Part shown: piece by piece, positions 1 through 64,000 of the stretch | Layout of the letters: every line of letters begins with the position of its first letter | Numbering within the stretch: the first letter of the stretch is position 1 | Source: Candidatus Peribacteria bacterium | GTDB taxonomy: Bacteria > Patescibacteriota > Gracilibacteria > Peribacterales > Peribacteraceae | Direction: 5' to 3' | Assembly (NCBI GenBank): GCA_041691135.1 | Contig: JBEPVF010000005.1 | Coordinates: 1-64,000 of the forward strand | DNA length: 64,000 nt | Notes under the pieces: model-generated | Database searches by the model: none | The model's input: only the letters and a program-made list of their open reading frames with translations | What the model was told of the DNA's origin: nothing | Translations under genes and position numbers: made by a program

Positions 1-30
1 GGAAGGTTGGTGCTGAGGAATACCTCAGAC
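1..30. repeat. Right end of a third, window-truncated copy of the long structured intergenic repeat
   Basis: ggaaggttggtg...acctcaga matches 27012-27040 (ggaaggttggtgtaagcaaacacctcaga), the right end of copy B. Confidence 0.7.
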
Positions 31-31
31 A

Positions 32-153
32 CCGCAGCCGGGGACGGCTGCTGCTACAGGTGAATGCTCAATAACAGCGGGTAGAAAACCCGCTCCCAAA
101 AGTAGGGATGAAGACAGAGAAGAGGACATAGATCGCACCAAGAGATGGCGCTC
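32..153. repeat. Cluster of three REP-like hairpins (type 1 at 32-57, type 2 at 77-98, degenerate type 3 at 134-153)
   Basis: 32-57 is identical to 6072-6097 and reads GTAG+hairpin on the minus strand. 77-98 is identical to 6003-6024. 134-153 resembles the RAYT-flanking repeat. Confidence 0.8.
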
Positions 154-181
154 AGCAGGTATAGGCCGCTATTCTAATTCC

Positions 182-775
182 ATGCACCTGCTCCTCGGTA
201 CCAACAACAAAGGCAAAATTATCGAGATGCGCGAGGTGCTTGGCGATCTATCATACGAGATCAAAACACCGGATGATTTTCTGATCACCGACGTTCCAGA
301 GGAAAACGGCAAAACGTTTTACGAGAATGCGAAACAGAAGGCGCAATTTTATTCCGACCGATCGCGCATACCGACTGTTGCCGATGATTCCGGTTTGATC
401 GTCGAAGCCTTGCAAGACGAGCTCGGCATTCATACGCGTCGCTGGGGCGCCGGCCCCGAGGCGAGCGACGAAGAATGGATCACCTACTTTCTCGATCGCA
501 TGAATCGCGCATCGAATAAGCGGGCGCGCTTCGTGTGCGCTCTGCATTTCATCGACGATCAGGGAAATGACCATCAGTTTGAAGGAATGTGTGAAGGAAC
601 GATCACCGATGCACTGCAGGCTGATTATCTGCCGGGACTTCCCATATCCGCCTGCTTTCAACCCGATGGATCAGACAAAGTTTTTTCGGCCCTGTCCACA
701 GATGAAAAAAACCGCATAAGCCACCGGGGACTCGCTTTATGGCAATTGCGCGATTTTCTCAACAGAAAGAGCTGA
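182..775 (+). CDS. rdgB: Non-canonical purine NTP pyrophosphatase (RdgB/HAM1/ITPase)
   Basis: GTNNKGK N-terminus, ENAKQKA, ADDSGL, KNRISHRG motifs. Confidence 0.95.
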   Translation: MHLLLGTNNKGKIIEMREVLGDLSYEIKTPDDFLITDVPEENGKTFYENAKQKAQFYSDRSRIPTVADDSGLIVEALQDELGIHTRRWGAGPEASDEEWITYFLDRMNRASNKRARFVCALHFIDDQGNDHQFEGMCEGTITDALQADYLPGLPISACFQPDGSDKVFSALSTDEKNRISHRGLALWQLRDFLNRKS

Positions 776-827
776 AAACACTGTCCTCTTCACGACGCCT
801 GTGGCACACTGGAGGCCTCAAAATACT

Positions 828-1571
828 ATGCCTCAGACATTCAAGATCCTGTCGTATAATGCCGGCCACTGTTCGGGGCTTAACGGTTCCGTGCCGCAGT
901 ATCTGGCCTACGGCCACCGACACCTCCGAACATCGCCGCGTGTGAAACATAAGGTGATGGCTGCCATCCGGGATGTTCTGAAAGAAGAAGCGCCTGACTT
1001 GTGTTGTCTGATGGAAATTGATAACTACGCTCTCACGCAGGTGCAAGCGACGCTGCCGAAACAGTACGCACATTTTCATAGCGAGAACAAATACGGCGAA
1101 ACGAGCATCCTCCGCAAAGTGCCGAATTTCGCCAAACGTTCGACCGGTTTTCTTTCCAAAACGGATCTCGATTTCACCAAACATTATCTGAAGGCCGGCA
1201 TGAAAAAGCTTCTCTACGAATTCACCATCGCTCCCGATCTACATGTGTTCTTGGGACATTTCGCTCTCAAGGAAGCGACACGTCACAAACAATTCGAGGA
1301 GCTCAAAGAAATTCTGCGCACCAAAGAACGCGTGGTGATCTGCGGAGACTTCAACATCTTCAAAGGTTTCGATGAGTTACAAAGTCTCGTCTCACACTAT
1401 GACCTGCGCATCCTGAATTCCGAAGGCGACAAAACGTTCCCTTCGTTTCGACCCCGCAAATCCCTGGACCTCTTCATCTGTTCCAAAGACGTGAACGTGA
1501 AAGATTTCAGGATTCTGAAAGATTTGAAGGCATCGGACCACTTACCGGTCTTGTTGGAATTGGAAGTGTAA
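828..1571 (+). CDS. Endonuclease/exonuclease/phosphatase family protein
   Basis: ILSYN, ICGDFN, LDLF, SDHLP motifs; start moved to ATG 828. Confidence 0.9.
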   Translation: MPQTFKILSYNAGHCSGLNGSVPQYLAYGHRHLRTSPRVKHKVMAAIRDVLKEEAPDLCCLMEIDNYALTQVQATLPKQYAHFHSENKYGETSILRKVPNFAKRSTGFLSKTDLDFTKHYLKAGMKKLLYEFTIAPDLHVFLGHFALKEATRHKQFEELKEILRTKERVVICGDFNIFKGFDELQSLVSHYDLRILNSEGDKTFPSFRPRKSLDLFICSKDVNVKDFRILKDLKASDHLPVLLELEV

Positions 1572-1618
1572 GAATGGCGGATTTTGTCACTTATATTCCA
1601 CTGCGCTAGGATGACCTC

Positions 1619-2191
1619 ATGCGGTACCTCTTTTATCTGATCGTTATCTGCTTGATCGCGTCATTGTTTGTCGGCATGTTTCTACTGCTGCAGGGATTCC
1701 ATATCGTGGCAACCCAGCCGTCATCGATAAAGAATACGCTTGCCGCGCTGCCTGCCGGATCAAATATCACATTGCCCACGGGACTTCAGAATACGATGCC
1801 GATTGAGACCGCTTTCCCGCTCACTCCCTTTCGCATCATCAAAACGATCAAGAGCACCCAATCGCCCACCTACCTTACGATTGTCACATCGCGTTCCATC
1901 ATGTGCGGCGACCGACAGTGCAGCGATGATACACGCTGCGGAACACCTGACGGCCAGGCAATCTGCTATTTCTTCACCGAGCCGGCATTCGATAGACGTG
2001 CAAACTCCAAGACCGAATTTGTGGGCAGATGGACCGGGATGGATAACGTCTACATCGATGTCGATACGCCTATCGGTTTTACAGATCCCAATACGGTCCG
2101 CTTCGTTGCCAGCGGCGAAACAACGAAAGGAGCTATCAGCCATTCGTACGAACTGAATCTGACAACGCACACCATACTTCAAATCAATTAG
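1619..2191 (+). CDS. Hypothetical membrane-anchored/secreted protein with a small Cys cluster
   Basis: N-terminal hydrophobic helix; TAGGAT -10-like box 6 nt upstream of ATG. Confidence 0.7.
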   Translation: MRYLFYLIVICLIASLFVGMFLLLQGFHIVATQPSSIKNTLAALPAGSNITLPTGLQNTMPIETAFPLTPFRIIKTIKSTQSPTYLTIVTSRSIMCGDRQCSDDTRCGTPDGQAICYFFTEPAFDRRANSKTEFVGRWTGMDNVYIDVDTPIGFTDPNTVRFVASGETTKGAISHSYELNLTTHTILQIN

Positions 2192-5100
2192 AGCGACACG
2201 GGTGTAAAATCCAATGTCTGTATCTTGGCCCATACCGCCCGGATGATTGTCTTGAGCCGTTCACGGTCTTCTTCCGTAATGTTGAACTTACGCTCGATGG
2301 GATGCTCGGTGCCGCCGCCGACGAAATCGAGAACAAATGTATGAGGCTTCAGAGGTGTGCCGCTCAGTTCCATCAGGAGCGAGTAGAACACAAGTTGTCG
2401 GTATAGGGCGCCATCACGGATTTCATTCTCTGTTTTTGGCTTGCCGGTCTTGAAATCAATCACGACGGATGAGGCCGAATCAGGCGCATCCAGATCGATG
2501 CGGTCAATCTTTCCTTTTAGCGGAATACCGGGGCGCAATGGATCGGCCGTGGCATCCAGGTAACCATGGAAGGATGACTCAACACGATAAATAAAGGGCG
2601 ATGAGGCGGCCAACCGCTGATCGAAGTAACGCGGCAAAGCCTCGCGCCCTTCTTCAATTAGAGCGCTTTTGACGGCATCGGTGGCGATCTCGTGTTCTAA
2701 AATATACGCCTCGAAAATCTGGAAGAAACTATCGCGTGTAAGCGGCGATTTTTCCTGGATGCCGAAGCCCCATTTCTTGATCGCCTCATGCACTGCATTG
2801 CCATAGATGAACTCCGGTGAATTGAGCTGTGGCATCTGGAGCAAATCGGTTTCGAGGAACAAACGCGGATCTTCCAGGAAGCGATTGAGAGCACTCACCG
2901 ACAGACGGAAGTTCTCCAATTTTTCGAGCAAAAATGCTTTGTACTCTTCGGTGAGATCTCGTACGGGAGCAATCAACAGTGTCGAGGCATGAAGCGGGTC
3001 ATGAAGTTCGCGTGTCTCTTCGGGAAGATTTCCGGCTTCCGAAAAGAACGCCGACGGCGATACGTCCCGACCTTTACCCCCCGTTTGCATCTGCTTTGGA
3101 CAGGTGAAGATCAATTCTTTTTTGGCCCGCGTCATCGCGACGAATGCCACGCGTCGCTCATCCTGATGCTGCTCAAATGACTTCTGATCCTTTTGCCAGC
3201 CGAAGAGCAGGTCTTCGGGCATGCTGATAGACGGCGGATTCCGGCGCTTGTCCCAATGGTTCTCGCGGAAGTTCGTCAGAAGAACGGTGTGGAATTCCAG
3301 TCCTTTGCTCTGATGCGCCGTCATCAGCTGGACCCCTTGTTCAGTCACATGCGGCAAAGTGTAGGACAGACGCAAATCGCCGTAATCGGGATGTTCGAAG
3401 AAACTCAGATCATCCATCAACATCGAGTAATTATAGTGCGGCTGCTCATGCGCCCGATTACAGACGTAATTGAAGAACGCTTGCAGTGCGGCAAAATCCA
3501 GCGGGTCAATCGGCGTGAGTTGTTCGTAGGATTCGTGATCGCGTATCACCGTTCCATCCTGCTGACTGATGGCATGGATCAGACCGCAATCTTTCAGAAC
3601 ACGCTCGATCGTCTCGACCACCGTGCGTACGCCGATTTTATGATGCAGGTCGAGCAGGCAATCACGTGCCTTTAGAATGGAAGGAATATCATGAAAAAGT
3701 AACGCCGGCTCGGAGTTATGAATCGCTTCGAGATCGAGTAGCAACGTCATAAGTGACAGTTCGCGTTCGCGCCGCAAATGATACAAACGTCCCAGATCAG
3801 CCGGATGGCAGTGGAAAAAATCGCAAGCCAGCGCCGAGGCCAGCGCAGCGTTATCTTCCGGTTTTTGAATGGCCCGAAGAATTCCCAGCAATTGGCGAAC
3901 AAGCGTATGCGAAAGCAGATCAACTTTGCCCGCCATTTGCACCGGCAACCCTCGTGCGTGCAGCACGTCGTAATACGTTCGCAACTCGGCATTGGTCTGG
4001 GTCAGGATGGTGATGTCACCGGGATCGATCCCCTGCTCCAACCGCTCAACGACAAGATCCGCGATCATCCACGGCTCCGCAACATTACTCACCGCAAACA
4101 GCAGCATCGGTGGCTCGCCGCGTTCGCCACTGGCCGCTACGAGATTCTTCTCGAGTCCTTCGATGCGACCGACGAGCCGTTCCGTGTTCTGCCCGATCAC
4201 GGACGCCGCTGCATCCAAAATCGACTGCGTCGAACGATAACTGATGGTAAGCGGAATGACTGCCGCTTGCGGAAAACGTGACCTGAACGACAGCAAATTC
4301 TGCAAGTTGGCACCCTGGAAGCGATAGATCGCCTGATCGTCGTCGCCAACGACAAACAAGTTCGGCGTATGATCGAGTAACGCATACGTCGTCAGCTGTT
4401 CGATGAACTGATATTGCGCGCCGTTCGTATCCTGAAACTCATCCACCAAGACGTACTGATATCGTTCCTGCAGCGATGCGAGAAGCCACTCTTCCTCGCG
4501 CAATGCCTGCAGCACATAGAGAATCATATCGTCATAGTCATAGCGACCGGTGACCTTGAGCATGTCCTGGTACAAACCAAAGACCTGCACGAGCTCACGA
4601 AATTTCCGGGCGGTGCTCAGATTGCGTTCGTGGGCTTTGGTCCCCTCTTTGCTCTGCCCCGCCATTTGCGACTCGTATGTCTCGACGATTTCGTGCAATA
4701 CAGACATATCCGCTCTTCCCTCGCGTTTCAACTGGCTCATCCGATTCAAAATATCACGTGTTCGTGCGTAGGGATGTTTGCGATTCACGAGTGCTAGATG
4801 CGGCATCAGTTGATCGATGATAGTATTCACCGCCCGGTACCGTTCGAGATCAGAAATCTGTTCCAGTGCCGACCACTCCTCGAACACATGTGGGTTCTCG
4901 CTGATGATGTCGTTGCAGAAACCATGAATCGTCGACACGCGTACGCCGTATGCATCGGGACCGATGAGCAACCGAAGGCGTTCGCGCATCGCCGTCGCGC
5001 CGCTCGTGCTGAATGTAAGGCACAGAATATTGCTTGGACGCATCTGGGTCTTCTTCAAAATATTCGCCACGCGCATCGCCACCACCTGCGTTTTACCCGT

Positions 5101-5199
5101 CCCAGGTCCCGCGATCACCATCACCGGCCCCTCGATCGTGTCGACGGCTTGCCGCTGAGCTTCATTCAGCCGCTGGAGCTCTTCGTCGAAGGGGCGCAT
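2188..5199 (-). CDS. UvrD/Rep-family ATP-dependent DNA helicase with C-terminal PD-(D/E)XK nuclease (AddA/RecB-like architecture)
   Basis: AGPGTGKT Walker A, VDEFQD, VGDDDQAIY, TAHQSKGLEF, VAMTRAK; C-terminal GKIDRID...IDFKTG...QL..Y. Confidence 0.93.
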   Translation of the reverse strand: MRPFDEELQRLNEAQRQAVDTIEGPVMVIAGPGTGKTQVVAMRVANILKKTQMRPSNILCLTFSTSGATAMRERLRLLIGPDAYGVRVSTIHGFCNDIISENPHVFEEWSALEQISDLERYRAVNTIIDQLMPHLALVNRKHPYARTRDILNRMSQLKREGRADMSVLHEIVETYESQMAGQSKEGTKAHERNLSTARKFRELVQVFGLYQDMLKVTGRYDYDDMILYVLQALREEEWLLASLQERYQYVLVDEFQDTNGAQYQFIEQLTTYALLDHTPNLFVVGDDDQAIYRFQGANLQNLLSFRSRFPQAAVIPLTISYRSTQSILDAAASVIGQNTERLVGRIEGLEKNLVAASGERGEPPMLLFAVSNVAEPWMIADLVVERLEQGIDPGDITILTQTNAELRTYYDVLHARGLPVQMAGKVDLLSHTLVRQLLGILRAIQKPEDNAALASALACDFFHCHPADLGRLYHLRRERELSLMTLLLDLEAIHNSEPALLFHDIPSILKARDCLLDLHHKIGVRTVVETIERVLKDCGLIHAISQQDGTVIRDHESYEQLTPIDPLDFAALQAFFNYVCNRAHEQPHYNYSMLMDDLSFFEHPDYGDLRLSYTLPHVTEQGVQLMTAHQSKGLEFHTVLLTNFRENHWDKRRNPPSISMPEDLLFGWQKDQKSFEQHQDERRVAFVAMTRAKKELIFTCPKQMQTGGKGRDVSPSAFFSEAGNLPEETRELHDPLHASTLLIAPVRDLTEEYKAFLLEKLENFRLSVSALNRFLEDPRLFLETDLLQMPQLNSPEFIYGNAVHEAIKKWGFGIQEKSPLTRDSFFQIFEAYILEHEIATDAVKSALIEEGREALPRYFDQRLAASSPFIYRVESSFHGYLDATADPLRPGIPLKGKIDRIDLDAPDSASSVVIDFKTGKPKTENEIRDGALYRQLVFYSLLMELSGTPLKPHTFVLDFVGGGTEHPIERKFNITEEDRERLKTIIRAVWAKIQTLDFTPVSL

Positions 5200-5319
5200 G
5201 GAGTGCACCGTAGCAAACAGGCCATAGGGAAGCGATAGGCTTTTAGTATGACGCAATTCAAGTTGGACAGAGTGTCAATAATTTGACTAAAAGAATTAAA
5301 TTGATAGGCTCCGTGCATT

Positions 5320-5392
5320 GGCGCCGTAGTGTAGCGGTTAACACATCTGACTTTCGAGTCAGACATCGTGGGTTCGAATCCCACCGGCGTCC
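5320..5392 (+). tRNA. tRNA-Glu(UUC)-like gene with atypical 8-nt anticodon loop
   Basis: Cloverleaf: acceptor ggcgccg/cggcgtc, D stem gtgt/acac, anticodon stem tctga/tcaga with loop ctttcgag, T arm gtggg-ttcgaat-cccac. No encoded CCA. TTGACT/TAGGCT promoter at 5283-5310. Confidence 0.85.
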
Positions 5393-5480
5393 TAGGGCGC
5401 ACCATCTGGTGGTCATCTGAGAGTAGGAATCTCTCAGTTGATGAGGCAGCGTGTAGCACGCTGCTCCGCCCCTTTCCACT

Positions 5481-5519
5481 CCAGGCTCGTCGTTCAGTCG
5501 ACGAGCCTGGTATTTTTTT
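5481..5519 (+). terminator. Rho-independent terminator downstream of the tRNA
   Basis: 12-bp stem ccaggctcgtcg/cgacgagcctgg followed by a T tract. Confidence 0.85.
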
Positions 5520-5533
5520 ACAACAAATAGTTC

Positions 5534-5998
5534 AGCATATTGAAATTCTTCAGTATGGCGCTGCCGCTTTCTTCGCGGTTAGTGGAAGCTGGTCGATTCA
5601 TCGTTGGCGGGTGCTCCCTCACCCCGGCCCTCTCCCTCCTTCCCAGGCCGTAAAGGGAGTGGTGATCGTCTGCTCGTCCTTGAATAGTAAAGACCTGCCG
5701 GGAGAGGGAGGTGCGTGCTCTGTGTGTTTTATCCAATGAAGCTCTCTTAACTACTCCCAGGCGGCTGCAGCCGCCAAACCTCTTCGCACGTTCGCTATTC
5801 CATATAATGATCCCCTCCGACTATGTGGTGGGGATGAGTGGTTACGAGCCCTGCTGTCGCATGCCCACAGGCGCGACAGCAGGGCGAGGTGGGTCATAGG
5901 CGGTGCGCTTCTTTTTGGTTCTTTTTCTTGTCGCGGGGAGACAAGAAAAAGAACACCCTGAGCGATTGGAAAAGTTTGTGCCGGGGAATCACCCGAGC
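5534..5998. repeat. Long structured non-coding repeat, copy A
   Basis: Colinear with 26602-27040; exact shared blocks 5609-5645=26677-26713 (37 nt) and 5886-5939=26929-26982 (54 nt). Confidence 0.9.
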
Positions 5999-6002
5999 AT
6001 CC

Positions 6003-6097
6003 GCGGGTAGAAAACCCGCTCCCAATTTTGTCAGTAATCTAATAACAAAAAGACAATCAATACCTCAGAACCCGCAGCCGGGGACGGCTGCTGCTAC
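6003..6097. repeat. REP-like hairpins (type 2 at 6003-6024, type 1 at 6072-6097)
   Basis: Identical to 77-98 and 32-57 but in the opposite order. Confidence 0.85.
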
Positions 6098-6125
6098 GGG
6101 AAATAATGATTGAATTAGTCAGGAC

Positions 6126-7628
6126 TCAAAACGCCTCCGCCGACTGCACGATCCTCGCGCAATGATCGCACTTCTCGACCCGCTCACCGTCGATGACCAG
6201 CTCGATCAGATTGCCTTTTTTGCAGTACGGACAGGGCTTTCCCTGATTGAACGAGTGCACCGGCGAGAAGCCGATACGCTTGGGTGCGCCGCCGTGCTCA
6301 CGGATGGTGAGTGACCGCGGGTGGTCACGCATTTTCTGCAAGACTTTGGCTTCGATCTGACGGATACGTTCGCGAGTGACACCAAACTCTTTGCCCACTT
6401 CTTCGAGCGTGTGACCGATGCCGTCTTTAAGACCGAAACGCATTTCGATGATCTTGCGTTCACGCGGCGTAAGGAAGTCCAACATCGCATGCACGTTTTC
6501 TTTGCGCAGCTGACGGTTGGTCGCTTCGAACGGGTTCACCGCCTCTTCATCTTCAATAAAGTCGCCGAGCTTGCTGTCTTCTTCGGATCCCACCGGCGAT
6601 TCCAGCGAAATGATGTCCTGAGAAATTTTCTGGATGTGCGAGACTTTCTTGATATCCATCTCCATTTCGACGGACAGCTCTTCCAATGTCGGCTCGCGTC
6701 CAAGCTCCTGCACCAGACGACGCTGCGTGTGCGTCAGCTTGTTGATCGTCTCGACCATGTGCACCGGGATACGGATGGTGCGTGCCTGGTCGGCAATCGC
6801 GCGGGTAATCGCCTGACGAATCCACCACGTAGCATAGGTGCTGAATTTGAATCCACGCTCCGGATCGAATTTTTCGACTGCGCGGAACAGACCGATGTTT
6901 CCTTCCTGAATCAGATCGAGGAAGCTGAGTCCGCGACCGATGTACTTTTTGGCAATGGAAACGACAAGACGCAGGTTGGCTTCGGCCAGCTGCTGCTTGG
7001 CACCGGCATCGCCTTTGCGAATACGGCGAGCCAGTTCCACCTCTTTACGTGCATCGATGAGCGGCACACGGCCGATTTCGGACAAATACATGCGCACGGA
7101 GTCGTTCGAAATTTCGAGCAGGTCGATCTCGCGCTCGCGGCGGCGCTTCTTGCGTTCTTCGTCGCTCAAGTCTTTATCGCTGTCCACGGCAATACCCGCC
7201 ATGGCGATCATCTTCATCGCTTCATCATCCGTATCGCCATCCATCACTTCGACTTTCTCATCGTCTTCACTCTCGGCGGCCTCTAAATCGTCATCTGACG
7301 GACCATCTTCCTCGGTGGTGATTTCCGACAGGTCCTGCGACGGATCCGGTGTATCGATAACCGGCATTTTGCCCTTCTTGGCGCTCTTGTCCCAGATCAG
7401 TGCATCTTTCACATCGATCACCTGAATGCCGAGATCGACAAACAACGTGTAAATCTCGTCGAGCAATTCCACATCTTCTTCGGCATTCGGCACCGCTGCA
7501 ATAATCTCCTGATGCGTCACGTAGCGCTGCTCACGGCCTTTCTTGACCAAATGCTTCACCTTTTCGGGAAACTTCTTCAGATCGTCTTCGGTGGGTTGTG
7601 CGATGAATTTACGTGGATGAGAAGCCAT
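6126..7628 (-). CDS. rpoD: RNA polymerase primary sigma factor RpoD/SigA with C-terminal CxxC...CxxC extension
   Basis: [62 protein letters not shown]. Confidence 0.97.
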
Positions 7629-7860
7629 GGCAAATGAGTATACGGAAACCTGGGGCATTGCCCAAGTACGAATAGGGTACTAAAAACGCAGGAAACAAGA
7701 AAGAGGAAGTTCAAGATTCTTGCCGAGGACAGATTATAGCATAGATGACGAATAGACCCTATAAAAGTGACCATGTACAGGAGCGCAGTGACACTTCATG
7801 TGCCACGTATCATATGCCACATATTACGCGGTTTATGCTTTTCTCCCACTTGGTCACCTC

Positions 7861-9636
7861 TTATTGTCCTGCCTTCTGCATCAATCCCAATACCTGCTGA
7901 TACTGCACCGACAGTTCCGCTTCCTCGACCGTCTGGCCTGCTGCACGAGCAACAAGGAGTTTGCGAGTGATATCGTACGCCTTTTTTTTGAGCATATCGT
8001 GATTGGCCTGTTTGCAGTTCTTGCGGATTTCGCGGACAGCCATGCTTTCGGACCAATCATTGAAACCATGGTGTTCACAATACAGGGCGAGGATGCCGGC
8101 ACGCTGGACGAACTCCTCGCTCAATTCCAAGTCGGCAATCGTCCATCCCCGGCGATCACCGAGGGCAGACAATGCGGTATGGAGGGCCGCGCCAAATTCT
8201 TCTTCCGGTCGCACAAGTTCTGACAGTAGCGAGACCAATGAGGGATAGATCAAAAACATTCCAAGTGTGATGTCGCTGGTCGAGAAAATTTCGGCCGATG
8301 GTGAGACGGCAGTCACGGGTGCAGTTCGCTCCGGCGATCGCTGCGGTTTGCTTCCCGAACGCACGCTCTCGTCCACGCTCATGCGAAATGCTTCTTCGGC
8401 CATGCCAAACCGCAGTTTGAGTTCCTGTGCGATCTTGGCCGTGTATTCGGTCCGCATCAGCAGATTGCCCATCGAAGCGAGCAGCGAGATCAGCATGTCG
8501 GTCATTTTTTTACGTTCCATCGCAGACTGCGGGTTCTGCACTTTCATCTGCTCAAACACATAGTCGATGTACGGCATGCCGCCGGCCTGCAAAATCTCCT
8601 GCAACGCCTGCGGTTCCGATTCCGCCATTTCGGCCGGATCTTTGGTCGGCAACACGATTGATTCCACGAACAAATCCTCGTGGGTCAGAATATGATACGC
8701 CCGCTCCGCCGCATCCTGTCCGGCACGGTCCTGGTCGAGACACAACACGACCGTCTCGCAGTAACGCTTGAGCAGCTTGGCGTGCTGCTCGGTAAAAGCC
8801 GTGCCGCTGGCTGCCACGACATTTTTGACCCCGACTCGGTGACACGCCAGTACATCGAAGTATCCTTCCACAACAAGCGCCGATTTTTTGTCACGCATCG
8901 TGTCTTTGGCCTGATGGAAACCGAAAAGCACGTTCGCTTTGTGGTACAGAATGCCTTCATTGGAATTAAGATACTTCGCATCGTCGTCACCCAACGTACG
9001 CCCACCGAATGCAACCAGTTGACCTTGGGTATCGTGAATCGGAAAAATGAGACGGTGACGGAACCGGTCGTACATGCGCTCTTCCTGCAGGTCGCGCTGC
9101 ACGGCCATGCCGGCGGACAGGATTTCTTTGCGGCTGAAGCCGGACTTGAGTAGATGCTCATACGTAGCCGAAAAAGAATCCGGTGCGTAGCCGAGTTGGA
9201 ACTCTTCGATCTGCTCAGCCGGGACGGCGCGTTTCTTCAGATACTCCTGCGCCACATTGTTCGCTGCCAATTGTGCCTGAAAAAATTTGAGAGACGCCTG
9301 CAGACATTCGCGTGCACGTTCTTTTTCTCCTTTCTTGGGGGCGTCCGCAGCCGGTCGTTCCTCCAGCGTCACTCCGGCTTTTTCTGCGAGATCGCGCAAT
9401 GCCTGAGGAAAATCGACACCTTCGATTTTCTGGTAGAAACTGAAAATATCACCGCCGCTCTGGCAGGCGAAGCAGTAGGCGATTCCCTTGTCAGGCGACA
9501 CGAGCAAGCTCGGATGGCTGTCTTGATGAAAGGGACACAAGCAAACCAGGTTTCTCCCTTTCTTCTGCAATTGAGCATACTGACCAACCAATTGCTCGAT
9601 GGGAAGCCGGGCTTTGATCTCGGAAACGGAATCCAT
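7861..9636 (-). CDS. dnaG: DNA primase
   Basis: CHC2 zinc finger (CPFH...CFAC), FGGR..KYLNS, Toprim VEGYFD and LDQD; directly upstream of rpoD. Confidence 0.96.
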   Translation of the reverse strand: MDSVSEIKARLPIEQLVGQYAQLQKKGRNLVCLCPFHQDSHPSLLVSPDKGIAYCFACQSGGDIFSFYQKIEGVDFPQALRDLAEKAGVTLEERPAADAPKKGEKERARECLQASLKFFQAQLAANNVAQEYLKKRAVPAEQIEEFQLGYAPDSFSATYEHLLKSGFSRKEILSAGMAVQRDLQEERMYDRFRHRLIFPIHDTQGQLVAFGGRTLGDDDAKYLNSNEGILYHKANVLFGFHQAKDTMRDKKSALVVEGYFDVLACHRVGVKNVVAASGTAFTEQHAKLLKRYCETVVLCLDQDRAGQDAAERAYHILTHEDLFVESIVLPTKDPAEMAESEPQALQEILQAGGMPYIDYVFEQMKVQNPQSAMERKKMTDMLISLLASMGNLLMRTEYTAKIAQELKLRFGMAEEAFRMSVDESVRSGSKPQRSPERTAPVTAVSPSAEIFSTSDITLGMFLIYPSLVSLLSELVRPEEEFGAALHTALSALGDRRGWTIADLELSEEFVQRAGILALYCEHHGFNDWSESMAVREIRKNCKQANHDMLKKKAYDITRKLLVARAAGQTVEEAELSVQYQQVLGLMQKAGQ

Positions 9637-9712
9637 GGGAGGATGAGTATACAACGAAAAGGAAGGAAAGGGAGAAAAGGCCCTTTTTGCTTTTTTAAAC
9701 CTCCTGGCCTGC

Positions 9713-11143
9713 TCAGGATTTCTGCACTAACCAACGCGGCAACCGATTCTTGAGCAAACCGTTCTTGGCCAAACCCAGACCAACCGTGTTGCGGTGGTAC
9801 ATGAGGACAATATCGCCGGTCAGCGATTGGTCGCAGGTCGTATCTTTTCCATCAAGAAGCTTCTGCAATTGATCATCACGCAGTTCGATCGTCGATCGCG
9901 TTGCCAGATGTCCGCGCAGAGTGGCGATATCGTGGTCAAGACGGATGCGTCCGTCTTTCAAGCGCAATGCGAACGGCAGGCCAAGCGAATAATCCTGCAC
10001 CGGTAACGCGTAATCGGTCACGTCGGCACTCACGAGCATGATTTGTTCACCGCGTTCAAACAGTGATTCGCCATCTTGCATAAGGGACGTGCCATAGATT
10101 TCCTCAAGTTGCTTGGCGACCTCACGTTGGCGCGATCGCGGCAATGGTTGTTCCTGAAAATGCACGCGGTCAAAATGCATTCGCGGACGGGTCGATGCTT
10201 TTTTATAGAACACTGCCGCAAAGAACCCTTCGGTGTCATAGGTTTGCGGCCACAGACGATACGCGGGGAATGTGCGATCAAAGCCCAATTCTTTTTGAAT
10301 GAGCAGGGAATCTTCGACGGCTTGAATCATCTGCGTCCCCAGTGGGTTCAGAACCTCCAGCTGATCGCTGAACTTGGCCAGTATCGACTGCACCACTTCT
10401 TCGTTCTCTTCCGGCGTCAGGGTGCAAGTGGAATAGACAATTCGTCCTCCAACCTTGCAGGCATGCACGGCTGACTCCAGCAATTCACGCTGCAGCTTGG
10501 CCATCTTTCCGACGTTCTCGAGCGAACAATAGGTGAGCGCATCGGAATCCTTGCGTGAAGTCCCTTGCGCAGTACACGGTGCGTCACACAGCACGGCATC
10601 GAAACGCTCGGTCATCTGCTTCGAGAACCATTGGCCGACTTTCTTCGTGACAATCGCATTCGTCACTCCCAAACGATGTAACGCTGTTTTTAGCGTCCAC
10701 AAGCGCTTCTCCTGCACATCATTCGCAATGATCACCCCGGAATTCTTCAGAAGTGATGCGATCTGCGTGGTCTTGCTTCCCGGTGCGGCGCTCATGTCGA
10801 GCACCGTCTGTCCCGGTTGTAATTCAAGGAGTTGAGGCGGCAACATACTCGCCGCTTCCTGCATGTACGTGTGTCCGAGCAAGTGCAGCAGATCTTTGCC
10901 GAGCGCCACTTCGCGATCCACTCTGTCGACAAAAAATCCTTCCGGGCACCACGGGACAGGTTCCAGCATCCATTTCTTTTCCTTGGCCCAATGCAAAAAT
11001 TCGTCGACTGAGCTCTTAAGCGTATTGATGCGCATACTTTTGCGGAGTGACCGAAAACTGAAGTCTTTCAACTTCTCAAGATCCGTCCAGTGCGCGTAGC
11101 GGTCGAAGGGATGGGGTTGCATAGGTGGCTGGTTTTTATGCAA
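9713..11143 (-). CDS. rsmF: 16S rRNA m5C methyltransferase RsmF/NOL1/NOP2 family
   Basis: QEAASM, DMSAAPGSKTTQ, DAPC, YSTCT..PEENE, GFF motifs; start may be ATG 11122. Confidence 0.88.
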   Translation of the reverse strand: MHKNQPPMQPHPFDRYAHWTDLEKLKDFSFRSLRKSMRINTLKSSVDEFLHWAKEKKWMLEPVPWCPEGFFVDRVDREVALGKDLLHLLGHTYMQEAASMLPPQLLELQPGQTVLDMSAAPGSKTTQIASLLKNSGVIIANDVQEKRLWTLKTALHRLGVTNAIVTKKVGQWFSKQMTERFDAVLCDAPCTAQGTSRKDSDALTYCSLENVGKMAKLQRELLESAVHACKVGGRIVYSTCTLTPEENEEVVQSILAKFSDQLEVLNPLGTQMIQAVEDSLLIQKELGFDRTFPAYRLWPQTYDTEGFFAAVFYKKASTRPRMHFDRVHFQEQPLPRSRQREVAKQLEEIYGTSLMQDGESLFERGEQIMLVSADVTDYALPVQDYSLGLPFALRLKDGRIRLDHDIATLRGHLATRSTIELRDDQLQKLLDGKDTTCDQSLTGDIVLMYHRNTVGLGLAKNGLLKNRLPRWLVQKS

Positions 11144-11159
11144 TACTACATTTGCCCGT

Positions 11160-11987
11160 ATGAGAAAAGTAGAGCATTACACCGATGGCGCGTATCGCAT
11201 GGTACGGATAGGAGACGGAAAGCCGAAAACATTCTGGATTGGGGGTATCTTGAGCGCTTCCGAGCATGATTTTGCGACGCTTACCTCATCGTTGCCCGGA
11301 ACACACTTAATTCCAGATAACCCCTATCATCGTGATCCTCGTGATCCCGAACGGCCTGGACCGGCAGGAGCTTCCGTCGAAGAATACCAACATCAACTGC
11401 GGCTCGACTACACACGCATCTGTAACGAATTCGCCGGGCCAAATGATCCGCTGATATTGGCTGCCCACTCGCTTGGCTGTCGTCTTGCTCTCCAAATGAG
11501 CAAAGACACCGACATCCGAAAAAAGCTGTGCGCCGTTCTGTTTTTTGCACCCCCGAACCCTTGTTCATCCGCGCCCGAACCGCAACAGCGGCAAGCATCC
11601 GACACATTCTTCGCTTCCGTTCTCAACTCCCATTGTCCGCGCATGCCGGATGAAATTTTTTATCGGATGGTCAAAGCGCACGAAGGCGAATATGCAGGCA
11701 CCAAGTATTGGAAAAAAATTCTTCAGCAAGAGTGCCCGAGGAATGACACTCGATTGCTCGCGGAAATTATGGACGATGTCCGCGGGATGACCGTGCCTAT
11801 GTTGGCTTTATTCCCGGATAAGGATCCCATCGGCCTGCAGTACGATTTGGACTACGGACCGAATCTCGAGAAAAAAATCATTGAGGGAAGTGGTCATTTT
11901 CCTCATCTGGATGCCACAGATGAGTGCCTTCGACACATTTTAAGTTTTGGCAGGAACGAGTCGTTATATGATGCCGGGCTATGTTAA
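11160..11987 (+). CDS. Alpha/beta hydrolase fold protein
   Basis: AHSLG nucleophile elbow, DKDP acid, SGHFPH catalytic His. Confidence 0.8.
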   Translation: MRKVEHYTDGAYRMVRIGDGKPKTFWIGGILSASEHDFATLTSSLPGTHLIPDNPYHRDPRDPERPGPAGASVEEYQHQLRLDYTRICNEFAGPNDPLILAAHSLGCRLALQMSKDTDIRKKLCAVLFFAPPNPCSSAPEPQQRQASDTFFASVLNSHCPRMPDEIFYRMVKAHEGEYAGTKYWKKILQQECPRNDTRLLAEIMDDVRGMTVPMLALFPDKDPIGLQYDLDYGPNLEKKIIEGSGHFPHLDATDECLRHILSFGRNESLYDAGLC

Positions 11988-12226
11988 AAGGACCTCCTGT
12001 CACGGAAAATATTAAGAAAAATTCTCTGTTCGGACCTTTGGTGGGAAATCAACAACTCAGAACAACCATTCTTGCCTGGGATCTGCTTGATCAACTTAAT
12101 TTGGGTGTGCCGAATCCCCATCTTGAAAAATTGTTTGACGGCAAAACTGCAGTTGTAACCGTGCAAGATGCCTGTAGAAATGCAGCTGTAAATATAATGG
12201 AATACGGATTCAGAATGACACGGTGA
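11981..12226 (+). CDS. Small hypothetical protein
   Basis: 81-aa ATG ORF overlapping the upstream stop and filling the gap to leuS. Confidence 0.4.
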   Translation: MLKGPPVTENIKKNSLFGPLVGNQQLRTTILAWDLLDQLNLGVPNPHLEKLFDGKTAVVTVQDACRNAAVNIMEYGFRMTR

Positions 12227-12235
12227 AAGAAATTT

Positions 12236-14686
12236 TTATACAACGAGACTCACAAGTTTTCCTTTCACATAAATTTCTTTCTTGATGATCGCCCCTTCCA
12301 AGTACTTCTTCACGTTCTCCTGTTCTTTCGCCTGCGTGATGATATCGGCATCCGTCGCATCGGCCGGCACGTCGATCGTGCCGCGCAGTTTGCCGTTGAT
12401 CTGTACCGCAATCGTCAGCGTACTGGCGACGAGCAGCGATTCATCGTAGGACGGCCACGATTGCTCGACGACGAATCCTTGTGATCCCAGCTTTTCCCAC
12501 AATTCTTCGGACAAGTGCGGCGCCAACGGCGTGAGGAGCAGAACAAATGTGCGTGCCGTGGTGCCGGAGATCATTTCTTTCTTTTCAGCCGTGTTCAAAA
12601 ATTCCATCAGTGCACTGATCGCCGTATTGAACTGCAGGCGGTTGATACTGTCGGTGACGCGCTTGATAGTCGCATGCAATGCCGGCTTCAGCTGTTCGTC
12701 ATTCACCTCTTCTTTGACGCGCTCGGTGATGAGCTTCCACACGCGTTGCACGAACCGGTCCACGCCTTTGATACCCGTATCGCTCCAATCGCCGCCATCC
12801 GTGAACGGTCCCATGAACATCAGGAACATGCGGAACACATCAGCACCGTGCAGTTCGACCAGTGGATCGGGACTCACGACGTTACCTTTGCTCTTGCTCA
12901 TCTTGGCGCCTTTGTTGGTGATGAACCCCTGATGCACCAACCGCTTGAACGGTTCATCGCGACTGACGATGCCGGCATCATGGAGCGCCATCATCACAAA
13001 TCGCGCATAGATAAGATGCATCGTCGCGTGCTCCGGCCCACCGATATATATGTCAACCGGCATCCACTTTTTCTCCAACACCGGATCAACCAACTGTTGT
13101 GATTTGGTCTTTGGCTTTTGGGATTTCTTCGGAGTGTTCTCAGCCATCAAATATCGCAAATAGTAGAACGACGAGCAGACAAATGTATCCATCGTATCGA
13201 ACTCCGGGCGCCAGCCTTTGCCGAATATTTTTTCGGTGCGCTCGATAAATTCTTTCGATTGGGTGAGCGGCGACTCCCCTGTCGGTTTGAATTCTACATC
13301 GGTCGGGAGCAACCATGGCAAGTGTTCTTCCGGAATCGGATGCGGATTGCCTTCGGGATCGTACACGATGGGAATCGGCGCACCCCAGTAGCGCTGACGT
13401 GAGACCAGCCAATCACGTAGGCGGTAATGCACGGCGCGGTAGCCGAGCCCTGTCTTCTCGATGTAATCGATGATCGGCTCGCGCGCCTCGGCCCACGTCA
13501 TGCCCTTGAAGGCCGCCGGCAATTGCATGATGCCGTCGGGCTGACGGTAGAAGACCTCGCCTTTTTTGACGAGCTCAGCTTGGTCCGGATCGCTCGGCAG
13601 CAGGACCGGCCTCAGCGGCAGATCATACTTTTTGGCGAATGCGAAGTCGCGCTCATCGTGTGCGCTGCACAGCACGATACCCGTACCGTAATCGGTGACG
13701 ACGAACGATGCGACCCAGATCGGCAGATCGCCCATACCGAACGGATCTTCGACGAAGCGTCCGGTAAAGATGCCTTCCATATCCGTATCAATATCAAACT
13801 TGCCCGCCGCTTTCTTCTTGGCGATTTTGACGGCAAACGCCAGTACTTCTTTTTCGTGCTCAGTCCCCTTCACCAGATCCTTCACCATCGGATGATCCGG
13901 CGCGATGACGGCGAATGTCTGCGCTTTGTGCGTCTGCGGAATCGAATCGTACACTTCGAACTCGATACCAAGATCTTTGATTTTGCATGTAAAGTTCACA
14001 CCTTCAGATCGGCCGATCCAATTGCGCTGCATGATCTTCGTCTTCTCGGGCCAGTCCAAATCTTTCAGACCGTCCAGCAAACGCTGCGCGTAGTCCGTGA
14101 TTTTCCAAAACCATTGTTCTAACGGCTTTTGGATGACCGTCGTTCCGCATCGTTCGCATAAACCTTCCTTTACCTGCTCGTTCGCCAGCACCGTCTGATC
14201 CTTGGGACACCAGTTGACATTCGCTTTCTTTTTGTACGCGAGTCCCTTGGAGTACATCTGCAAAAAGAGCCACTGCGTCCATTGGTAATATTCTGGCGTC
14301 GACGTGTTCACCATTTTGTCCCAGTCGTACATGCAGCCCATTCGCTTCAGTTGTTTGATCATCGTCTGCACATTTTCTTTGATGGATTGATTGGGATGCA
14401 CACCGGTCTTGATGGCATAGTTCTCGGCCGGCAATCCGAACGCGTCGAATCCCATCGACTCGAACACATCTTTGCCGAGCATCTTTTGGTATCGCGCGTA
14501 GCTGTCGGCCGGCGCGAAGTTGTACCAATGTCCCACATGCAATTTGTCGCCGCTCGGATACGGGAACATCGCCATCGCATAGTACGGATCTTTGGCTTTC
14601 TTCAGATCAACTTTATAAACCCCCGCCTCGTCCCATTTCTGCTGCCACTTGGTTTCGATCGCCGTCGGTGAAAAGTCCGATTTCAT
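12236..14686 (-). CDS. leuS: Leucine--tRNA ligase
   Basis: MFPYPSG..HVGH, editing domain, LRDWLVSRQRYWGAPIP, KMSKS. Confidence 0.98.
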   Translation of the reverse strand: MKSDFSPTAIETKWQQKWDEAGVYKVDLKKAKDPYYAMAMFPYPSGDKLHVGHWYNFAPADSYARYQKMLGKDVFESMGFDAFGLPAENYAIKTGVHPNQSIKENVQTMIKQLKRMGCMYDWDKMVNTSTPEYYQWTQWLFLQMYSKGLAYKKKANVNWCPKDQTVLANEQVKEGLCERCGTTVIQKPLEQWFWKITDYAQRLLDGLKDLDWPEKTKIMQRNWIGRSEGVNFTCKIKDLGIEFEVYDSIPQTHKAQTFAVIAPDHPMVKDLVKGTEHEKEVLAFAVKIAKKKAAGKFDIDTDMEGIFTGRFVEDPFGMGDLPIWVASFVVTDYGTGIVLCSAHDERDFAFAKKYDLPLRPVLLPSDPDQAELVKKGEVFYRQPDGIMQLPAAFKGMTWAEAREPIIDYIEKTGLGYRAVHYRLRDWLVSRQRYWGAPIPIVYDPEGNPHPIPEEHLPWLLPTDVEFKPTGESPLTQSKEFIERTEKIFGKGWRPEFDTMDTFVCSSFYYLRYLMAENTPKKSQKPKTKSQQLVDPVLEKKWMPVDIYIGGPEHATMHLIYARFVMMALHDAGIVSRDEPFKRLVHQGFITNKGAKMSKSKGNVVSPDPLVELHGADVFRMFLMFMGPFTDGGDWSDTGIKGVDRFVQRVWKLITERVKEEVNDEQLKPALHATIKRVTDSINRLQFNTAISALMEFLNTAEKKEMISGTTARTFVLLLTPLAPHLSEELWEKLGSQGFVVEQSWPSYDESLLVASTLTIAVQINGKLRGTIDVPADATDADIITQAKEQENVKKYLEGAIIKKEIYVKGKLVSLVV

Positions 14687-14756
14687 GCACAGATCATAGA
14701 CTCTTTACCTTCTGCGCTCCAACAAATTGACATTACGAACTAATCCAGTATTAAAT

Positions 14757-15551
14757 ATGCACTTTCGCATCTTTATGGACGAAGCAGAACAGATAAGACA
14801 GTGGTCGGGTAGGCTCAAACCCATCGAACATTTGTATTTGGAACGGTGGGACATAACGACCCCTTTAAAAGAGGGAGCAGGTACTGCTTGGAATGACCTG
14901 AAAAAAGCTATCGATGAGGTGCCGGTCGACAACATTCGCAAAGGCATGCAGCACGCCTTCTCACATCACCTGCAAACATTGGCGCGAGTTGCTTCCCATG
15001 ACCAACGAGATGCATTGGAAGACAACTTGATGAGACGACGAGCGACTATTAAGGATTTGCAGGAAGTGACTCGTTTTGTAATCGGTCATCTGACAGCATG
15101 CAAACCCCTCAATCGATCTCCTCAAATATTCGTAACCGAAAAGGGTAAAAATGCAGACATGAAAGGCATCGTTGGAGCAGAACGGAATTCACACCCTTTT
15201 GACCCACTCGCCAAAGTATTTTTTCAATTAATTAATCATCCTGATAGAAACTACAAAATGGATGTGATGCGACCAGAAGACTCAAAGGCCCGTCCACGAG
15301 TGGCGGGTTTCACACTAACGGAAGCGATGAGGAAAGATCCGGCAATGTATGAATTCCCCGTACCTGGTTCGCCATTCTTTGTGGAGCGAGACGTTCTAAG
15401 AATCAGTAGTTGGGGCAACTCCGATAGTTTTGATCCACGTGCTCTCGCCATTACTCGTTGCCATGAGTTATTGATGCAAATGGGTGACGGATCATTTGAA
15501 AGACTTGTGGACGGGACCGATGAGGATCACGACAGAGAGCAGAGCAGTTAA
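14757..15551 (+). CDS. Hypothetical protein
   Basis: Long ORF, lower GC than neighbours, TTGACA at 14727; no family recognised; start uncertain. Confidence 0.65.
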   Translation: MHFRIFMDEAEQIRQWSGRLKPIEHLYLERWDITTPLKEGAGTAWNDLKKAIDEVPVDNIRKGMQHAFSHHLQTLARVASHDQRDALEDNLMRRRATIKDLQEVTRFVIGHLTACKPLNRSPQIFVTEKGKNADMKGIVGAERNSHPFDPLAKVFFQLINHPDRNYKMDVMRPEDSKARPRVAGFTLTEAMRKDPAMYEFPVPGSPFFVERDVLRISSWGNSDSFDPRALAITRCHELLMQMGDGSFERLVDGTDEDHDREQSS

Positions 15552-15633
15552 ATAGAGCTCCGCAATGGCTAAAACAGCCTCTATACAAGTAAGAAATTGA
15601 CATTTTTCCCAAAAGAAGTGTTAAAGTTTATAG

Positions 15634-16521
15634 GTGTTAAACGAGATACCCGATAGCCAACAACCGGGAGAACTTTTATCTCATAAACAAGACTTTTTGG
15701 CATTGCGCCAGGATCTTTATAGTGCCTACGGCAACGTTGTCTCACTACAGCATATCGCTTCGAATCCCTCTCATTACTCACCAAATTATATCTACGAACG
15801 AGATCGCTTGGGTGATTTTAAACACATTATGAACAGTACCCTAAAACACCCGAGTAAAATCAACCTGCCTCCTCTGACCAATGATCTGTCTGACATCCTA
15901 GTTCTGGCGAACCAGCCAGTAGAATTTATTGAACAGAGTGAAGATATTCGCAGACAACTTATAAATATTGACCATAATCATATTCCAAAAGACATCATTA
16001 AACTCGAAAGACCTGACGTCAAAAATTTGAAAGTCTTTATTCGTTGGATGATCAGACGAGACATGGGTGATGTATTCGACATTGAGAACTCCACTGAGCA
16101 TCCATGGGTTGCAGATGATTTTTTTAGTACACTCAGACAGCGGAACAACATCGGCATGGTAGCTGAGTACGATCAACGTGTTGTCGGTTTTATGATCTAT
16201 GAGCTACGCAAAAGTTCTTTAAAAATTTTCAATCTTGCAACGCATCCCACCATGCGTCGCTTGACTGTCGGAACACAACTGATTAGCAAACTTATAGGAA
16301 AACTTTCGAGTCATCGTCGGACACATCTCGAGTTTGACGTTCGAGAAACAAATTTGCCCCTTCAGCAGTTCCTACGAGCCAAGAAAAAACAACAACTACC
16401 GGCAGGGCCATTAGATTACTGGGGAGTATTTACGGCAACAGAAGTTATTCGTGAACATTTTGAGGACACCGGTGAAGACGCGTACCGCATGGTGTATTCA
16501 TTAGACGACCAATTGCCTTAG
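15634..16521 (+). CDS. GNAT acetyltransferase (RimI-like C-terminal domain) with an unknown N-terminal extension
   Basis: IRWMIRRDM...VVGFMIYE...HPTMRRLTVG...VRETN...EDAYRM. Confidence 0.8.
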   Translation: MLNEIPDSQQPGELLSHKQDFLALRQDLYSAYGNVVSLQHIASNPSHYSPNYIYERDRLGDFKHIMNSTLKHPSKINLPPLTNDLSDILVLANQPVEFIEQSEDIRRQLINIDHNHIPKDIIKLERPDVKNLKVFIRWMIRRDMGDVFDIENSTEHPWVADDFFSTLRQRNNIGMVAEYDQRVVGFMIYELRKSSLKIFNLATHPTMRRLTVGTQLISKLIGKLSSHRRTHLEFDVRETNLPLQQFLRAKKKQQLPAGPLDYWGVFTATEVIREHFEDTGEDAYRMVYSLDDQLP

Positions 16522-16609
16522 TAAAAAAAGTAGACGTTTTTAAGAGGAGAAATACACCACTTGGCTCTCGTATTAGCCAAAAAAGCATGCTACGCTCCTC
16601 GTCTTCCGC

Positions 16610-17965
16610 ATGAGCAAACTCCCCCTCGTTGCCATCATTGGCCGGCCTAATACAGGTAAATCGACCCTGTTTAACCGATTTATCGGTTCCAGGCGGGCAA
16701 TCATCAGCGATATACCGGGCACGACCCGCGACCATGTAACGAGCAAAGTGGAGCACGACGACCTGGATTACCTGCTCGTCGACACCGGCGGTATGGGCGG
16801 TGGAACGGACGATAAAGACTTTGAAGACGACGTACATGCGCAATCGGTGCTCGCACTGGCTGCCGCCGATGTGATTGTTTTCACCGTCAACAGCCGCGAA
16901 GAACTGACGGCCAGCGATCACGAAGTCGTCACACTGCTGCGCAAGAAACGCAAAAAACACGTGCCCGTCATCTTGGCAGTCACCAAAGCGGACAACGATA
17001 AAATTTTTGAGGAAGCATTGCCGCAGTTCCATGCACTCGGCATCGCCGACGACATCATCGCCGTGAGTGCGCTTAACAATCTCGGAATCGCCGAGTTGGA
17101 AGAGTGCATTATCGATAACTTGCAAAAATTACATTTCAAAAAAGAAGAGGCGATTGCTGCGACAGAAAGTGACGTGCCTCGCATCGCAGTGATCGGCAAA
17201 CCGAACGTGGGCAAGAGCTCACTGGTGAATGCACTGATGTCCGAAACGCAACGCCAGACATCGCCGCGCTTGGTGTCCGATGTGCCAGGTACAACACGCG
17301 ACTCCACTGATACGGTGATCCGCCATAAAGATCGCGAATTTATTTTCGTCGATACGGCTGGTCTCAAGCGGCAGGCAAAAACCGATGAAGGCATCGACAG
17401 CTTCGCGATGCTCAGATCAATACAGGCACTTGAGCAATCGGACGTCGCCATTCTGGTGCTCGATGCATCACAGGCGATCAGCAAACAGGATAAACGCATT
17501 GCGGGCATGGCGGTCGACGCCGGCAAAGGTCTGATCATTCTGATGAACAAGAGCGATCTCATTTCCAAAGAACAGAAAGAAGAACGCGAACGCGACTTGG
17601 CCGCCGAGTTCCCTTTTTGTCGTTTCGCACCGGTTATCTACGGATCAACCAAAACGCGTGACGGTTTGCTCAAGATGTTCGATTTGATGGATATGATCAA
17701 ACGCAATCGCATGCGACGCATTCCGGTAAAGGAACTCCACCGCTGGTTCGATCAAAATGTGAGTGGCATGCCGCTGGGGCCCATTGCGCGCGCCAAGCAT
17801 ATCACGCAAGCCGAAGATATCCCGCCGACCTTTGTATTGTTTGTCTCGAAGCCCAAGCAGGTGGAAGTAAGTCAGTTACGCTTCCTCGACAATCGCATTC
17901 GGCAAACATTCGATTTCCAGGGAAGTCCGATCCGGTGGATTACGAAGGGGCCGCGAGAACGATAA
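16610..17965 (+). CDS. der: Ribosome biogenesis GTPase Der (EngA)
   Basis: Two tandem G domains (GRPNTGKS/GKPNVGKS, GTTRD, DTGG/DTAG) and a KH-like tail. Confidence 0.97.
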   Translation: MSKLPLVAIIGRPNTGKSTLFNRFIGSRRAIISDIPGTTRDHVTSKVEHDDLDYLLVDTGGMGGGTDDKDFEDDVHAQSVLALAAADVIVFTVNSREELTASDHEVVTLLRKKRKKHVPVILAVTKADNDKIFEEALPQFHALGIADDIIAVSALNNLGIAELEECIIDNLQKLHFKKEEAIAATESDVPRIAVIGKPNVGKSSLVNALMSETQRQTSPRLVSDVPGTTRDSTDTVIRHKDREFIFVDTAGLKRQAKTDEGIDSFAMLRSIQALEQSDVAILVLDASQAISKQDKRIAGMAVDAGKGLIILMNKSDLISKEQKEERERDLAAEFPFCRFAPVIYGSTKTRDGLLKMFDLMDMIKRNRMRRIPVKELHRWFDQNVSGMPLGPIARAKHITQAEDIPPTFVLFVSKPKQVEVSQLRFLDNRIRQTFDFQGSPIRWITKGPRER

Positions 17966-18054
17966 ATTAAAATATGAAGAACCAAGATCCAAGAATCAGG
18001 TAACTACGAAATTCGAACTCTGAAAACTAATGTGCATTTTTGAATTTCGAATGC

Positions 18055-18675
18055 TCATCGTTCATGTCTTGGTGCGCCCCGCCTCAAATCTTTCACACGA
18101 CCATCTTCCCGAATCGGAAGCGGATACGCCTTTACTACTATTTCGAGTTTGTCGAGCAACCGCGCCGGATCATCATCAAGCACTAAGTTCTTCGGCATTT
18201 CACGCTGACAGAGTTCAACCACAACATGTTCGATTGAATCGCTGATGCCGCCCGTGTTGGTCAGGATGCCGATGGGACGGCCCTCGTCGTACGCAATAGT
18301 GAATTCATTAAGCGTACCGATGCCGCCGCCGATGATGATGACCGCATCAGCGGAACGAATGTTAATGATGTCACGTTCCATGAATCCCATCCCTGTGTAG
18401 ATGATCATGTCATGCGCATGAGGCGACATATATTCGTTGACGTGCTCGTATTCGGAAAATGCAGGCGACACGCCAATGGTGAACCCGTTGAATTCCTTAG
18501 CGCCCATGAGCGCGTCATTGGGCAGACCGGGACACGCGCCATTGATGAAAATGTATCCGCGGCTGGCGATCTCGTTACCAAGTTTTCGGGCCATTTCGCG
18601 TGCATGCTGATCGACAGTCTGCGGTCCCGACGCCGATCCCATCACGCCGATCTTGAGTTTGTGATGATGTGTCAT
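18055..18675 (-). CDS. LOG/lysine decarboxylase-like family protein (TIGR00725-like)
   Basis: IGVMGSA, GACPGLP, GGGIGTLNE motifs. Confidence 0.85.
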   Translation of the reverse strand: MTHHHKLKIGVMGSASGPQTVDQHAREMARKLGNEIASRGYIFINGACPGLPNDALMGAKEFNGFTIGVSPAFSEYEHVNEYMSPHAHDMIIYTGMGFMERDIINIRSADAVIIIGGGIGTLNEFTIAYDEGRPIGILTNTGGISDSIEHVVVELCQREMPKNLVLDDDPARLLDKLEIVVKAYPLPIREDGRVKDLRRGAPRHER

Positions 18676-19055
18676 AACGACAAGGGAAGCGAAAGTTCCT
18701 GAACGCACGCCCGGCGAAGATCCGGTACAAGATTAGCAGAGACGGCATCGCACGTCCGAAGATTACGCGTGATTTTTGCCAGACAGTATGCCGACCAATC
18801 GTCCACTGACGGACCGTTTTCTATCAGCGGCAACGGACCGAGCGTCTGGCAAACAGAACTGTCGCCGATCATCGTAGCGCGACCGATACTCAGCAGAACG
18901 GACCGTACTTCTTTGAGCGGTTGCGTGATCGTAAAAATCTCAAACGAAAATTGCGTCACCGGCTGCAGGGCGTCCGCCGACACATGCTGCACTCGTGTCG
19001 AGAGCAGACCAACGTAGATGTACACTGCCAGGAAGAGAATGAGGACGTAACGCAT
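18672..19055 (-). CDS. Hypothetical secreted/membrane protein with four Cys
   Basis: N-terminal hydrophobic segment; TGC-TATACT 6 nt upstream of ATG 19055. Confidence 0.65.
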   Translation of the reverse strand: MRYVLILFLAVYIYVGLLSTRVQHVSADALQPVTQFSFEIFTITQPLKEVRSVLLSIGRATMIGDSSVCQTLGPLPLIENGPSVDDWSAYCLAKITRNLRTCDAVSANLVPDLRRACVQELSLPLSL

Positions 19056-19173
19056 CCAATTAGTATAGCAGAAAACGCCCATATTGACCACGACACTAAG
19101 ACCTGTTCTATAGGTTTAAACCCTTATTTTGAGCAAAAATTTAAACTTCATCCGGCAACGAAATCCTTCGCTC

Positions 19174-19908
19174 TTAGTTTGATGTAGCTGTGAACGTCAC
19201 CGTCGCCTTGTATGTATCGGTCGGCACGATCGCTGTGCCATTGATGATCGCCCGGAAACCAATGAGTTCGACATCGCCGGACGGAGAAGTCTCACTGCCA
19301 CGGTTCGCAATGTTGAGTGCCGAGCCGGTGCCGATATTCAGCCACGTGTCGTTCGTGCCATTAGCTCCCCATGTGACGCCGGCACCGCCGGTCGTCGTGC
19401 TCGTCGACGACAGTCGCGCAGCCCAGCGTGCATCGTTCGTAACGTTGGCAGTCGGTGTTTGATTCGTAAATGCTTCAGGTGTGTTGCTCACTGCCGGTTT
19501 GAGCGCCTTGATACGGTTCCCGGCGATATAGCCGTTTAAATGTCCGGTACCCGTTCGTGATCCGGCCGCGCCCGTTCCGGAAAGTATCTGCCATGCCAAC
19601 GTGTAGCCGAGCGTGTTGTTGGTCACAACCGTACATGTCGACGCGTTCGTAGAACAATATCCGTATGCCGCACAGGTATTAAAGCTCGTATCTCCGGTAC
19701 GCGTGATGGTTCCAAGCGACACGGTCGCGGTGCAAGTATTGCTGATAGTGTCTGCAACCGTCACCGAAACGATGGTCGTTGAACTGGATATCGTCGCAGC
19801 CAATGTTCTGAACGGTTCCAAGAGAACAATAGCCACGAGATATAGACAAACAAAGGCACTGATGCCAACTGAAATTGTGCGTCTGTAGCGAATACCAGCG
19901 AATAACAC
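19174..19908 (-). CDS. Thr-rich secreted beta-sandwich surface protein (WxL/pilin-subunit-like C-terminus)
   Basis: Signal-like N-terminus; GYTL..., DTYKATVTFTAT terminal strand. Confidence 0.65.
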   Translation of the reverse strand: MLFAGIRYRRTISVGISAFVCLYLVAIVLLEPFRTLAATISSSTTIVSVTVADTISNTCTATVSLGTITRTGDTSFNTCAAYGYCSTNASTCTVVTNNTLGYTLAWQILSGTGAAGSRTGTGHLNGYIAGNRIKALKPAVSNTPEAFTNQTPTANVTNDARWAARLSSTSTTTGGAGVTWGANGTNDTWLNIGTGSALNIANRGSETSPSGDVELIGFRAIINGTAIVPTDTYKATVTFTATSN

Positions 19909-20112
19909 TCAATAATGGGGGTACAGAACGAGCTTTCCTTATATTACAGCATATTCTTTGATTTGAGTCATTTATATCTTTACACTCCTGACTCACGTTA
20001 TATTTCATGATTTCAACTCTCTTTTATTTGTTCGCAGTAAGAAAGACGTCTGATCAGTTTCCCATAGTCTAAAAAGGCCTTCATTTGCTCTCTATAGTTC
20101 AGGAATACGACT

Positions 20113-20973
20113 ATGAAATTTCCACACTCGACTTATTTCGGCCCGAATCAATTGGTAGAGGAAAGACGGCAGAATGAATTCGGCCATGCTTATCGCAGTA
20201 TCACCCTCAAACCACTGGAACAAATTCCCTGTAATAGCAATGTAATCGAAAGGGTTCTTTCCGAGGCAAATGATAAGTTAGACCGAGCAACGCAGGAGAA
20301 AAGTCTCGCTGAACGAATAGAGCATTTGCAAGATGCAATGAAATTGCTTATTCAAGTACACTTCATTTTCGAAGGCATACCGGCAGCAACGTACAGAACT
20401 ATCAATGTAATTTTTTCAAAAGCACACCGACGCTTTATGCAATGCTTTCAAGAAGTTGCTCCTCATAACGGATCATCACTAATCTATAATGGAACGAGAA
20501 GCGGCGCTTCCGAAGTCGTTGCCAAAACTGATCTATCACACACTCTCGCCGAGATCGACAGACAAATAGACGCCGAGCCGGATGACGGCCTGGTTTTCAT
20601 CGATGGCGAAGAAGCGGCTCTACCAATGGAAGAACTCGTTGATGGGGAGGGAGATCAAGAATCAACCATTGCACCCATGGAAATCACGGTCGACTACGAC
20701 TCGCGGGCAGACAATAGTAACGGTTGGGATGATGTCACAGAACAAATGCTATTCGACTTGATGGCGTTTGAAGAACAAAATGCGGCCGGGGATGCAAGAG
20801 AGGAATTAGAATATGCGAAAAGGGAACTTCGAATAATTTGTCTTATCCAAGATAGACGTGAAAAAGAAGTGCGTTTAAATTCAGGGCGTGATGAACAAAG
20901 ACTGCTTGCTACACAAGCCGCAAAAAATATGGAAAATCAGACATCTTCTACTACAAATACTTCGCCCGGTTGA
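20113..20973 (+). CDS. Hypothetical acidic protein
   Basis: 286-aa ORF, no family recognised. Confidence 0.6.
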   Translation: MKFPHSTYFGPNQLVEERRQNEFGHAYRSITLKPLEQIPCNSNVIERVLSEANDKLDRATQEKSLAERIEHLQDAMKLLIQVHFIFEGIPAATYRTINVIFSKAHRRFMQCFQEVAPHNGSSLIYNGTRSGASEVVAKTDLSHTLAEIDRQIDAEPDDGLVFIDGEEAALPMEELVDGEGDQESTIAPMEITVDYDSRADNSNGWDDVTEQMLFDLMAFEEQNAAGDAREELEYAKRELRIICLIQDRREKEVRLNSGRDEQRLLATQAAKNMENQTSSTTNTSPG

Positions 20974-21964
20974 TGTTGTGCTCGTCGTTCGTCACGGCGT
21001 AGTGAATCTGTCCGTTCTTATCATGGAGATAATAATAATACGGAGAGCTTTTTGGGTGCAGCGCGGCCTCGATAGTCGCCAGACCCGGATTGCCGATGGG
21101 TCCGGGCGGTAATCCCCTCACTCGTCGCAAATTATAGGGCGAATCGACATCCAGATCGTCACGGGTAATGGAGCCTTTCGATTTGTCGAGGACATAGCGG
21201 ACTGCTGCATCCACATCCAGACCCATCTTCTCCTTTAATCGCTTCCATAAAATGCCCGATACCGTCGCGCGCTCTTCCTGTCCGCTGCCCGCTTCGCCTT
21301 CGATCAGCGACGCCATGGTCACCACTTCGTGTAGCGAATGACCCGATGCTTTGAGCGCATCTTTTTCGCCGTCAACGACATTCTTCTGGAATGTCGTCAG
21401 CAGACGCTTCACGAACGCCTGCATCGAAAAATCCGACGTCGAGACGAAGTATGTATCGGGATACAGATAGCCTTCGAGCTTGCCGCCGCGCCGGGCCAGA
21501 TTATTTGCTGTCGGAAGAAAATCGAATTCCGATACATCACAAGATTGCGAGCACTCGAGCAGAGCTCCGGGCTGGCTCAGTCCTTTTTCGGCCAGTAATG
21601 CGTCGATGTCTTTGACGGTGTAGCCTTCCGGAATAGTCACCGTTATCTCTTCTCCTTTGCCCGATTCAAGCGCGCGGGCAATCTCCTCCGTCGTCATCGA
21701 TGGACGCAAAATGAAATTGCCGGCCTTGAGTGACGCTTCAACTTTGTGCAGTTTTGAATAGATGCGGAACATCAATTCCGACCGGATCAGATCTTTCTTC
21801 TTGAGGATGCTCGCAATGCTTTTCAGCGATACGCCTTGGGGAATCGTCACACTCACCCGTACGTCGTCGTGCGAATTGATCGGCGATAACGAATGATGGT
21901 AATAGGCCAAACCAAGAAGGCCGATGATGACAATCGCCGCAATGAGCGATGTACGTTTTTTCAC
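20951..21964 (-). CDS. mltG: Endolytic transglycosylase MltG (YceG)
   Basis: TIPEG, LEGYLYPDTY, ASLIEGE, SPYN..GLPPGPIGNPG. Confidence 0.95.
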   Translation of the reverse strand: MKKRTSLIAAIVIIGLLGLAYYHHSLSPINSHDDVRVSVTIPQGVSLKSIASILKKKDLIRSELMFRIYSKLHKVEASLKAGNFILRPSMTTEEIARALESGKGEEITVTIPEGYTVKDIDALLAEKGLSQPGALLECSQSCDVSEFDFLPTANNLARRGGKLEGYLYPDTYFVSTSDFSMQAFVKRLLTTFQKNVVDGEKDALKASGHSLHEVVTMASLIEGEAGSGQEERATVSGILWKRLKEKMGLDVDAAVRYVLDKSKGSITRDDLDVDSPYNLRRVRGLPPGPIGNPGLATIEAALHPKSSPYYYYLHDKNGQIHYAVTNDEHNINRAKYL

Positions 21965-21999
21965 AGCCAGTATCGTAGCATGAGTTGCATTACGGTTCC

Positions 22000-22296
22000 C
22001 TACTTTTCTTCCGGCATTGCCAGGCCCATCTGGCTCATGATGCCCTGCATCTTTTCGGCCGAGACGACCTGCGCCTTCTTGAACGCGCGGTTGAGCGCAT
22101 CGGTCAGGAGAGACGGAATCGACTCGCGAGGAACTTCGGGTGCGATGGTAATACTGACAACTTCCTGTTCACCCGAAACGACAACCTTCACCCCTTGGGC
22201 TTCGGCTTCGACATGAATATTCTTCAGTTCTTTCTTAATGCGCTTGGCGTCCCGCTGCATCTTGAACATGTCGCGGGCTTGAGAGAAGGAGACCAT
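22000..22296 (-). CDS. ybaB: YbaB/EbfC nucleoid-associated protein
   Basis: Length and pattern (KMQ..KELK...GVKVVVSG...ALNRAFKKAQ). Confidence 0.88.
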   Translation of the reverse strand: MVSFSQARDMFKMQRDAKRIKKELKNIHVEAEAQGVKVVVSGEQEVVSITIAPEVPRESIPSLLTDALNRAFKKAQVVSAEKMQGIMSQMGLAMPEEK

Positions 22297-22338
22297 AGAG
22301 AGGAGGGAAATCGCGAGGAGTGTAGGACAAATCCTTTC

Positions 22339-22542
22339 CTATGTCAGTCCCAATAGACTCCTGATTCGTTCAAGAACTCGAGATTTTCTGGCGATTACCG
22401 GTGGTGCGTCTGGCTCTAACTCTGAGAGCCGTTCGGATCCTTTTACTGGCCTTCCTCCCCTGATAAGACGCAAGTTGGCCCTTCCATCGCCATGAGACGG
22501 ATCATTGTCCTGTATGGGAACATTATCAGGTGCGAAATCCAT
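22339..22542 (-). CDS. Small hypothetical protein
   Basis: MDFAPDN... ORF filling the intergenic gap. Confidence 0.4.
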   Translation of the reverse strand: MDFAPDNVPIQDNDPSHGDGRANLRLIRGGRPVKGSERLSELEPDAPPVIARKSRVLERIRSLLGLT

Positions 22543-22647
22543 AATTAAAAAAAGGAAGTAGTACGGCGCACAGTGAACTCTCAGATACATCAAAGATCAA
22601 ATAATTCAGTTCGAATATTCCTCAGAATATTCTCCAACCGAAGGCTA

Positions 22648-25257
22648 TTACCGTGTGATACCAATCCTGTCCTCGATCTCCTGATTCACAAATACTTTCT
22701 TGCGGCCGTACTTCATGCGGCTGTATTCCTTGATGAGTCCGGCCAGTTTTTCGTTGCGTTCGGATTCGTCGTAGATCGTACCCATCGAGAACGGTCGCGA
22801 ACTGGTGTTGTTGACGTTGAGCTTCACATAGCAATGGAAGTTGGGAATGCCGATCACATCCTGCTCGCTGAGCACGGGCGCGAATTCTTTGGCCATGTAC
22901 TCGGCATCTTCGGCGCCGATCTTGAAGCTGAGGATCGTACCGACGTTACCGAAGACCGCATCGCGCATCTTGGTACTGGCCTGTCCGTATTCTTCGGTTT
23001 TGCCGACCAGCTGTCCGATGTACTGGTGCGCCATAATCAAACCGAGTTCGTATTTACGTGCTTCGGACAGAATCGTGGCAAACGCATCGGTGACGAAGTT
23101 CTGGAATTCGTCGACGTACAGGTAGAAACGCTTGCGCTCAGCCTGTGGCATGTCGGCGCGGCTGAGGGCGGCCATGTTCACTTTATTCACGAAGATCAAT
23201 CCGAGCAGTTGTGCATTCACGTCGCCGATTTTTCCTTTGGATAAGTTCACCAGCAGAATCTTGCCCGTGTCCATGATCTCGCGGATGTTAAAGGCGCTCT
23301 TTGGTTGTCCGATGATGTTGCGCATGGTGGTGTTCGTCACGAACGGGCCGAACTTGGCCGAGAAGTATGGAATCATTTCCTCTTTTTCGCGCGCGCCGGT
23401 CTTGGCAATTTCATGTTCCCAGAAACTGCGCACCACGACGTTCTTGCATTTGCTCACTTTGTACCGCTGGAATTCGTCGTCCACGAATAGCCGCGGAACG
23501 TCGATGAGCGTCGCACCTTCTTCTTCGTCATCCATCAATGTCAGACAACCGTTGCGGAAGTAGTGTTGAATACGCGGGCCGAAGATCTCGTTTCCGAACA
23601 GTTTGATGAAGATTTCCATCGCATCGAGTGACGCACGGTCTTTCTCTTCATCGGTATGCGCTTCGAGTAGGTTGAGACCCATCGGACGTTCGCTATCGGC
23701 CGGATCGAACAGGATCACGTCCTTGGCACGCTCCTTTGGTATGTGTGCAAGCACGTCCTCGATCAGGTCGCCGTGCGGATCCACCACACATAATCCGGCA
23801 CCGCGCGCCACATCCTGACGCGCCTGGTAACTGATAAGCGCGGATTTACCCGAACCGGATTTACCGATGATGTACTCGTGACGGGTGCGGTCGTTGTCGA
23901 GGAAACGAATCTCGGTATCGATGGCGCGGTAGTTATTGACTCCGAGCAGGATGCCTTCTTTGGGAACGTTTGGTGGTGGTGGCAGCACTTTGTAACTGAT
24001 CCATTGAATGATCGGAATCTTGTTGTAGCGACTGTCCGGGAAGTGGTACAGACCGGCCAGCTCTTTCTCCACCATCAGATCACGCTTGTACAAGTATCCG
24101 TTAAGACGATTCTTCCAGAGCCAGTGCATGAACGGTGCGTTCCACGACAAAGGGAAAAAGTCGACGAGAATGCGGTGGTTATTGAACCAGTTGCCGTAGA
24201 TGTCTTTGAACACGTTGAACGCCACCTGCATGTTGTTGGTGATGTCGAGCGCCCGCGCCCATGTCCGTCCCGATGCAAGCAAACGCACCGAGCAATGGAA
24301 GCCGCTCATGCCCGCTTTTTCGCCCATACGTTTGTACAGTTCTTCTTCGGGTTGAATCATGCGGACGAAGGAATCACCATGATCGGCGCCCGGTGCGAAA
24401 CTCGATCCTTCGGTTCCAGTCGTAATGCCGCCGATCACACCCATCAAGGTGGAAAGAATCGGAATGTGCGCCGCCCAACTGTCATTCTTGCCTTTGAATT
24501 TGAGTGACGCGTAGCGCTTAACCGCCCTGCTCCATTTATCGCTGAATACCGGCGTGATCACCAGCTGGATCGCCGCCGTTTCGTCCACGTCCATTTTACT
24601 GAGCACGTTGGCGATATCATTCAACGGATCATCCTGCATCTGATCGTACATGCGGATCGGAAAAATAAATTTCTTGCGCGTGACCATGTTGTAGCCGACC
24701 AGCTTGTAACCTTTCTGCCAGATTTCCGGCGTGTGCTGATGGCGCACTTCGGCATCCGGATAAAAAGCAGTGATCTGTTTCTCGACGATCGATACGAGGT
24801 TCGGCTGGGTGATGACATAGAACGTGAGTTCGCCTCCTTCGACGTACATTTCAAAACTGATCGTGGCGTACCGGAAAATCCAGAAGTGCATCAATCGCCA
24901 GAAGGTGAGATCTTTGACCTCCCACAGCGCACGGTACAACTGTTCCATGATGGCGACTTTCTCTTTGAAATCCTTCTCGGTCCGTTTCTCCTGATCAATC
25001 TTACTGTCGGTGCGAGGCAGCAGCACTTTCATGTGCACCAGCTTGTGCGACATGGTGAGTGCGTAGACGAAACGTGTGTGGAAGACGAAAAAGCGCCACA
25101 GGAAATAGGCGCCGACTACACTGGCAAGGAATTCGGGCGGATGCGCCAGAAAAAGCAGCCACAGATAGTTCCACACATTCAGATGAAATACCCAGGTCGC
25201 CGCAATAATGCAGATCCATACGAAGGGCCAGGCGAAGAGTTGCAGAAAGGGTACCAC
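22648..25257 (-). CDS. VirD4/TraG/TraD-like (FtsK-HerA superfamily) membrane ATPase, paralog 1
   Basis: N-terminal TMs; GKSGSGKS Walker A, VDPHGDL, YVDEFQNF Walker B, LSEARKY, AHQY. Confidence 0.9.
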   Translation of the reverse strand: MVPFLQLFAWPFVWICIIAATWVFHLNVWNYLWLLFLAHPPEFLASVVGAYFLWRFFVFHTRFVYALTMSHKLVHMKVLLPRTDSKIDQEKRTEKDFKEKVAIMEQLYRALWEVKDLTFWRLMHFWIFRYATISFEMYVEGGELTFYVITQPNLVSIVEKQITAFYPDAEVRHQHTPEIWQKGYKLVGYNMVTRKKFIFPIRMYDQMQDDPLNDIANVLSKMDVDETAAIQLVITPVFSDKWSRAVKRYASLKFKGKNDSWAAHIPILSTLMGVIGGITTGTEGSSFAPGADHGDSFVRMIQPEEELYKRMGEKAGMSGFHCSVRLLASGRTWARALDITNNMQVAFNVFKDIYGNWFNNHRILVDFFPLSWNAPFMHWLWKNRLNGYLYKRDLMVEKELAGLYHFPDSRYNKIPIIQWISYKVLPPPPNVPKEGILLGVNNYRAIDTEIRFLDNDRTRHEYIIGKSGSGKSALISYQARQDVARGAGLCVVDPHGDLIEDVLAHIPKERAKDVILFDPADSERPMGLNLLEAHTDEEKDRASLDAMEIFIKLFGNEIFGPRIQHYFRNGCLTLMDDEEEGATLIDVPRLFVDDEFQRYKVSKCKNVVVRSFWEHEIAKTGAREKEEMIPYFSAKFGPFVTNTTMRNIIGQPKSAFNIREIMDTGKILLVNLSKGKIGDVNAQLLGLIFVNKVNMAALSRADMPQAERKRFYLYVDEFQNFVTDAFATILSEARKYELGLIMAHQYIGQLVGKTEEYGQASTKMRDAVFGNVGTILSFKIGAEDAEYMAKEFAPVLSEQDVIGIPNFHCYVKLNVNNTSSRPFSMGTIYDESERNEKLAGLIKEYSRMKYGRKKVFVNQEIEDRIGITR

Positions 25258-25450
25258 GGGAAAGGCCGCGTGAGCGTTCGGAATTAAGTGAGAGAATACA
25301 GCATAATCCTTTTATTATAGCAGAAAATCGGCTTTTGAGGTAGGGCAGGCTGAGCGAAGAATTCTCCATCCTACGCGCTGCATTCTAAACGAATTTGGCA
25401 TGGGCAACTTCATTCCGACTTGAGAAGTAACCGCGAAAGTCTGGGCATCC

Positions 25451-26515
25451 TCATTGGCATTGCGCCACGTGCATCTTCATCTCACGCCGTCCCCCTGTTT
25501 TGGCGCTGAAAATAAACGTGTAATCCCCTTCTGTCGACGGCGTAAAGGAATATTCTTCGCCCTTTACGATCCAATTTTCAACGGAAGAGCGCATGCCGTC
25601 GGGATACTGTACGGAACGCACGACGAACGAATCGGAGGCTTGTAACGTAAGCGTCGATCCCAGGCGCAGAACATTCGGCACACCAGGAGTCAGGATGACA
25701 CCGCGTCTGATTACCTGGTGATACTGTACTTGCTGACCGCATCCGTTCACCAAGTTCACATCGCCCAGCCGCTGGAAGGTCGCCATGATCTTTCCCTTGG
25801 AGCGATCGGCAATACTCGTAAACGCCGCCAAACTCAGATCCATATCGCGGCCCGGCACGAACGGCCCACGGTCGTTGATGCGCACGGTCACGCTTTTCCC
25901 ATTGTCGACATTCGTCACCTTCACGAGCGTATTGTAGGGAAATGTCCGATGGGCAGCCGTCAGCGTGTTCATGTCAAATTTTTCGCCGAACGCGGTGCCC
26001 GCCCCCTGGAATTTTTCGGAATACAAACTCACTTCATGCTGTTCATTCAGCAGAAGTTCATCGAACTTCATCATTAATGTTGTCAGCTCGTCGGTAGTGA
26101 GAGACTTGTCGACGATCGTCTTTTTCCCGTCACCATCGGTCAGAACAAAATCGCCAAGCGGATAGCGATCGAGAAGCACCGGAAGATTGTCGACAGTCAG
26201 CTGATCGATGTCATCCACATTGCGCGTGCGCATCAGCCACAGGAGCGCCGTCTCGACGTTGAGCGATTGATCCGGATGAAAAGCCTCCGCCTCGTCGATG
26301 AGGCCGCGTTTCTCGGCATAGGTGATTTCAGTAAAGCCAGGATCCCCAACGGGCACATCGGCGAATACCGCCTTTTTGCTCGTCTCGGCCGGCCGATGAA
26401 TGGCATTCCACAGCAGCAAAAATCCATCTCGCCGCGTGATCGCCGTATCAGTGGCAAAGGCAGAGAGCGGAAGAAAAAGAAGAACGAGAAAGATCGCAGA
26501 AAACTTTTTTAACAT
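25451..26515 (-). CDS. Secreted protein with SLH-like region and RlpA double-psi beta-barrel (lytic transglycosylase) domain
   Basis: FADVP..; TAFGEKFDMNTLTAAHRTFP...VRINDRGPF...DLS. Confidence 0.9.
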   Translation of the reverse strand: MLKKFSAIFLVLLFLPLSAFATDTAITRRDGFLLLWNAIHRPAETSKKAVFADVPVGDPGFTEITYAEKRGLIDEAEAFHPDQSLNVETALLWLMRTRNVDDIDQLTVDNLPVLLDRYPLGDFVLTDGDGKKTIVDKSLTTDELTTLMMKFDELLLNEQHEVSLYSEKFQGAGTAFGEKFDMNTLTAAHRTFPYNTLVKVTNVDNGKSVTVRINDRGPFVPGRDMDLSLAAFTSIADRSKGKIMATFQRLGDVNLVNGCGQQVQYHQVIRRGVILTPGVPNVLRLGSTLTLQASDSFVVRSVQYPDGMRSSVENWIVKGEEYSFTPSTEGDYTFIFSAKTGGRREMKMHVAQCQ

Positions 26516-26601
26516 AGATGTCCATGGTGTCTTTTGAAGGGACGAAGGTCAATTGACAAGAGGACGGCTGATAGAGGAGGAGTCATGCAGATCGCTCTAT
26601 G

Positions 26602-27040
26602 AGCATTTGCAAAATTTTCAGTATGGCGCTGCCGCTTTCTGCGCGGTCGGTGGAAGCTGGTCGATTCATCGCTGAAGGGTGCTCCCTCACCCCGGCCCTC
26701 TCCCTCCTTCCCACGCCGCAAAGGGAGTTATGACAGTTCGCGCATTACTCAGCACCAGAAACCTGCCGGGAGAGGGAGCTGTGTGTTGTGTGTGTTGTGT
26801 CTAACGAAGCTCTCTCAAATAGTTCTAGGCGGCTACAGCCGCCGAGCCTCTTCGCCTGCTCGCTATTCCAGGTAATGACCCCCTCCGCCTATGTGGTGGA
26901 GATAGGTGGTTACGAACTGTGACACAGTGAGGTGGGTCATAGGCGGTGCGCTTCTTTTTGGTTCTTTTTCTTGTCGCGGGGAAACAAGAAAAAGAACACC
27001 AGTGGTGACTGGGAAGGTTGGTGTAAGCAAACACCTCAGA
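26602..27040. repeat. Long structured non-coding repeat, copy B
   Basis: Colinear with 5534-5998, same orientation. Confidence 0.9.
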
Positions 27041-27041
27041 G

Positions 27042-27063
27042 CCGCGCCAAAGCATGACGCTCT
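27042..27063. repeat. REP-like hairpin type 3 (the RAYT-flanking type)
   Basis: ccgcgccaaagcatgacgctct, one mismatch to 62262-62283. Confidence 0.85.
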
Positions 27064-27094
27064 GAAAGTAAATGTTTACTGTTCTCTTATTCTT

Positions 27095-28450
27095 TTACAA
27101 CGCATCCCATCCCTTCGCCCTTACCAAATTGTAAAGCTGAGAACGCAGATCCTGATGGAGGAATGACAAGGTCGCCGGGCCGACATTACCTGCGCCTTTG
27201 TCCGTATCGTTCTTCACGATCCCGACTGCTTTCTGAAAAGCCAACACCGCCTGTCTGGTCACATCGCCGAACAGTCCGCTGACTCTGCTCTTCGGAAAAT
27301 ACCCGCGATCGGCGAGCATCGTCTGCAGACGCTTTACTTGTTCACTATGATCACCTTCGACCAGGAACGTCTGGATACTCATATTTTTCTGCGCAATCAG
27401 TTGATCAATGTGGTGGAGCATAAGAATTTGTGCTGCCCGCGCTGCGACGATTTTACTGTTCCAGAGGATGAAGATTTTTTTCTGCGTCAGCGGTCCGATA
27501 CGGCCTGCCCCGACCGAAGCCTCACTGCCGATCAGCTGATGGTCTTTTTGGAAGGCAACGATGGCCTGAAAAAGTTTATCATCATATAAACCGTCGGTGC
27601 GGCCGTGGTAATAGCTAAGGAAGCGCAACGTGCGTTGCGCCGCCATGATGTCATCGGCAGAACTTCCGCGTTCGACAAACACATCCAGCGGCGGTTTCGC
27701 TTTCAATCGTTCCTGTGCCGCCTGCAACATGGCCGCTGTGTTCTCGGTCAATTGATCACCTGATTCGTCGATTCCGAAATCTTTCTGAAAAGCAACGAGC
27801 GACTTCTTCGTATCATCACCGAACAAGCCGGTGATCGAGCGCGGAAAGTAGCCGACATCTTGCAGATTCTGCTGCAACAGACGCACCGCCGGTGAGCGGT
27901 CACCCACTTTCGCGTCCATCGACAGTAAATTCACCTGATCAGTCATGTAACTCTGGAGCAACGAAACCGGTGACGGAAGTGCGCCGAGATCGACCAGCTC
28001 TTTGGGCTGATCACTGCCGAGCGGATACACGGTGCCGCGTATGCGTTGCACACCAAATGCCAACGCACGCGCAAGTCCTTCTTCGCCGGCTCCGGCCCAG
28101 ACGTCCAAACGATGGACGCCGGCATCGGTAACTTTAATTGCACCACCGCGATCGGTTACTTTGAGCGTACCGATCCCGGGAAGTAAGATCACCGTACCGA
28201 ACGGATACTCCGCCGGCGCGGCGAGCATGCCGGGATACACGGGCGTGCCACTGGCTCCGTTCGTGCCGTTGCCATTGAGCTCTACATCGGCCTCGTAACT
28301 TCCCTTCACATAGCAGCACTGATTGGGCAGCGGCGAGTAGTAAGCGGTGATGACGAAATCCTGCGCGTATGGTTCAGCTGACTTTGCAACGGCAAGGTTC
28401 GGAATCAAGAAGCCCAGCAGGAGCATCACGGAAATCCGTCGAGTGACCAT
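27095..28450 (-). CDS. 3D-domain (MltA-like) protein with three peptidoglycan-binding domains
   Basis: ITAYYS...AAP..YPFGT...DRGGAIK...LDVW; three LQ..L...GY...G.FG..T..A..AFQ-type repeats. Confidence 0.9.
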   Translation of the reverse strand: MVTRRISVMLLLGFLIPNLAVAKSAEPYAQDFVITAYYSPLPNQCCYVKGSYEADVELNGNGTNGASGTPVYPGMLAAPAEYPFGTVILLPGIGTLKVTDRGGAIKVTDAGVHRLDVWAGAGEEGLARALAFGVQRIRGTVYPLGSDQPKELVDLGALPSPVSLLQSYMTDQVNLLSMDAKVGDRSPAVRLLQQNLQDVGYFPRSITGLFGDDTKKSLVAFQKDFGIDESGDQLTENTAAMLQAAQERLKAKPPLDVFVERGSSADDIMAAQRTLRFLSYYHGRTDGLYDDKLFQAIVAFQKDHQLIGSEASVGAGRIGPLTQKKIFILWNSKIVAARAAQILMLHHIDQLIAQKNMSIQTFLVEGDHSEQVKRLQTMLADRGYFPKSRVSGLFGDVTRQAVLAFQKAVGIVKNDTDKGAGNVGPATLSFLHQDLRSQLYNLVRAKGWDAL

Positions 28451-28580
28451 GGATGTGGATGTGAAATGTGTAACTGGTTATTGTATCACAAAATTGCCGG
28501 TTTTAACAGGCCATAGAAATGCGAAATTCCTGTACGACAGGACGAAAACACGAGTTCGCAGGCTGATAAATTTTCGATTA

Positions 28581-29300
28581 TCAGTCCATGACCTGCATCG
28601 TCTCGACGATTGATTCGAAATACACCGTGCGGCCGCCGCACATCGAGAACTCATAATTGAACTTCTTTCCAATCACGACAACCGTCGGATATGCACAAAG
28701 ACCGTTCACCGTGTATTCGACAACTGTCTGCGAACCGATTTTCTTCCGGCGCGGATCGGTGAGTTCACTCGAACCGATCGTGGCCAGATCATGCTCGCGC
28801 TTCTTACGCAGATCGGCCAAGAGTTTATCGGCTGTTTGTGCCGGCACGAAACGAATTCTCTGTTCCCGGCAGACAGCTCCACCTTCGCAACCCGACAGCG
28901 GACCAAACACTACTGCTTGCGTCGATTCATCATATGGATTGATCCGATACTGCGCAGTCCCCCAGGCCGGATTGTACGGTAACGACACGCGCAGACCTTT
29001 GTCGGTATTTTCGTAGAGAGTGGTGGACACCGGCGGCTCACCGTTGATGGAGGCGCCGCTTTTCACATCATCCGGAAGTAAATAGATTGCATGGGACTGT
29101 TCAATGCTCTGTGGACGCAACAATGTGCGTGTTTCCTCCGCGGCTACTGACGATGGTGCCGACGCCGACAGTGCTGCATCGGAAGAAGCGACTGATGAAT
29201 CCGTTTGCACGTCCCACACGGATGTCGTACTGCACGCGCTCAGGAAAAAGAGACCGACCAGAAGTACAACAGAAGAGAACGGACGTGAAGCGATGCGCAT
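28581..29300 (-). CDS. Putative lipoprotein
   Basis: LSAC lipobox after a hydrophobic stretch; TATCAT 7 nt upstream of ATG 29300. Confidence 0.7.
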   Translation of the reverse strand: MRIASRPFSSVVLLVGLFFLSACSTTSVWDVQTDSSVASSDAALSASAPSSVAAEETRTLLRPQSIEQSHAIYLLPDDVKSGASINGEPPVSTTLYENTDKGLRVSLPYNPAWGTAQYRINPYDESTQAVVFGPLSGCEGGAVCREQRIRFVPAQTADKLLADLRKKREHDLATIGSSELTDPRRKKIGSQTVVEYTVNGLCAYPTVVVIGKKFNYEFSMCGGRTVYFESIVETMQVMD

Positions 29301-29337
29301 ACATGGCATGATACGCAGCGGGCCACACTCTGCAAGA

Positions 29338-30333
29338 TCACTCCATGATATATGTATCCTCGACACGCATTCCGAATTTCCCGGGAAAATACACGCCCGG
29401 TTCAATGGTAATCACTTCGCGTTTCAGAATTTTCTGATCCGGCGCGCGGCTGGAAAGACTCACTCCTTCGTGGATTTCGAGACCAACTCCATGCCCCAGC
29501 GAATGGCAGAATTTTTCTTCCAAATGCTCACGGCGGAGCACGGCGCGCGCGGCTTCATCAAGCGCTCTGGTCGATGCTCCCGGTTTGGCGAGCCGCTCGG
29601 CGGCGCGCGCGGCTTCGTTGAGTGCCTCATAAACGCGACGCTCTTCGCGGGTGGGGGCAGCCGTAAAGAACACTTGGCTGGCATCGCTGCAGTATCCGTC
29701 GAATTTTGCACCGACATCAATCTGTACCAAATGCCCCTTCTTGAGCACACGTGTGGTGGGCATATGGTGGACATGCGCCGTATTCGAACCGAACGCGACG
29801 ATCGTCGGAAATGCCATCCCCTCCGCCCCGAGTTCCAACGCCCACATCTGCAATTGTCGTGCCAACTTTTGTTCGGTAATAGAGGTGCGCAAACTGCCCG
29901 GCACCCGACGCAACAATTCACGCGTGATTTTTTTGGCGCGCCTGATCAGTCGCAACTCATCATCATCTTTCGATCGGCGATATTCTTGAATCACTCCGGC
30001 GGTGCGGACGAATGTGACGGACTTGAATTTCTTTTTCCACCCCGCGAACCGGGTCACACTCACCTCATCTGCTTCGTAGCCACATGCATCGAGCGTGCGC
30101 ATCATTTTTTCGAACGCATCCATCGGCTTCACTTCGATTCCGCGTTCGATAAGTTTCGCCGGATACGTGAGGAAGGGCAAATGCGTGAAATAGACATAGC
30201 GCTTGGGCAGCACCAAGAGCAAACCGCCGTCAGCCTCCTTCCCCAACAGATACTTGATATGGATCGGATCCGTTACGAGCAAAGCCGGTAGTTTCGCCGC
30301 CGTCAGCAGGGCACGTGATGAAGTGGGACGCAT
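29338..30333 (-). CDS. Xaa-Pro aminopeptidase (M24 family)
   Basis: IDVG...YCSD, HSLGHGVGLEIHE, TIEPGVY, GMRVED. Confidence 0.95.
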   Translation of the reverse strand: MRPTSSRALLTAAKLPALLVTDPIHIKYLLGKEADGGLLLVLPKRYVYFTHLPFLTYPAKLIERGIEVKPMDAFEKMMRTLDACGYEADEVSVTRFAGWKKKFKSVTFVRTAGVIQEYRRSKDDDELRLIRRAKKITRELLRRVPGSLRTSITEQKLARQLQMWALELGAEGMAFPTIVAFGSNTAHVHHMPTTRVLKKGHLVQIDVGAKFDGYCSDASQVFFTAAPTREERRVYEALNEAARAAERLAKPGASTRALDEAARAVLRREHLEEKFCHSLGHGVGLEIHEGVSLSSRAPDQKILKREVITIEPGVYFPGKFGMRVEDTYIME

Positions 30334-30575
30334 AACCAAATCTAAAGTAACTCCAGACCACTGTTTTGGGAAGCAAAATAGGCAGTGTGAATGGCTCACT
30401 AAAGAGCCAAACGCTATTTTTGCTCTCTTTACGACTCATTGATAATCCCTTCCTCAGCCACTTCGCCCATCTCTGTCACCTCGGTCACTTTTATGCCTAT
30501 ATTTCGTCTTTACAGCAAATTGGTAAAATAGGTAGTTTTATGCTATAATCAGATGATTTATTCCCCTCCTGCGCC

Positions 30576-30971
30576 ATGCGCACAACCTGTTCTCGTTGGC
30601 TCACCCGATCCAGCGCCGCCGCCTGCTCCTTCTTTGCTCCGTTGCTGGCGTACGCGCAAGTATTCGGGAACAACGGCAATAACCTGGATAGCGGCCTGAA
30701 CCTAGCTCAGAATATTCACGGACCCGTCCACCGGCCGCTGCGCGATCTGGTAATTATCATCATCGTCAACTTACTGAGTTTTCTGGCGCTCGTCGCCGTC
30801 ATCATGATTGTCGTCGCCGGCATTTTCCTGATCATCAGCGCCGGATCGGAAGAGCATAAGAACCGTGCCAAGAACATCATCCTGTACACGATCATCGGCC
30901 TTATCGTCATACTCTTAGCCAGAGTGATCGTTGCATTTTTCCTCGTCACCCTGGTGGCAGGCGGTCAATAA
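30576..30971 (+). CDS. TrbC/VirB2-like pilin (CPR type)
   Basis: Signal peptide, then two TMs linked by AG....SAG.EE....AK..I....IG. Confidence 0.8.
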   Translation: MRTTCSRWLTRSSAAACSFFAPLLAYAQVFGNNGNNLDSGLNLAQNIHGPVHRPLRDLVIIIIVNLLSFLALVAVIMIVVAGIFLIISAGSEEHKNRAKNIILYTIIGLIVILLARVIVAFFLVTLVAGGQ

Positions 30972-30973
30972 TT

Positions 30974-33739
30974 ATGAGAAAACCACGCATCGTTTATCGT
31001 TGTTTTTCGCTCGCTCTCCTGCTCCTGGTGAGTCAGTCGTCAGTGGTGTCCGCGCAATCGCTGAGTAGTGACGCGACACTCCCGGTACCGCCGATGCTGC
31101 AAAATTTGAATCAGAACCCCAGCAGCGCAGGCATGACGACACCGGTCATGCCAATCACACCATCGAGTGAGCACATCGCCATGCCCGCCGGCCAGATCGT
31201 CGAGATCATGGGAGCTGATGCCCAATTGGAATATTCATGGACATTCAGCCGCGATGGAAATTTTTTGGGAGCCGCCCGGGGACATCTGTTCCGCACACGC
31301 GTGGTGCAACCCGGCACCTATTCGTTGCGCGTCGATGCCACCGATATGAATCATACAGTCGAGAGCCAGCAGGAATTTTTGCTCGACGTGAGTACGGTCA
31401 CCGCCAATACATTTTCGGGTTCCGGCGTGCCGGTAGATTTGTCTGTTCCGTCGGCTTCCTCGACGCTCTTCACAACGCAGCCGGCGACAACCGATCATCT
31501 GATCGATTTGCATGGCGCTTCGGTCCTGATGATTCAACCGGCATCATCGGACATCGCAACCATCGATATCGATACGAATGCCAGCGTGGATAGTGACGGC
31601 AATGGAAATCCACAGGACGATCACGACACACTGGACACGTTTTTCCATCAGGCCAAAAACCCGCTGTATATTTGGTTCTCCAACCGTCAGGTACAAGAAC
31701 GTCCGCTGCGGGTTTTGATCACGCTCAACAGCGGACAAGCGAATGATCAGGATCTCACTCTTGTTAGTTCAGCGACACAGGCAAATCAATCGACTCTCAC
31801 GGTACAAGCACAGCCAACTGGTCCGGCAACCGTGCAGTTTTCTCTCGTTCCGCCGCCTGCTCCCAGTGCAGGGAATCCGCTGCTCACCGAATGGTCGTTC
31901 GGCGACAGTACGCAAAGTCTGACTGAGCAGCCCATCCATACCTATGTACGGAACGGAACATACGCAGTTACAGCGCAGGTGCGGAGCCTGACAACCGGCC
32001 GCATCGTGACGCGCGGCCAAACGTCGGTTGTGATCTCTGATGCCAGTGGAACGACAATCGGTGCATCCGTATCGAGTGCCGTATCGAGTGCATCCGTGGC
32101 TGCAACGACAAACGATTCAAGCGGATTACTGTGGTTGGTTCTCAAGATTGTCTTCTCCATCATTCTGATTGGCGGATTGTTTGGAGGATTGCTATGGGCG
32201 ATCTTCCGTCTGTTACGCCGCCGCGGATTTCAATCGCGCTTGGACGACACACTCGACTCGCCTGCGTCTGATCGTGCAAGTTCAGGCAGTCTGAAAGATG
32301 TCATTGATGTGCCGGCTGCGCCATTAACTCTGCGACGCTCGGAGGAGACCAAACCGGTACAGACTGCACCTACACCCGCACCGAAAGCAGAACCGCCTCG
32401 ACCTGTACCACCTCCTGCTGTCACTTCTACACCTGCATCGTTTACACCTGCAGCTTCAAGCAATGCCGCTCCTACTCCTGCATGGCTTCAGAAAGGGCTC
32501 GCCACGAATGACGAACAAAAAGCACCGCTCGATACGGTGCCCGCTCCGCTCCCGACATCGCCGAATGTACGACCGGAACCGGCATCGACACCCGCATGGT
32601 TGCAGCCGAAATCATCGCCGCCTTCAGCCCCGCCCGTAACGCCTGCTCCACTTTCCACTGCACCGAGCCCCGCCCCGACCATCGACGAAACTGAAGCGCC
32701 CGCTTGGCTGAAGAAAGGCTTGAACACGTCGACAGAATCAAATGCACCGTCTTCTTCGACACCTATTGCGGCGCCCGCAAAGCCCGCTGTCCCCGCTGAG
32801 CCGTCGAACCCCTCGCCACCTCCATCACCCGCACCAAAGCCGTGGACTCCTCCACCAGTGAGTAGCCCTTCAGCTGCACCGACTGCCCCTCCGATCGCAA
32901 CAACGACTACGCCGGCGCCCGTTACACCTCCGTTGAACCAGACTGTGCGTCCTGTCCCGCCGCCAAGTCCAACTCCAGCAACAACCACGACGCCGGATAC
33001 TCTTCCTTCGTGGTTACAAGATGCATCGCCTTCTCCGTCTGCCACAGTTCAAACGCCTGCTGCTCCGAAGCCGACCGAACCACCTGCCGAGAGTACAAAG
33101 CCAGCGCCGGTTCCTCCGCCGTTGCCAGTCGCAACCAAGCCGATACCCGCGCCTCAGCCTACTGCCGCATCAAACACACCTGCAACACCCAAGACGACCG
33201 CATCTGCTGAATCGTCTGCTCCCACGTCTCCTGTCGTCTCCGCTCCTGCAACCGCACCAACTCCATCGATAGAACCACCCGCTCCTGCGCCAGTGCCTGC
33301 TGCGACTACACCTTCTATTGCTCCACCCGTGCCTCCGCCAACTGTGTCTCCCAAAGACAATCAGGAACAGGAACACGATGAGCGCGAACGTGAACGCAAG
33401 CGCCGCAAGCGTCAGCGCTACCGGGAAAATCTGAAACGCCGCAAAGAAGCCGGTGAAGTAAGCAATGAAACAGACGATGGACCAGACGAAGACAACGGCC
33501 CTGCCCCTACAGCACCGACATCCGATTCCCTGACCCCGCCCGCTCCACCATCCCCGAGCAGTCCTAGCCCAACCGACGTCAAACAACCGTCCACGCCCGT
33601 TGCAAGTCCGGCACTCCCACCGAGTCCCTCCGCACTGGAAGATACGGATGATGACGTCGCATTCGTCGTCCGTGCCGATAGCCTCGATCCGAATAATTCG
33701 AGCCCTGCGGTGCAAGATCAACCGTCCATTGAGGAATAG
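30974..33739 (+). CDS. PKD-domain membrane protein with a long Pro/Thr/Ser-rich tail
   Basis: Signal peptide, DSDGNGNPQDD, WSFGD...HTY...GTY PKD motif, single TM, low-complexity C-terminal half. Confidence 0.85.
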   Translation: MRKPRIVYRCFSLALLLLVSQSSVVSAQSLSSDATLPVPPMLQNLNQNPSSAGMTTPVMPITPSSEHIAMPAGQIVEIMGADAQLEYSWTFSRDGNFLGAARGHLFRTRVVQPGTYSLRVDATDMNHTVESQQEFLLDVSTVTANTFSGSGVPVDLSVPSASSTLFTTQPATTDHLIDLHGASVLMIQPASSDIATIDIDTNASVDSDGNGNPQDDHDTLDTFFHQAKNPLYIWFSNRQVQERPLRVLITLNSGQANDQDLTLVSSATQANQSTLTVQAQPTGPATVQFSLVPPPAPSAGNPLLTEWSFGDSTQSLTEQPIHTYVRNGTYAVTAQVRSLTTGRIVTRGQTSVVISDASGTTIGASVSSAVSSASVAATTNDSSGLLWLVLKIVFSIILIGGLFGGLLWAIFRLLRRRGFQSRLDDTLDSPASDRASSGSLKDVIDVPAAPLTLRRSEETKPVQTAPTPAPKAEPPRPVPPPAVTSTPASFTPAASSNAAPTPAWLQKGLATNDEQKAPLDTVPAPLPTSPNVRPEPASTPAWLQPKSSPPSAPPVTPAPLSTAPSPAPTIDETEAPAWLKKGLNTSTESNAPSSSTPIAAPAKPAVPAEPSNPSPPPSPAPKPWTPPPVSSPSAAPTAPPIATTTTPAPVTPPLNQTVRPVPPPSPTPATTTTPDTLPSWLQDASPSPSATVQTPAAPKPTEPPAESTKPAPVPPPLPVATKPIPAPQPTAASNTPATPKTTASAESSAPTSPVVSAPATAPTPSIEPPAPAPVPAATTPSIAPPVPPPTVSPKDNQEQEHDERERERKRRKRQRYRENLKRRKEAGEVSNETDDGPDEDNGPAPTAPTSDSLTPPAPPSPSSPSPTDVKQPSTPVASPALPPSPSALEDTDDDVAFVVRADSLDPNNSSPAVQDQPSIEE

Positions 33740-33819
33740 CCGAAATGACCGAATCTCTGTTCACTTGGTCATAAATTGGTTTAGAATGCCAGCGCGTTTT
33801 CAGCGTACGCGCTTCGCAT

Positions 33820-33897
33820 GGCGAGTGTAGCTCAGTTGGTTAGAGCGTCAGGTTGTGGTCCTGAAGGTCGAGGGTTCGAGACCCTTCACTCGCCCCA
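33820..33897 (+). tRNA. tRNA-His(GUG)
   Basis: G-1, acceptor gcgagtg/cactcgc, anticodon arm tcagg-ttGTGgt-cctga, C73, encoded CCA. Confidence 0.97.
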
Positions 33898-33932
33898 TTG
33901 CAAAAAGTAGATGAAAGTTACATTATATATTT

Positions 33933-34265
33933 ATGACAATTGACCAAACACCAAGTGGAAATAATGAAAAAGAATTTGAAGAAGCGTATGGACAATATAA
34001 TAGACTGTGCGGAGATAGCTCCATCGATCATGAAACCGCTGACTGGCTTTATGATTTAACAAAAACTGAACCCATCAAATTTATAAAAGAAGTGCAAATT
34101 ATTTATGAAAGGATAGAAGCAGAAAGACAATTTGATACATTATGCGAACAAAGTCTCATAGATACTCAAACTGCTGAAGCATTAGAAAGATTAAAAGAAG
34201 AAAATCTCCAGGAATTCACTAATGAAGTAAGAAAACTATCAGAAGAACTATTGAGAACCTTATGA
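33933..34265 (+). CDS. AT-rich hypothetical protein with two tandem ~45-aa repeats
   Basis: EA..Q...LC..S.ID..TA..L..L......F..EV occurs twice. Confidence 0.7.
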   Translation: MTIDQTPSGNNEKEFEEAYGQYNRLCGDSSIDHETADWLYDLTKTEPIKFIKEVQIIYERIEAERQFDTLCEQSLIDTQTAEALERLKEENLQEFTNEVRKLSEELLRTL

Positions 34266-34528
34266 AAAGTTATTGATTTCTGTATTGATTATTTCCTAAG
34301 AATTGCAGTCTCATTTTAAAGTGAAATAGAAAGTAACCTTGCCTGTCGCACTTCCCATTCAATCTTCGCGGCATAGGAGAACTACGTTTTCTCTTATTTT
34401 ACTTTTGCCAAAGAAGACTACATCGTCGCTGGCTTGGAGAATCGCCACTACGATGAACTCTGTGCTAACTTCCTCGCGAAGCCGGACTTCCCAAACCCCC
34501 TTTCCACTGGTAACATCCTTGACTAAGT

Positions 34529-35872
34529 ATGGCTGAGCCCCTTTTTCGCACACCCAAAGGCACGCACGATGCTCTCCCGGACGAGCAGACGTACATGACG
34601 TACATCAAGAAAGCCGTGCGTCACCGCGCTCGCCAAGCCGGTTATAAGCGCATCGATCCGCCGATATTCGAATATCGCAGCATCTTTGAACGTGGCATCG
34701 GCGCACACACCGATATTGTAGAAAAGGAACTCTTCACGGTGACCGGTAAAAAAAGTGAGGAGGGAGAGGGGCGTGAGTACGCCCTGCGCCCGGAATTCAC
34801 AGCCGGCATCTGCCGATCGTACATCGAGCATTCTATGCAGCAATTGCCGCAGCCCGTAGAGCTGTACGCTATTGGACAGTGCTTCCGCTACGACCGTCCA
34901 CAGAAGGGGCGCTTCCGGCAGTTCAGCCAGATCGATATGGAAGTCATCGGTCTGCGCGATCCGAGCCTTGATGCGCAGCTCATTCATGTATTTTCCAAAA
35001 TTCTGAGCGACCTCAAAATTCTCCCTCGCCTCACCCTGCAAGTGAACAACATCGGTACGGCCGAAAACCGCGCCGCCTTCGTCGAAGCATTGAAAGATTA
35101 TTTCATCGGCAAAGAGCGCAACCTACCTGCCGACGATCAGCGCCGATTGGAAACAAACCCGTTGCGCCTATTGGATTCCAAGGAAGAAGATACTCAAATT
35201 CTTCTGCGCAGCGCGCCGAAACTCGATCAGTTTATTACCGACGAGAGCAAACAATTCCATGCGACTCTGCTTGAATATCTCGAAGCACTCGGCGTGTCAT
35301 TCATCGAAAATTCCCTGCTCGTCCGCGGCTTGGACTACTACAACCAAACCGTCTTCGAATACTGGGATTCATCCACCGGCATGCAGAATGCCGTGGGCGG
35401 AGGCGGACGGTACGATACGCTGATCGAACTGCTCGGCGGCAAACCGACGCCCGGTATCGGCTTTGCAGCCGGCGTTGAACGGATTATCTGGCACATGAAG
35501 GAAGCGGGTGTAAAAGTGCCCAACAAAGATCAGGTGGATGTCTTCGTGGCGCAACTGGGACCCGAAGCGAAAAAGAAGTGCCTCACGTTGGTATCGGAAT
35601 TGCGCGAAAAAGGCATTCACACCGTCGGAGCGCTCGGCGAAGCGAGCCTGAAGAGCCAAATGCGCCTGGCCGACAAGTTCGAAGCACGTTACACGCTCCT
35701 CCTTGGCAAGCTGGAAGTGAAGGAAGGCACGATCATCGTACGCGACATGAAAGCCGGCAAGCAGAAGCAGATGAAGTTCGAAGAAGCGATCCCGGAAGTC
35801 ATTTCTCTCATTGGAAAGCAAAATCTGGACACGTACGTTCTGCGTGACCATATGGGCGTAGAAGAGGACTGA
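34529..35872 (+). CDS. hisS: Histidine--tRNA ligase
   Basis: PKGTHD, LRPEFTA, FRYDRPQKGRFRQF, LVRGLDYY, GGGRYD. Confidence 0.98.
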   Translation: MAEPLFRTPKGTHDALPDEQTYMTYIKKAVRHRARQAGYKRIDPPIFEYRSIFERGIGAHTDIVEKELFTVTGKKSEEGEGREYALRPEFTAGICRSYIEHSMQQLPQPVELYAIGQCFRYDRPQKGRFRQFSQIDMEVIGLRDPSLDAQLIHVFSKILSDLKILPRLTLQVNNIGTAENRAAFVEALKDYFIGKERNLPADDQRRLETNPLRLLDSKEEDTQILLRSAPKLDQFITDESKQFHATLLEYLEALGVSFIENSLLVRGLDYYNQTVFEYWDSSTGMQNAVGGGGRYDTLIELLGGKPTPGIGFAAGVERIIWHMKEAGVKVPNKDQVDVFVAQLGPEAKKKCLTLVSELREKGIHTVGALGEASLKSQMRLADKFEARYTLLLGKLEVKEGTIIVRDMKAGKQKQMKFEEAIPEVISLIGKQNLDTYVLRDHMGVEED

Positions 35873-35944
35873 CGGAAAAATCAAGAGTGATTTTTGGTGT
35901 TTCATCAGTCATAATACTTGCACGTATTCGTCAGACAAGAACTG

Positions 35945-36658
35945 ATGATCAGCATTGTTATCCCCGCCTATAACGAAGAACGGCGCATTGCCCGATGTCT
36001 GGACGCCTTGGCGCGCCAGATCACCGCTGAACAGATCGAGGTAATCGTCGTCAACAACGCATCCTCCGACCGGACAGCGGAAATCGCCGAATCATTTCAA
36101 GATCGCCTCAACGTGCGCGTGGTCTATGAGCCGGTACGCCGGCGCGGCGCGGCACGAGCTGCGGGTTGCGCGGTAGCACGCGGCGAAATCTTATTTGGTA
36201 TCGACGCCGATAGCGTCCCCACCCCCGATTGGGTCGAAACGTTCGTCGAGGCATTTCGCGCGAACCCAAAGGTAGTAGGTATCGCCGGCACCACACGCAT
36301 CGAAGATTGCAACCGGCTAACCAACGTTGTGTACGATTTTGGCTGGCCTCTGTCGTTGTATCTGTATCGCCTATTCATGGGACACTTCAGTCTCAGCGGC
36401 CACAACTTCGCTGTCCGTCGTGATGCATATGAGCAGGCCGGCGGTTTCGATCCCACATTCGATGCACTCGAGGATGTGGACCTGACCAGTCGCGTCAGCA
36501 AGATCGGCAAAATCAAATTATTACGCCATCCCAAAATCCTCATTTCGGGCCGCCGCTTCCGCAAAGGTTTTCTGCGGGGCCTGTTCGAATATATCTCCAG
36601 CTACATCGAGATTTACTGGCTGGACCGCGGGACAGTGGAGATGAGCAGCTTGCAGTGA
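35945..36658 (+). CDS. Glycosyltransferase family 2
   Basis: ISIVIPAYNEE, NASSDRT, DAD, GGFD...EDVDL. Confidence 0.93.
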   Translation: MISIVIPAYNEERRIARCLDALARQITAEQIEVIVVNNASSDRTAEIAESFQDRLNVRVVYEPVRRRGAARAAGCAVARGEILFGIDADSVPTPDWVETFVEAFRANPKVVGIAGTTRIEDCNRLTNVVYDFGWPLSLYLYRLFMGHFSLSGHNFAVRRDAYEQAGGFDPTFDALEDVDLTSRVSKIGKIKLLRHPKILISGRRFRKGFLRGLFEYISSYIEIYWLDRGTVEMSSLQ

Positions 36659-36704
36659 GGTTTTTGCCATTCAAGAGAGAGGTGTTTTTGCTGACTCCGC
36701 GTAA

Positions 36705-36822
36705 GTGAAGAAACCCGACGGCGCTGAGGGAACCGACGAGGCGATTCGAGATTATTGTCAGTCGCTGCGTGTCTATAAAGAACCGAGGACAATCCTCGGC
36801 TTCTTCGGTTGCGTCGGTTCTC
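36705..36822. repeat. Intergenic element with 9-nt periodic inverted arms
   Basis: gaaccga-type units and ttcggtt-type complements; core shared with 38954-39077. Confidence 0.7.
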
Positions 36823-38883
<2,061 letters not shown>

Positions 38884-38953
38884 TTAGAGAAATTTGAGAG
38901 GGGAAGCAATGTGTAGAACGGCTTTTAGGTCAATTTTATTGAACAGGAACAAG

Positions 38954-39077
38954 GTGAAGAAACCGAGGCAACAAAGGGAACCGAAGGAACCGATGATTCG
39001 AGATTGTTATTAGTCGCTTGATATCTCTCATTATAAAACAAACAGATGATTTGCCTCGGTTCCTTCGGTTTCGTCTG
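38954..39077. repeat. Intergenic element with 9-nt periodic inverted arms
   Basis: Related to 36705-36822 in direct orientation. Confidence 0.7.
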
Positions 39078-39131
39078 ACAAATCCAATTCCCTTGCAATG
39101 ACCCCGATTCTCCCTTAACCTTCCCCGGCCC

Positions 39132-39347
39132 ATGGCTATCTACGCAATCAAGAAAGGCGAAGAAACGAACGACCGTCTGCAGCAGCGGTTTAAGAAGCAG
39201 GTCCAGAAGTCCGGTCTGCTCAAACTCCTGCGCGAACGGAATAGTTTCAAGCGTCCGCTGACGCGACGTCTGCAGCGTCTCCGCGCTCTCAAGCGCGAGT
39301 TCTATCGCGGTCTGAATAAGAAGAAACAGTTTTATTCAAACATGTAA
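39132..39347 (+). CDS. rpsU: 30S ribosomal protein S21
   Basis: KKGEE..DRL.RFKKQVQKSG, basic 71-aa protein. Confidence 0.88.
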   Translation: MAIYAIKKGEETNDRLQQRFKKQVQKSGLLKLLRERNSFKRPLTRRLQRLRALKREFYRGLNKKKQFYSNM

Positions 39348-39409
39348 TTCGGATCTGGAGGTCGCAGACGCTCTTTTGCCGTGCTCAAAATAAAAGGATT
39401 TTGTAATCC

Positions 39410-40237
39410 TCACAAAACAATATGCCATACCTCAAACAACCCCCACATCGCTAATCCAACGAATGCGATGCTGCCCAGGAACGAGATGATGGGCTGTTTG
39501 ACAATAAGGATGGTGCGTTCGGGCGAAAGGAAAAGGCAGATATTGAGCAACAGATGTCCGAGCAGGACGCCAATTGCAAAACCGTACACATGCACCACCG
39601 AGAAGAGCGGCACGTAACCGGCAAAATCATCGAGACCCAGAATGAACGGGATGCTGGCTGAAAAGAGGAGAAGATGCCACCAACTGGGCTGGGGCTTTGC
39701 GTTCAAGGTGGCGTGCGGCACGATACGATTGAGTACGGGAGCCGTGACGCGGTTGATGGCCGCAAGAACGCGCGAACAGATATCGACAGCCGTATGGAAA
39801 AGGCGCGGGTACCGGTTGTCCTCATCCCGTGCATGTTCCAGACCGTCTTCGGCCAACTTGAGCAACACGAGCGATGCCAGCAGGATCATGAGCGCCAGCA
39901 GCCAATCGATATCGCGGAAGAAACTCCAGATGGCCAGGATTACGACGGTACCGAACGCATTGCCGGCGGCCGTACCACATTCGATCGCGATACGATTCTT
40001 CCAGCCGGGATTCGTCCGCATCAGATGGCCGATAAAAATAGCAAAGTCGATCGACGTCTTGATGTAAATCGTCATTCCTACCAGCACATCGGTCCACAGA
40101 ATCGTCAGTTGAATGGGTGCACCAAGGTGAACCATGTTCAAGACGATTATTTCGCCATGCAGTACCGCCCACATCAGCGCGAACACCACGACTGTGAGGA
40201 GCAGAGGAATCCCTTGCTGAAGCAATGTAGGACGCAC
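39410..40237 (-). CDS. Multi-pass membrane protein, possibly CadD/LysE-superfamily transporter
   Basis: About 7 TMs; SIDF and GLDDFAGYVPLF resemble CadD repeat motifs. Confidence 0.55.
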   Translation of the reverse strand: MRPTLLQQGIPLLLTVVVFALMWAVLHGEIIVLNMVHLGAPIQLTILWTDVLVGMTIYIKTSIDFAIFIGHLMRTNPGWKNRIAIECGTAAGNAFGTVVILAIWSFFRDIDWLLALMILLASLVLLKLAEDGLEHARDEDNRYPRLFHTAVDICSRVLAAINRVTAPVLNRIVPHATLNAKPQPSWWHLLLFSASIPFILGLDDFAGYVPLFSVVHVYGFAIGVLLGHLLLNICLFLSPERTILIVKQPIISFLGSIAFVGLAMWGLFEVWHIVL

Positions 40238-40247
40238 CGAGTCGGTA

Positions 40248-41966
40248 CTAACGGACTAACTGAAGACCCTTGAGTAAGGTATCGTCGCGGCCGGTATTGT
40301 CCTGCGTAACACCGACATCCGGATCAATTCCCTGACCGTCGATCCCACGGTTGAGCGGCGTGAACCACTTGGCAATCGTCACTTTGAGCGTCGAGCCGTC
40401 ATCGAAATTGAAAGTCCGTTGTACCGATCCTTTGCCGAAACTCTTCTCGCCTACCAATGTCGCCCGCTTGTAATCCTGCAGAGCACCAGCGACGATCTCC
40501 GACGCACTCGCCGATCCTTTGTTAATGAGCACGACCATCGGCAACGTTGTCGGGAATATCGGATCCATCTCGGTCTTTTCGGTCTCTTCCGCTCCGTCAT
40601 TCGTCTTCACGATGGCATAGGTCGAACCTTTGGGCATGAACGTCCCCATGACCACACCGGCTGTGTGGAGGAAACCACCAGGGTTGTTGCGCAAATCGAG
40701 CACGATACCCGTCGGGTTCTTAAGCGCAACAGCCTGCATCATTGTGCGGAAGTTATCGTCGGTAATCTGACCGAATTGCATCAATTGAATTACTGCCACA
40801 TTGTCGTTGTAACTGACATCAATTTCGGGAATCCTGACCAGATCGCGCACTACATCCAGATCAAACTCCACACCGTTGCGGCGCAGGTGAAGCTTTACAG
40901 TGGTGCCCTTGAGGCCGCGTATCTTGTCGACCGCGTCTTGCAGGGGCAAATCGTTTAAACTGACGCCGTCGGCTTGGAGGATTTCATCGCCACCCTGAAT
41001 GCCCGCTTTTTCGGCCGGCGAACTGCGAAGCGGCGCCACCACTGTGAGAACCGAATGTCCGCCTGCATCCTTGCGCTGTTCGACAGTCGCTCCGATGCCG
41101 GTCACCTCACCGTTCAGTTGGCTCTCGAAATTCTTCGCCGAGCTTGGCGGCATAAAGACCGTGTAGGGATCTTTGACGCTCTCGGCCAGTGCCTCCGCCG
41201 CTTTGTATGCGGCCTGATCTTCATCCACCTTATCGTGATAGTAGTAATCGTTATTCAAGATCTGCCACACCTGCTCCAAGGTGTCCTGATGCGGCAGTAT
41301 TTGTTTGACAGATCCGGTCTTCGATCCGGTCGAACCGGGAAGACTGATCGTGATCGTCGGTATAGTGCGCGTGGGTGCGGCCACCGGTTTAGCCGATGCA
41401 TTTTTGAGCAACTGGAGGGCATCCTTTTTCGAGAGCGCCATCTGCACGCCAAACGTATCGCTGCCTGCAGGCTGGAGCCAGTTACGACTGAGGGCGATTG
41501 CAATCGCCTTCCCTGTATCGGACGTCTGATCGACATCGGTAAAAGATCGCTGCGTCGCAGATGAATCGGTCAGCTTGCGCAGCTGTACGACGAAGAGCAC
41601 AGCCTGACCGCGCGTAATCGCAGCGCTCAAATTGGCCGTACCGCCGATGGCATCCAGTGCACCAACATCCTGCGCCGTCTGAAGATACGGAAGGAGATCG
41701 GATGAGATGCCCCGGACCGTCAGATCTTTCCTGGTAGAAAGCGGCATACCGAAGGCCAATACAGCCTGACGCACGAATTCGGCGCGCGTGATGCGGGCGG
41801 CCGTGGCGGTGACGGTCACATCTTTGATCGTCCGTGCCTGGGCGCTCACCGGCACCAACGCAACACCTACACTGCCTATCAGAAGGAAAGCCGAAAGTCC
41901 GGAGGCAATGCCCGACGTAATACACGTGCGCAGGCGAAACTGACCAGGTTGAGAAGCGTGTGTCAT
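40248..41966 (-). CDS. S41 carboxy-terminal protease (CtpA-like) with N-terminal SLH-like region and PDZ domain
   Basis: DPYT, GIGA, LDLRNNPGG, SASASEIVAGALQD, SFGKGSVQ. Confidence 0.93.
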   Translation of the reverse strand: MTHASQPGQFRLRTCITSGIASGLSAFLLIGSVGVALVPVSAQARTIKDVTVTATAARITRAEFVRQAVLAFGMPLSTRKDLTVRGISSDLLPYLQTAQDVGALDAIGGTANLSAAITRGQAVLFVVQLRKLTDSSATQRSFTDVDQTSDTGKAIAIALSRNWLQPAGSDTFGVQMALSKKDALQLLKNASAKPVAAPTRTIPTITISLPGSTGSKTGSVKQILPHQDTLEQVWQILNNDYYYHDKVDEDQAAYKAAEALAESVKDPYTVFMPPSSAKNFESQLNGEVTGIGATVEQRKDAGGHSVLTVVAPLRSSPAEKAGIQGGDEILQADGVSLNDLPLQDAVDKIRGLKGTTVKLHLRRNGVEFDLDVVRDLVRIPEIDVSYNDNVAVIQLMQFGQITDDNFRTMMQAVALKNPTGIVLDLRNNPGGFLHTAGVVMGTFMPKGSTYAIVKTNDGAEETEKTEMDPIFPTTLPMVVLINKGSASASEIVAGALQDYKRATLVGEKSFGKGSVQRTFNFDDGSTLKVTIAKWFTPLNRGIDGQGIDPDVGVTQDNTGRDDTLLKGLQLVR

Positions 41967-42101
41967 GCAAGATGGGGTGAGGCGGATAAGCATCGTTAGG
42001 TGCGCATTCTATCCGCATTCATGTTCAATTTCCAAGCAGGTTCACTTAAAAACAATTACTTTTAAAAGCACGAATATCGAAATTCGGCGGATTTCAAATT
42101 T

Positions 42102-43466
42102 TTACACCGTCGCTTCTTGAATAACGAACGTATCGGTCGAAAAGATGTGCCCACGTTCCTTTATATTCTCCCGCCGTGTGAAAAGGAAACTCAGCAACGA
42201 AAATCCGCCGGCCACATACAGCAATGATGGAAACAGCAGCAACGCGATAAAGTGAAGCGGCGAGCCGGGCGACGAATGGAACAGATCGCCGAAGGTGTGC
42301 GGATTACCGGGCAGCGCTTCGGGCAGCGATACGAGGAAGTTCGCCGTCGCATGTAACAGTGAAGCGGCAATGAGTCCGATCCAGAGCATCTGCCGACGGA
42401 AAATTTCTTTGCGCGGGATACGCAGGACGCGATGCAGCACTTCCACCAGCCAGAACTTTTTTCCGCGCTGTTCGGCATCCTGAAGATATGGAACCGCGAA
42501 CAAGCTTAATCCAAAGAAGTAGCCCATTACACCCGTGGAGACGATGTGCACCATGCTGGTCAGCACGGAACGTCCGGCAACGTTACCCAGAAAGCCGAAC
42601 CAGTCCTGCTTCTGCGGCGAGTAGAGGTAGTCGTTTACAAAACCCAGGAAGTAGCTCTGATTCAGCACATTTTCGGCAAACGCGAATCCGATGGCGACGA
42701 TCACTGATAGCTGAAGGACATCGTCGATACTCGTGAACACCGAGTAGCCGCTCAGGCGCACAACCCAATACTTGCTCGTTTCTTCCAGAATGCCTATGAG
42801 TACGAACGTGAACGCCAATACGAGAATGGTGGAGATGACGACCGACAGCTGAGGGTACGATGTGCGCACAAACGTCTCGATCGTCACATTAAAATTCTCC
42901 GGCACGATGCGGAAGAAAAAGAACTGCAATTCGGCACCGCGACGCAGCAGTGCGTCGTAGAACAAAATCGGCGCCGTCGACACCATGCCCGAAAAGAACA
43001 TGAGCAGGACACGACTGCGTTTTTCGCGATGATACTTTAGAAACAATGCACTCCACACGAGCGCCGGCACAATCGCCACGGCAATCGCCAACAGGTGAGC
43101 GATGCGCTCGGCAATCGATTCGTTCCACAGAATGTGCAAGCCGACCCATAGAATAAATGAGCCGAGCACCGTCGCCTTCACATGCGGTTCACCCATCCCG
43201 AACATCAAACGCCACAGCAGAAACACAAAGAGCACTCCTATGCCCACCATGGCTGTATTCGATGCCGGATCGTGGTTCAGAATATATTCTGCGATGCGCA
43301 GGATCCCCATCGAGATGAGCGTGCCCAAAACGGCAGCCAGAATGTAATGATAATTCTTCCGCTTCGCTCGTCCGAGCAGATCTGCCACCATCACCGCCAG
43401 AACTGCCAGCAACACGATTATCGTCTTCGCATTGGCCAAGCCGACAATGAAGGACGTGAAGGGCAT
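42102..43466 (-). CDS. PrsW-family intramembrane metalloprotease
   Basis: EETSK, GFAFAEN, two conserved His in TMs. Confidence 0.85.
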   Translation of the reverse strand: MPFTSFIVGLANAKTIIVLLAVLAVMVADLLGRAKRKNYHYILAAVLGTLISMGILRIAEYILNHDPASNTAMVGIGVLFVFLLWRLMFGMGEPHVKATVLGSFILWVGLHILWNESIAERIAHLLAIAVAIVPALVWSALFLKYHREKRSRVLLMFFSGMVSTAPILFYDALLRRGAELQFFFFRIVPENFNVTIETFVRTSYPQLSVVISTILVLAFTFVLIGILEETSKYWVVRLSGYSVFTSIDDVLQLSVIVAIGFAFAENVLNQSYFLGFVNDYLYSPQKQDWFGFLGNVAGRSVLTSMVHIVSTGVMGYFFGLSLFAVPYLQDAEQRGKKFWLVEVLHRVLRIPRKEIFRRQMLWIGLIAASLLHATANFLVSLPEALPGNPHTFGDLFHSSPGSPLHFIALLLFPSLLYVAGGFSLLSFLFTRRENIKERGHIFSTDTFVIQEATV

Positions 43467-43603
43467 AAATCATATAATTATAGCACAATTTTGTCCTTTA
43501 ATAAAGTAGCGGTTTAGGGCTGTTTCATGAATGATACGAGCTGAGATTAGCCAATTGCAGCCTTGCAATTCTCCATTCTTGATTTTCAATTCTCAACTTC
43601 CCA

Positions 43604-45019
43604 ATGCCTGCCCAATCCCTTGATCAGATCGTTTCCCTCGCCAAACGCCGCGGTTTTGTGTTTCCGGGATCGGAAATCTACGGCGGATTGGCCAACAGTT
43701 GGGATTACGGTCCTCTCGGCACAGAGCTCAAGAATGCGATTCGTGACTGGTGGTGGGAGCGCTTCGTTCAGAAACGCCAGGATATGGTGGGCCTCGATGC
43801 GTCGATCATCATGAATCCGAAGGTCTGGGAAGCCAGCGGACATGTGGCGAACTTCAACGACGCGATGGTCGATTGCAAAAAATGCCGCGCGCGTCTCCGG
43901 GCGGACCACCTCATTGAGAGCGTTGATCCAAGCATGAACGTTGAAGGCAAATCGCCACAGGAACTGACACAGATCATTCGCGACAAAGATATCCCCTGCC
44001 CCACCTGCGGTACACGCGGACAATTCACCGACGCGCGTCGCTTCAATCTGCTCTTCCGTACGCAACTGGGTGTGATTGAAAATGCGGAGAAGAATAATGA
44101 TGTGTATCTGCGCGGCGAGATCGCGCAAGCCATGTTCGTCAATTTCAAGAATGTCCTGAACACCACACGCAAGCGTTTGCCGTTCGGTATCGCCTCGGTG
44201 GGCAAAGCATTCCGCAACGAGATCACACCGGGCAACTTCACGTTTCGCACGCTGGAATTCGATCTGATGGAATTCGAGTACTTCATCCGCGAAAATGAAT
44301 GGGAGAAGACCTTCGATTTTTGGCTGGGCGAACAACAAGCCTGGCTCAAAGAAATGGGCTTCGATTCGTCCCGCCTGCGGGTTCGCCAACACACGGAGGA
44401 AGAATTGGCGCACTACTCCAAGCGCACCGTCGACGTGGAGTACCAGACGCCGTTCGGCTGGAAAGAAATGTTCGGTCTGGCCTACCGCACCGATTTTGAT
44501 TTGAAGAACCATATGGAACAATCCGGTGAAGATCTGCAATACACCGATCCGGATGACCCGACCCAGAAATTCATCCCGCACGTGATCGAACCGACATTCG
44601 GTCTGAGCCGTCTCACGCTGATGACACTGCTCGAAGCGTACGAAGAAGAAAAGTTGGCCGAGGACGATACACGCACCGTGCTCCATCTCCATCCACGCAT
44701 CGCACCGATCCAAGTCGCCATCCTCCCGCTGAGCAAGAAGGAACATCTGGTCGACAAGGCACAGGAAATTTACAAACTGCTTAGCGATAAAACGAAGCTC
44801 CGACTCGATTTCGACATTACGGGTTCCATCGGCAAACGCTATCGCCGCCAAGATGAAATCGGCACGCCGAAATGCATCACCGTCGACTTCGGCACCCTGG
44901 GTGAGGATGCTGCGCAGGGCGAGAAAGATACGATGACGATCCGCGATCGCGATTCGCTCAAACAGGAACGTGTATCGATCGACCAGCTTGTCAGTCAACT
45001 CAACTCTCTCCATGCCTGA
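43604..45019 (+). CDS. glyQS: Glycine--tRNA ligase (homodimeric type)
   Basis: KRRGFVFPGSEIYGG, DYGPLG, FRNEITP, IEPTFG, SIGKRYRRQDEIGTP. Confidence 0.97.
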   Translation: MPAQSLDQIVSLAKRRGFVFPGSEIYGGLANSWDYGPLGTELKNAIRDWWWERFVQKRQDMVGLDASIIMNPKVWEASGHVANFNDAMVDCKKCRARLRADHLIESVDPSMNVEGKSPQELTQIIRDKDIPCPTCGTRGQFTDARRFNLLFRTQLGVIENAEKNNDVYLRGEIAQAMFVNFKNVLNTTRKRLPFGIASVGKAFRNEITPGNFTFRTLEFDLMEFEYFIRENEWEKTFDFWLGEQQAWLKEMGFDSSRLRVRQHTEEELAHYSKRTVDVEYQTPFGWKEMFGLAYRTDFDLKNHMEQSGEDLQYTDPDDPTQKFIPHVIEPTFGLSRLTLMTLLEAYEEEKLAEDDTRTVLHLHPRIAPIQVAILPLSKKEHLVDKAQEIYKLLSDKTKLRLDFDITGSIGKRYRRQDEIGTPKCITVDFGTLGEDAAQGEKDTMTIRDRDSLKQERVSIDQLVSQLNSLHA

Positions 45020-45215
45020 AAAAGTTTCAGAGGAGCTGTGGTTTGAAATCCTGGCAGCGCATCCTTTAAGTGATCGCCACCATGCATTGATCGACCGTTT
45101 TCATACGCTGGAGCAGCAGTTTGCCGATGGTGAGGCATCACCTATACAGATTGAACAAGCCCGTATTGATCTATTGCAAGCTCTACAGAGACCTAGTGCC
45201 CACTTGCGTGGTTAG
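45012..45215 (+). CDS. Small hypothetical protein
   Basis: ATG overlapping the glyQS stop (MPEKVSEE...). Confidence 0.5.
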   Translation: MPEKVSEELWFEILAAHPLSDRHHALIDRFHTLEQQFADGEASPIQIEQARIDLLQALQRPSAHLRG

Positions 45216-45487
45216 CAGTTTATCTGTATAAATAGCCTATCACATCCGACCGATCGCTGCGGTCCTGACGCGAAGTGTCACTCTGAGCTTGTCGAAGAGT
45301 GCCTTCCGTATCCTCCGCAACTCGGCGAAAAGACGTTGGATGTCTGCCCTAAGGATTCCCTCATCATCGCTTTGCTTCGATTCCCCTTCTTCAAAAGGCG
45401 AGTCTCGAGTGGCGAAGTGTGAATACGGGAATACCACAGAGCCTCTCGTCATTCCTCTTTCTTACTTCACTCTTCCTTATTCTTCCC

Positions 45488-46195
45488 ATGGCTATTCCGT
45501 CCGAAAAAGTCCTCCTCGACCACGCCGTCCACTTCGGTCACCGCAAAGAAAAGTGGAATCCCAAAATGGCGCCGTACCTGTACGGTACCCGCAAGGGCAT
45601 TCACATTTTTGATCTGGTTCAGACACGCGAACATCTGGAACACATGATTGCGGCATTGAAGAAACTACAGATGGAGGGCAAGACCATCCTGTTCGTCTCC
45701 ACCAAACAACAAAGTATTCCGATGATCGAAGGCTTGGCTGAAGCGTTGAACCAGCCGATGGTGACGAAGAAGTGGATTCCGGGACTGCTGACCAACTGGC
45801 CCACGATGAAGCGTCGGATCCGTTACTACCTGGATTTGCAACGCTCGTTCCAGTCCGGGGAAATTGAGAAGTATACGAAAAAAGAACAGACCGAGCTGCG
45901 CAAAAAACTCACCAAGCTGGATATCGCTCTGGCCGGCGTGGCGAAAATGCCGGGCTTGCCCGATGCAGTCTTCATCCTCGATGCCGTGCGCGATCGCGTG
46001 GCCGTGGCCGAAGCTGCCACCCTCAAGATTCCGCTCTACGGCGTATGCGACAGCAACGCCGACCCGGACCGCTTTACCACCTTCGTTCCGGCAAATGATG
46101 ACGCCGTGAAATCCATCGAACTCATTCTCTCGACGATCGGCGAAGAACTGAATGATGCGAAGAAGAAAACGAATGCGGAGGAAGAAAAAGAGTAG
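45488..46195 (+). CDS. rpsB: 30S ribosomal protein S2
   Basis: VHFGH..KWNPKM, GLLTNW, PANDDA. Confidence 0.98.
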   Translation: MAIPSEKVLLDHAVHFGHRKEKWNPKMAPYLYGTRKGIHIFDLVQTREHLEHMIAALKKLQMEGKTILFVSTKQQSIPMIEGLAEALNQPMVTKKWIPGLLTNWPTMKRRIRYYLDLQRSFQSGEIEKYTKKEQTELRKKLTKLDIALAGVAKMPGLPDAVFILDAVRDRVAVAEAATLKIPLYGVCDSNADPDRFTTFVPANDDAVKSIELILSTIGEELNDAKKKTNAEEEKE

Positions 46196-46292
46196 TCGGC
46201 GATCAGGGTCATTGATCAGTTTGTATTCTGATCGCTGGCTTCTACCCACCGACCACCCATGCTACACTTTTACCTATTAACTCCATCCCATT

Positions 46293-47069
46293 ATGACTAC
46301 TGTTTCTGCTTCTGAGGTTGCCGCTCTGCGCGCCCGCACAGGCGTGTCCATTCTTGCCTGCAAGCAGGCGTTGGAAGAAGCCAATGGCGACCAGGAGAAG
46401 GCCATCGAAATCCTTCGCAAAAAAGGCATTGCCGGCGCCGTCAAAAAAGCTGACCGGGAACAGACCGAAGGCGCCATCTTCATCGCCGAAGACGGTGAGC
46501 GTGCCGCATTGGTGCTCCTGCGCTGTGAGACGGACTTCGTCGCGCGCAGCGACGACTTCATTCACTTCGGTCACAAAGTCGCAGACCATGTCCTGGCTGA
46601 CGGCAAAGAGAAAGCTCAGCCTGTGCTCGATACACTGGTTCCCGAAGCGGTGCAGAAGCTCGGCGAGAATATTTCCATCAGCGAGATCCACGAAGTGGAA
46701 GCAACATCCGTCGGCACGTACGTGCACAGCAATCGCAAAATCGGCGTGATCGTCGGTCTGGATGTGGACGGCAAAGCCGATCTGGCCAAGGATGCATCGA
46801 TGCATGCCGCTGCCATGAATCCGCAATACGTTTCTCCGGATGAAGTTCCGGCTGATGCGATCGCCAAGGAGCGCGAGATCTGGACTGAACAGATGAAGAA
46901 CGATAAAAAGCCGCCGGAAATCCTGGAGAAGATCATGTTCGGCAAAGAGAAGAAGTTCCGCGAAGAGAACGCGCTCATCACGCAGCAGTTCGTCAAAGAT
47001 CCCAGCCTCACAGTAGGGCAGTATCTGAATGGAGCGAAGGTGACGAAGTATGTACGGGTGACGGTGTAG
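46293..47069 (+). CDS. tsf: Elongation factor Ts
   Basis: LRARTG...CKQAL, CETDFVA, LGENI; follows rpsB. Confidence 0.98.
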   Translation: MTTVSASEVAALRARTGVSILACKQALEEANGDQEKAIEILRKKGIAGAVKKADREQTEGAIFIAEDGERAALVLLRCETDFVARSDDFIHFGHKVADHVLADGKEKAQPVLDTLVPEAVQKLGENISISEIHEVEATSVGTYVHSNRKIGVIVGLDVDGKADLAKDASMHAAAMNPQYVSPDEVPADAIAKEREIWTEQMKNDKKPPEILEKIMFGKEKKFREENALITQQFVKDPSLTVGQYLNGAKVTKYVRVTV

Positions 47070-47082
47070 TCTGTGTTTCTCA

Positions 47083-47119
47083 GAAGCCAGTAATCAGTAA
47101 CATGACACTGGCTTTTTTT
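47083..47119 (+). terminator. Putative intrinsic terminator after tsf
   Basis: agccagt/actggct stem followed by a T run. Confidence 0.55.
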
Positions 47120-47132
47120 GGATTCCTAAAAC

Positions 47133-48542
47133 TTACCACTTCTGCCACGGCATTTCGATCTGATCCAGCGGCACATCGTCTAAGTTCTGTTCGATGCTTT
47201 TAGCTCGTTTCAGGCCGAGCAGGCGGAGAATATTATTCCACAGCAGATATGTCAGGATCACCGTGATGATCAGCATCGTCACGCCGATCGTCCGGATGAG
47301 GACGTTGGTGTTTTTCGGAAGTTCCGTGATGGATGACGTCGGCGGGGTCGGCTGCACCGAACTTTGCGCGGCGGGGATCAGTTTATTTTTACACTGAACC
47401 GTACAATTTGCGCCGCCGTCACATTCTTCGTGCGCATCAAGCACTCCGTCTCCGCACCAGGCAAGTTTGCAACTCGTACGGCAGGCGTTCGCCGTTTTAT
47501 CGGAATTGTCAGGACCGTTGTCGCACTCTTCGCCCGGCTCGCGAACGGCATTACCGCACGTCGGCACCGTGCAACTGAGCGAACATTTGCCTTTGCCGTT
47601 CTGCGCGCCATCGTCACATTCCTCGGTGCCCTGACGGATGCCGTCGCCGCAACGCGGCAATTTGCAACTGGTCGTGCAACTGTCGCGTCCATTATCCAGT
47701 CCCAAATCACATTCTTCGTTCGCTTCGCGCAGGCCATTGCCGCATATGCCCTTTTGATCCGCGAGCAGACAGAGCATCGTACAACGACCCGTGCCGTTCG
47801 ATAGTCCCTCGTCGCATTGCTCGCCACTGTCGAGCACTCCGTTGCCACACACGGGTGGGGTGACAATCGTCGCCGATGAAACCGCCGGCGATGCCGACGA
47901 ATTCATTGCTGACGAAACGGCTGACGAGATGGACAATGCGACCGACGAAGAGGAAGACCCCAAGGAGACCGAGGAATCACTTTGACTGCTCTTCGAGGAT
48001 GATAAAGCAATCGTTTGCGCGGCCACTGAACCCGATGCACTGGCCGACGAAACGGTACACGCCGCCTGAAACTTGAGCGTGCATCCACTGATCAGCTTAT
48101 GCTGGACATCGAAGACCGGAGGCTGACAATAATTGCCACAGGTGTTGGCAACAAACCGGCGCTCGGTAGTCAGGTTGCCTGTGGCCGGATCATTGACGTA
48201 CACAACTTCGACACGCGGCTCGCACTCCTCTCCAATCTGCCGTGACACCACACCATCACCACATGTGAGCAACTTGCATTCTTTGGTACAAGATCCCACG
48301 CCATTGAGTCGCCCATCATCGCACTCTTCGCCCTCATTCGTCTGCAACGTATCATCTCCGCAATGCAGCATTGCCGATGACACACTGCTACTCGCATCCA
48401 AACTCGGACAACCTGGGTAACCGTACGGCTTTCCCACACATTCGTCCGCCGCCATTCCGCGCGGCGCCACGCTGCTCAGCAACGTGAGCATAGCCGTGAG
48501 CGCCAGAAACGTGGCTACCGGTAAGGGATGTTTGAGGTTCAT
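47133..48542 (-). CDS. Surface protein with Myxococcus-type cysteine-rich (DUF4215-like) repeats and C-terminal TM
   Basis: About 7 CG(D/N)G....EECDDG...C...C repeats; signal peptide. Confidence 0.9.
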   Translation of the reverse strand: MNLKHPLPVATFLALTAMLTLLSSVAPRGMAADECVGKPYGYPGCPSLDASSSVSSAMLHCGDDTLQTNEGEECDDGRLNGVGSCTKECKLLTCGDGVVSRQIGEECEPRVEVVYVNDPATGNLTTERRFVANTCGNYCQPPVFDVQHKLISGCTLKFQAACTVSSASASGSVAAQTIALSSSKSSQSDSSVSLGSSSSSVALSISSAVSSAMNSSASPAVSSATIVTPPVCGNGVLDSGEQCDEGLSNGTGRCTMLCLLADQKGICGNGLREANEECDLGLDNGRDSCTTSCKLPRCGDGIRQGTEECDDGAQNGKGKCSLSCTVPTCGNAVREPGEECDNGPDNSDKTANACRTSCKLAWCGDGVLDAHEECDGGANCTVQCKNKLIPAAQSSVQPTPPTSSITELPKNTNVLIRTIGVTMLIITVILTYLLWNNILRLLGLKRAKSIEQNLDDVPLDQIEMPWQKW

Positions 48543-48785
48543 GAAATCCTGTAATTATAGCACAAATGATGGGATTTACTGAGGCAGGGGTATTGCTTTT
48601 TTTACATATAATTGTTTTGTATAATATACTGCACAAATTAGGCTCGATTCGCCAAGGGAATCGATAGAAGCGAGGCAATCGATGTAACCAACAATTTCCA
48701 AAGAAGATGAGCGGCACACTTATCATTCCAAAGAAACTGCAGAATATCGTCGGTTTCTTCGGTTCCATCGGTTACATCGCCGTCC

Positions 48786-49952
48786 TCAGAGCTTGAACCA
48801 TGCAAGCCATCTCACTAACCATCGAAATCTCGGCGGCGCTGTCACCAAACGGCTCTTCAAAATATCTCCGCGCAGTACTTCGCGCAGTTTCATCAGTGCC
48901 CGCTGATTCGGACCGGTGAGCAGGACGTTTACCTCACCCATCTGGTCGAGTGATGATGTCATTAAGTTTGCTGATCCGAGAAATGCCCGGGCATGATCGA
49001 CGAGCAAAATTTTGGCGTGAAAAACACCCGGATACAGGAACACCTGCAGATTTTTTTTCGATCCCTTCGCCACCAGTTCGGCCACTGTCTGCATGTTCGC
49101 AAAATGATGCAGGAACTCCGTCCGTTCCGGCGTGATGAGCGTGATACGCACACCCTGATGACTGCGCTGAATAAGAGTCTGAACCACTTCCGGATCGGAG
49201 ATATAACAGTGCTCGATGACGATCGATTCCTGTGCGGTGGTGAGCATTTCCATGATCGTCGGCCGCATTTCTTTATGTGAGTCCGAGTTCACTTTAAGCT
49301 GCACGCGTTCGCCGGTATCGGGAATATCTCCACCCGACAAATACCGCTCTACGAAGCGCGATCCGCGTAGTTCGACCAGATAATCGTGCAACGCATAATG
49401 GTACTCTTTTGCGATGTTCATACCGGTGAGCAACAACAGTTTCCCATCAATGATGTACACCTTGGCGTGATCATTGTTGGTCGTGTAATTGATGCGAATC
49501 TTGGGATGTGTCCAAAAGCGACGCCACAGCGGTTCGTCTTCGTATTTTGTCGCGAAGAAATCGTTATGAAATTCAAATACGTCGCCGATAGCTTCCTTGT
49601 TGATAACCACGCGCACACCGGCATCGGCTCTTTCCAACAGTACCGTCGCGATGCGGCGGCCGATCTCGTCATCGCGCCAGATAAACATCTGGATAAAGAT
49701 CGAGTGCTTTGCTTCGCCCAGAAGTTTGGCGATGCGCGGAAATGCCTCCTGATCCACCCACACTCTCACCTCCAAAAACGGCGTGAGATTGCGGATCATT
49801 CCGGTCTGATGAAGAAGCAAATTGACGCGTGTCTGATACAGAAGCCGCCACATTTGCACGCGCCGCTCCTTGGGCTTGGCAAACAAATAGCGCACTGCTC
49901 CGCGATAGATTGAACCGAGCCCCCGACGAAGTTGCTTCAACTGTTTAAGCAT
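48786..49952 (-). CDS. Phospholipase D / cardiolipin synthase family protein
   Basis: Two HKD motifs (HAKVYIID, HAKILLVD...GSAN). Confidence 0.92.
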   Translation of the reverse strand: MLKQLKQLRRGLGSIYRGAVRYLFAKPKERRVQMWRLLYQTRVNLLLHQTGMIRNLTPFLEVRVWVDQEAFPRIAKLLGEAKHSIFIQMFIWRDDEIGRRIATVLLERADAGVRVVINKEAIGDVFEFHNDFFATKYEDEPLWRRFWTHPKIRINYTTNNDHAKVYIIDGKLLLLTGMNIAKEYHYALHDYLVELRGSRFVERYLSGGDIPDTGERVQLKVNSDSHKEMRPTIMEMLTTAQESIVIEHCYISDPEVVQTLIQRSHQGVRITLITPERTEFLHHFANMQTVAELVAKGSKKNLQVFLYPGVFHAKILLVDHARAFLGSANLMTSSLDQMGEVNVLLTGPNQRALMKLREVLRGDILKSRLVTAPPRFRWLVRWLAWFKL

Positions 49953-50147
49953 GTGTGGAGGGCCGTATTGTGGCTACATTCAGACAAAAAGCCAAGGATC
50001 GGGCGCACACATTTCCGACTCCCGAGATGCCAACTCAAGCAGAATCAGCTTATTATTGGTGTTTTTCCACTCTCTCAGTCACCCGGCTTTCCATCGTTTT
50101 CATCATCAGTTTTCCGTAAAACTGTGGTATAATGGTACGATACCTTT

Positions 50148-52634
50148 GTGATGGGATTCTTCGTCGCCATCGGCCTTCTGCTACTGCTTGTCGGAGCGGC
50201 GTATGCGCTCGCCTGGCTCTCACGACTGCACGCCGATCACCGGCGCGAGCAGGATCTGGTTTTCCTACAATTGCTGGTGCCAAAAAAAGAGAGCAAAGAA
50301 GATAAAGAAACCGAATCGGAGCAATTTTCGTCCGGCAAAGATTTTCGCGAAGTCCTCGGCGTGATGGACCACTTGTTCCAGTCGCTTCACAGTCTGTACG
50401 GCGGTACATGGAAGCGTCATTTCCGCGGTCAGCCGTTCTTCTCGGTGGAATACGCCGCATTGGCCGGCGAAATATTGTTCTATGTCGTGTGTCCGCGCCG
50501 TATCGTGCACCTTGTCGAAAAACAGATCACGTCATTCTATCCCGACACGGTGATCGACGAAGTGGAGGACTACAATATCTTCACCGAAAAATCAGTCATC
50601 GACGCCCAGATCCTGCTGCCGTCGAAACCGTTTACCGCCGTCTTCAAAACGTATCAGCAACTGAAGAGCGATCCGCTCAACTCCATCACCAACGCGTTCT
50701 CCAAGCTGAACGTAGACGAGGGCGCCGCGGTGCAGTTTGTATTGCGACCGGCCCGTCAGGGATGGCAGAGCAAATTACAGGAGGAAGCATCGAAACTTAT
50801 CAATCCCAAAAAGAAAGGAGCCAACTGGCTGAACCCGATCAGCATTCTCTCCAGTTTGTTCGGCGCACTCACATCGGATGATGACATTTCAAAGCTCAAT
50901 AGCAGCGATAGCGGCTCGAACGAACGCGTGTCGCAGATGATCGAGGAGTACAGCAAATCGGTGGACGAGAAGGCTTCGAATCCCGGATTCGAAACGACCA
51001 TTCGTATTGTGACATCAGCCAACAGTTTGGCCCGCGCCCAAACAGTCCTCGAGGGCATTCGCGCCGCCTTCACCCAATTCAACGATGTGCGTGGCAACAG
51101 TCTGGTCGCACCGAAACTGAAGGACCGACAATCATATGTGGAACGATTCATCAGACGATGTCCGCACCACCAGTGGCGCCATCGTATTCAGAAGCATCAC
51201 ATGCTCCTCGGTACAACCGAGCTGTCCAGCTTCTTCCATCTGCCGAACATCAAGTACAACAAAGTGGAAACCATCAAGTGGCAGAACTTCAAGATGGCGC
51301 CCGCACCGAAGAATATTCCCGAAGAAGGTCTGCACCTCGGCATCAATACGTTCCGCGGCGAAAAGAAGAAGATCTTCATGAAACCCGACGACCGTTTCCG
51401 GCACTTCTACATCATCGGACAAACCGGGACCGGCAAATCATCCATCATCCAGCTGATGGCCCGCCAGGACTTCAACAACGGCAAAGGTGTGTGCATCGTC
51501 GACCCGCACGGCTCGCTGATCGAAGACCTGATGCCCTTCATCCCCCGCTCGCGCGCCGACGATGTGATCTATTTCAATCCGGCCGACACCGAGCGCCCGC
51601 TGGGTCTAAATTTGCTGGAAGGAAAAACACCCGAGGAACGTGACCTCATCGCGCTCGATGCGATGAACATGATGGTGAAAATGTTCGGCGAAGAGATCTT
51701 CGGGCCGCGTATTCAGGACTACTTCCGCAACGGTTGTCTGACGTTGATGGAAGATGAAGAAGAAGGCGGCGCCATCACTGACCTTGTGCGTCTGTTCACC
51801 GATGACGAATGGCAGAAGTATAAATTGACCAAAGTGAAAAATCCCATTGTCCGCTCGTTCTGGGAAAAGCAGATGGCCCAAACCGGCCAGCGCGAAAAGC
51901 AGGAAATGATCCCCTACTTCGCCGCCAAATTCGGTCAGTTCACGACCAATACGCTCATCCGCAATATCGTCGGACAAACCAAGAGCGCCTTCGACATCGC
52001 CGACGTGATGAACTCGGGCAAGATTCTGCTGATGAACCTGTCGAAGGGTCTGATCGGCGACATCAATTCGACTCTGCTGGGCATGATTGTGGTAAACAAA
52101 ATCCAGGTGGCGGCCATGCGACGCCAACGCGAAGACGCGACGACTCGCAAAGACTTCTTCCTGTACATCGATGAATTCCAAAACTTCGTGACCCAGTCCA
52201 TTGAATCGATCCTGTCCGAAGCGCGTAAGTACCGCCTGGGCCTCATTCTCGCACACCAATACATCGATCAATTGGAGAAAGACAGCAAGCTCAGCGGCTC
52301 GGTAAGCCTGAAGGGAGCGATCTTCGGCAACGTCGGTACGATGATGTTCTACAAAATCGGCCCGCAGGATGCCGAAGTGTGTGCCAAAGAAATGGCACCG
52401 GTCTTCAGCGAGCAGGACCTGGTCAACATGGACGCCTTCAAGGGTGCCATGAAACTGAGCATCGACGGGCAGCCGTCACGACCGTTCTCGCTCGAAGTCC
52501 CCCGCCCGTGGCTCGACACAACGTATCCGAAAGACCAACAGGCAGCCGAAGCATACAAGCAACTGAGTCGTCTCAAATACGGCCGTGCCAAAGATTTCGT
52601 GGACCGCGAAATCATAAGGCGTATCGGCATGTAA
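50148..52634 (+). CDS. VirD4/TraG/TraD-like membrane ATPase, paralog 2
   Basis: GQTGTGKS, VDPHGSL, YIDEFQNF, LSEARKY. Confidence 0.9.
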   Translation: MMGFFVAIGLLLLLVGAAYALAWLSRLHADHRREQDLVFLQLLVPKKESKEDKETESEQFSSGKDFREVLGVMDHLFQSLHSLYGGTWKRHFRGQPFFSVEYAALAGEILFYVVCPRRIVHLVEKQITSFYPDTVIDEVEDYNIFTEKSVIDAQILLPSKPFTAVFKTYQQLKSDPLNSITNAFSKLNVDEGAAVQFVLRPARQGWQSKLQEEASKLINPKKKGANWLNPISILSSLFGALTSDDDISKLNSSDSGSNERVSQMIEEYSKSVDEKASNPGFETTIRIVTSANSLARAQTVLEGIRAAFTQFNDVRGNSLVAPKLKDRQSYVERFIRRCPHHQWRHRIQKHHMLLGTTELSSFFHLPNIKYNKVETIKWQNFKMAPAPKNIPEEGLHLGINTFRGEKKKIFMKPDDRFRHFYIIGQTGTGKSSIIQLMARQDFNNGKGVCIVDPHGSLIEDLMPFIPRSRADDVIYFNPADTERPLGLNLLEGKTPEERDLIALDAMNMMVKMFGEEIFGPRIQDYFRNGCLTLMEDEEEGGAITDLVRLFTDDEWQKYKLTKVKNPIVRSFWEKQMAQTGQREKQEMIPYFAAKFGQFTTNTLIRNIVGQTKSAFDIADVMNSGKILLMNLSKGLIGDINSTLLGMIVVNKIQVAAMRRQREDATTRKDFFLYIDEFQNFVTQSIESILSEARKYRLGLILAHQYIDQLEKDSKLSGSVSLKGAIFGNVGTMMFYKIGPQDAEVCAKEMAPVFSEQDLVNMDAFKGAMKLSIDGQPSRPFSLEVPRPWLDTTYPKDQQAAEAYKQLSRLKYGRAKDFVDREIIRRIGM

Positions 52635-52689
52635 AATCCTACACTCGTCGGATTCTTCTTTGCCTCAATTCCGTCGGTTCCCTCGTTCA

Positions 52690-53877
52690 CTATTCACTGA
52701 CCGGTGTCGCATGCACCAAGTATCGCTGCTTGATGCTATCAGGTGGCCAACACGTGTACAGAATCAACTCCTCGCCATCACCCTGGAAACGACTCATATC
52801 CGACGCATCCACCGTTTCTTTGAGCGTAACTTCGTACGTGTAGACCGTGCCATGGTAGTTAACATATACACGATCGCCGACGTTCAGTTTATTGATGCCA
52901 CGGAAGACTTTCGTGTATTGAGAGATGTCCCATGGATAACCACTGCTGTGTCCATAGATCATCACTTTCGTGCCGCTACCCGGATACCCGAACAGATTGC
53001 CCACACCGTATTTAAGCGGCGCCAGAATTCCTTCACTCGTGAAAGGATCGTCTGGACGCGCTATTTTGAGATCCAGAATATTGATCGATGGCAAACTGAT
53101 GGCAAAGTAAGTCGATTCGGATGATGATGAGGCTTGCACTACAGGCGTTGCTGTCGTAGTCGCCGGAGCATCGACAGGCATCGTAGTGGGATTTGAAATG
53201 ATTGGCGTCGTACCCGAATCAGCCGGCATCGAACCGCTGGGGCCAGGGAACTCGGTGAGTTTTCGTTTTTGGATGCTAGCCAGACGGTAAGCGATATTGA
53301 AGAACTGGCCGCGCGTGAGAGCGTAACCCATGTACAACGTATCCGATGGGGAGAACAGATTTTTCTGTTTGGCATCATTGATGTAGCCAACGTACCAATG
53401 ATCACCCGAATCCTGTGGCAACTGCGCCGTGGCAAGCATGACGGAACTCTTTTGATTGGCACGTAAGAGCAAAGCAATTGCCTCTTCGGTCCGTACCGGA
53501 TATTCAGGATGGAACGTTCCATCCGGATAACCCGTAATCAACCCGTCGGCAAAAGCAGCTTCGATGTACGGGGCGATCCAGGAACTCTGATCAATATCGC
53601 GAAACAATGGCAGTGGTGGCATGTGCGATGCGTAGTACTGCACACGAGCGCGGGAAACCGGATCGATGTCCATCACCACTTTAAGCGCCTCCGCTCGGTT
53701 GATGGTGTTATTGGGCAATCCAGCACCGTTGACACCCTGAACTACCCCTTCTTGTACGAGATACGCATACGCCTCGTCATAGGGAGTTCCGGCCACATCA
53801 TAAAAAGAAGCAGCGCTCCCTGCCAACGGTAGTAGTAATAATATCAAGAGAGCCACAGATGAAAGCCCTTTTTGCAT
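52690..53877 (-). CDS. SLH-domain + sortase fusion protein
   Basis: NRAEALKV, GYPDGTFHP, TRGQF SLH motifs; sortase GHSS...YTCWP...RY triad. Confidence 0.9.
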   Translation of the reverse strand: MQKGLSSVALLILLLLPLAGSAASFYDVAGTPYDEAYAYLVQEGVVQGVNGAGLPNNTINRAEALKVVMDIDPVSRARVQYYASHMPPLPLFRDIDQSSWIAPYIEAAFADGLITGYPDGTFHPEYPVRTEEAIALLLRANQKSSVMLATAQLPQDSGDHWYVGYINDAKQKNLFSPSDTLYMGYALTRGQFFNIAYRLASIQKRKLTEFPGPSGSMPADSGTTPIISNPTTMPVDAPATTTATPVVQASSSSESTYFAISLPSINILDLKIARPDDPFTSEGILAPLKYGVGNLFGYPGSGTKVMIYGHSSGYPWDISQYTKVFRGINKLNVGDRVYVNYHGTVYTYEVTLKETVDASDMSRFQGDGEELILYTCWPPDSIKQRYLVHATPVSE

Positions 53878-54046
53878 AGGTTTATATAGTAATATAATTA
53901 CAAAATAAGTCAATACTCACCCTACAACTCCCACCTAGGCATTGTAGACGTTAAAGGTGCCATTTCTTACAAAAGAGCACTTCTCAGCTTGTGTCCTTTG
54001 CCGCATACTCTCAGCCCAAACCGTAGGTCAGTTTCCTTATTTTCTC

Positions 54047-55141
54047 ATGGCACTTCAGGTAGGTATCGTCGGATTACCGAATGTCGGCAAATCAACTCTC
54101 TTCAACGCTCTCACGCGGAGCCGTGGCGCACAGGCGGCCAACTATCCATTCTGTACCATCGATCCCAACGTCGGCATTGTCGAGGTGCCAGACGAACGAC
54201 TTTCTAAGCTTGCCGAGTTGGTACAACCGGAAAAAGTGATTCCGGCCGCGGTTGAATTCGTCGATATCGCAGGACTGGTAAAAGGGGCCAGTGTAGGTGA
54301 AGGTCTGGGCAATAAATTTCTGAGTCATATTCGCGAAGTGGATGCCATTTGCCATGTCGTACGCGCTTTCGGCGGCACCGATATTATCCACGTGGAAGGC
54401 ACTGTCGATCCACAGCGCGACCGAGAAATTATCGAAACCGAATTGATCCTGGCAGATTTGGATTCACTGACAAAAAGACTGGATAAGATCCAGGGGGCCG
54501 CACGCAGTGGAGATAAGAATAAAATTATTGAACAAGAAGTGGCTGTTAAAATTCTTTCAGCCCTGAATGAAAACAAAAAAGCCTCATCTATTCCTTTTAA
54601 AAAAGAACAGCAGGCGATTGCAAAAAGTTTTCAACTTCTCAGCAGTAAACCCATGATTTATGCCGTAAATGTGGCTGAGCAGGAGCTCAAAACATCAAGT
54701 ATCGAACAGGCCAAAAAGAATTTGGGATTGGATACTGATGCTTCTCTTGTATTAATTTCAGCAAAGATTGAAGAGGATTTGATGGAACTTTCTCCTGAGG
54801 ACGCGCAAGTATTCCTCGAAGATCTTGGCGTGTCCTCATCCGGATTAGATCGTCTGATTCGGGAAGCCTATCGAACACTTGGGCTTATTACGTACTTCAC
54901 AGCCGGCGAAAAAGAAGTTCGCTCATGGACAGTGCGCCAAGGATCGACCGGTCCACAGGCAGCCGGTGTGATTCACACTGACTTCGAACGCGGATTTATC
55001 TGCGCCGAAACAATTGCCTACAACGACTACATCGCCGCTGGCAGTGAACAAAAGGCCAAGGAAATGGGCAAAATGCGCATTGAAGGAAAGGAATACATCG
55101 TAAAAGATGGTGATGTGATGCATTTCCGTTTCAATGTCTAA
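54047..55141 (+). CDS. ychF: Redox-regulated ATPase YchF
   Basis: [39 protein letters not shown]. Confidence 0.98.
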
Positions 55142-55142
55142 C

Positions 55143-55442
55143 ATGCCATTTATTGCGCGAGAAGAACCGTTCATCTGCGGAAATTGCGGAGCATCCGTTG
55201 CCCCTCTCGGCCGTGGCTCCTACCGAAATCACTGTCCTCTGTGTCTCTATTCAAAGCATGTGGACCAAGACGGTCCAGGCGACCGCGCATCCGACTGCCT
55301 GGGATTAATGAAACCGATTGGAATGGATTTTCGCTCCAGTAAGGGGTGGATGATAATTCACATCTGTACTCTGTGTGGCAAAAAAATACTCAATAAGGCT
55401 GCGCCTGACGATAATTTAGAAAAATTACATGAACAAGTATAA
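55143..55442 (+). CDS. RNHCP-domain zinc-binding protein
   Basis: F.C..CG...RNHCP.CL.SKHVD..PGDRA..C.GLM. Confidence 0.92.
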   Translation: MPFIAREEPFICGNCGASVAPLGRGSYRNHCPLCLYSKHVDQDGPGDRASDCLGLMKPIGMDFRSSKGWMIIHICTLCGKKILNKAAPDDNLEKLHEQV

Positions 55443-56122
55443 TGATCATGAATACTTTTTTTGTTTCTATTTATACTTATCTGTATTCAAAAATTTAAAT
55501 TTATTTCTATTTTTATTTTTAAATATATATAGACTATCTGCCATGCGAGGTTGGAATGAAGTAAAAAAAAGTAACCCATATGGTCTATTCCTTATCAAAA
55601 TCAAAGCGGCATCTCTCTTTTCTATGATCACGCCAATTGCTAGCTGGTCTTCGATGGTATATCGCAAAAAAATATCCCACTTGTTCAAGATATTGATCAT
55701 CACATGCGTTGGATGTTGAATGAATGTTACAAAATTTGAATTGCTATTTTTATCTTAAAGTTTTGAAATGTTATGATTTTTTGTGTCTGAGTTATTTGAC
55801 GTAAAGCATTTTTGTCGAGAACAAAAATTGTTCAGCTATTTTCTAAACTGCCTCTATTCGCCAATTCACCTTTTCTTGACAGTTGAATTAAACACGAAGA
55901 AATACTCTCTACAGAGCGCCGCACACATAGTCTTGAAATAATATTTTGAACAAGTATCGTTTGCCCTTGTTCCGCCAGGTGCTTTTGGCCCCTGAGAAGT
56001 CTTCTTCCTGTTCGCGTATGCGTATCCACCGCGCTCTGCTCCTCATCTCTCTATTTGGGATCTTGTTTATCCCCGGTTTCTTCTAAATCAATCACGCCTG
56101 AAGCGTGCAGGGCTATCGGGTC

Positions 56123-56566
56123 CTACACCTCCTTCAGTAGCTGAGAAAGGTACCGCTCACTCGCCATTGGCTTGAGCGGTATTTTTTCCTGCACGTTCCC
56201 TTCTAGGACCACCACGAGTTGGTCTTGCTGCGTCGTCGGATGCGAGGAAACGGCGAGTAAAAATTGTCCTCTCTCGATCAATTGCTTTGTTTCGGAGCTT
56301 GCCGCTGTCGTATCTATCATTTGCTCCATTCCCAGCTCGGCGATATCACGTTCCACTTGGGAACGTAATGCTTTCTGCAGCTCCGGCTCCGTTTCCAGTG
56401 CAAATTTGAATTCAGCCAGGTGTTCATTTTTATTCATTTCATCGGCTAAGTCCTCCGGACCTTTTACTTTTTCACGCAATGCCGCGTATTCAATCGGGCT
56501 GCGCAGTCGGCGCTGAATGCGTTCGCGCACGCCGCTCGGCAAATTATCCAAAAATGAATCAGACAT
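56123..56566 (-). CDS. Hypothetical protein
   Basis: 147-aa ORF with TACCAT 6 nt upstream of ATG. Confidence 0.7.
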   Translation of the reverse strand: MSDSFLDNLPSGVRERIQRRLRSPIEYAALREKVKGPEDLADEMNKNEHLAEFKFALETEPELQKALRSQVERDIAELGMEQMIDTTAASSETKQLIERGQFLLAVSSHPTTQQDQLVVVLEGNVQEKIPLKPMASERYLSQLLKEV

Positions 56567-56648
56567 GTACCTATGGTAGCCCACGAAATAGGTACTGCGA
56601 CATGCCTCAACACTTCGGAAAGTGGAAGTCGGCCTCTAAGTGAGTAGT

Positions 56649-56846
56649 ATGACCCCAATGCTCACCTTCGTCGCCATCCTCGTCATTCTCTGGGCGTTCT
56701 ATATTATCCTGCTGCTGGAACAAATCCGCGCACTACTTGCCAAATTAGTTGAAAAAGATCGCCCATTCGGCCCGCGTGTCGCTCCACCGCCACGCTCAAT
56801 GCACGAAGCTCCGGATGAAGCGACTTTGCACGATGTAGAGCGATAA
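56649..56846 (+). CDS. Small single-TM protein
   Basis: Hydrophobic N-terminus; start uncertain. Confidence 0.5.
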   Translation: MTPMLTFVAILVILWAFYIILLLEQIRALLAKLVEKDRPFGPRVAPPPRSMHEAPDEATLHDVER

Positions 56847-57015
56847 ACAGTTACTGAAGAGAAAAATCGCCTCTGTTGTTCAAATACATAACAGATTTAT
56901 TTTGGCTCTTATAAGAAGAAAAAATAAAATAGATGATCTTCAACGTTCATTTCTTTGACAGGCAGAATAACGATGCGTATGGTGTGCGCGATTTTTCATC
57001 TTCCACTTCTTCATC

Positions 57016-57246
57016 ATGACAAACCCTAACCGATCGTATGGCCAAGAAATTGCGGCTCAAGAAATGATAGAAGCCCCTGGTCCTGCTGATATGACAAATA
57101 GACTTGAACAAATACTGAATGGCCAGACAGGCTCTCTTCAAGGAATACAGAAGGTTATACTGGACAGGAAAGCTACACGAGCGCAACAAGCAAACTCGCA
57201 GCCTCAAATTAAAGCTGCAGAAAGGGCAGTGCTCGAAAATGAATAA
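57016..57246 (+). CDS. Small hypothetical protein
   Basis: ATG ORF with TTGACA upstream and a terminator downstream. Confidence 0.5.
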   Translation: MTNPNRSYGQEIAAQEMIEAPGPADMTNRLEQILNGQTGSLQGIQKVILDRKATRAQQANSQPQIKAAERAVLENE

Positions 57247-57262
57247 CTAACGTAGATTTTTT

Positions 57263-57292
57263 AAAAAGCCGAGGTTCCGCCCCGGCTTTTTT
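57263..57292. terminator. Bidirectional intrinsic terminator
   Basis: aaaaagccg...cggctttttt between convergent genes. Confidence 0.75.
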
Positions 57293-57340
57293 CTCCGCTC
57301 CTCTTTATCTCCGCTATCCAATACATAGTGAATCAGCGTT

Positions 57341-60300
57341 TTAGCTGCAGCCGGACGTAGCACCGCAATCCAAACATAGTTCACACGAACCATTGCGCTT
57401 CATTTTGGTCGATCCGCAGCCGGTGCATACCGATCCGGTAAAGCCTTGTAACTTGGCTTGTTCCAGAGGCGAATCGAGGGACGTGGTAGTCGAACTGGTT
57501 GCCGTCACATCCACTTCTTCCGTCACCTCCATCGAAAACAACGGTGCTTCTTCGACCGTTGTTCCTTCATCGATCACCGGCAAACGCATAGCGAAGGCAT
57601 CTTTGCTCTTGGAGCCTGTCGCGTACGCGCGCTCGATCAATTCTGAGTTGTGGTACTTTTTGGCCTTCTCCTTGGCAAGGAATTTGAGTGCCAGCCAGCG
57701 ACCCATGTAATCCATGATCGATTTGACCATCGGCACTTCTTTGTTGGTTGTCATACCCATCGGTTCGAAGCGGGTGTGGACAAGCTTTGCGCACAGCACC
57801 TCCAGCGGCACACCGTACTGCAGGTTCATCGAGAGCGAGAGCGCCAGCGTATCCATCACACCCGAGAGCGTAGATCCTTCTTTGCTCATCTTGATGAAGA
57901 TCTCGCCCGGAGTGCCATCTTCGTACATGCCCACGTGGATGTAGCCTTCGTGGCCGGCAACGTTGAATTTGTGTGCGATGGCGACACGCTCCTGCGGCAA
58001 CTTGCGACGACGAGGGACCTCTTTGACTACGATCTTCTCGACGGTTTTGATCTCCACTTCTTTCTTGGTTTCTTTTTTGTCCGACTTATTGCTGAGTGCC
58101 TGGCTCATCTTGGAACCATCGCGGTAAAGCGCATTGGCTTTGAGCGCCAGCTTCCAGCTGAGGAAGTAGGCATTCTTGATATCTTCCACCGTGGCCTCGT
58201 GCGGCAGATTGATGGTCTTGGAAATGGCGCCCGAAATGAACGGCTGGCTGGCCGCCATCATACGGATATGGCCCTCGGCAGCAATGTAACGCTTACCGAT
58301 CTTGCCGCACTTACTGGCACAATCGAATACCGCTAGATGCTCATTCTTGAGCTGTGGTGCGCCTTCGACTGTCATGTGCCCACAGATCGTTACGTTTGCT
58401 TCCTCGATCTGCTGGGGCGTAAAGCCGAGCTTGTGGAGGACACTGAGTGACGCATCATTGATCTCTGCATCACTGAATCCCAACCGCTTGAGCGTATCGT
58501 CGCCGAGCGTCCAGCGGTTGAATACGAAACCGATCTCGAACACCGACGGCAGTTTCTTTTCGATATTGGCAATATCCTGATCGGTGAAGCCTTTGTCCTT
58601 CAGACTGGTACGATTGATATGTGGCGCACCTTCCAGGCTCAGCGTTCCCATCACATAACGCATGATGTCGCGCATTTCGGTATCCGTGTACCCAAGTGCC
58701 GTGAGTGCCGGAGCGACGGACTGGTTGGCAATCTTCATGTACCCGCCACCGGCGAGTTTCTTAAACTTCACGAGTGCAAAATCGGGCTCTACGCCGGTCG
58801 TATCACAATCCATCAGCAGACCGATGGTGCCCGTGGGTGCGATAACCGTGACTTGCGCATTGCGGAACCCATGCTTCTCGCCTTCGATGAGCGCACGGTC
58901 CCAACACTCCTTGGCAGCTTCCAGAAACTCAAACGGACACACCTCTTGATCGATACCCACTGGCAACACATGCAAGCCTTCGTATTCCTTGACCGGCGCA
59001 TCGTAAGCGGCACGACGATGGTTGCGGATCACACGGAGCATGGAATCGCGGTTTGCCTGGTAGCGCGGGAATGTGCCCAAGTGCTTGGCCATTTCGGCTG
59101 ACGTCGCATAGCTCTCGCCGGTAAGGATGGCAGTGAGCGCACCGCAGAGGGCACGGCCCTGTTCGCTGTCGTATGGGATGCCCATGCGCATAAGGAGGGC
59201 ACCGAGGTTGGCGTATCCCAAGCCAAGTGTGCGGAATTTGTAGCTCAGTTCGGCTATTTCGCGACTGGGGAATTGCGCCATCAGCACCGAAATTTCGAGG
59301 ACAACCGTCCAGAGACGAATGGCGTGACGGTAGCGATCGATAGAGAATTCACCCGACGCCTGATCGTAGAACTTGAGCAAATTGAGTGATGCCAGGTTGC
59401 AGGCAGTGTTATCGAGGAACATGTACTCGCTGCACGGATTGCTGGCATTGATGCGGCCATCTGCCGGACATGTATGCCATTCATTGATCGTCGTGTCGTA
59501 TTGCAATCCGGGATCGGCACAGGCCCACGCGGCGTACCCGATCTGATCCCACAGCGTACGTGCCTTCAGCGTCTTGGATGGCACAGGGTCGCGACCTTCT
59601 TGTTTGGCTTTCTTAAGCTCCGTACGCCAGTACATGCTCCAGTCACCATCTTTCTCGACGGCTTGGAAAAAGTCGTGTGGTACGCGGACGGAGTTATTGG
59701 AGTTTTGTCCCGAAACGGTGAGGTACGCCTCGCCATTAAAGTCGCTGTCGTAACCGGCGGCTACAAGCGCGGCGACTTTTTTCTCCTCATTCACTTTCCA
59801 GTTGATGAATTCTTCGATGTCCGGATGATCGAGATTCAGGCACACCATCTTGGCTGCACGACGCGTGGTACCGCCGGACTTAATAGCTCCCGCAGCGCGA
59901 TCACCGATTTTGAGGAAGCTCATCAGACCCGAGCTGCGACCACCGCCCGATAACGGTTCGTTGGCACCACGGAGACTGCTGAAATTCGTTCCCGTACCGG
60001 ATCCGAACTTGAAGAGACGCGCCTCGCGGACCCACAGGTCCATGATACCTCCCTCATTCACCATGTCATCGGCAACGGATTGAATGAAACATGCATGTGG
60101 CTGCGGATGCGTGTACGCATCTTCGCTTTTTTTCACTTCGCCGGTGGTCGGTTCAATATAGTAGTGACCCTGGGATGGCCCAGTGATGCCGTACGCGGTG
60201 TTGAGACCGGTATTGAACCACTGAGGACTATTAGGAGCCGACATCTGGTGCACCAACATGTAGCTGAGTTCATCTTCGAAGGCCTGCGCATCCTGCGATG

Positions 60301-60712
60301 TTTCGAAGTATCCGTGCTTCTCTCCCCACTGTCGCCAGCACCCGGCCAAACGACGCACTACTTGCTTCACACTGCGTTCGGGCCCCTTCACCACTTCGCC
60401 CTTGTCGTCGCGCAGTGCATTGCCCTGATCATCATATTGAGGCACACCAGCCTTGCGGAAGTACTTGCTCACGACAATATCCGTCGCCACCTGGCTCCAG
60501 TCGGCAGGGATCTCCGCCCCTTCCATTTCAAATACGACTGATCCATCGGTGTTGGTAATACGCGAGACACGCTTGTCATACGTCACTTCCTCCAACGGGT
60601 CCGACCCCGGCGTCGTAAAGACACGCTCAACAGTCAGTCCGCCATTTTTGGCGAGGCTGGTATCGAGTGGCGTTTCGGACGAAGAGACGGGAGATGCAGA
60701 GGAAGGGTTCAT
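57341..60712 (-). CDS. nrdJ: Class II (adenosylcobalamin-dependent) ribonucleotide reductase with TSCPD domain and C-terminal zinc ribbon
   Basis: PNSPQWFNTG, ACFIQSV, SNPCSE, ACNLAS, IAPTGTI, ISKTINLP, C-terminal CGATSGCS. Confidence 0.96.
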   Translation of the reverse strand: MNPSSASPVSSSETPLDTSLAKNGGLTVERVFTTPGSDPLEEVTYDKRVSRITNTDGSVVFEMEGAEIPADWSQVATDIVVSKYFRKAGVPQYDDQGNALRDDKGEVVKGPERSVKQVVRRLAGCWRQWGEKHGYFETSQDAQAFEDELSYMLVHQMSAPNSPQWFNTGLNTAYGITGPSQGHYYIEPTTGEVKKSEDAYTHPQPHACFIQSVADDMVNEGGIMDLWVREARLFKFGSGTGTNFSSLRGANEPLSGGGRSSGLMSFLKIGDRAAGAIKSGGTTRRAAKMVCLNLDHPDIEEFINWKVNEEKKVAALVAAGYDSDFNGEAYLTVSGQNSNNSVRVPHDFFQAVEKDGDWSMYWRTELKKAKQEGRDPVPSKTLKARTLWDQIGYAAWACADPGLQYDTTINEWHTCPADGRINASNPCSEYMFLDNTACNLASLNLLKFYDQASGEFSIDRYRHAIRLWTVVLEISVLMAQFPSREIAELSYKFRTLGLGYANLGALLMRMGIPYDSEQGRALCGALTAILTGESYATSAEMAKHLGTFPRYQANRDSMLRVIRNHRRAAYDAPVKEYEGLHVLPVGIDQEVCPFEFLEAAKECWDRALIEGEKHGFRNAQVTVIAPTGTIGLLMDCDTTGVEPDFALVKFKKLAGGGYMKIANQSVAPALTALGYTDTEMRDIMRYVMGTLSLEGAPHINRTSLKDKGFTDQDIANIEKKLPSVFEIGFVFNRWTLGDDTLKRLGFSDAEINDASLSVLHKLGFTPQQIEEANVTICGHMTVEGAPQLKNEHLAVFDCASKCGKIGKRYIAAEGHIRMMAASQPFISGAISKTINLPHEATVEDIKNAYFLSWKLALKANALYRDGSKMSQALSNKSDKKETKKEVEIKTVEKIVVKEVPRRRKLPQERVAIAHKFNVAGHEGYIHVGMYEDGTPGEIFIKMSKEGSTLSGVMDTLALSLSMNLQYGVPLEVLCAKLVHTRFEPMGMTTNKEVPMVKSIMDYMGRWLALKFLAKEKAKKYHNSELIERAYATGSKSKDAFAMRLPVIDEGTTVEEAPLFSMEVTEEVDVTATSSTTTSLDSPLEQAKLQGFTGSVCTGCGSTKMKRNGSCELCLDCGATSGCS

Positions 60713-60731
60713 AAGACGAAAATGGTAAGAA

Positions 60732-60779
60732 ACACAATATGTAGGTTCTGTTATGGAACAACCATACAAGATATTGGAT
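60732..60779. promoter_or_regulatory. Tandem NrdR boxes upstream of nrdJ
   Basis: acacaatatgtaggt (60732) and atacaagatattgga (60764), 32 bp apart, matching acaCwAtATaTwGtg. Confidence 0.8.
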
Positions 60780-60968
60780 CAGACACCGAGGGTCAAGACT
60801 GGCGTTCCATGAGGAGACAGATCGTAGATGACGGCTGTGGATTGAGCAAAAATTGAAGTGAGTTTTGTAGACATTTGATAGCTCCAACACAAAGCAAAAA
60901 TCTGAGCAAAGGAAAAGTGAGACCAGTTCATGTCATCGTCATCTGACATCCCCTACACTTGATCTCCT

Positions 60969-61664
60969 ATGAGCCAAAAAACTGATGTGCATCTGCTGGT
61001 TATCGTCGCCGGCACGAATGATCCGAGCAACTGCGATACGCTTGCCGAGAGCTTTATAAAGGGCATACACGAAGGAGAAGACGTGATAGTCGAGAAAGTT
61101 CGTCTGAAGGATCTGTCGATCGATCACTTTAGCCTTGAGTACTACAAACCGGATGCGGACCAAGGCAAAGACTTCACTGAGTTGCAAAAGAAAATCGAGA
61201 GCGCGGATGGCATTGTGATTGCCAGTCCGATATGGAACTTCGCCGTGCCCGCGCACCTCAAAAATCTGATCGATCGCATGGGTAGCTTCTGTCTGGATCC
61301 AGAGACACACACCAAAGGGCTGCTGGGCAACAAGCCGTTCCATCTGATTCTTACCGCCGGTGCCGGCATGTTCGTATGGAACACCGTGATGGAAAATTCG
61401 ACCAGCTTCCTGCGCGAAGGCATCAAATACTTCGGCGGCACCGTGATCGGCACTCATTTTGAACCGAAGTGCACGTTGCACGATCGCACCTTCGGTTTGG
61501 TGGTCGATAAGCGGCCAGAGTCACTTATGGCAGTACAAAAAAAGGGCAAAGACTTCGCGTTGATCGTAAAGAATTTTGCTGCAAACGGATCGTTGCCAGC
61601 TCTCAGCAAAGGCAAGAGCCTATTCTACAATACGGCACAGTGGGTGGTGAAGCGGATGACGTGA
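60969..61664 (+). CDS. NAD(P)H-dependent FMN reductase / flavodoxin-like protein
   Basis: ADGIVIASPIWNFAVPAHLKNLIDR. Confidence 0.88.
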   Translation: MSQKTDVHLLVIVAGTNDPSNCDTLAESFIKGIHEGEDVIVEKVRLKDLSIDHFSLEYYKPDADQGKDFTELQKKIESADGIVIASPIWNFAVPAHLKNLIDRMGSFCLDPETHTKGLLGNKPFHLILTAGAGMFVWNTVMENSTSFLREGIKYFGGTVIGTHFEPKCTLHDRTFGLVVDKRPESLMAVQKKGKDFALIVKNFAANGSLPALSKGKSLFYNTAQWVVKRMT

Positions 61665-61743
61665 TGTTCTATGGAGAGGGAGAACATACTTTTAGCTTTG
61701 GATCAGACAAAAGGGAGAGAGGAACAAATAATTTTTATAATTA

Positions 61744-62283
61744 AGAGCGCCATGCTTGGCGCGGATGGACGATAATAATTTCATGTCTCAACGCCATCCC
61801 GTCCAGAATGAGCGAATGATGTTAGTCACAACCAATACAAAAAACAGGGAGAAAATTTTCATCGATCCTGTCTATGCATATATAGCTTTGGAATCGATTT
61901 ACCGTACACAAGAACGGCAACCCTTCTTTCTCTATGGATTTGTAATTATGCCAGACCATTGTCATTTGCTTATCCGAGTACCTGAAGAAGGAGCTATTTC
62001 TCGAGTTATGTATGCATACAAAAGAAGTGTGTCATTCGAACTAGGAAAAGGTCCGATATGGCAACCACGATTCCATAGTAAAATCGCTGAAAATCCATCT
62101 GGAGCACTGCACTATATCCATTGGAATCCGGTAAAAGCTAAATTGTGTGAAATGCCAGAGAATTATCCTTGGTCATCGGCCTATGGAAAATGGGATGTGA
62201 TGGAATTGGAATGGATATATGGAATATAAGGCAAAAGAAAATTGTTCATTGTTGCCTACAACCGCGCCAAAGCATGGCGCTCT
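61744..62283. mobile_element. REPtron-like unit: RAYT gene bracketed by inverted REP copies
   Basis: agagcgccatgcttggcgcgg (61744-61764) and ccgcgccaaagcatggcgctct (62262-62283) are reverse complements apart from a 1-nt loop indel. Confidence 0.8.
61783..62229 (+). CDS. REP-associated tyrosine transposase (RAYT, IS200/Y1 HUH family)
   Basis: VTTNT..R..IF, FVIMPDHCH (HUH), IWQPRF, YIHWNPVKA, YPWSS. Confidence 0.92.
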   Translation: MSQRHPVQNERMMLVTTNTKNREKIFIDPVYAYIALESIYRTQERQPFFLYGFVIMPDHCHLLIRVPEEGAISRVMYAYKRSVSFELGKGPIWQPRFHSKIAENPSGALHYIHWNPVKAKLCEMPENYPWSSAYGKWDVMELEWIYGI

Positions 62284-62300
62284 CTAGGGTATTTTTATTA

Positions 62301-63302
62301 TTATTTTCCCACCAACACCACCTCCTCATCCATTATTCGAGCACCTTTGAACAAATCCCATGTTCGCTTTCCACCTTCAACCAAAATACTTGTGAGTCCA
62401 TGGAATGAAACAGCTGGGGTCAAACATACACCCCACAGAGCTTGCCAATCGAACATGCCATCGCGCATTTCAATGGAAACAATGCGAACACCTTTGGACT
62501 CAATTCTCTTCTGCTTTTCCTGATCAATCGATGTATGGCTACAGGTGATTATTATTGTCCGCTCTCGTGATGCACCAGTGCAAACTTTGGCATCTTCCTG
62601 TACACGCAAATGCGGGTCCAGAACAATGCGATACGGCTGATACTGTTCTACTTTTGTATTCATATTTGAACCCTCTGCCAAGCGACTATCAAGTATTGGA
62701 TCATCATTGATAATTGTCTGCACCCCCACAAGGATGGCATCGGATGCCGCGCGGAGAAACGTATGGGTCCACACGTCCTGTGCAGCCGATGTGATCTTCA
62801 GTGGTTTGCCATCGATTTTTGCGACTTCGCCACTCGGTGTTCGAGCCGATTTCAGCGTGATCCATGGCCTGTTCTTCCTGCGCACAGAGATGAAACCGCG
62901 ATTGAGCTTTTCGCATAGCGCGCGCTCAGTCGATGCTTCGCAATGAACTCCGGCTGCTTCAAGGGTTTTGATTCCTTGGCCGGCAACGCGGGGATCGGGA
63001 TCGAGCATGCCATAGACAACATGTTTGATGCCTCTCTCGAGAATGATATCGGTGCATGGCGGCGTTTTCCCCTGGTGACAACAAGGTTCCAGGTTAACAT
63101 AAAGTATATCACTTGATCTAATTTCTTGATCAAACTTTTGCAATAGCTCTCGCTCTGCATGTGTTTTTCCATACTCTGAATGATAGCCTTCGGCGATGAT
63201 CTTTTCGTCACGAACAAGCACTGCACCAACCAGGGCGCCGTTGCCGACATGGCCACGGCCAAGAGAAGCGAGTTCCAGACATCGGTGCATGAAGGATTGC
63301 AT
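62301..63302 (-). CDS. ribD: Bifunctional riboflavin deaminase/reductase
   Basis: HAE, LEPCCHQGKTPPC, DAILVG..T...DDP.L, ILVEGG. Confidence 0.95.
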   Translation of the reverse strand: MQSFMHRCLELASLGRGHVGNGALVGAVLVRDEKIIAEGYHSEYGKTHAERELLQKFDQEIRSSDILYVNLEPCCHQGKTPPCTDIILERGIKHVVYGMLDPDPRVAGQGIKTLEAAGVHCEASTERALCEKLNRGFISVRRKNRPWITLKSARTPSGEVAKIDGKPLKITSAAQDVWTHTFLRAASDAILVGVQTIINDDPILDSRLAEGSNMNTKVEQYQPYRIVLDPHLRVQEDAKVCTGASRERTIIITCSHTSIDQEKQKRIESKGVRIVSIEMRDGMFDWQALWGVCLTPAVSFHGLTSILVEGGKRTWDLFKGARIMDEEVVLVGK

Positions 63303-63330
63303 GGAACGATTCTAAACTAAATTCATGCAT

Positions 63331-63375
63331 AAAAAACCCCGTACCCTCTTCTTCGAAAAGGAGATGGTACGGGGG
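63331..63375 (-). terminator. Intrinsic terminator downstream of the HisI-like gene
   Basis: ccccgtacc/ggtacgggg stem with an A tract (U tract on the minus strand). Confidence 0.75.
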
Positions 63376-63398
63376 TGTGATCAGTCAACAGACAGAGG

Positions 63399-64000
63399 TC
63401 AGTAAACTTGGCTGGGATCGAAGAGACGATCATGAACAACCATCATCGTACCTCCAAGATATTGACGATGGAAACAGCTTCGATAGCCCTGATGACAGGC
63501 TCCGGTCCCCTTTTCCTGTTCGACATCGAGCAAGATAGCCGGCCCCAGAGGGTCAAAATGAACGCGCCTCACTTTTTGCACATGTCCACTCTGTTCACCT
63601 TTGCGCCACAGACGACGGCGACTTCGTGAATAGTAGTGGGCGAAGCCCGTGTCGAGCGTCGCCTGAAACGCCGCACGGTTCATGTAGGCCAACATCAGCA
63701 CCTCTGGCCAATCTGTCACAGTGACAGGAATGAGTTGGCCTCCATCGAGAAATGTGACCGGATTGTCCTCATGAAAATGAGATCTCCAGTCGAATCTACG
63801 AGGATTTTGTGAGGCCTGCGGAAGGATCTCAAGAACGATGCGCACGGCGTCCGCATCACAATCAAGATATACCTGTTTAATATGATGCTCGTCCGTCAAC
63901 TGAAGAATTGGGAAGTTCCTCGAAAAACGGAGCCCGACCTGTTCGTGATAGAGAAATTGTTCAAGCCTTGAGGCGCAAAGGAAGATGCTTCCTGTGCCAT
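63399..64000 (-). CDS. hisI: Phosphoribosyl-AMP cyclohydrolase (HisI)-like tandem-domain protein, 5' end outside the window
   Basis: VLMLAYMN, YYSRSRRRLWRKGEQSGH, GACHQGYRSCF; frame stays open from 63899 to the window edge; extra upstream LDCDADA. Confidence 0.8.
   Translation of the reverse strand, partial: GTGSIFLCASRLEQFLYHEQVGLRFSRNFPILQLTDEHHIKQVYLDCDADAVRIVLEILPQASQNPRRFDWRSHFHEDNPVTFLDGGQLIPVTVTDWPEVLMLAYMNRAAFQATLDTGFAHYYSRSRRRLWRKGEQSGHVQKVRRVHFDPLGPAILLDVEQEKGTGACHQGYRSCFHRQYLGGTMMVVHDRLFDPSQVY

What the first reader, a model, noticed from the sequence alone, without database searches (positions are those of the whole stretch)
5534..5998. Dispersed ~450-nt structured non-coding element, three copies in 64 kb, with structure-preserving divergence
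Seen: 5534-5998 and 26602-27040 are colinear intergenic copies with exact 37- and 54-nt blocks, and bases 1-30 match the right end, implying a third copy. No ORF is conserved, but helices are. ccgc/gcgg and ggcggct/agccgcc stems differ only in their loops. ccctctccc/gggagaggg encloses a diverged interior. atga(t/c)cc pairs with gggtcat via a G-U to G-C change. A 12-bp hairpin (ccctgctgtcgc/gcgacagcaggg) in A is replaced at the same position by ctgtg-a-cacag in B. A 14-15-bp terminal stem (gttctttttcttgt/acaagaaaaagaac, 5918-5954) is preceded by a near-duplicate of its 5' arm. I see no terminal inverted repeats or target duplications. Inference: selection acts on an RNA or ssDNA fold, so this is either an unrecognised large ncRNA family or a non-autonomous mobile element. 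I cannot match it to any family I know.
Basis: partly seen in the sequence, partly recalled or inferred. Interest (0 to 1): 0.82.

Follow-up and report, generated by a model that had tools for sequence, protein, structure and literature searches.

The report
Structured mosaic DNA repeat in Peribacteria
The ~450-base sequence is one of dozens of copies of a non-coding, hairpin-rich mosaic repeat, and its core is a folded element found in many copies across a whole family of tiny-genome (CPR) bacteria; it matches no catalogued RNA family and I found no paper on repeats in this group.

Summary
Copies A (5534-5998) and B (26602-27040) are colinear, and the exact 54- and 37-nt blocks exist. They belong to a family with about 60 module clusters in this 1.74-Mb genome, including 25 copies of the most conserved module.

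The unit is a mosaic. Lineage-specific 5' modules (M1, M2) precede a structured module (M3), which is followed by small REP hairpins. The same REP hairpins flank three RAYT transposase genes in this genome.

The 3' half of M3 (5814-5957) is the local form of a 100-190-nt element. My covariance model finds that element in 84 of 120 other genomes of the family, often at 20 or more copies. Its fold is strongly supported: 35 of 39 pairs show compensatory changes. Rfam holds no matching family.

Three results point to a DNA-level, replication-linked repeat and away from an RNA gene:
- Pairing is almost purely Watson-Crick (G.T 11, A.C 7 of 1320 cells).
- Orientation follows GC skew (24 of 26 copies), while genes do not (53%).
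- Copies recombine freely.

RAYT presence does not track the element across genomes, so the mobilising enzyme is unknown. An RNA role is not excluded. The scan has noted REP/BIME-like mosaics in many other genomes, but not this sequence.

The parts
5540..5606 (+). Module M1. Conserved boxes GGCGCTGYCGCTTTCT and GATTCATCG. Also occurs alone or before other bodies.
   Evidence: 33 BLAST hits in the genome. In the alignment of 33 copies RNAalifold finds only a weak 4-bp stem. M1-only copies show no strand bias: 4 of 13.
5607..5731 (+). Module M2. CCCTCACCCCGGCCCTCTCCC ... GGGAGAGGG arms around a diverged interior.
   Evidence: 19 hits. Arm pair 5614-5624/5700-5710. The 24-nt arm recurs exactly in other genera.
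5746..5813 (+). Genus-specific 5' extension of M3, with the GGCGGC-loop-GCCGCC hairpin.
   Evidence: Part of model R1: 25 copies in this genome, 3 in sister genome G004, 0 in 120 other family genomes. The hairpin pairs never vary on both sides.
5814..5957 (+). Core: the local version of the family-wide structured element.
   Evidence: Global match to model R2, 56.5 bits, E 1.9e-14. R2 finds the element in 84 of 120 other family genomes. 35 of 39 pairs have compensatory changes.
5817..5825 (+). 5' strand of closing helix P1' (CCGACTATG). It pairs with 5895-5903 (CATAGGCGG).
   Evidence: Model alignment. Most copies read CCGCCTATG, a perfect 9-bp match. The canonical form elsewhere is CCGCCGCCA/TGGCGGCGG. 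All 9 pairs change on both sides across the family.
5848..5885 (+). Hypervariable hairpin with a conserved top (GC-AAGCC-loop-GGC-GC). Equivalent to P4 of the canonical element.
   Evidence: 13-bp perfect arms. Among 22 copies there are at least 6 wholly different but complementary stems, and 11 of 16 pairs show double changes. One copy on contig 23 has arms from two different alleles.
5909..5954 (+). Pyrimidine tract Y1 (5909-5916) plus terminal hairpin (5918-5932 / 5940-5954, pyrimidine arm / purine arm). Y1 mirrors the 5' arm, which is compatible with a triple helix.
   Evidence: 15-bp arms, 100% complementary. The module is found by BLAST in 25 of 120 family genomes. Y1 fits the mirror better than the direct repeat in 15 variants against 2, with 6 ties and 6 symmetric.
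6000..6024 (+). M4 hairpin (GCGGG-loop-CCCGC), REP-like.
   Evidence: 11 copies: 9 lie 14-58 nt 3' of an M3, 2 lie at contig ends. G004 keeps the hairpin with a compensatory change.
6072..6097 (+). REP1 hairpin. Reads GTAG + palindrome on the opposite strand.
   Evidence: 16 copies: 2 flank the RAYT gene on contig 1 in inverted orientation, 11 lie 15-88 nt 3' of an M3 in the same orientation, 3 lie at contig starts.
26602..27040 (+). Copy B (M1-M2-M3). Its hypervariable hairpin is shortened by an internal deletion.
   Evidence: The core matches R2 at 26882-27000, 54.9 bits.
27042..27063 (-). REP2 hairpin directly 3' of copy B.
   Evidence: 95% match to the hairpin that flanks the window's own RAYT gene.
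1..98 (+). 3' end of a third copy cut by the contig start: M3 tail 1-30, REP1 31-57, M4-like hairpin 77-98.
61756..62229 (+). RAYT (REP-associated tyrosine transposase) gene. REP2 hairpins in inverted orientation flank it, at about 61741-61765 and at 62260-62286.
   Evidence: NCBIfam REP_Tyr_transpos 93 bits (cut-off 80). Matches E. coli TnpA-REP 4ER8, E 3.8e-9; I read an HxH motif and the tyrosine region off that alignment. Flanks.

Best explanation
The finding is one copy of a modular, non-coding intergenic DNA repeat.

Its conserved heart (5814-5957) is the local form of a 100-190-nt element that is multi-copy across this Peribacteria family. The fold has these parts:
- a closing helix;
- a G-rich joining strand;
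- an optional inner domain with hypervariable hairpins;
- a 3' pyrimidine/purine hairpin, preceded by a pyrimidine tract that mirrors the 5' arm.

In this genus the core has gained a 5' extension. It is joined to other repeat modules (M1, M2) on its 5' side and to REP hairpins on its 3' side. Those REP hairpins belong to three resident RAYT transposase genes.

Inferred mechanism. The element acts as folded single-stranded DNA and not as RNA. It is exposed on one particular template strand at the replication fork, which would explain its strand bias. It is copied to new intergenic sites by an ssDNA-acting enzyme that I have not identified. Copies exchange segments by recombination. Hairpin arms stay complementary through DNA-level processes: selection on the fold, or template switching within quasi-palindromes.

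Shown: multi-copy status, mosaicism, the fold, the strand bias, absence at two orthologous sites in sister species, and the REP-RAYT link.
Inferred: ssDNA as the active form, mobility itself, and its enzyme.
For: Copy number and mosaic nature:
- 65 matching places and 63 module clusters in the genome.
- 25 M3 cores.
- Contig depth 186-565 over the element against 16-18 in the immediate flanks.
- Modules occur apart and in a fixed order.
- 593 of 1275 site pairs fail the four-gamete test, giving at least 17 recombination events. The failure rate is 24% for near pairs and 57% for far pairs.
- One copy has a chimeric hairpin.

Fold:
- 35 of 39 pairs have changes on both sides.
- 96.1% of cells are paired, against 43-53% when partners are slid.
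- 0 of 500 shuffles reach the observed value (42 sequences).

DNA-like pairing: 1257 Watson-Crick cells, 11 G.T, 7 A.C and 45 other, of 1320. Wobble pairs are not enriched and neither strand is favoured.

Strand bias:
- The M3 '+' sense lies on the strand with negative local GC skew in 27 of 32 copies, and in 24 of 26 where |skew| >= 0.02 (binomial p 1e-5).
- Only 523 of 990 ORFs have their sense strand on the G-rich strand.
- The direction is the same in three of four other genera, taken together 25 of 33 copies, or 13 of 17 at |skew| >= 0.02; the single G087 copy goes the other way.
- GC skew has the expected form in Peribacteria (PMC4736985, passages).

Not tied to genes: from the table I count the downstream gene co-oriented in 7 of 21 M3 copies.

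Presence/absence: the orthologous spacers of sites A and B in sister species lack the element.

REP link: three RAYT genes pass the NCBIfam cut-off and each is flanked by inverted hairpins. Of the REP1/2/3 copies that do not flank those genes, 23 lie 13-139 nt 3' of an M3, 1 follows an M1, and 4 lie at contig ends.
Against: - A multi-helix fold with conserved unpaired purine-rich strands and optional inner domains is what structured RNAs look like. Known ssDNA repeats (REPs, IS608 ends) are single hairpins.
- Canonical copies often have an AT-rich stretch resembling a -10 box 10-20 nt upstream. I saw this by eye and did not test it against chance.
- With a crude ORF caller the downstream gene is co-oriented in 13 of 18 metagenome copies.
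- The strand bias would also arise if an RNA were transcribed from the opposite strand, co-directionally with replication.
- No transposition enzyme is tied to the core. Across 120 genomes both element and RAYT are present in 51, the element alone in 33, RAYT alone in 23, neither in 13 (hand tally). The element-only genomes include one with at least 22 copies.
- No clean empty site with exact ends was obtained, because the intergenic DNA of sister species is too diverged.
- The A6 alignment was fitted to the model, which leans pair counts towards the structure.
- Copies within a genome, and related genomes, are not independent, so the p-values overstate.
Confidence: 0.5

Rival explanations
1. 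The core is a gene for a structured non-coding RNA present in many copies per genome. The 3' U-rich strand, hairpin and A-rich arm would form a triple helix that protects the RNA's end. The mosaic flanks would be incidental.
For: - The four- to five-helix fold has 35 of 39 covarying pairs.
- The unpaired G-rich segments are conserved, and the inner domain is optional: minimal 100-nt forms exist.
- The mirror-repeat third strand co-varies with the hairpin: 15 variants against 2.
- The element is kept across 60 of 84 genera.
- AT-rich stretches resembling -10 boxes lie upstream of canonical copies (by eye).
- The strand bias fits co-directional transcription if the opposite strand is the sense strand.
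Against: - G.T cells are 11 of 1320 and A.C cells 7, so there is no wobble signature on either strand.
- In this genome there is no promoter-like site inside or just before the element and no terminator-like site after it.
- From the table, orientation relative to neighbouring genes looks random: 7 of 21 co-oriented.
- Copies are recombinant mosaics joined to REP hairpins.
- Twenty or more gene copies of one RNA in a 1.2-Mb genome would be unusual.
- No Rfam family matches.
Confidence: 0.28
2. In this genus the composite M3-REP unit is a long REPIN-like passenger, copied by the resident RAYT transposases through its 3' REP hairpin. This would be the cause of the local expansion.
For: - There are three RAYT genes with cognate flanking hairpins.
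- Apart from the copies that flank the RAYT genes, every REP1/2/3 copy sits at the 3' end of an M3 or M1 module or at a contig end, always in the same relative orientation.
- The GTAG-headed strand lies on the G-rich strand, the presumed lagging-strand template, in 24 of 26 copies.
- Copies share the 3' end and differ in how far they extend 5'.
- G004 also shows M3 followed by REP-like hairpins.
Against: - Element and RAYT presence are unrelated across 120 genomes: 51/33/23/13, odds ratio about 0.9. High-copy genomes without any RAYT candidate exist.
- REPs here are single, not inverted pairs, so the REPIN/BIME layout is not met.
- Three REP types on one M3 family fit equally well with REPs inserting next to M3, or with module shuffling.
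- Nothing here tests RAYT activity on these sequences.
Confidence: 0.15
3. The copies are decayed fragments of a protein gene, or they encode a small conserved peptide.
For: The reverse strand of M1 carries a short ORF (MNRPASTNREESGSA...). About two-thirds of the 33 copies keep its frame through the ESGSA box, by my reading. Some third-position differences between copies would be synonymous.
Against: - The frame is shifted in roughly a third of M1 copies, while the same nucleotides stay conserved.
- None of 5 ORFs over the element has a Pfam match.
- M3 shows no codon periodicity: 40, 44, 39 variable columns by phase.
- Indels between copies are not multiples of three.
Confidence: 0.03

Closest known systems
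REP / BIME / REPIN elements with RAYT (TnpA-REP) transposases of E. coli, Pseudomonas and Stenotrophomonas (PMC3333891 and PMC8266576, passages read; PMC3116915, search listing only)
   Same: Intergenic, multi-copy, hairpin-forming and mosaic. The resident RAYT genes are flanked by the same hairpins in inverted orientation (a REPtron layout). REP1 has a GTAG head. No terminal inverted repeats.
   Different: The REPs here are single 3' appendages of a 240-nt structured module, not inverted pairs. The conserved core is a multi-helix fold of 100-190 nt, far larger than a 20-50-nt REP. It occurs in many genomes without any RAYT.
IS200/IS605-family insertion sequences and their gene-less derivatives (palindrome-associated elements). 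The mechanism is as summarised in PMC3333891 (passages); the derivatives are recalled.
   Same: No terminal inverted repeats, structured ends, and orientation biased with respect to replication, as expected for transposition through single-stranded DNA on the lagging-strand template.
   Different: The genome's single canonical IS200-type transposase gene has its own, unrelated end hairpins. It shares no repeat with the element. No TnpB was found. No target-site rule could be established.
BOX elements of Streptococcus pneumoniae (boxA-boxB-boxC modules). Recalled, not from a call.
   Same: Ordered modules that can be present or absent, a stable predicted structure, and no known transposase.
   Different: No sequence relation. 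BOX is confined to one genus, and I know of no report of replication-strand bias or of a covarying multi-helix core.
Multi-copy structured RNAs of mobile elements (HEARO/IscB omega RNA, TnpB omega RNA, IS110 bridge RNA), and ENE-type 3' triple helices. Recalled; only Rfam membership was tested.
   Same: Size, multi-helix fold with variable stems, many copies per genome. A U-rich strand plus an A/U hairpin could form a triple helix.
   Different: No Rfam match. There is no adjacent nuclease or recombinase gene in this genome. No wobble pairs. Transcription could not be tested.

Membership tests
REPtron (RAYT gene with its REPs) | Y1 HUH transposase of the RAYT clade | tested here: met
   Three genes score 93, 86.3 and 96.9 bits against NCBIfam REP_Tyr_transpos, cut-off 80. 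The window's copy aligns to E. coli TnpA-REP 4ER8, E 3.8e-9; I read an HxH motif and the tyrosine region off that alignment.
REPtron (RAYT gene with its REPs) | The gene is flanked by copies of the dispersed palindrome in inverted orientation | tested here: met
   All three RAYT genes have the same hairpin on both sides in opposite orientation. The same hairpins recur at element ends.
REP sequence | A 20-50-nt palindrome preceded by a conserved tetranucleotide, usually GTAG (PMC8266576, passage) | tested here: inconclusive
   REP1 reads GTAG + palindrome. REP2 and REP3 have TAGAG/CAGAG-type heads instead. The M1-M3 modules themselves are not REPs.
BIME / REPIN | Two REPs in inverted orientation separated by a linker | tested here: not met
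   Away from the RAYT genes, REPs occur singly or in tandem with the same polarity, 3' of M3. One search finds no REP-sized inverted pair spanning the element.
MITE | Terminal inverted repeats and target-site duplications | tested here: not met
   Only internal hairpins were found. I saw no shared flanking duplication in 33 aligned left ends. Duplications were not searched for systematically.
IS200/IS605-derived element | Ends related to those of a resident Y1-transposase insertion sequence | tested here: not met
   The hairpins flanking the canonical transposase gene on contig 8 are unrelated, and that locus shares no repeat with the family.
IS200/IS605-like ssDNA mobility | Orientation bias relative to replication direction | tested here: met
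   24 of 26 copies here and 13 of 17 in other genera at |GC skew| >= 0.02. Skew is only a proxy, because no origin was mapped.
Any Rfam 15 family | Score at or above the family's gathering threshold | tested here: not met
   Only tRNAs in the window. Nothing near threshold on 5300-6130 at E <= 10. Across 12 metagenome loci only tmRNA, tRNA and a SAM riboswitch were found, all elsewhere in those loci.
Structured non-coding RNA (generic) | Covariation that preserves helices | tested here: met
   35 of 39 pairs, 0 of 500 shuffles. This also holds for folded DNA.
Structured non-coding RNA (generic) | G.U wobble pairs enriched over A.C on the transcribed strand | tested here: not met
   G.T 11 against A.C 7, of 1320 cells.
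Structured non-coding RNA (generic) | A discrete transcript | not testable with these tools
   Only one DNA run holds the sequence.

The most novel reading that the evidence does not exclude
The core would be a new class of structured nucleic-acid element of CPR bacteria. It is a covarying multi-helix fold ending in an intramolecular triple helix, kept in tens of copies per 1-Mb genome across most genera of a family, and oriented with replication. Two functions would fit. It could be a dispersed single-strand signal that works on the lagging-strand template, for priming, restart or fork pausing. Or it could be a new large RNA with a triple-helix 3' end. In either case the REP/RAYT systems of this genus would have latched onto it secondarily.
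Probability: 0.2. Interest if true: 0.85.

Novelty: new variant of a known kind. Interest (0 to 1): 0.6.

Why it matters
CPR bacteria are thought of as streamlined. Yet here most genera of one family (60 of 84 sampled) carry up to 20 or more copies of a complex folded element that no catalogue lists.

If it is selfish DNA, it extends REP-like biology in three ways. It reaches CPR. Its fold is far more elaborate than a hairpin. And a conserved structured module appears coupled to RAYT-linked REPs.

If it is functional, either as RNA or as a replication-linked single-strand signal, it is a new structural class with a testable triple-helix motif.

In practice it breaks assemblies: at least 12 contig ends in this genome end inside a module. 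It also spawns spurious ORFs, and annotators should mask it.

Tried and rejected
- RNA evidence. Laying that run (contigs only) gave depth but no empty-site joint.
- Empty sites. At site A, sister genome G004 has a ~50-nt spacer with neither the tRNA nor the element. G002 and G003 carry unrelated inserts there. At site B, G001 and G004 lack the element but carry other repeats. The flanks are too diverged to fix exact ends or duplications.
- RAYT as the general driver. This was my leading idea until searches showed no association across 120 genomes.
- TnpB or a retroelement partner. No TnpB domain was found.
- Multi-copy insertion sequence. The long self-repeats I inspected lie within or between protein-coding genes.
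- Leader or riboswitch reading. Rejected for this genome, where the downstream gene is co-oriented in 7 of 21 copies (my count). It stays open for canonical copies (13 of 18, crude caller). The neighbourhoods of copies in five other genomes showed no shared gene.
- M1 as a structured unit. RNAalifold finds only a 4-bp stem.
- M1 pattern in 185,579 species genomes. Two stretches matched. One is a Peribacteria MAG. The other is a probable chance match inside coding sequence of a Poribacteria MAG.
- Phage or plasmid carriage. The terminal-module pattern found 0 viral contigs.
- Variable stem arms elsewhere in the genome. Apart from three isolated 12-mer matches, they occur only inside M3 copies.
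- Literature. One full-text search combined Peregrinibacteria/Peribacteria with REP, MITE, intergenic repeat and IS200. No listed paper combined a Peribacteria term with a repeat term. The Peribacteria genome paper has no occurrence of 'transpos', 'palindrom' or 'intergenic'. Supplementary files were not consulted.

Full report
**What is there**

A (5534-5998) and B (26602-27040) align end to end, with E 1.3e-108. They share exact blocks of 54, 37, 24 and 22 nt at the stated places. Window 1-30 is the tail of a third copy cut by the contig start, followed by the same downstream hairpins.

The family is much larger than three copies. The 1.74-Mb genome (35 contigs) has 65 matching places. These fall into 63 clusters of modules. 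In the one public DNA run that holds the region, summed contig depth is 186-565 over the element against 16-18 in the immediate flanks. At least 12 contig ends end inside a module.

**Anatomy in this genome**

The '450-nt element' is a mosaic of modules in a fixed order and orientation. The modules also occur apart:
- M1 (5540-5606, 33 hits)
- M2 (5607-5731, 19 hits)
- M3 (5746-5984, about 30 hits)
- M4 (hairpin at 6000-6024, 11 hits)
- M5 (hairpin at 6072-6097, 16 hits)

In other copies M1 is followed by different bodies. M3 can be preceded by a different 5' module.

All copies lie between ORFs, in either orientation relative to neighbouring genes.

Nothing suggests coding:
- None of 5 ORF translations has a Pfam match.
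- Variable columns of M3 are spread evenly over the three phases (40, 44, 39).
- A short ORF on the reverse strand of M1 is frameshifted in roughly a third of copies, while the nucleotides stay conserved.

There are no terminal inverted repeats. No promoter-like or terminator-like site stands out, apart from the terminator of the upstream tRNA.

**The REP/RAYT link**

The genome has four Y1-transposase genes. One is a canonical IS200-type gene. Three pass NCBI's cut-off for REP-associated tyrosine transposases, and one of these lies in the window at 61756-62229. Each of the three is flanked by its own hairpin in inverted orientation.

Those hairpins are the 3' modules of the element:
- REP1 (= M5) has 16 copies. 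Two flank its RAYT gene, 11 lie 15-88 nt 3' of an M3, and 3 lie at contig starts.
- REP2 and REP3 have 18 copies. Six flank their RAYT genes, 12 lie 13-139 nt 3' of an M3, one follows an M1, and one lies at a contig end next to an M4. By one search's 200-nt test five of the six have no M module nearby; the sixth, C9:19678, is the one that follows an M1, so the true split is 5 flanking (the upstream REP2 of the window's gene was placed by eye), 12 after M3, 1 after M1.

So REPs here never stand alone. They are also never arranged as the inverted pairs that define BIMEs and REPINs.

**The conserved core**

A covariance model of the 5' part of M3 (R1) finds 25 copies here and 3 in sister genome G004. 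It finds none in three other genomes of the genus, and none in 120 other genomes of the family.

The 3' terminal module is older. BLAST finds it in 25 of 120 family genomes. A pattern scan found it on 27 metagenome contigs, and 21 of these carry the full element. It was found on no viral contig.

Aligning these copies revealed a canonical 170-190-nt element, with minimal 100-nt forms. A model built from 19 of them (R2) matches window 5814-5957 globally at E 1.9e-14. It matches 84 of 120 other family genomes, in 60 of 84 genera. Up to 22 matches were scored per genome, which is the cap.

The fold has these parts:
- a 9-bp closing helix. In other genera it reads CCGCCGCCA/TGGCGGCGG or CCGCGCGCCA/TGGCGCGCGG. 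In this genome it reads CCGCCTATG/CATAGGCGG;
- a G-rich joining strand;
- an optional domain of a 6-bp helix enclosing two hairpins, one of them hypervariable under a conserved loop;
- a second purine-rich strand;
- a 3' hairpin with a pyrimidine arm and a purine arm.

On 42 sequences, 35 of 39 pairs change on both sides. 96.1% of cells pair, against 43-53% with slid partners. No shuffle in 500 reaches the observed values. The alignment was fitted to the model and the sequences are related, so these figures lean towards the structure. The many distinct pair types per position are nonetheless hard to explain otherwise.

Within this genome alone, 22 M3 copies carry at least six wholly different but complementary stems in the hypervariable hairpin.

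Rfam 15 has no matching family.

**A mirror repeat**

It is the mirror image of that arm. Among distinct variants it fits the mirror better than the direct repeat in 15 cases and worse in 2. Six are ties and six are symmetric tracts. That is the arrangement needed for the tract to lie parallel to the purine arm as the third strand of a triple helix. This is an inference and nothing here tests it.

**RNA or DNA?**

Three results favour a DNA-level element.

First, pairing is almost purely Watson-Crick: 1257 cells, with 11 G.T, 7 A.C and 45 other. Structured RNAs normally show many G.U pairs on one strand. I state that from general knowledge.

Second, orientation follows replication and not transcription.
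- The M3 '+' sense sits on the strand with negative local GC skew in 27 of 32 copies, and in 24 of 26 where |skew| >= 0.02.
- ORFs show no such bias (523 of 990). M1-only copies show none either (4 of 13).
- The direction is the same in three of four other genera sampled, taken together 25 of 33 copies, or 13 of 17; the one copy in G087 goes the other way.
- GC skew behaves as expected in Peribacteria (PMC4736985, passages).
- IS200/IS605 elements act preferentially on the lagging-strand template (PMC3333891, passages).
- With the usual reading of skew, the strand carrying GTAG-REP1 is the lagging-strand template.

Third, copies are recombinant mosaics. 593 of 1275 site pairs fail the four-gamete test, which implies at least 17 recombination events. 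One copy has hairpin arms from two different alleles.

Against this, a multi-helix fold with conserved unpaired strands and optional domains is typical of RNA. AT-rich stretches resembling -10 boxes lie upstream of canonical copies (by eye). The strand bias would also follow from co-directional transcription of the opposite strand. No RNA data could be examined.

**Who moves it?**

I first took the RAYTs for the drivers. Across the same 120 genomes, however, RAYT genes are present in 74 and the element in 84, and the two are unrelated. My hand tally gives both in 51, the element only in 33, RAYT only in 23, and neither in 13. One genome that is 99% complete has at least 22 copies and no RAYT candidate at all.

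RAYT may still explain the REP-tagged form in this genus, but it cannot explain the core. No TnpB was found. The canonical IS200-type gene has unrelated ends.

Orthologous spacers in sister species lack the element. Exact ends and target sites could not be fixed.

**Verdict**

The best reading (0.5) is a modular intergenic DNA repeat. Its core is a family-wide, replication-oriented element that folds as single-stranded DNA and whose enzyme is unknown. In this genus it is coupled to RAYT-linked REPs.

The main rival (0.28) is a new multi-copy structured RNA.

Mosaic REP/BIME-like repeats have been noted many times in this scan in other genomes, including one in another CPR lineage. A look-up with this M3 sequence found no look-alike stretch in the scan's earlier notes.

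What sets this case apart is the size and strength of the covarying fold, the mirror-repeat 3' module, the breadth across a CPR family, and the strand bias.

Noticed in passing
window 6126-7658 (- strand): The sigma-70 (RpoD-like) ORF of 510 aa ends in an extra C-terminal segment with two Cys pairs (CPYC ... CDHC), like a zinc ribbon fused to the sigma factor. The DNA of this tail is conserved in sister genomes, where the alignments reach the gene's end.
   Followed up: no
window 5540-5606, reverse strand, and 32 other M1 copies: There is a short ORF (about 21-30 aa, MNRPASTNREESGSA...) starting at the conserved ATGAATCG box. About two-thirds of the copies keep its frame and the rest are shifted. 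It is probably not coding, but a micro-peptide is not excluded.
   Followed up: partly
window 5614-5637 and other genomes of the family: The M2 arm CTCACCCCGGCCCTCTCCCTCC recurs letter for letter (22-25 nt) in several other genera that lack the rest of the element. It seems to be a separate, widely shared repeat arm.
   Followed up: no
genome contig 8, 10387-13331: A canonical IS200-type transposase gene with its own end hairpins lies about 1.9 kb downstream of a reverse-transcriptase gene.
   Followed up: partly
window 5393-5520: Between the tRNA (5320-5392) and its terminator (5481-5510) lie two further small hairpins. One of them has GTAG in its loop (gcagcgtg-tag-cacgctgc). In sister genome G004 the whole tRNA-plus-repeat block is missing from this spacer.
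   Followed up: partly
L048 (G001, orthologue of site B) and L043 (G002, site A): Sister genomes carry other short GC-rich repeats in the same spacers (GGCTCGCTGCGGCTCGCACCTCACCATGAC-like units). Intergenic turnover of unrelated repeat families seems to be the rule in this genus.
   Followed up: no
L143 (metagenome) and L117 (G059): In two records the canonical element ends about 25 nt before a co-oriented ORF that begins MTKATFAAGCFWGVE. I take this for a methionine sulfoxide reductase start, from memory and without a test.
   Followed up: no
genome contig 6 (83 kb, GC 56%): This contig carries its own dense family of 50-160-nt repeats with up to 17 other copies each. Its GC content is higher than that of the main contigs. 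It may be a different repeat system, or contamination.
   Followed up: no
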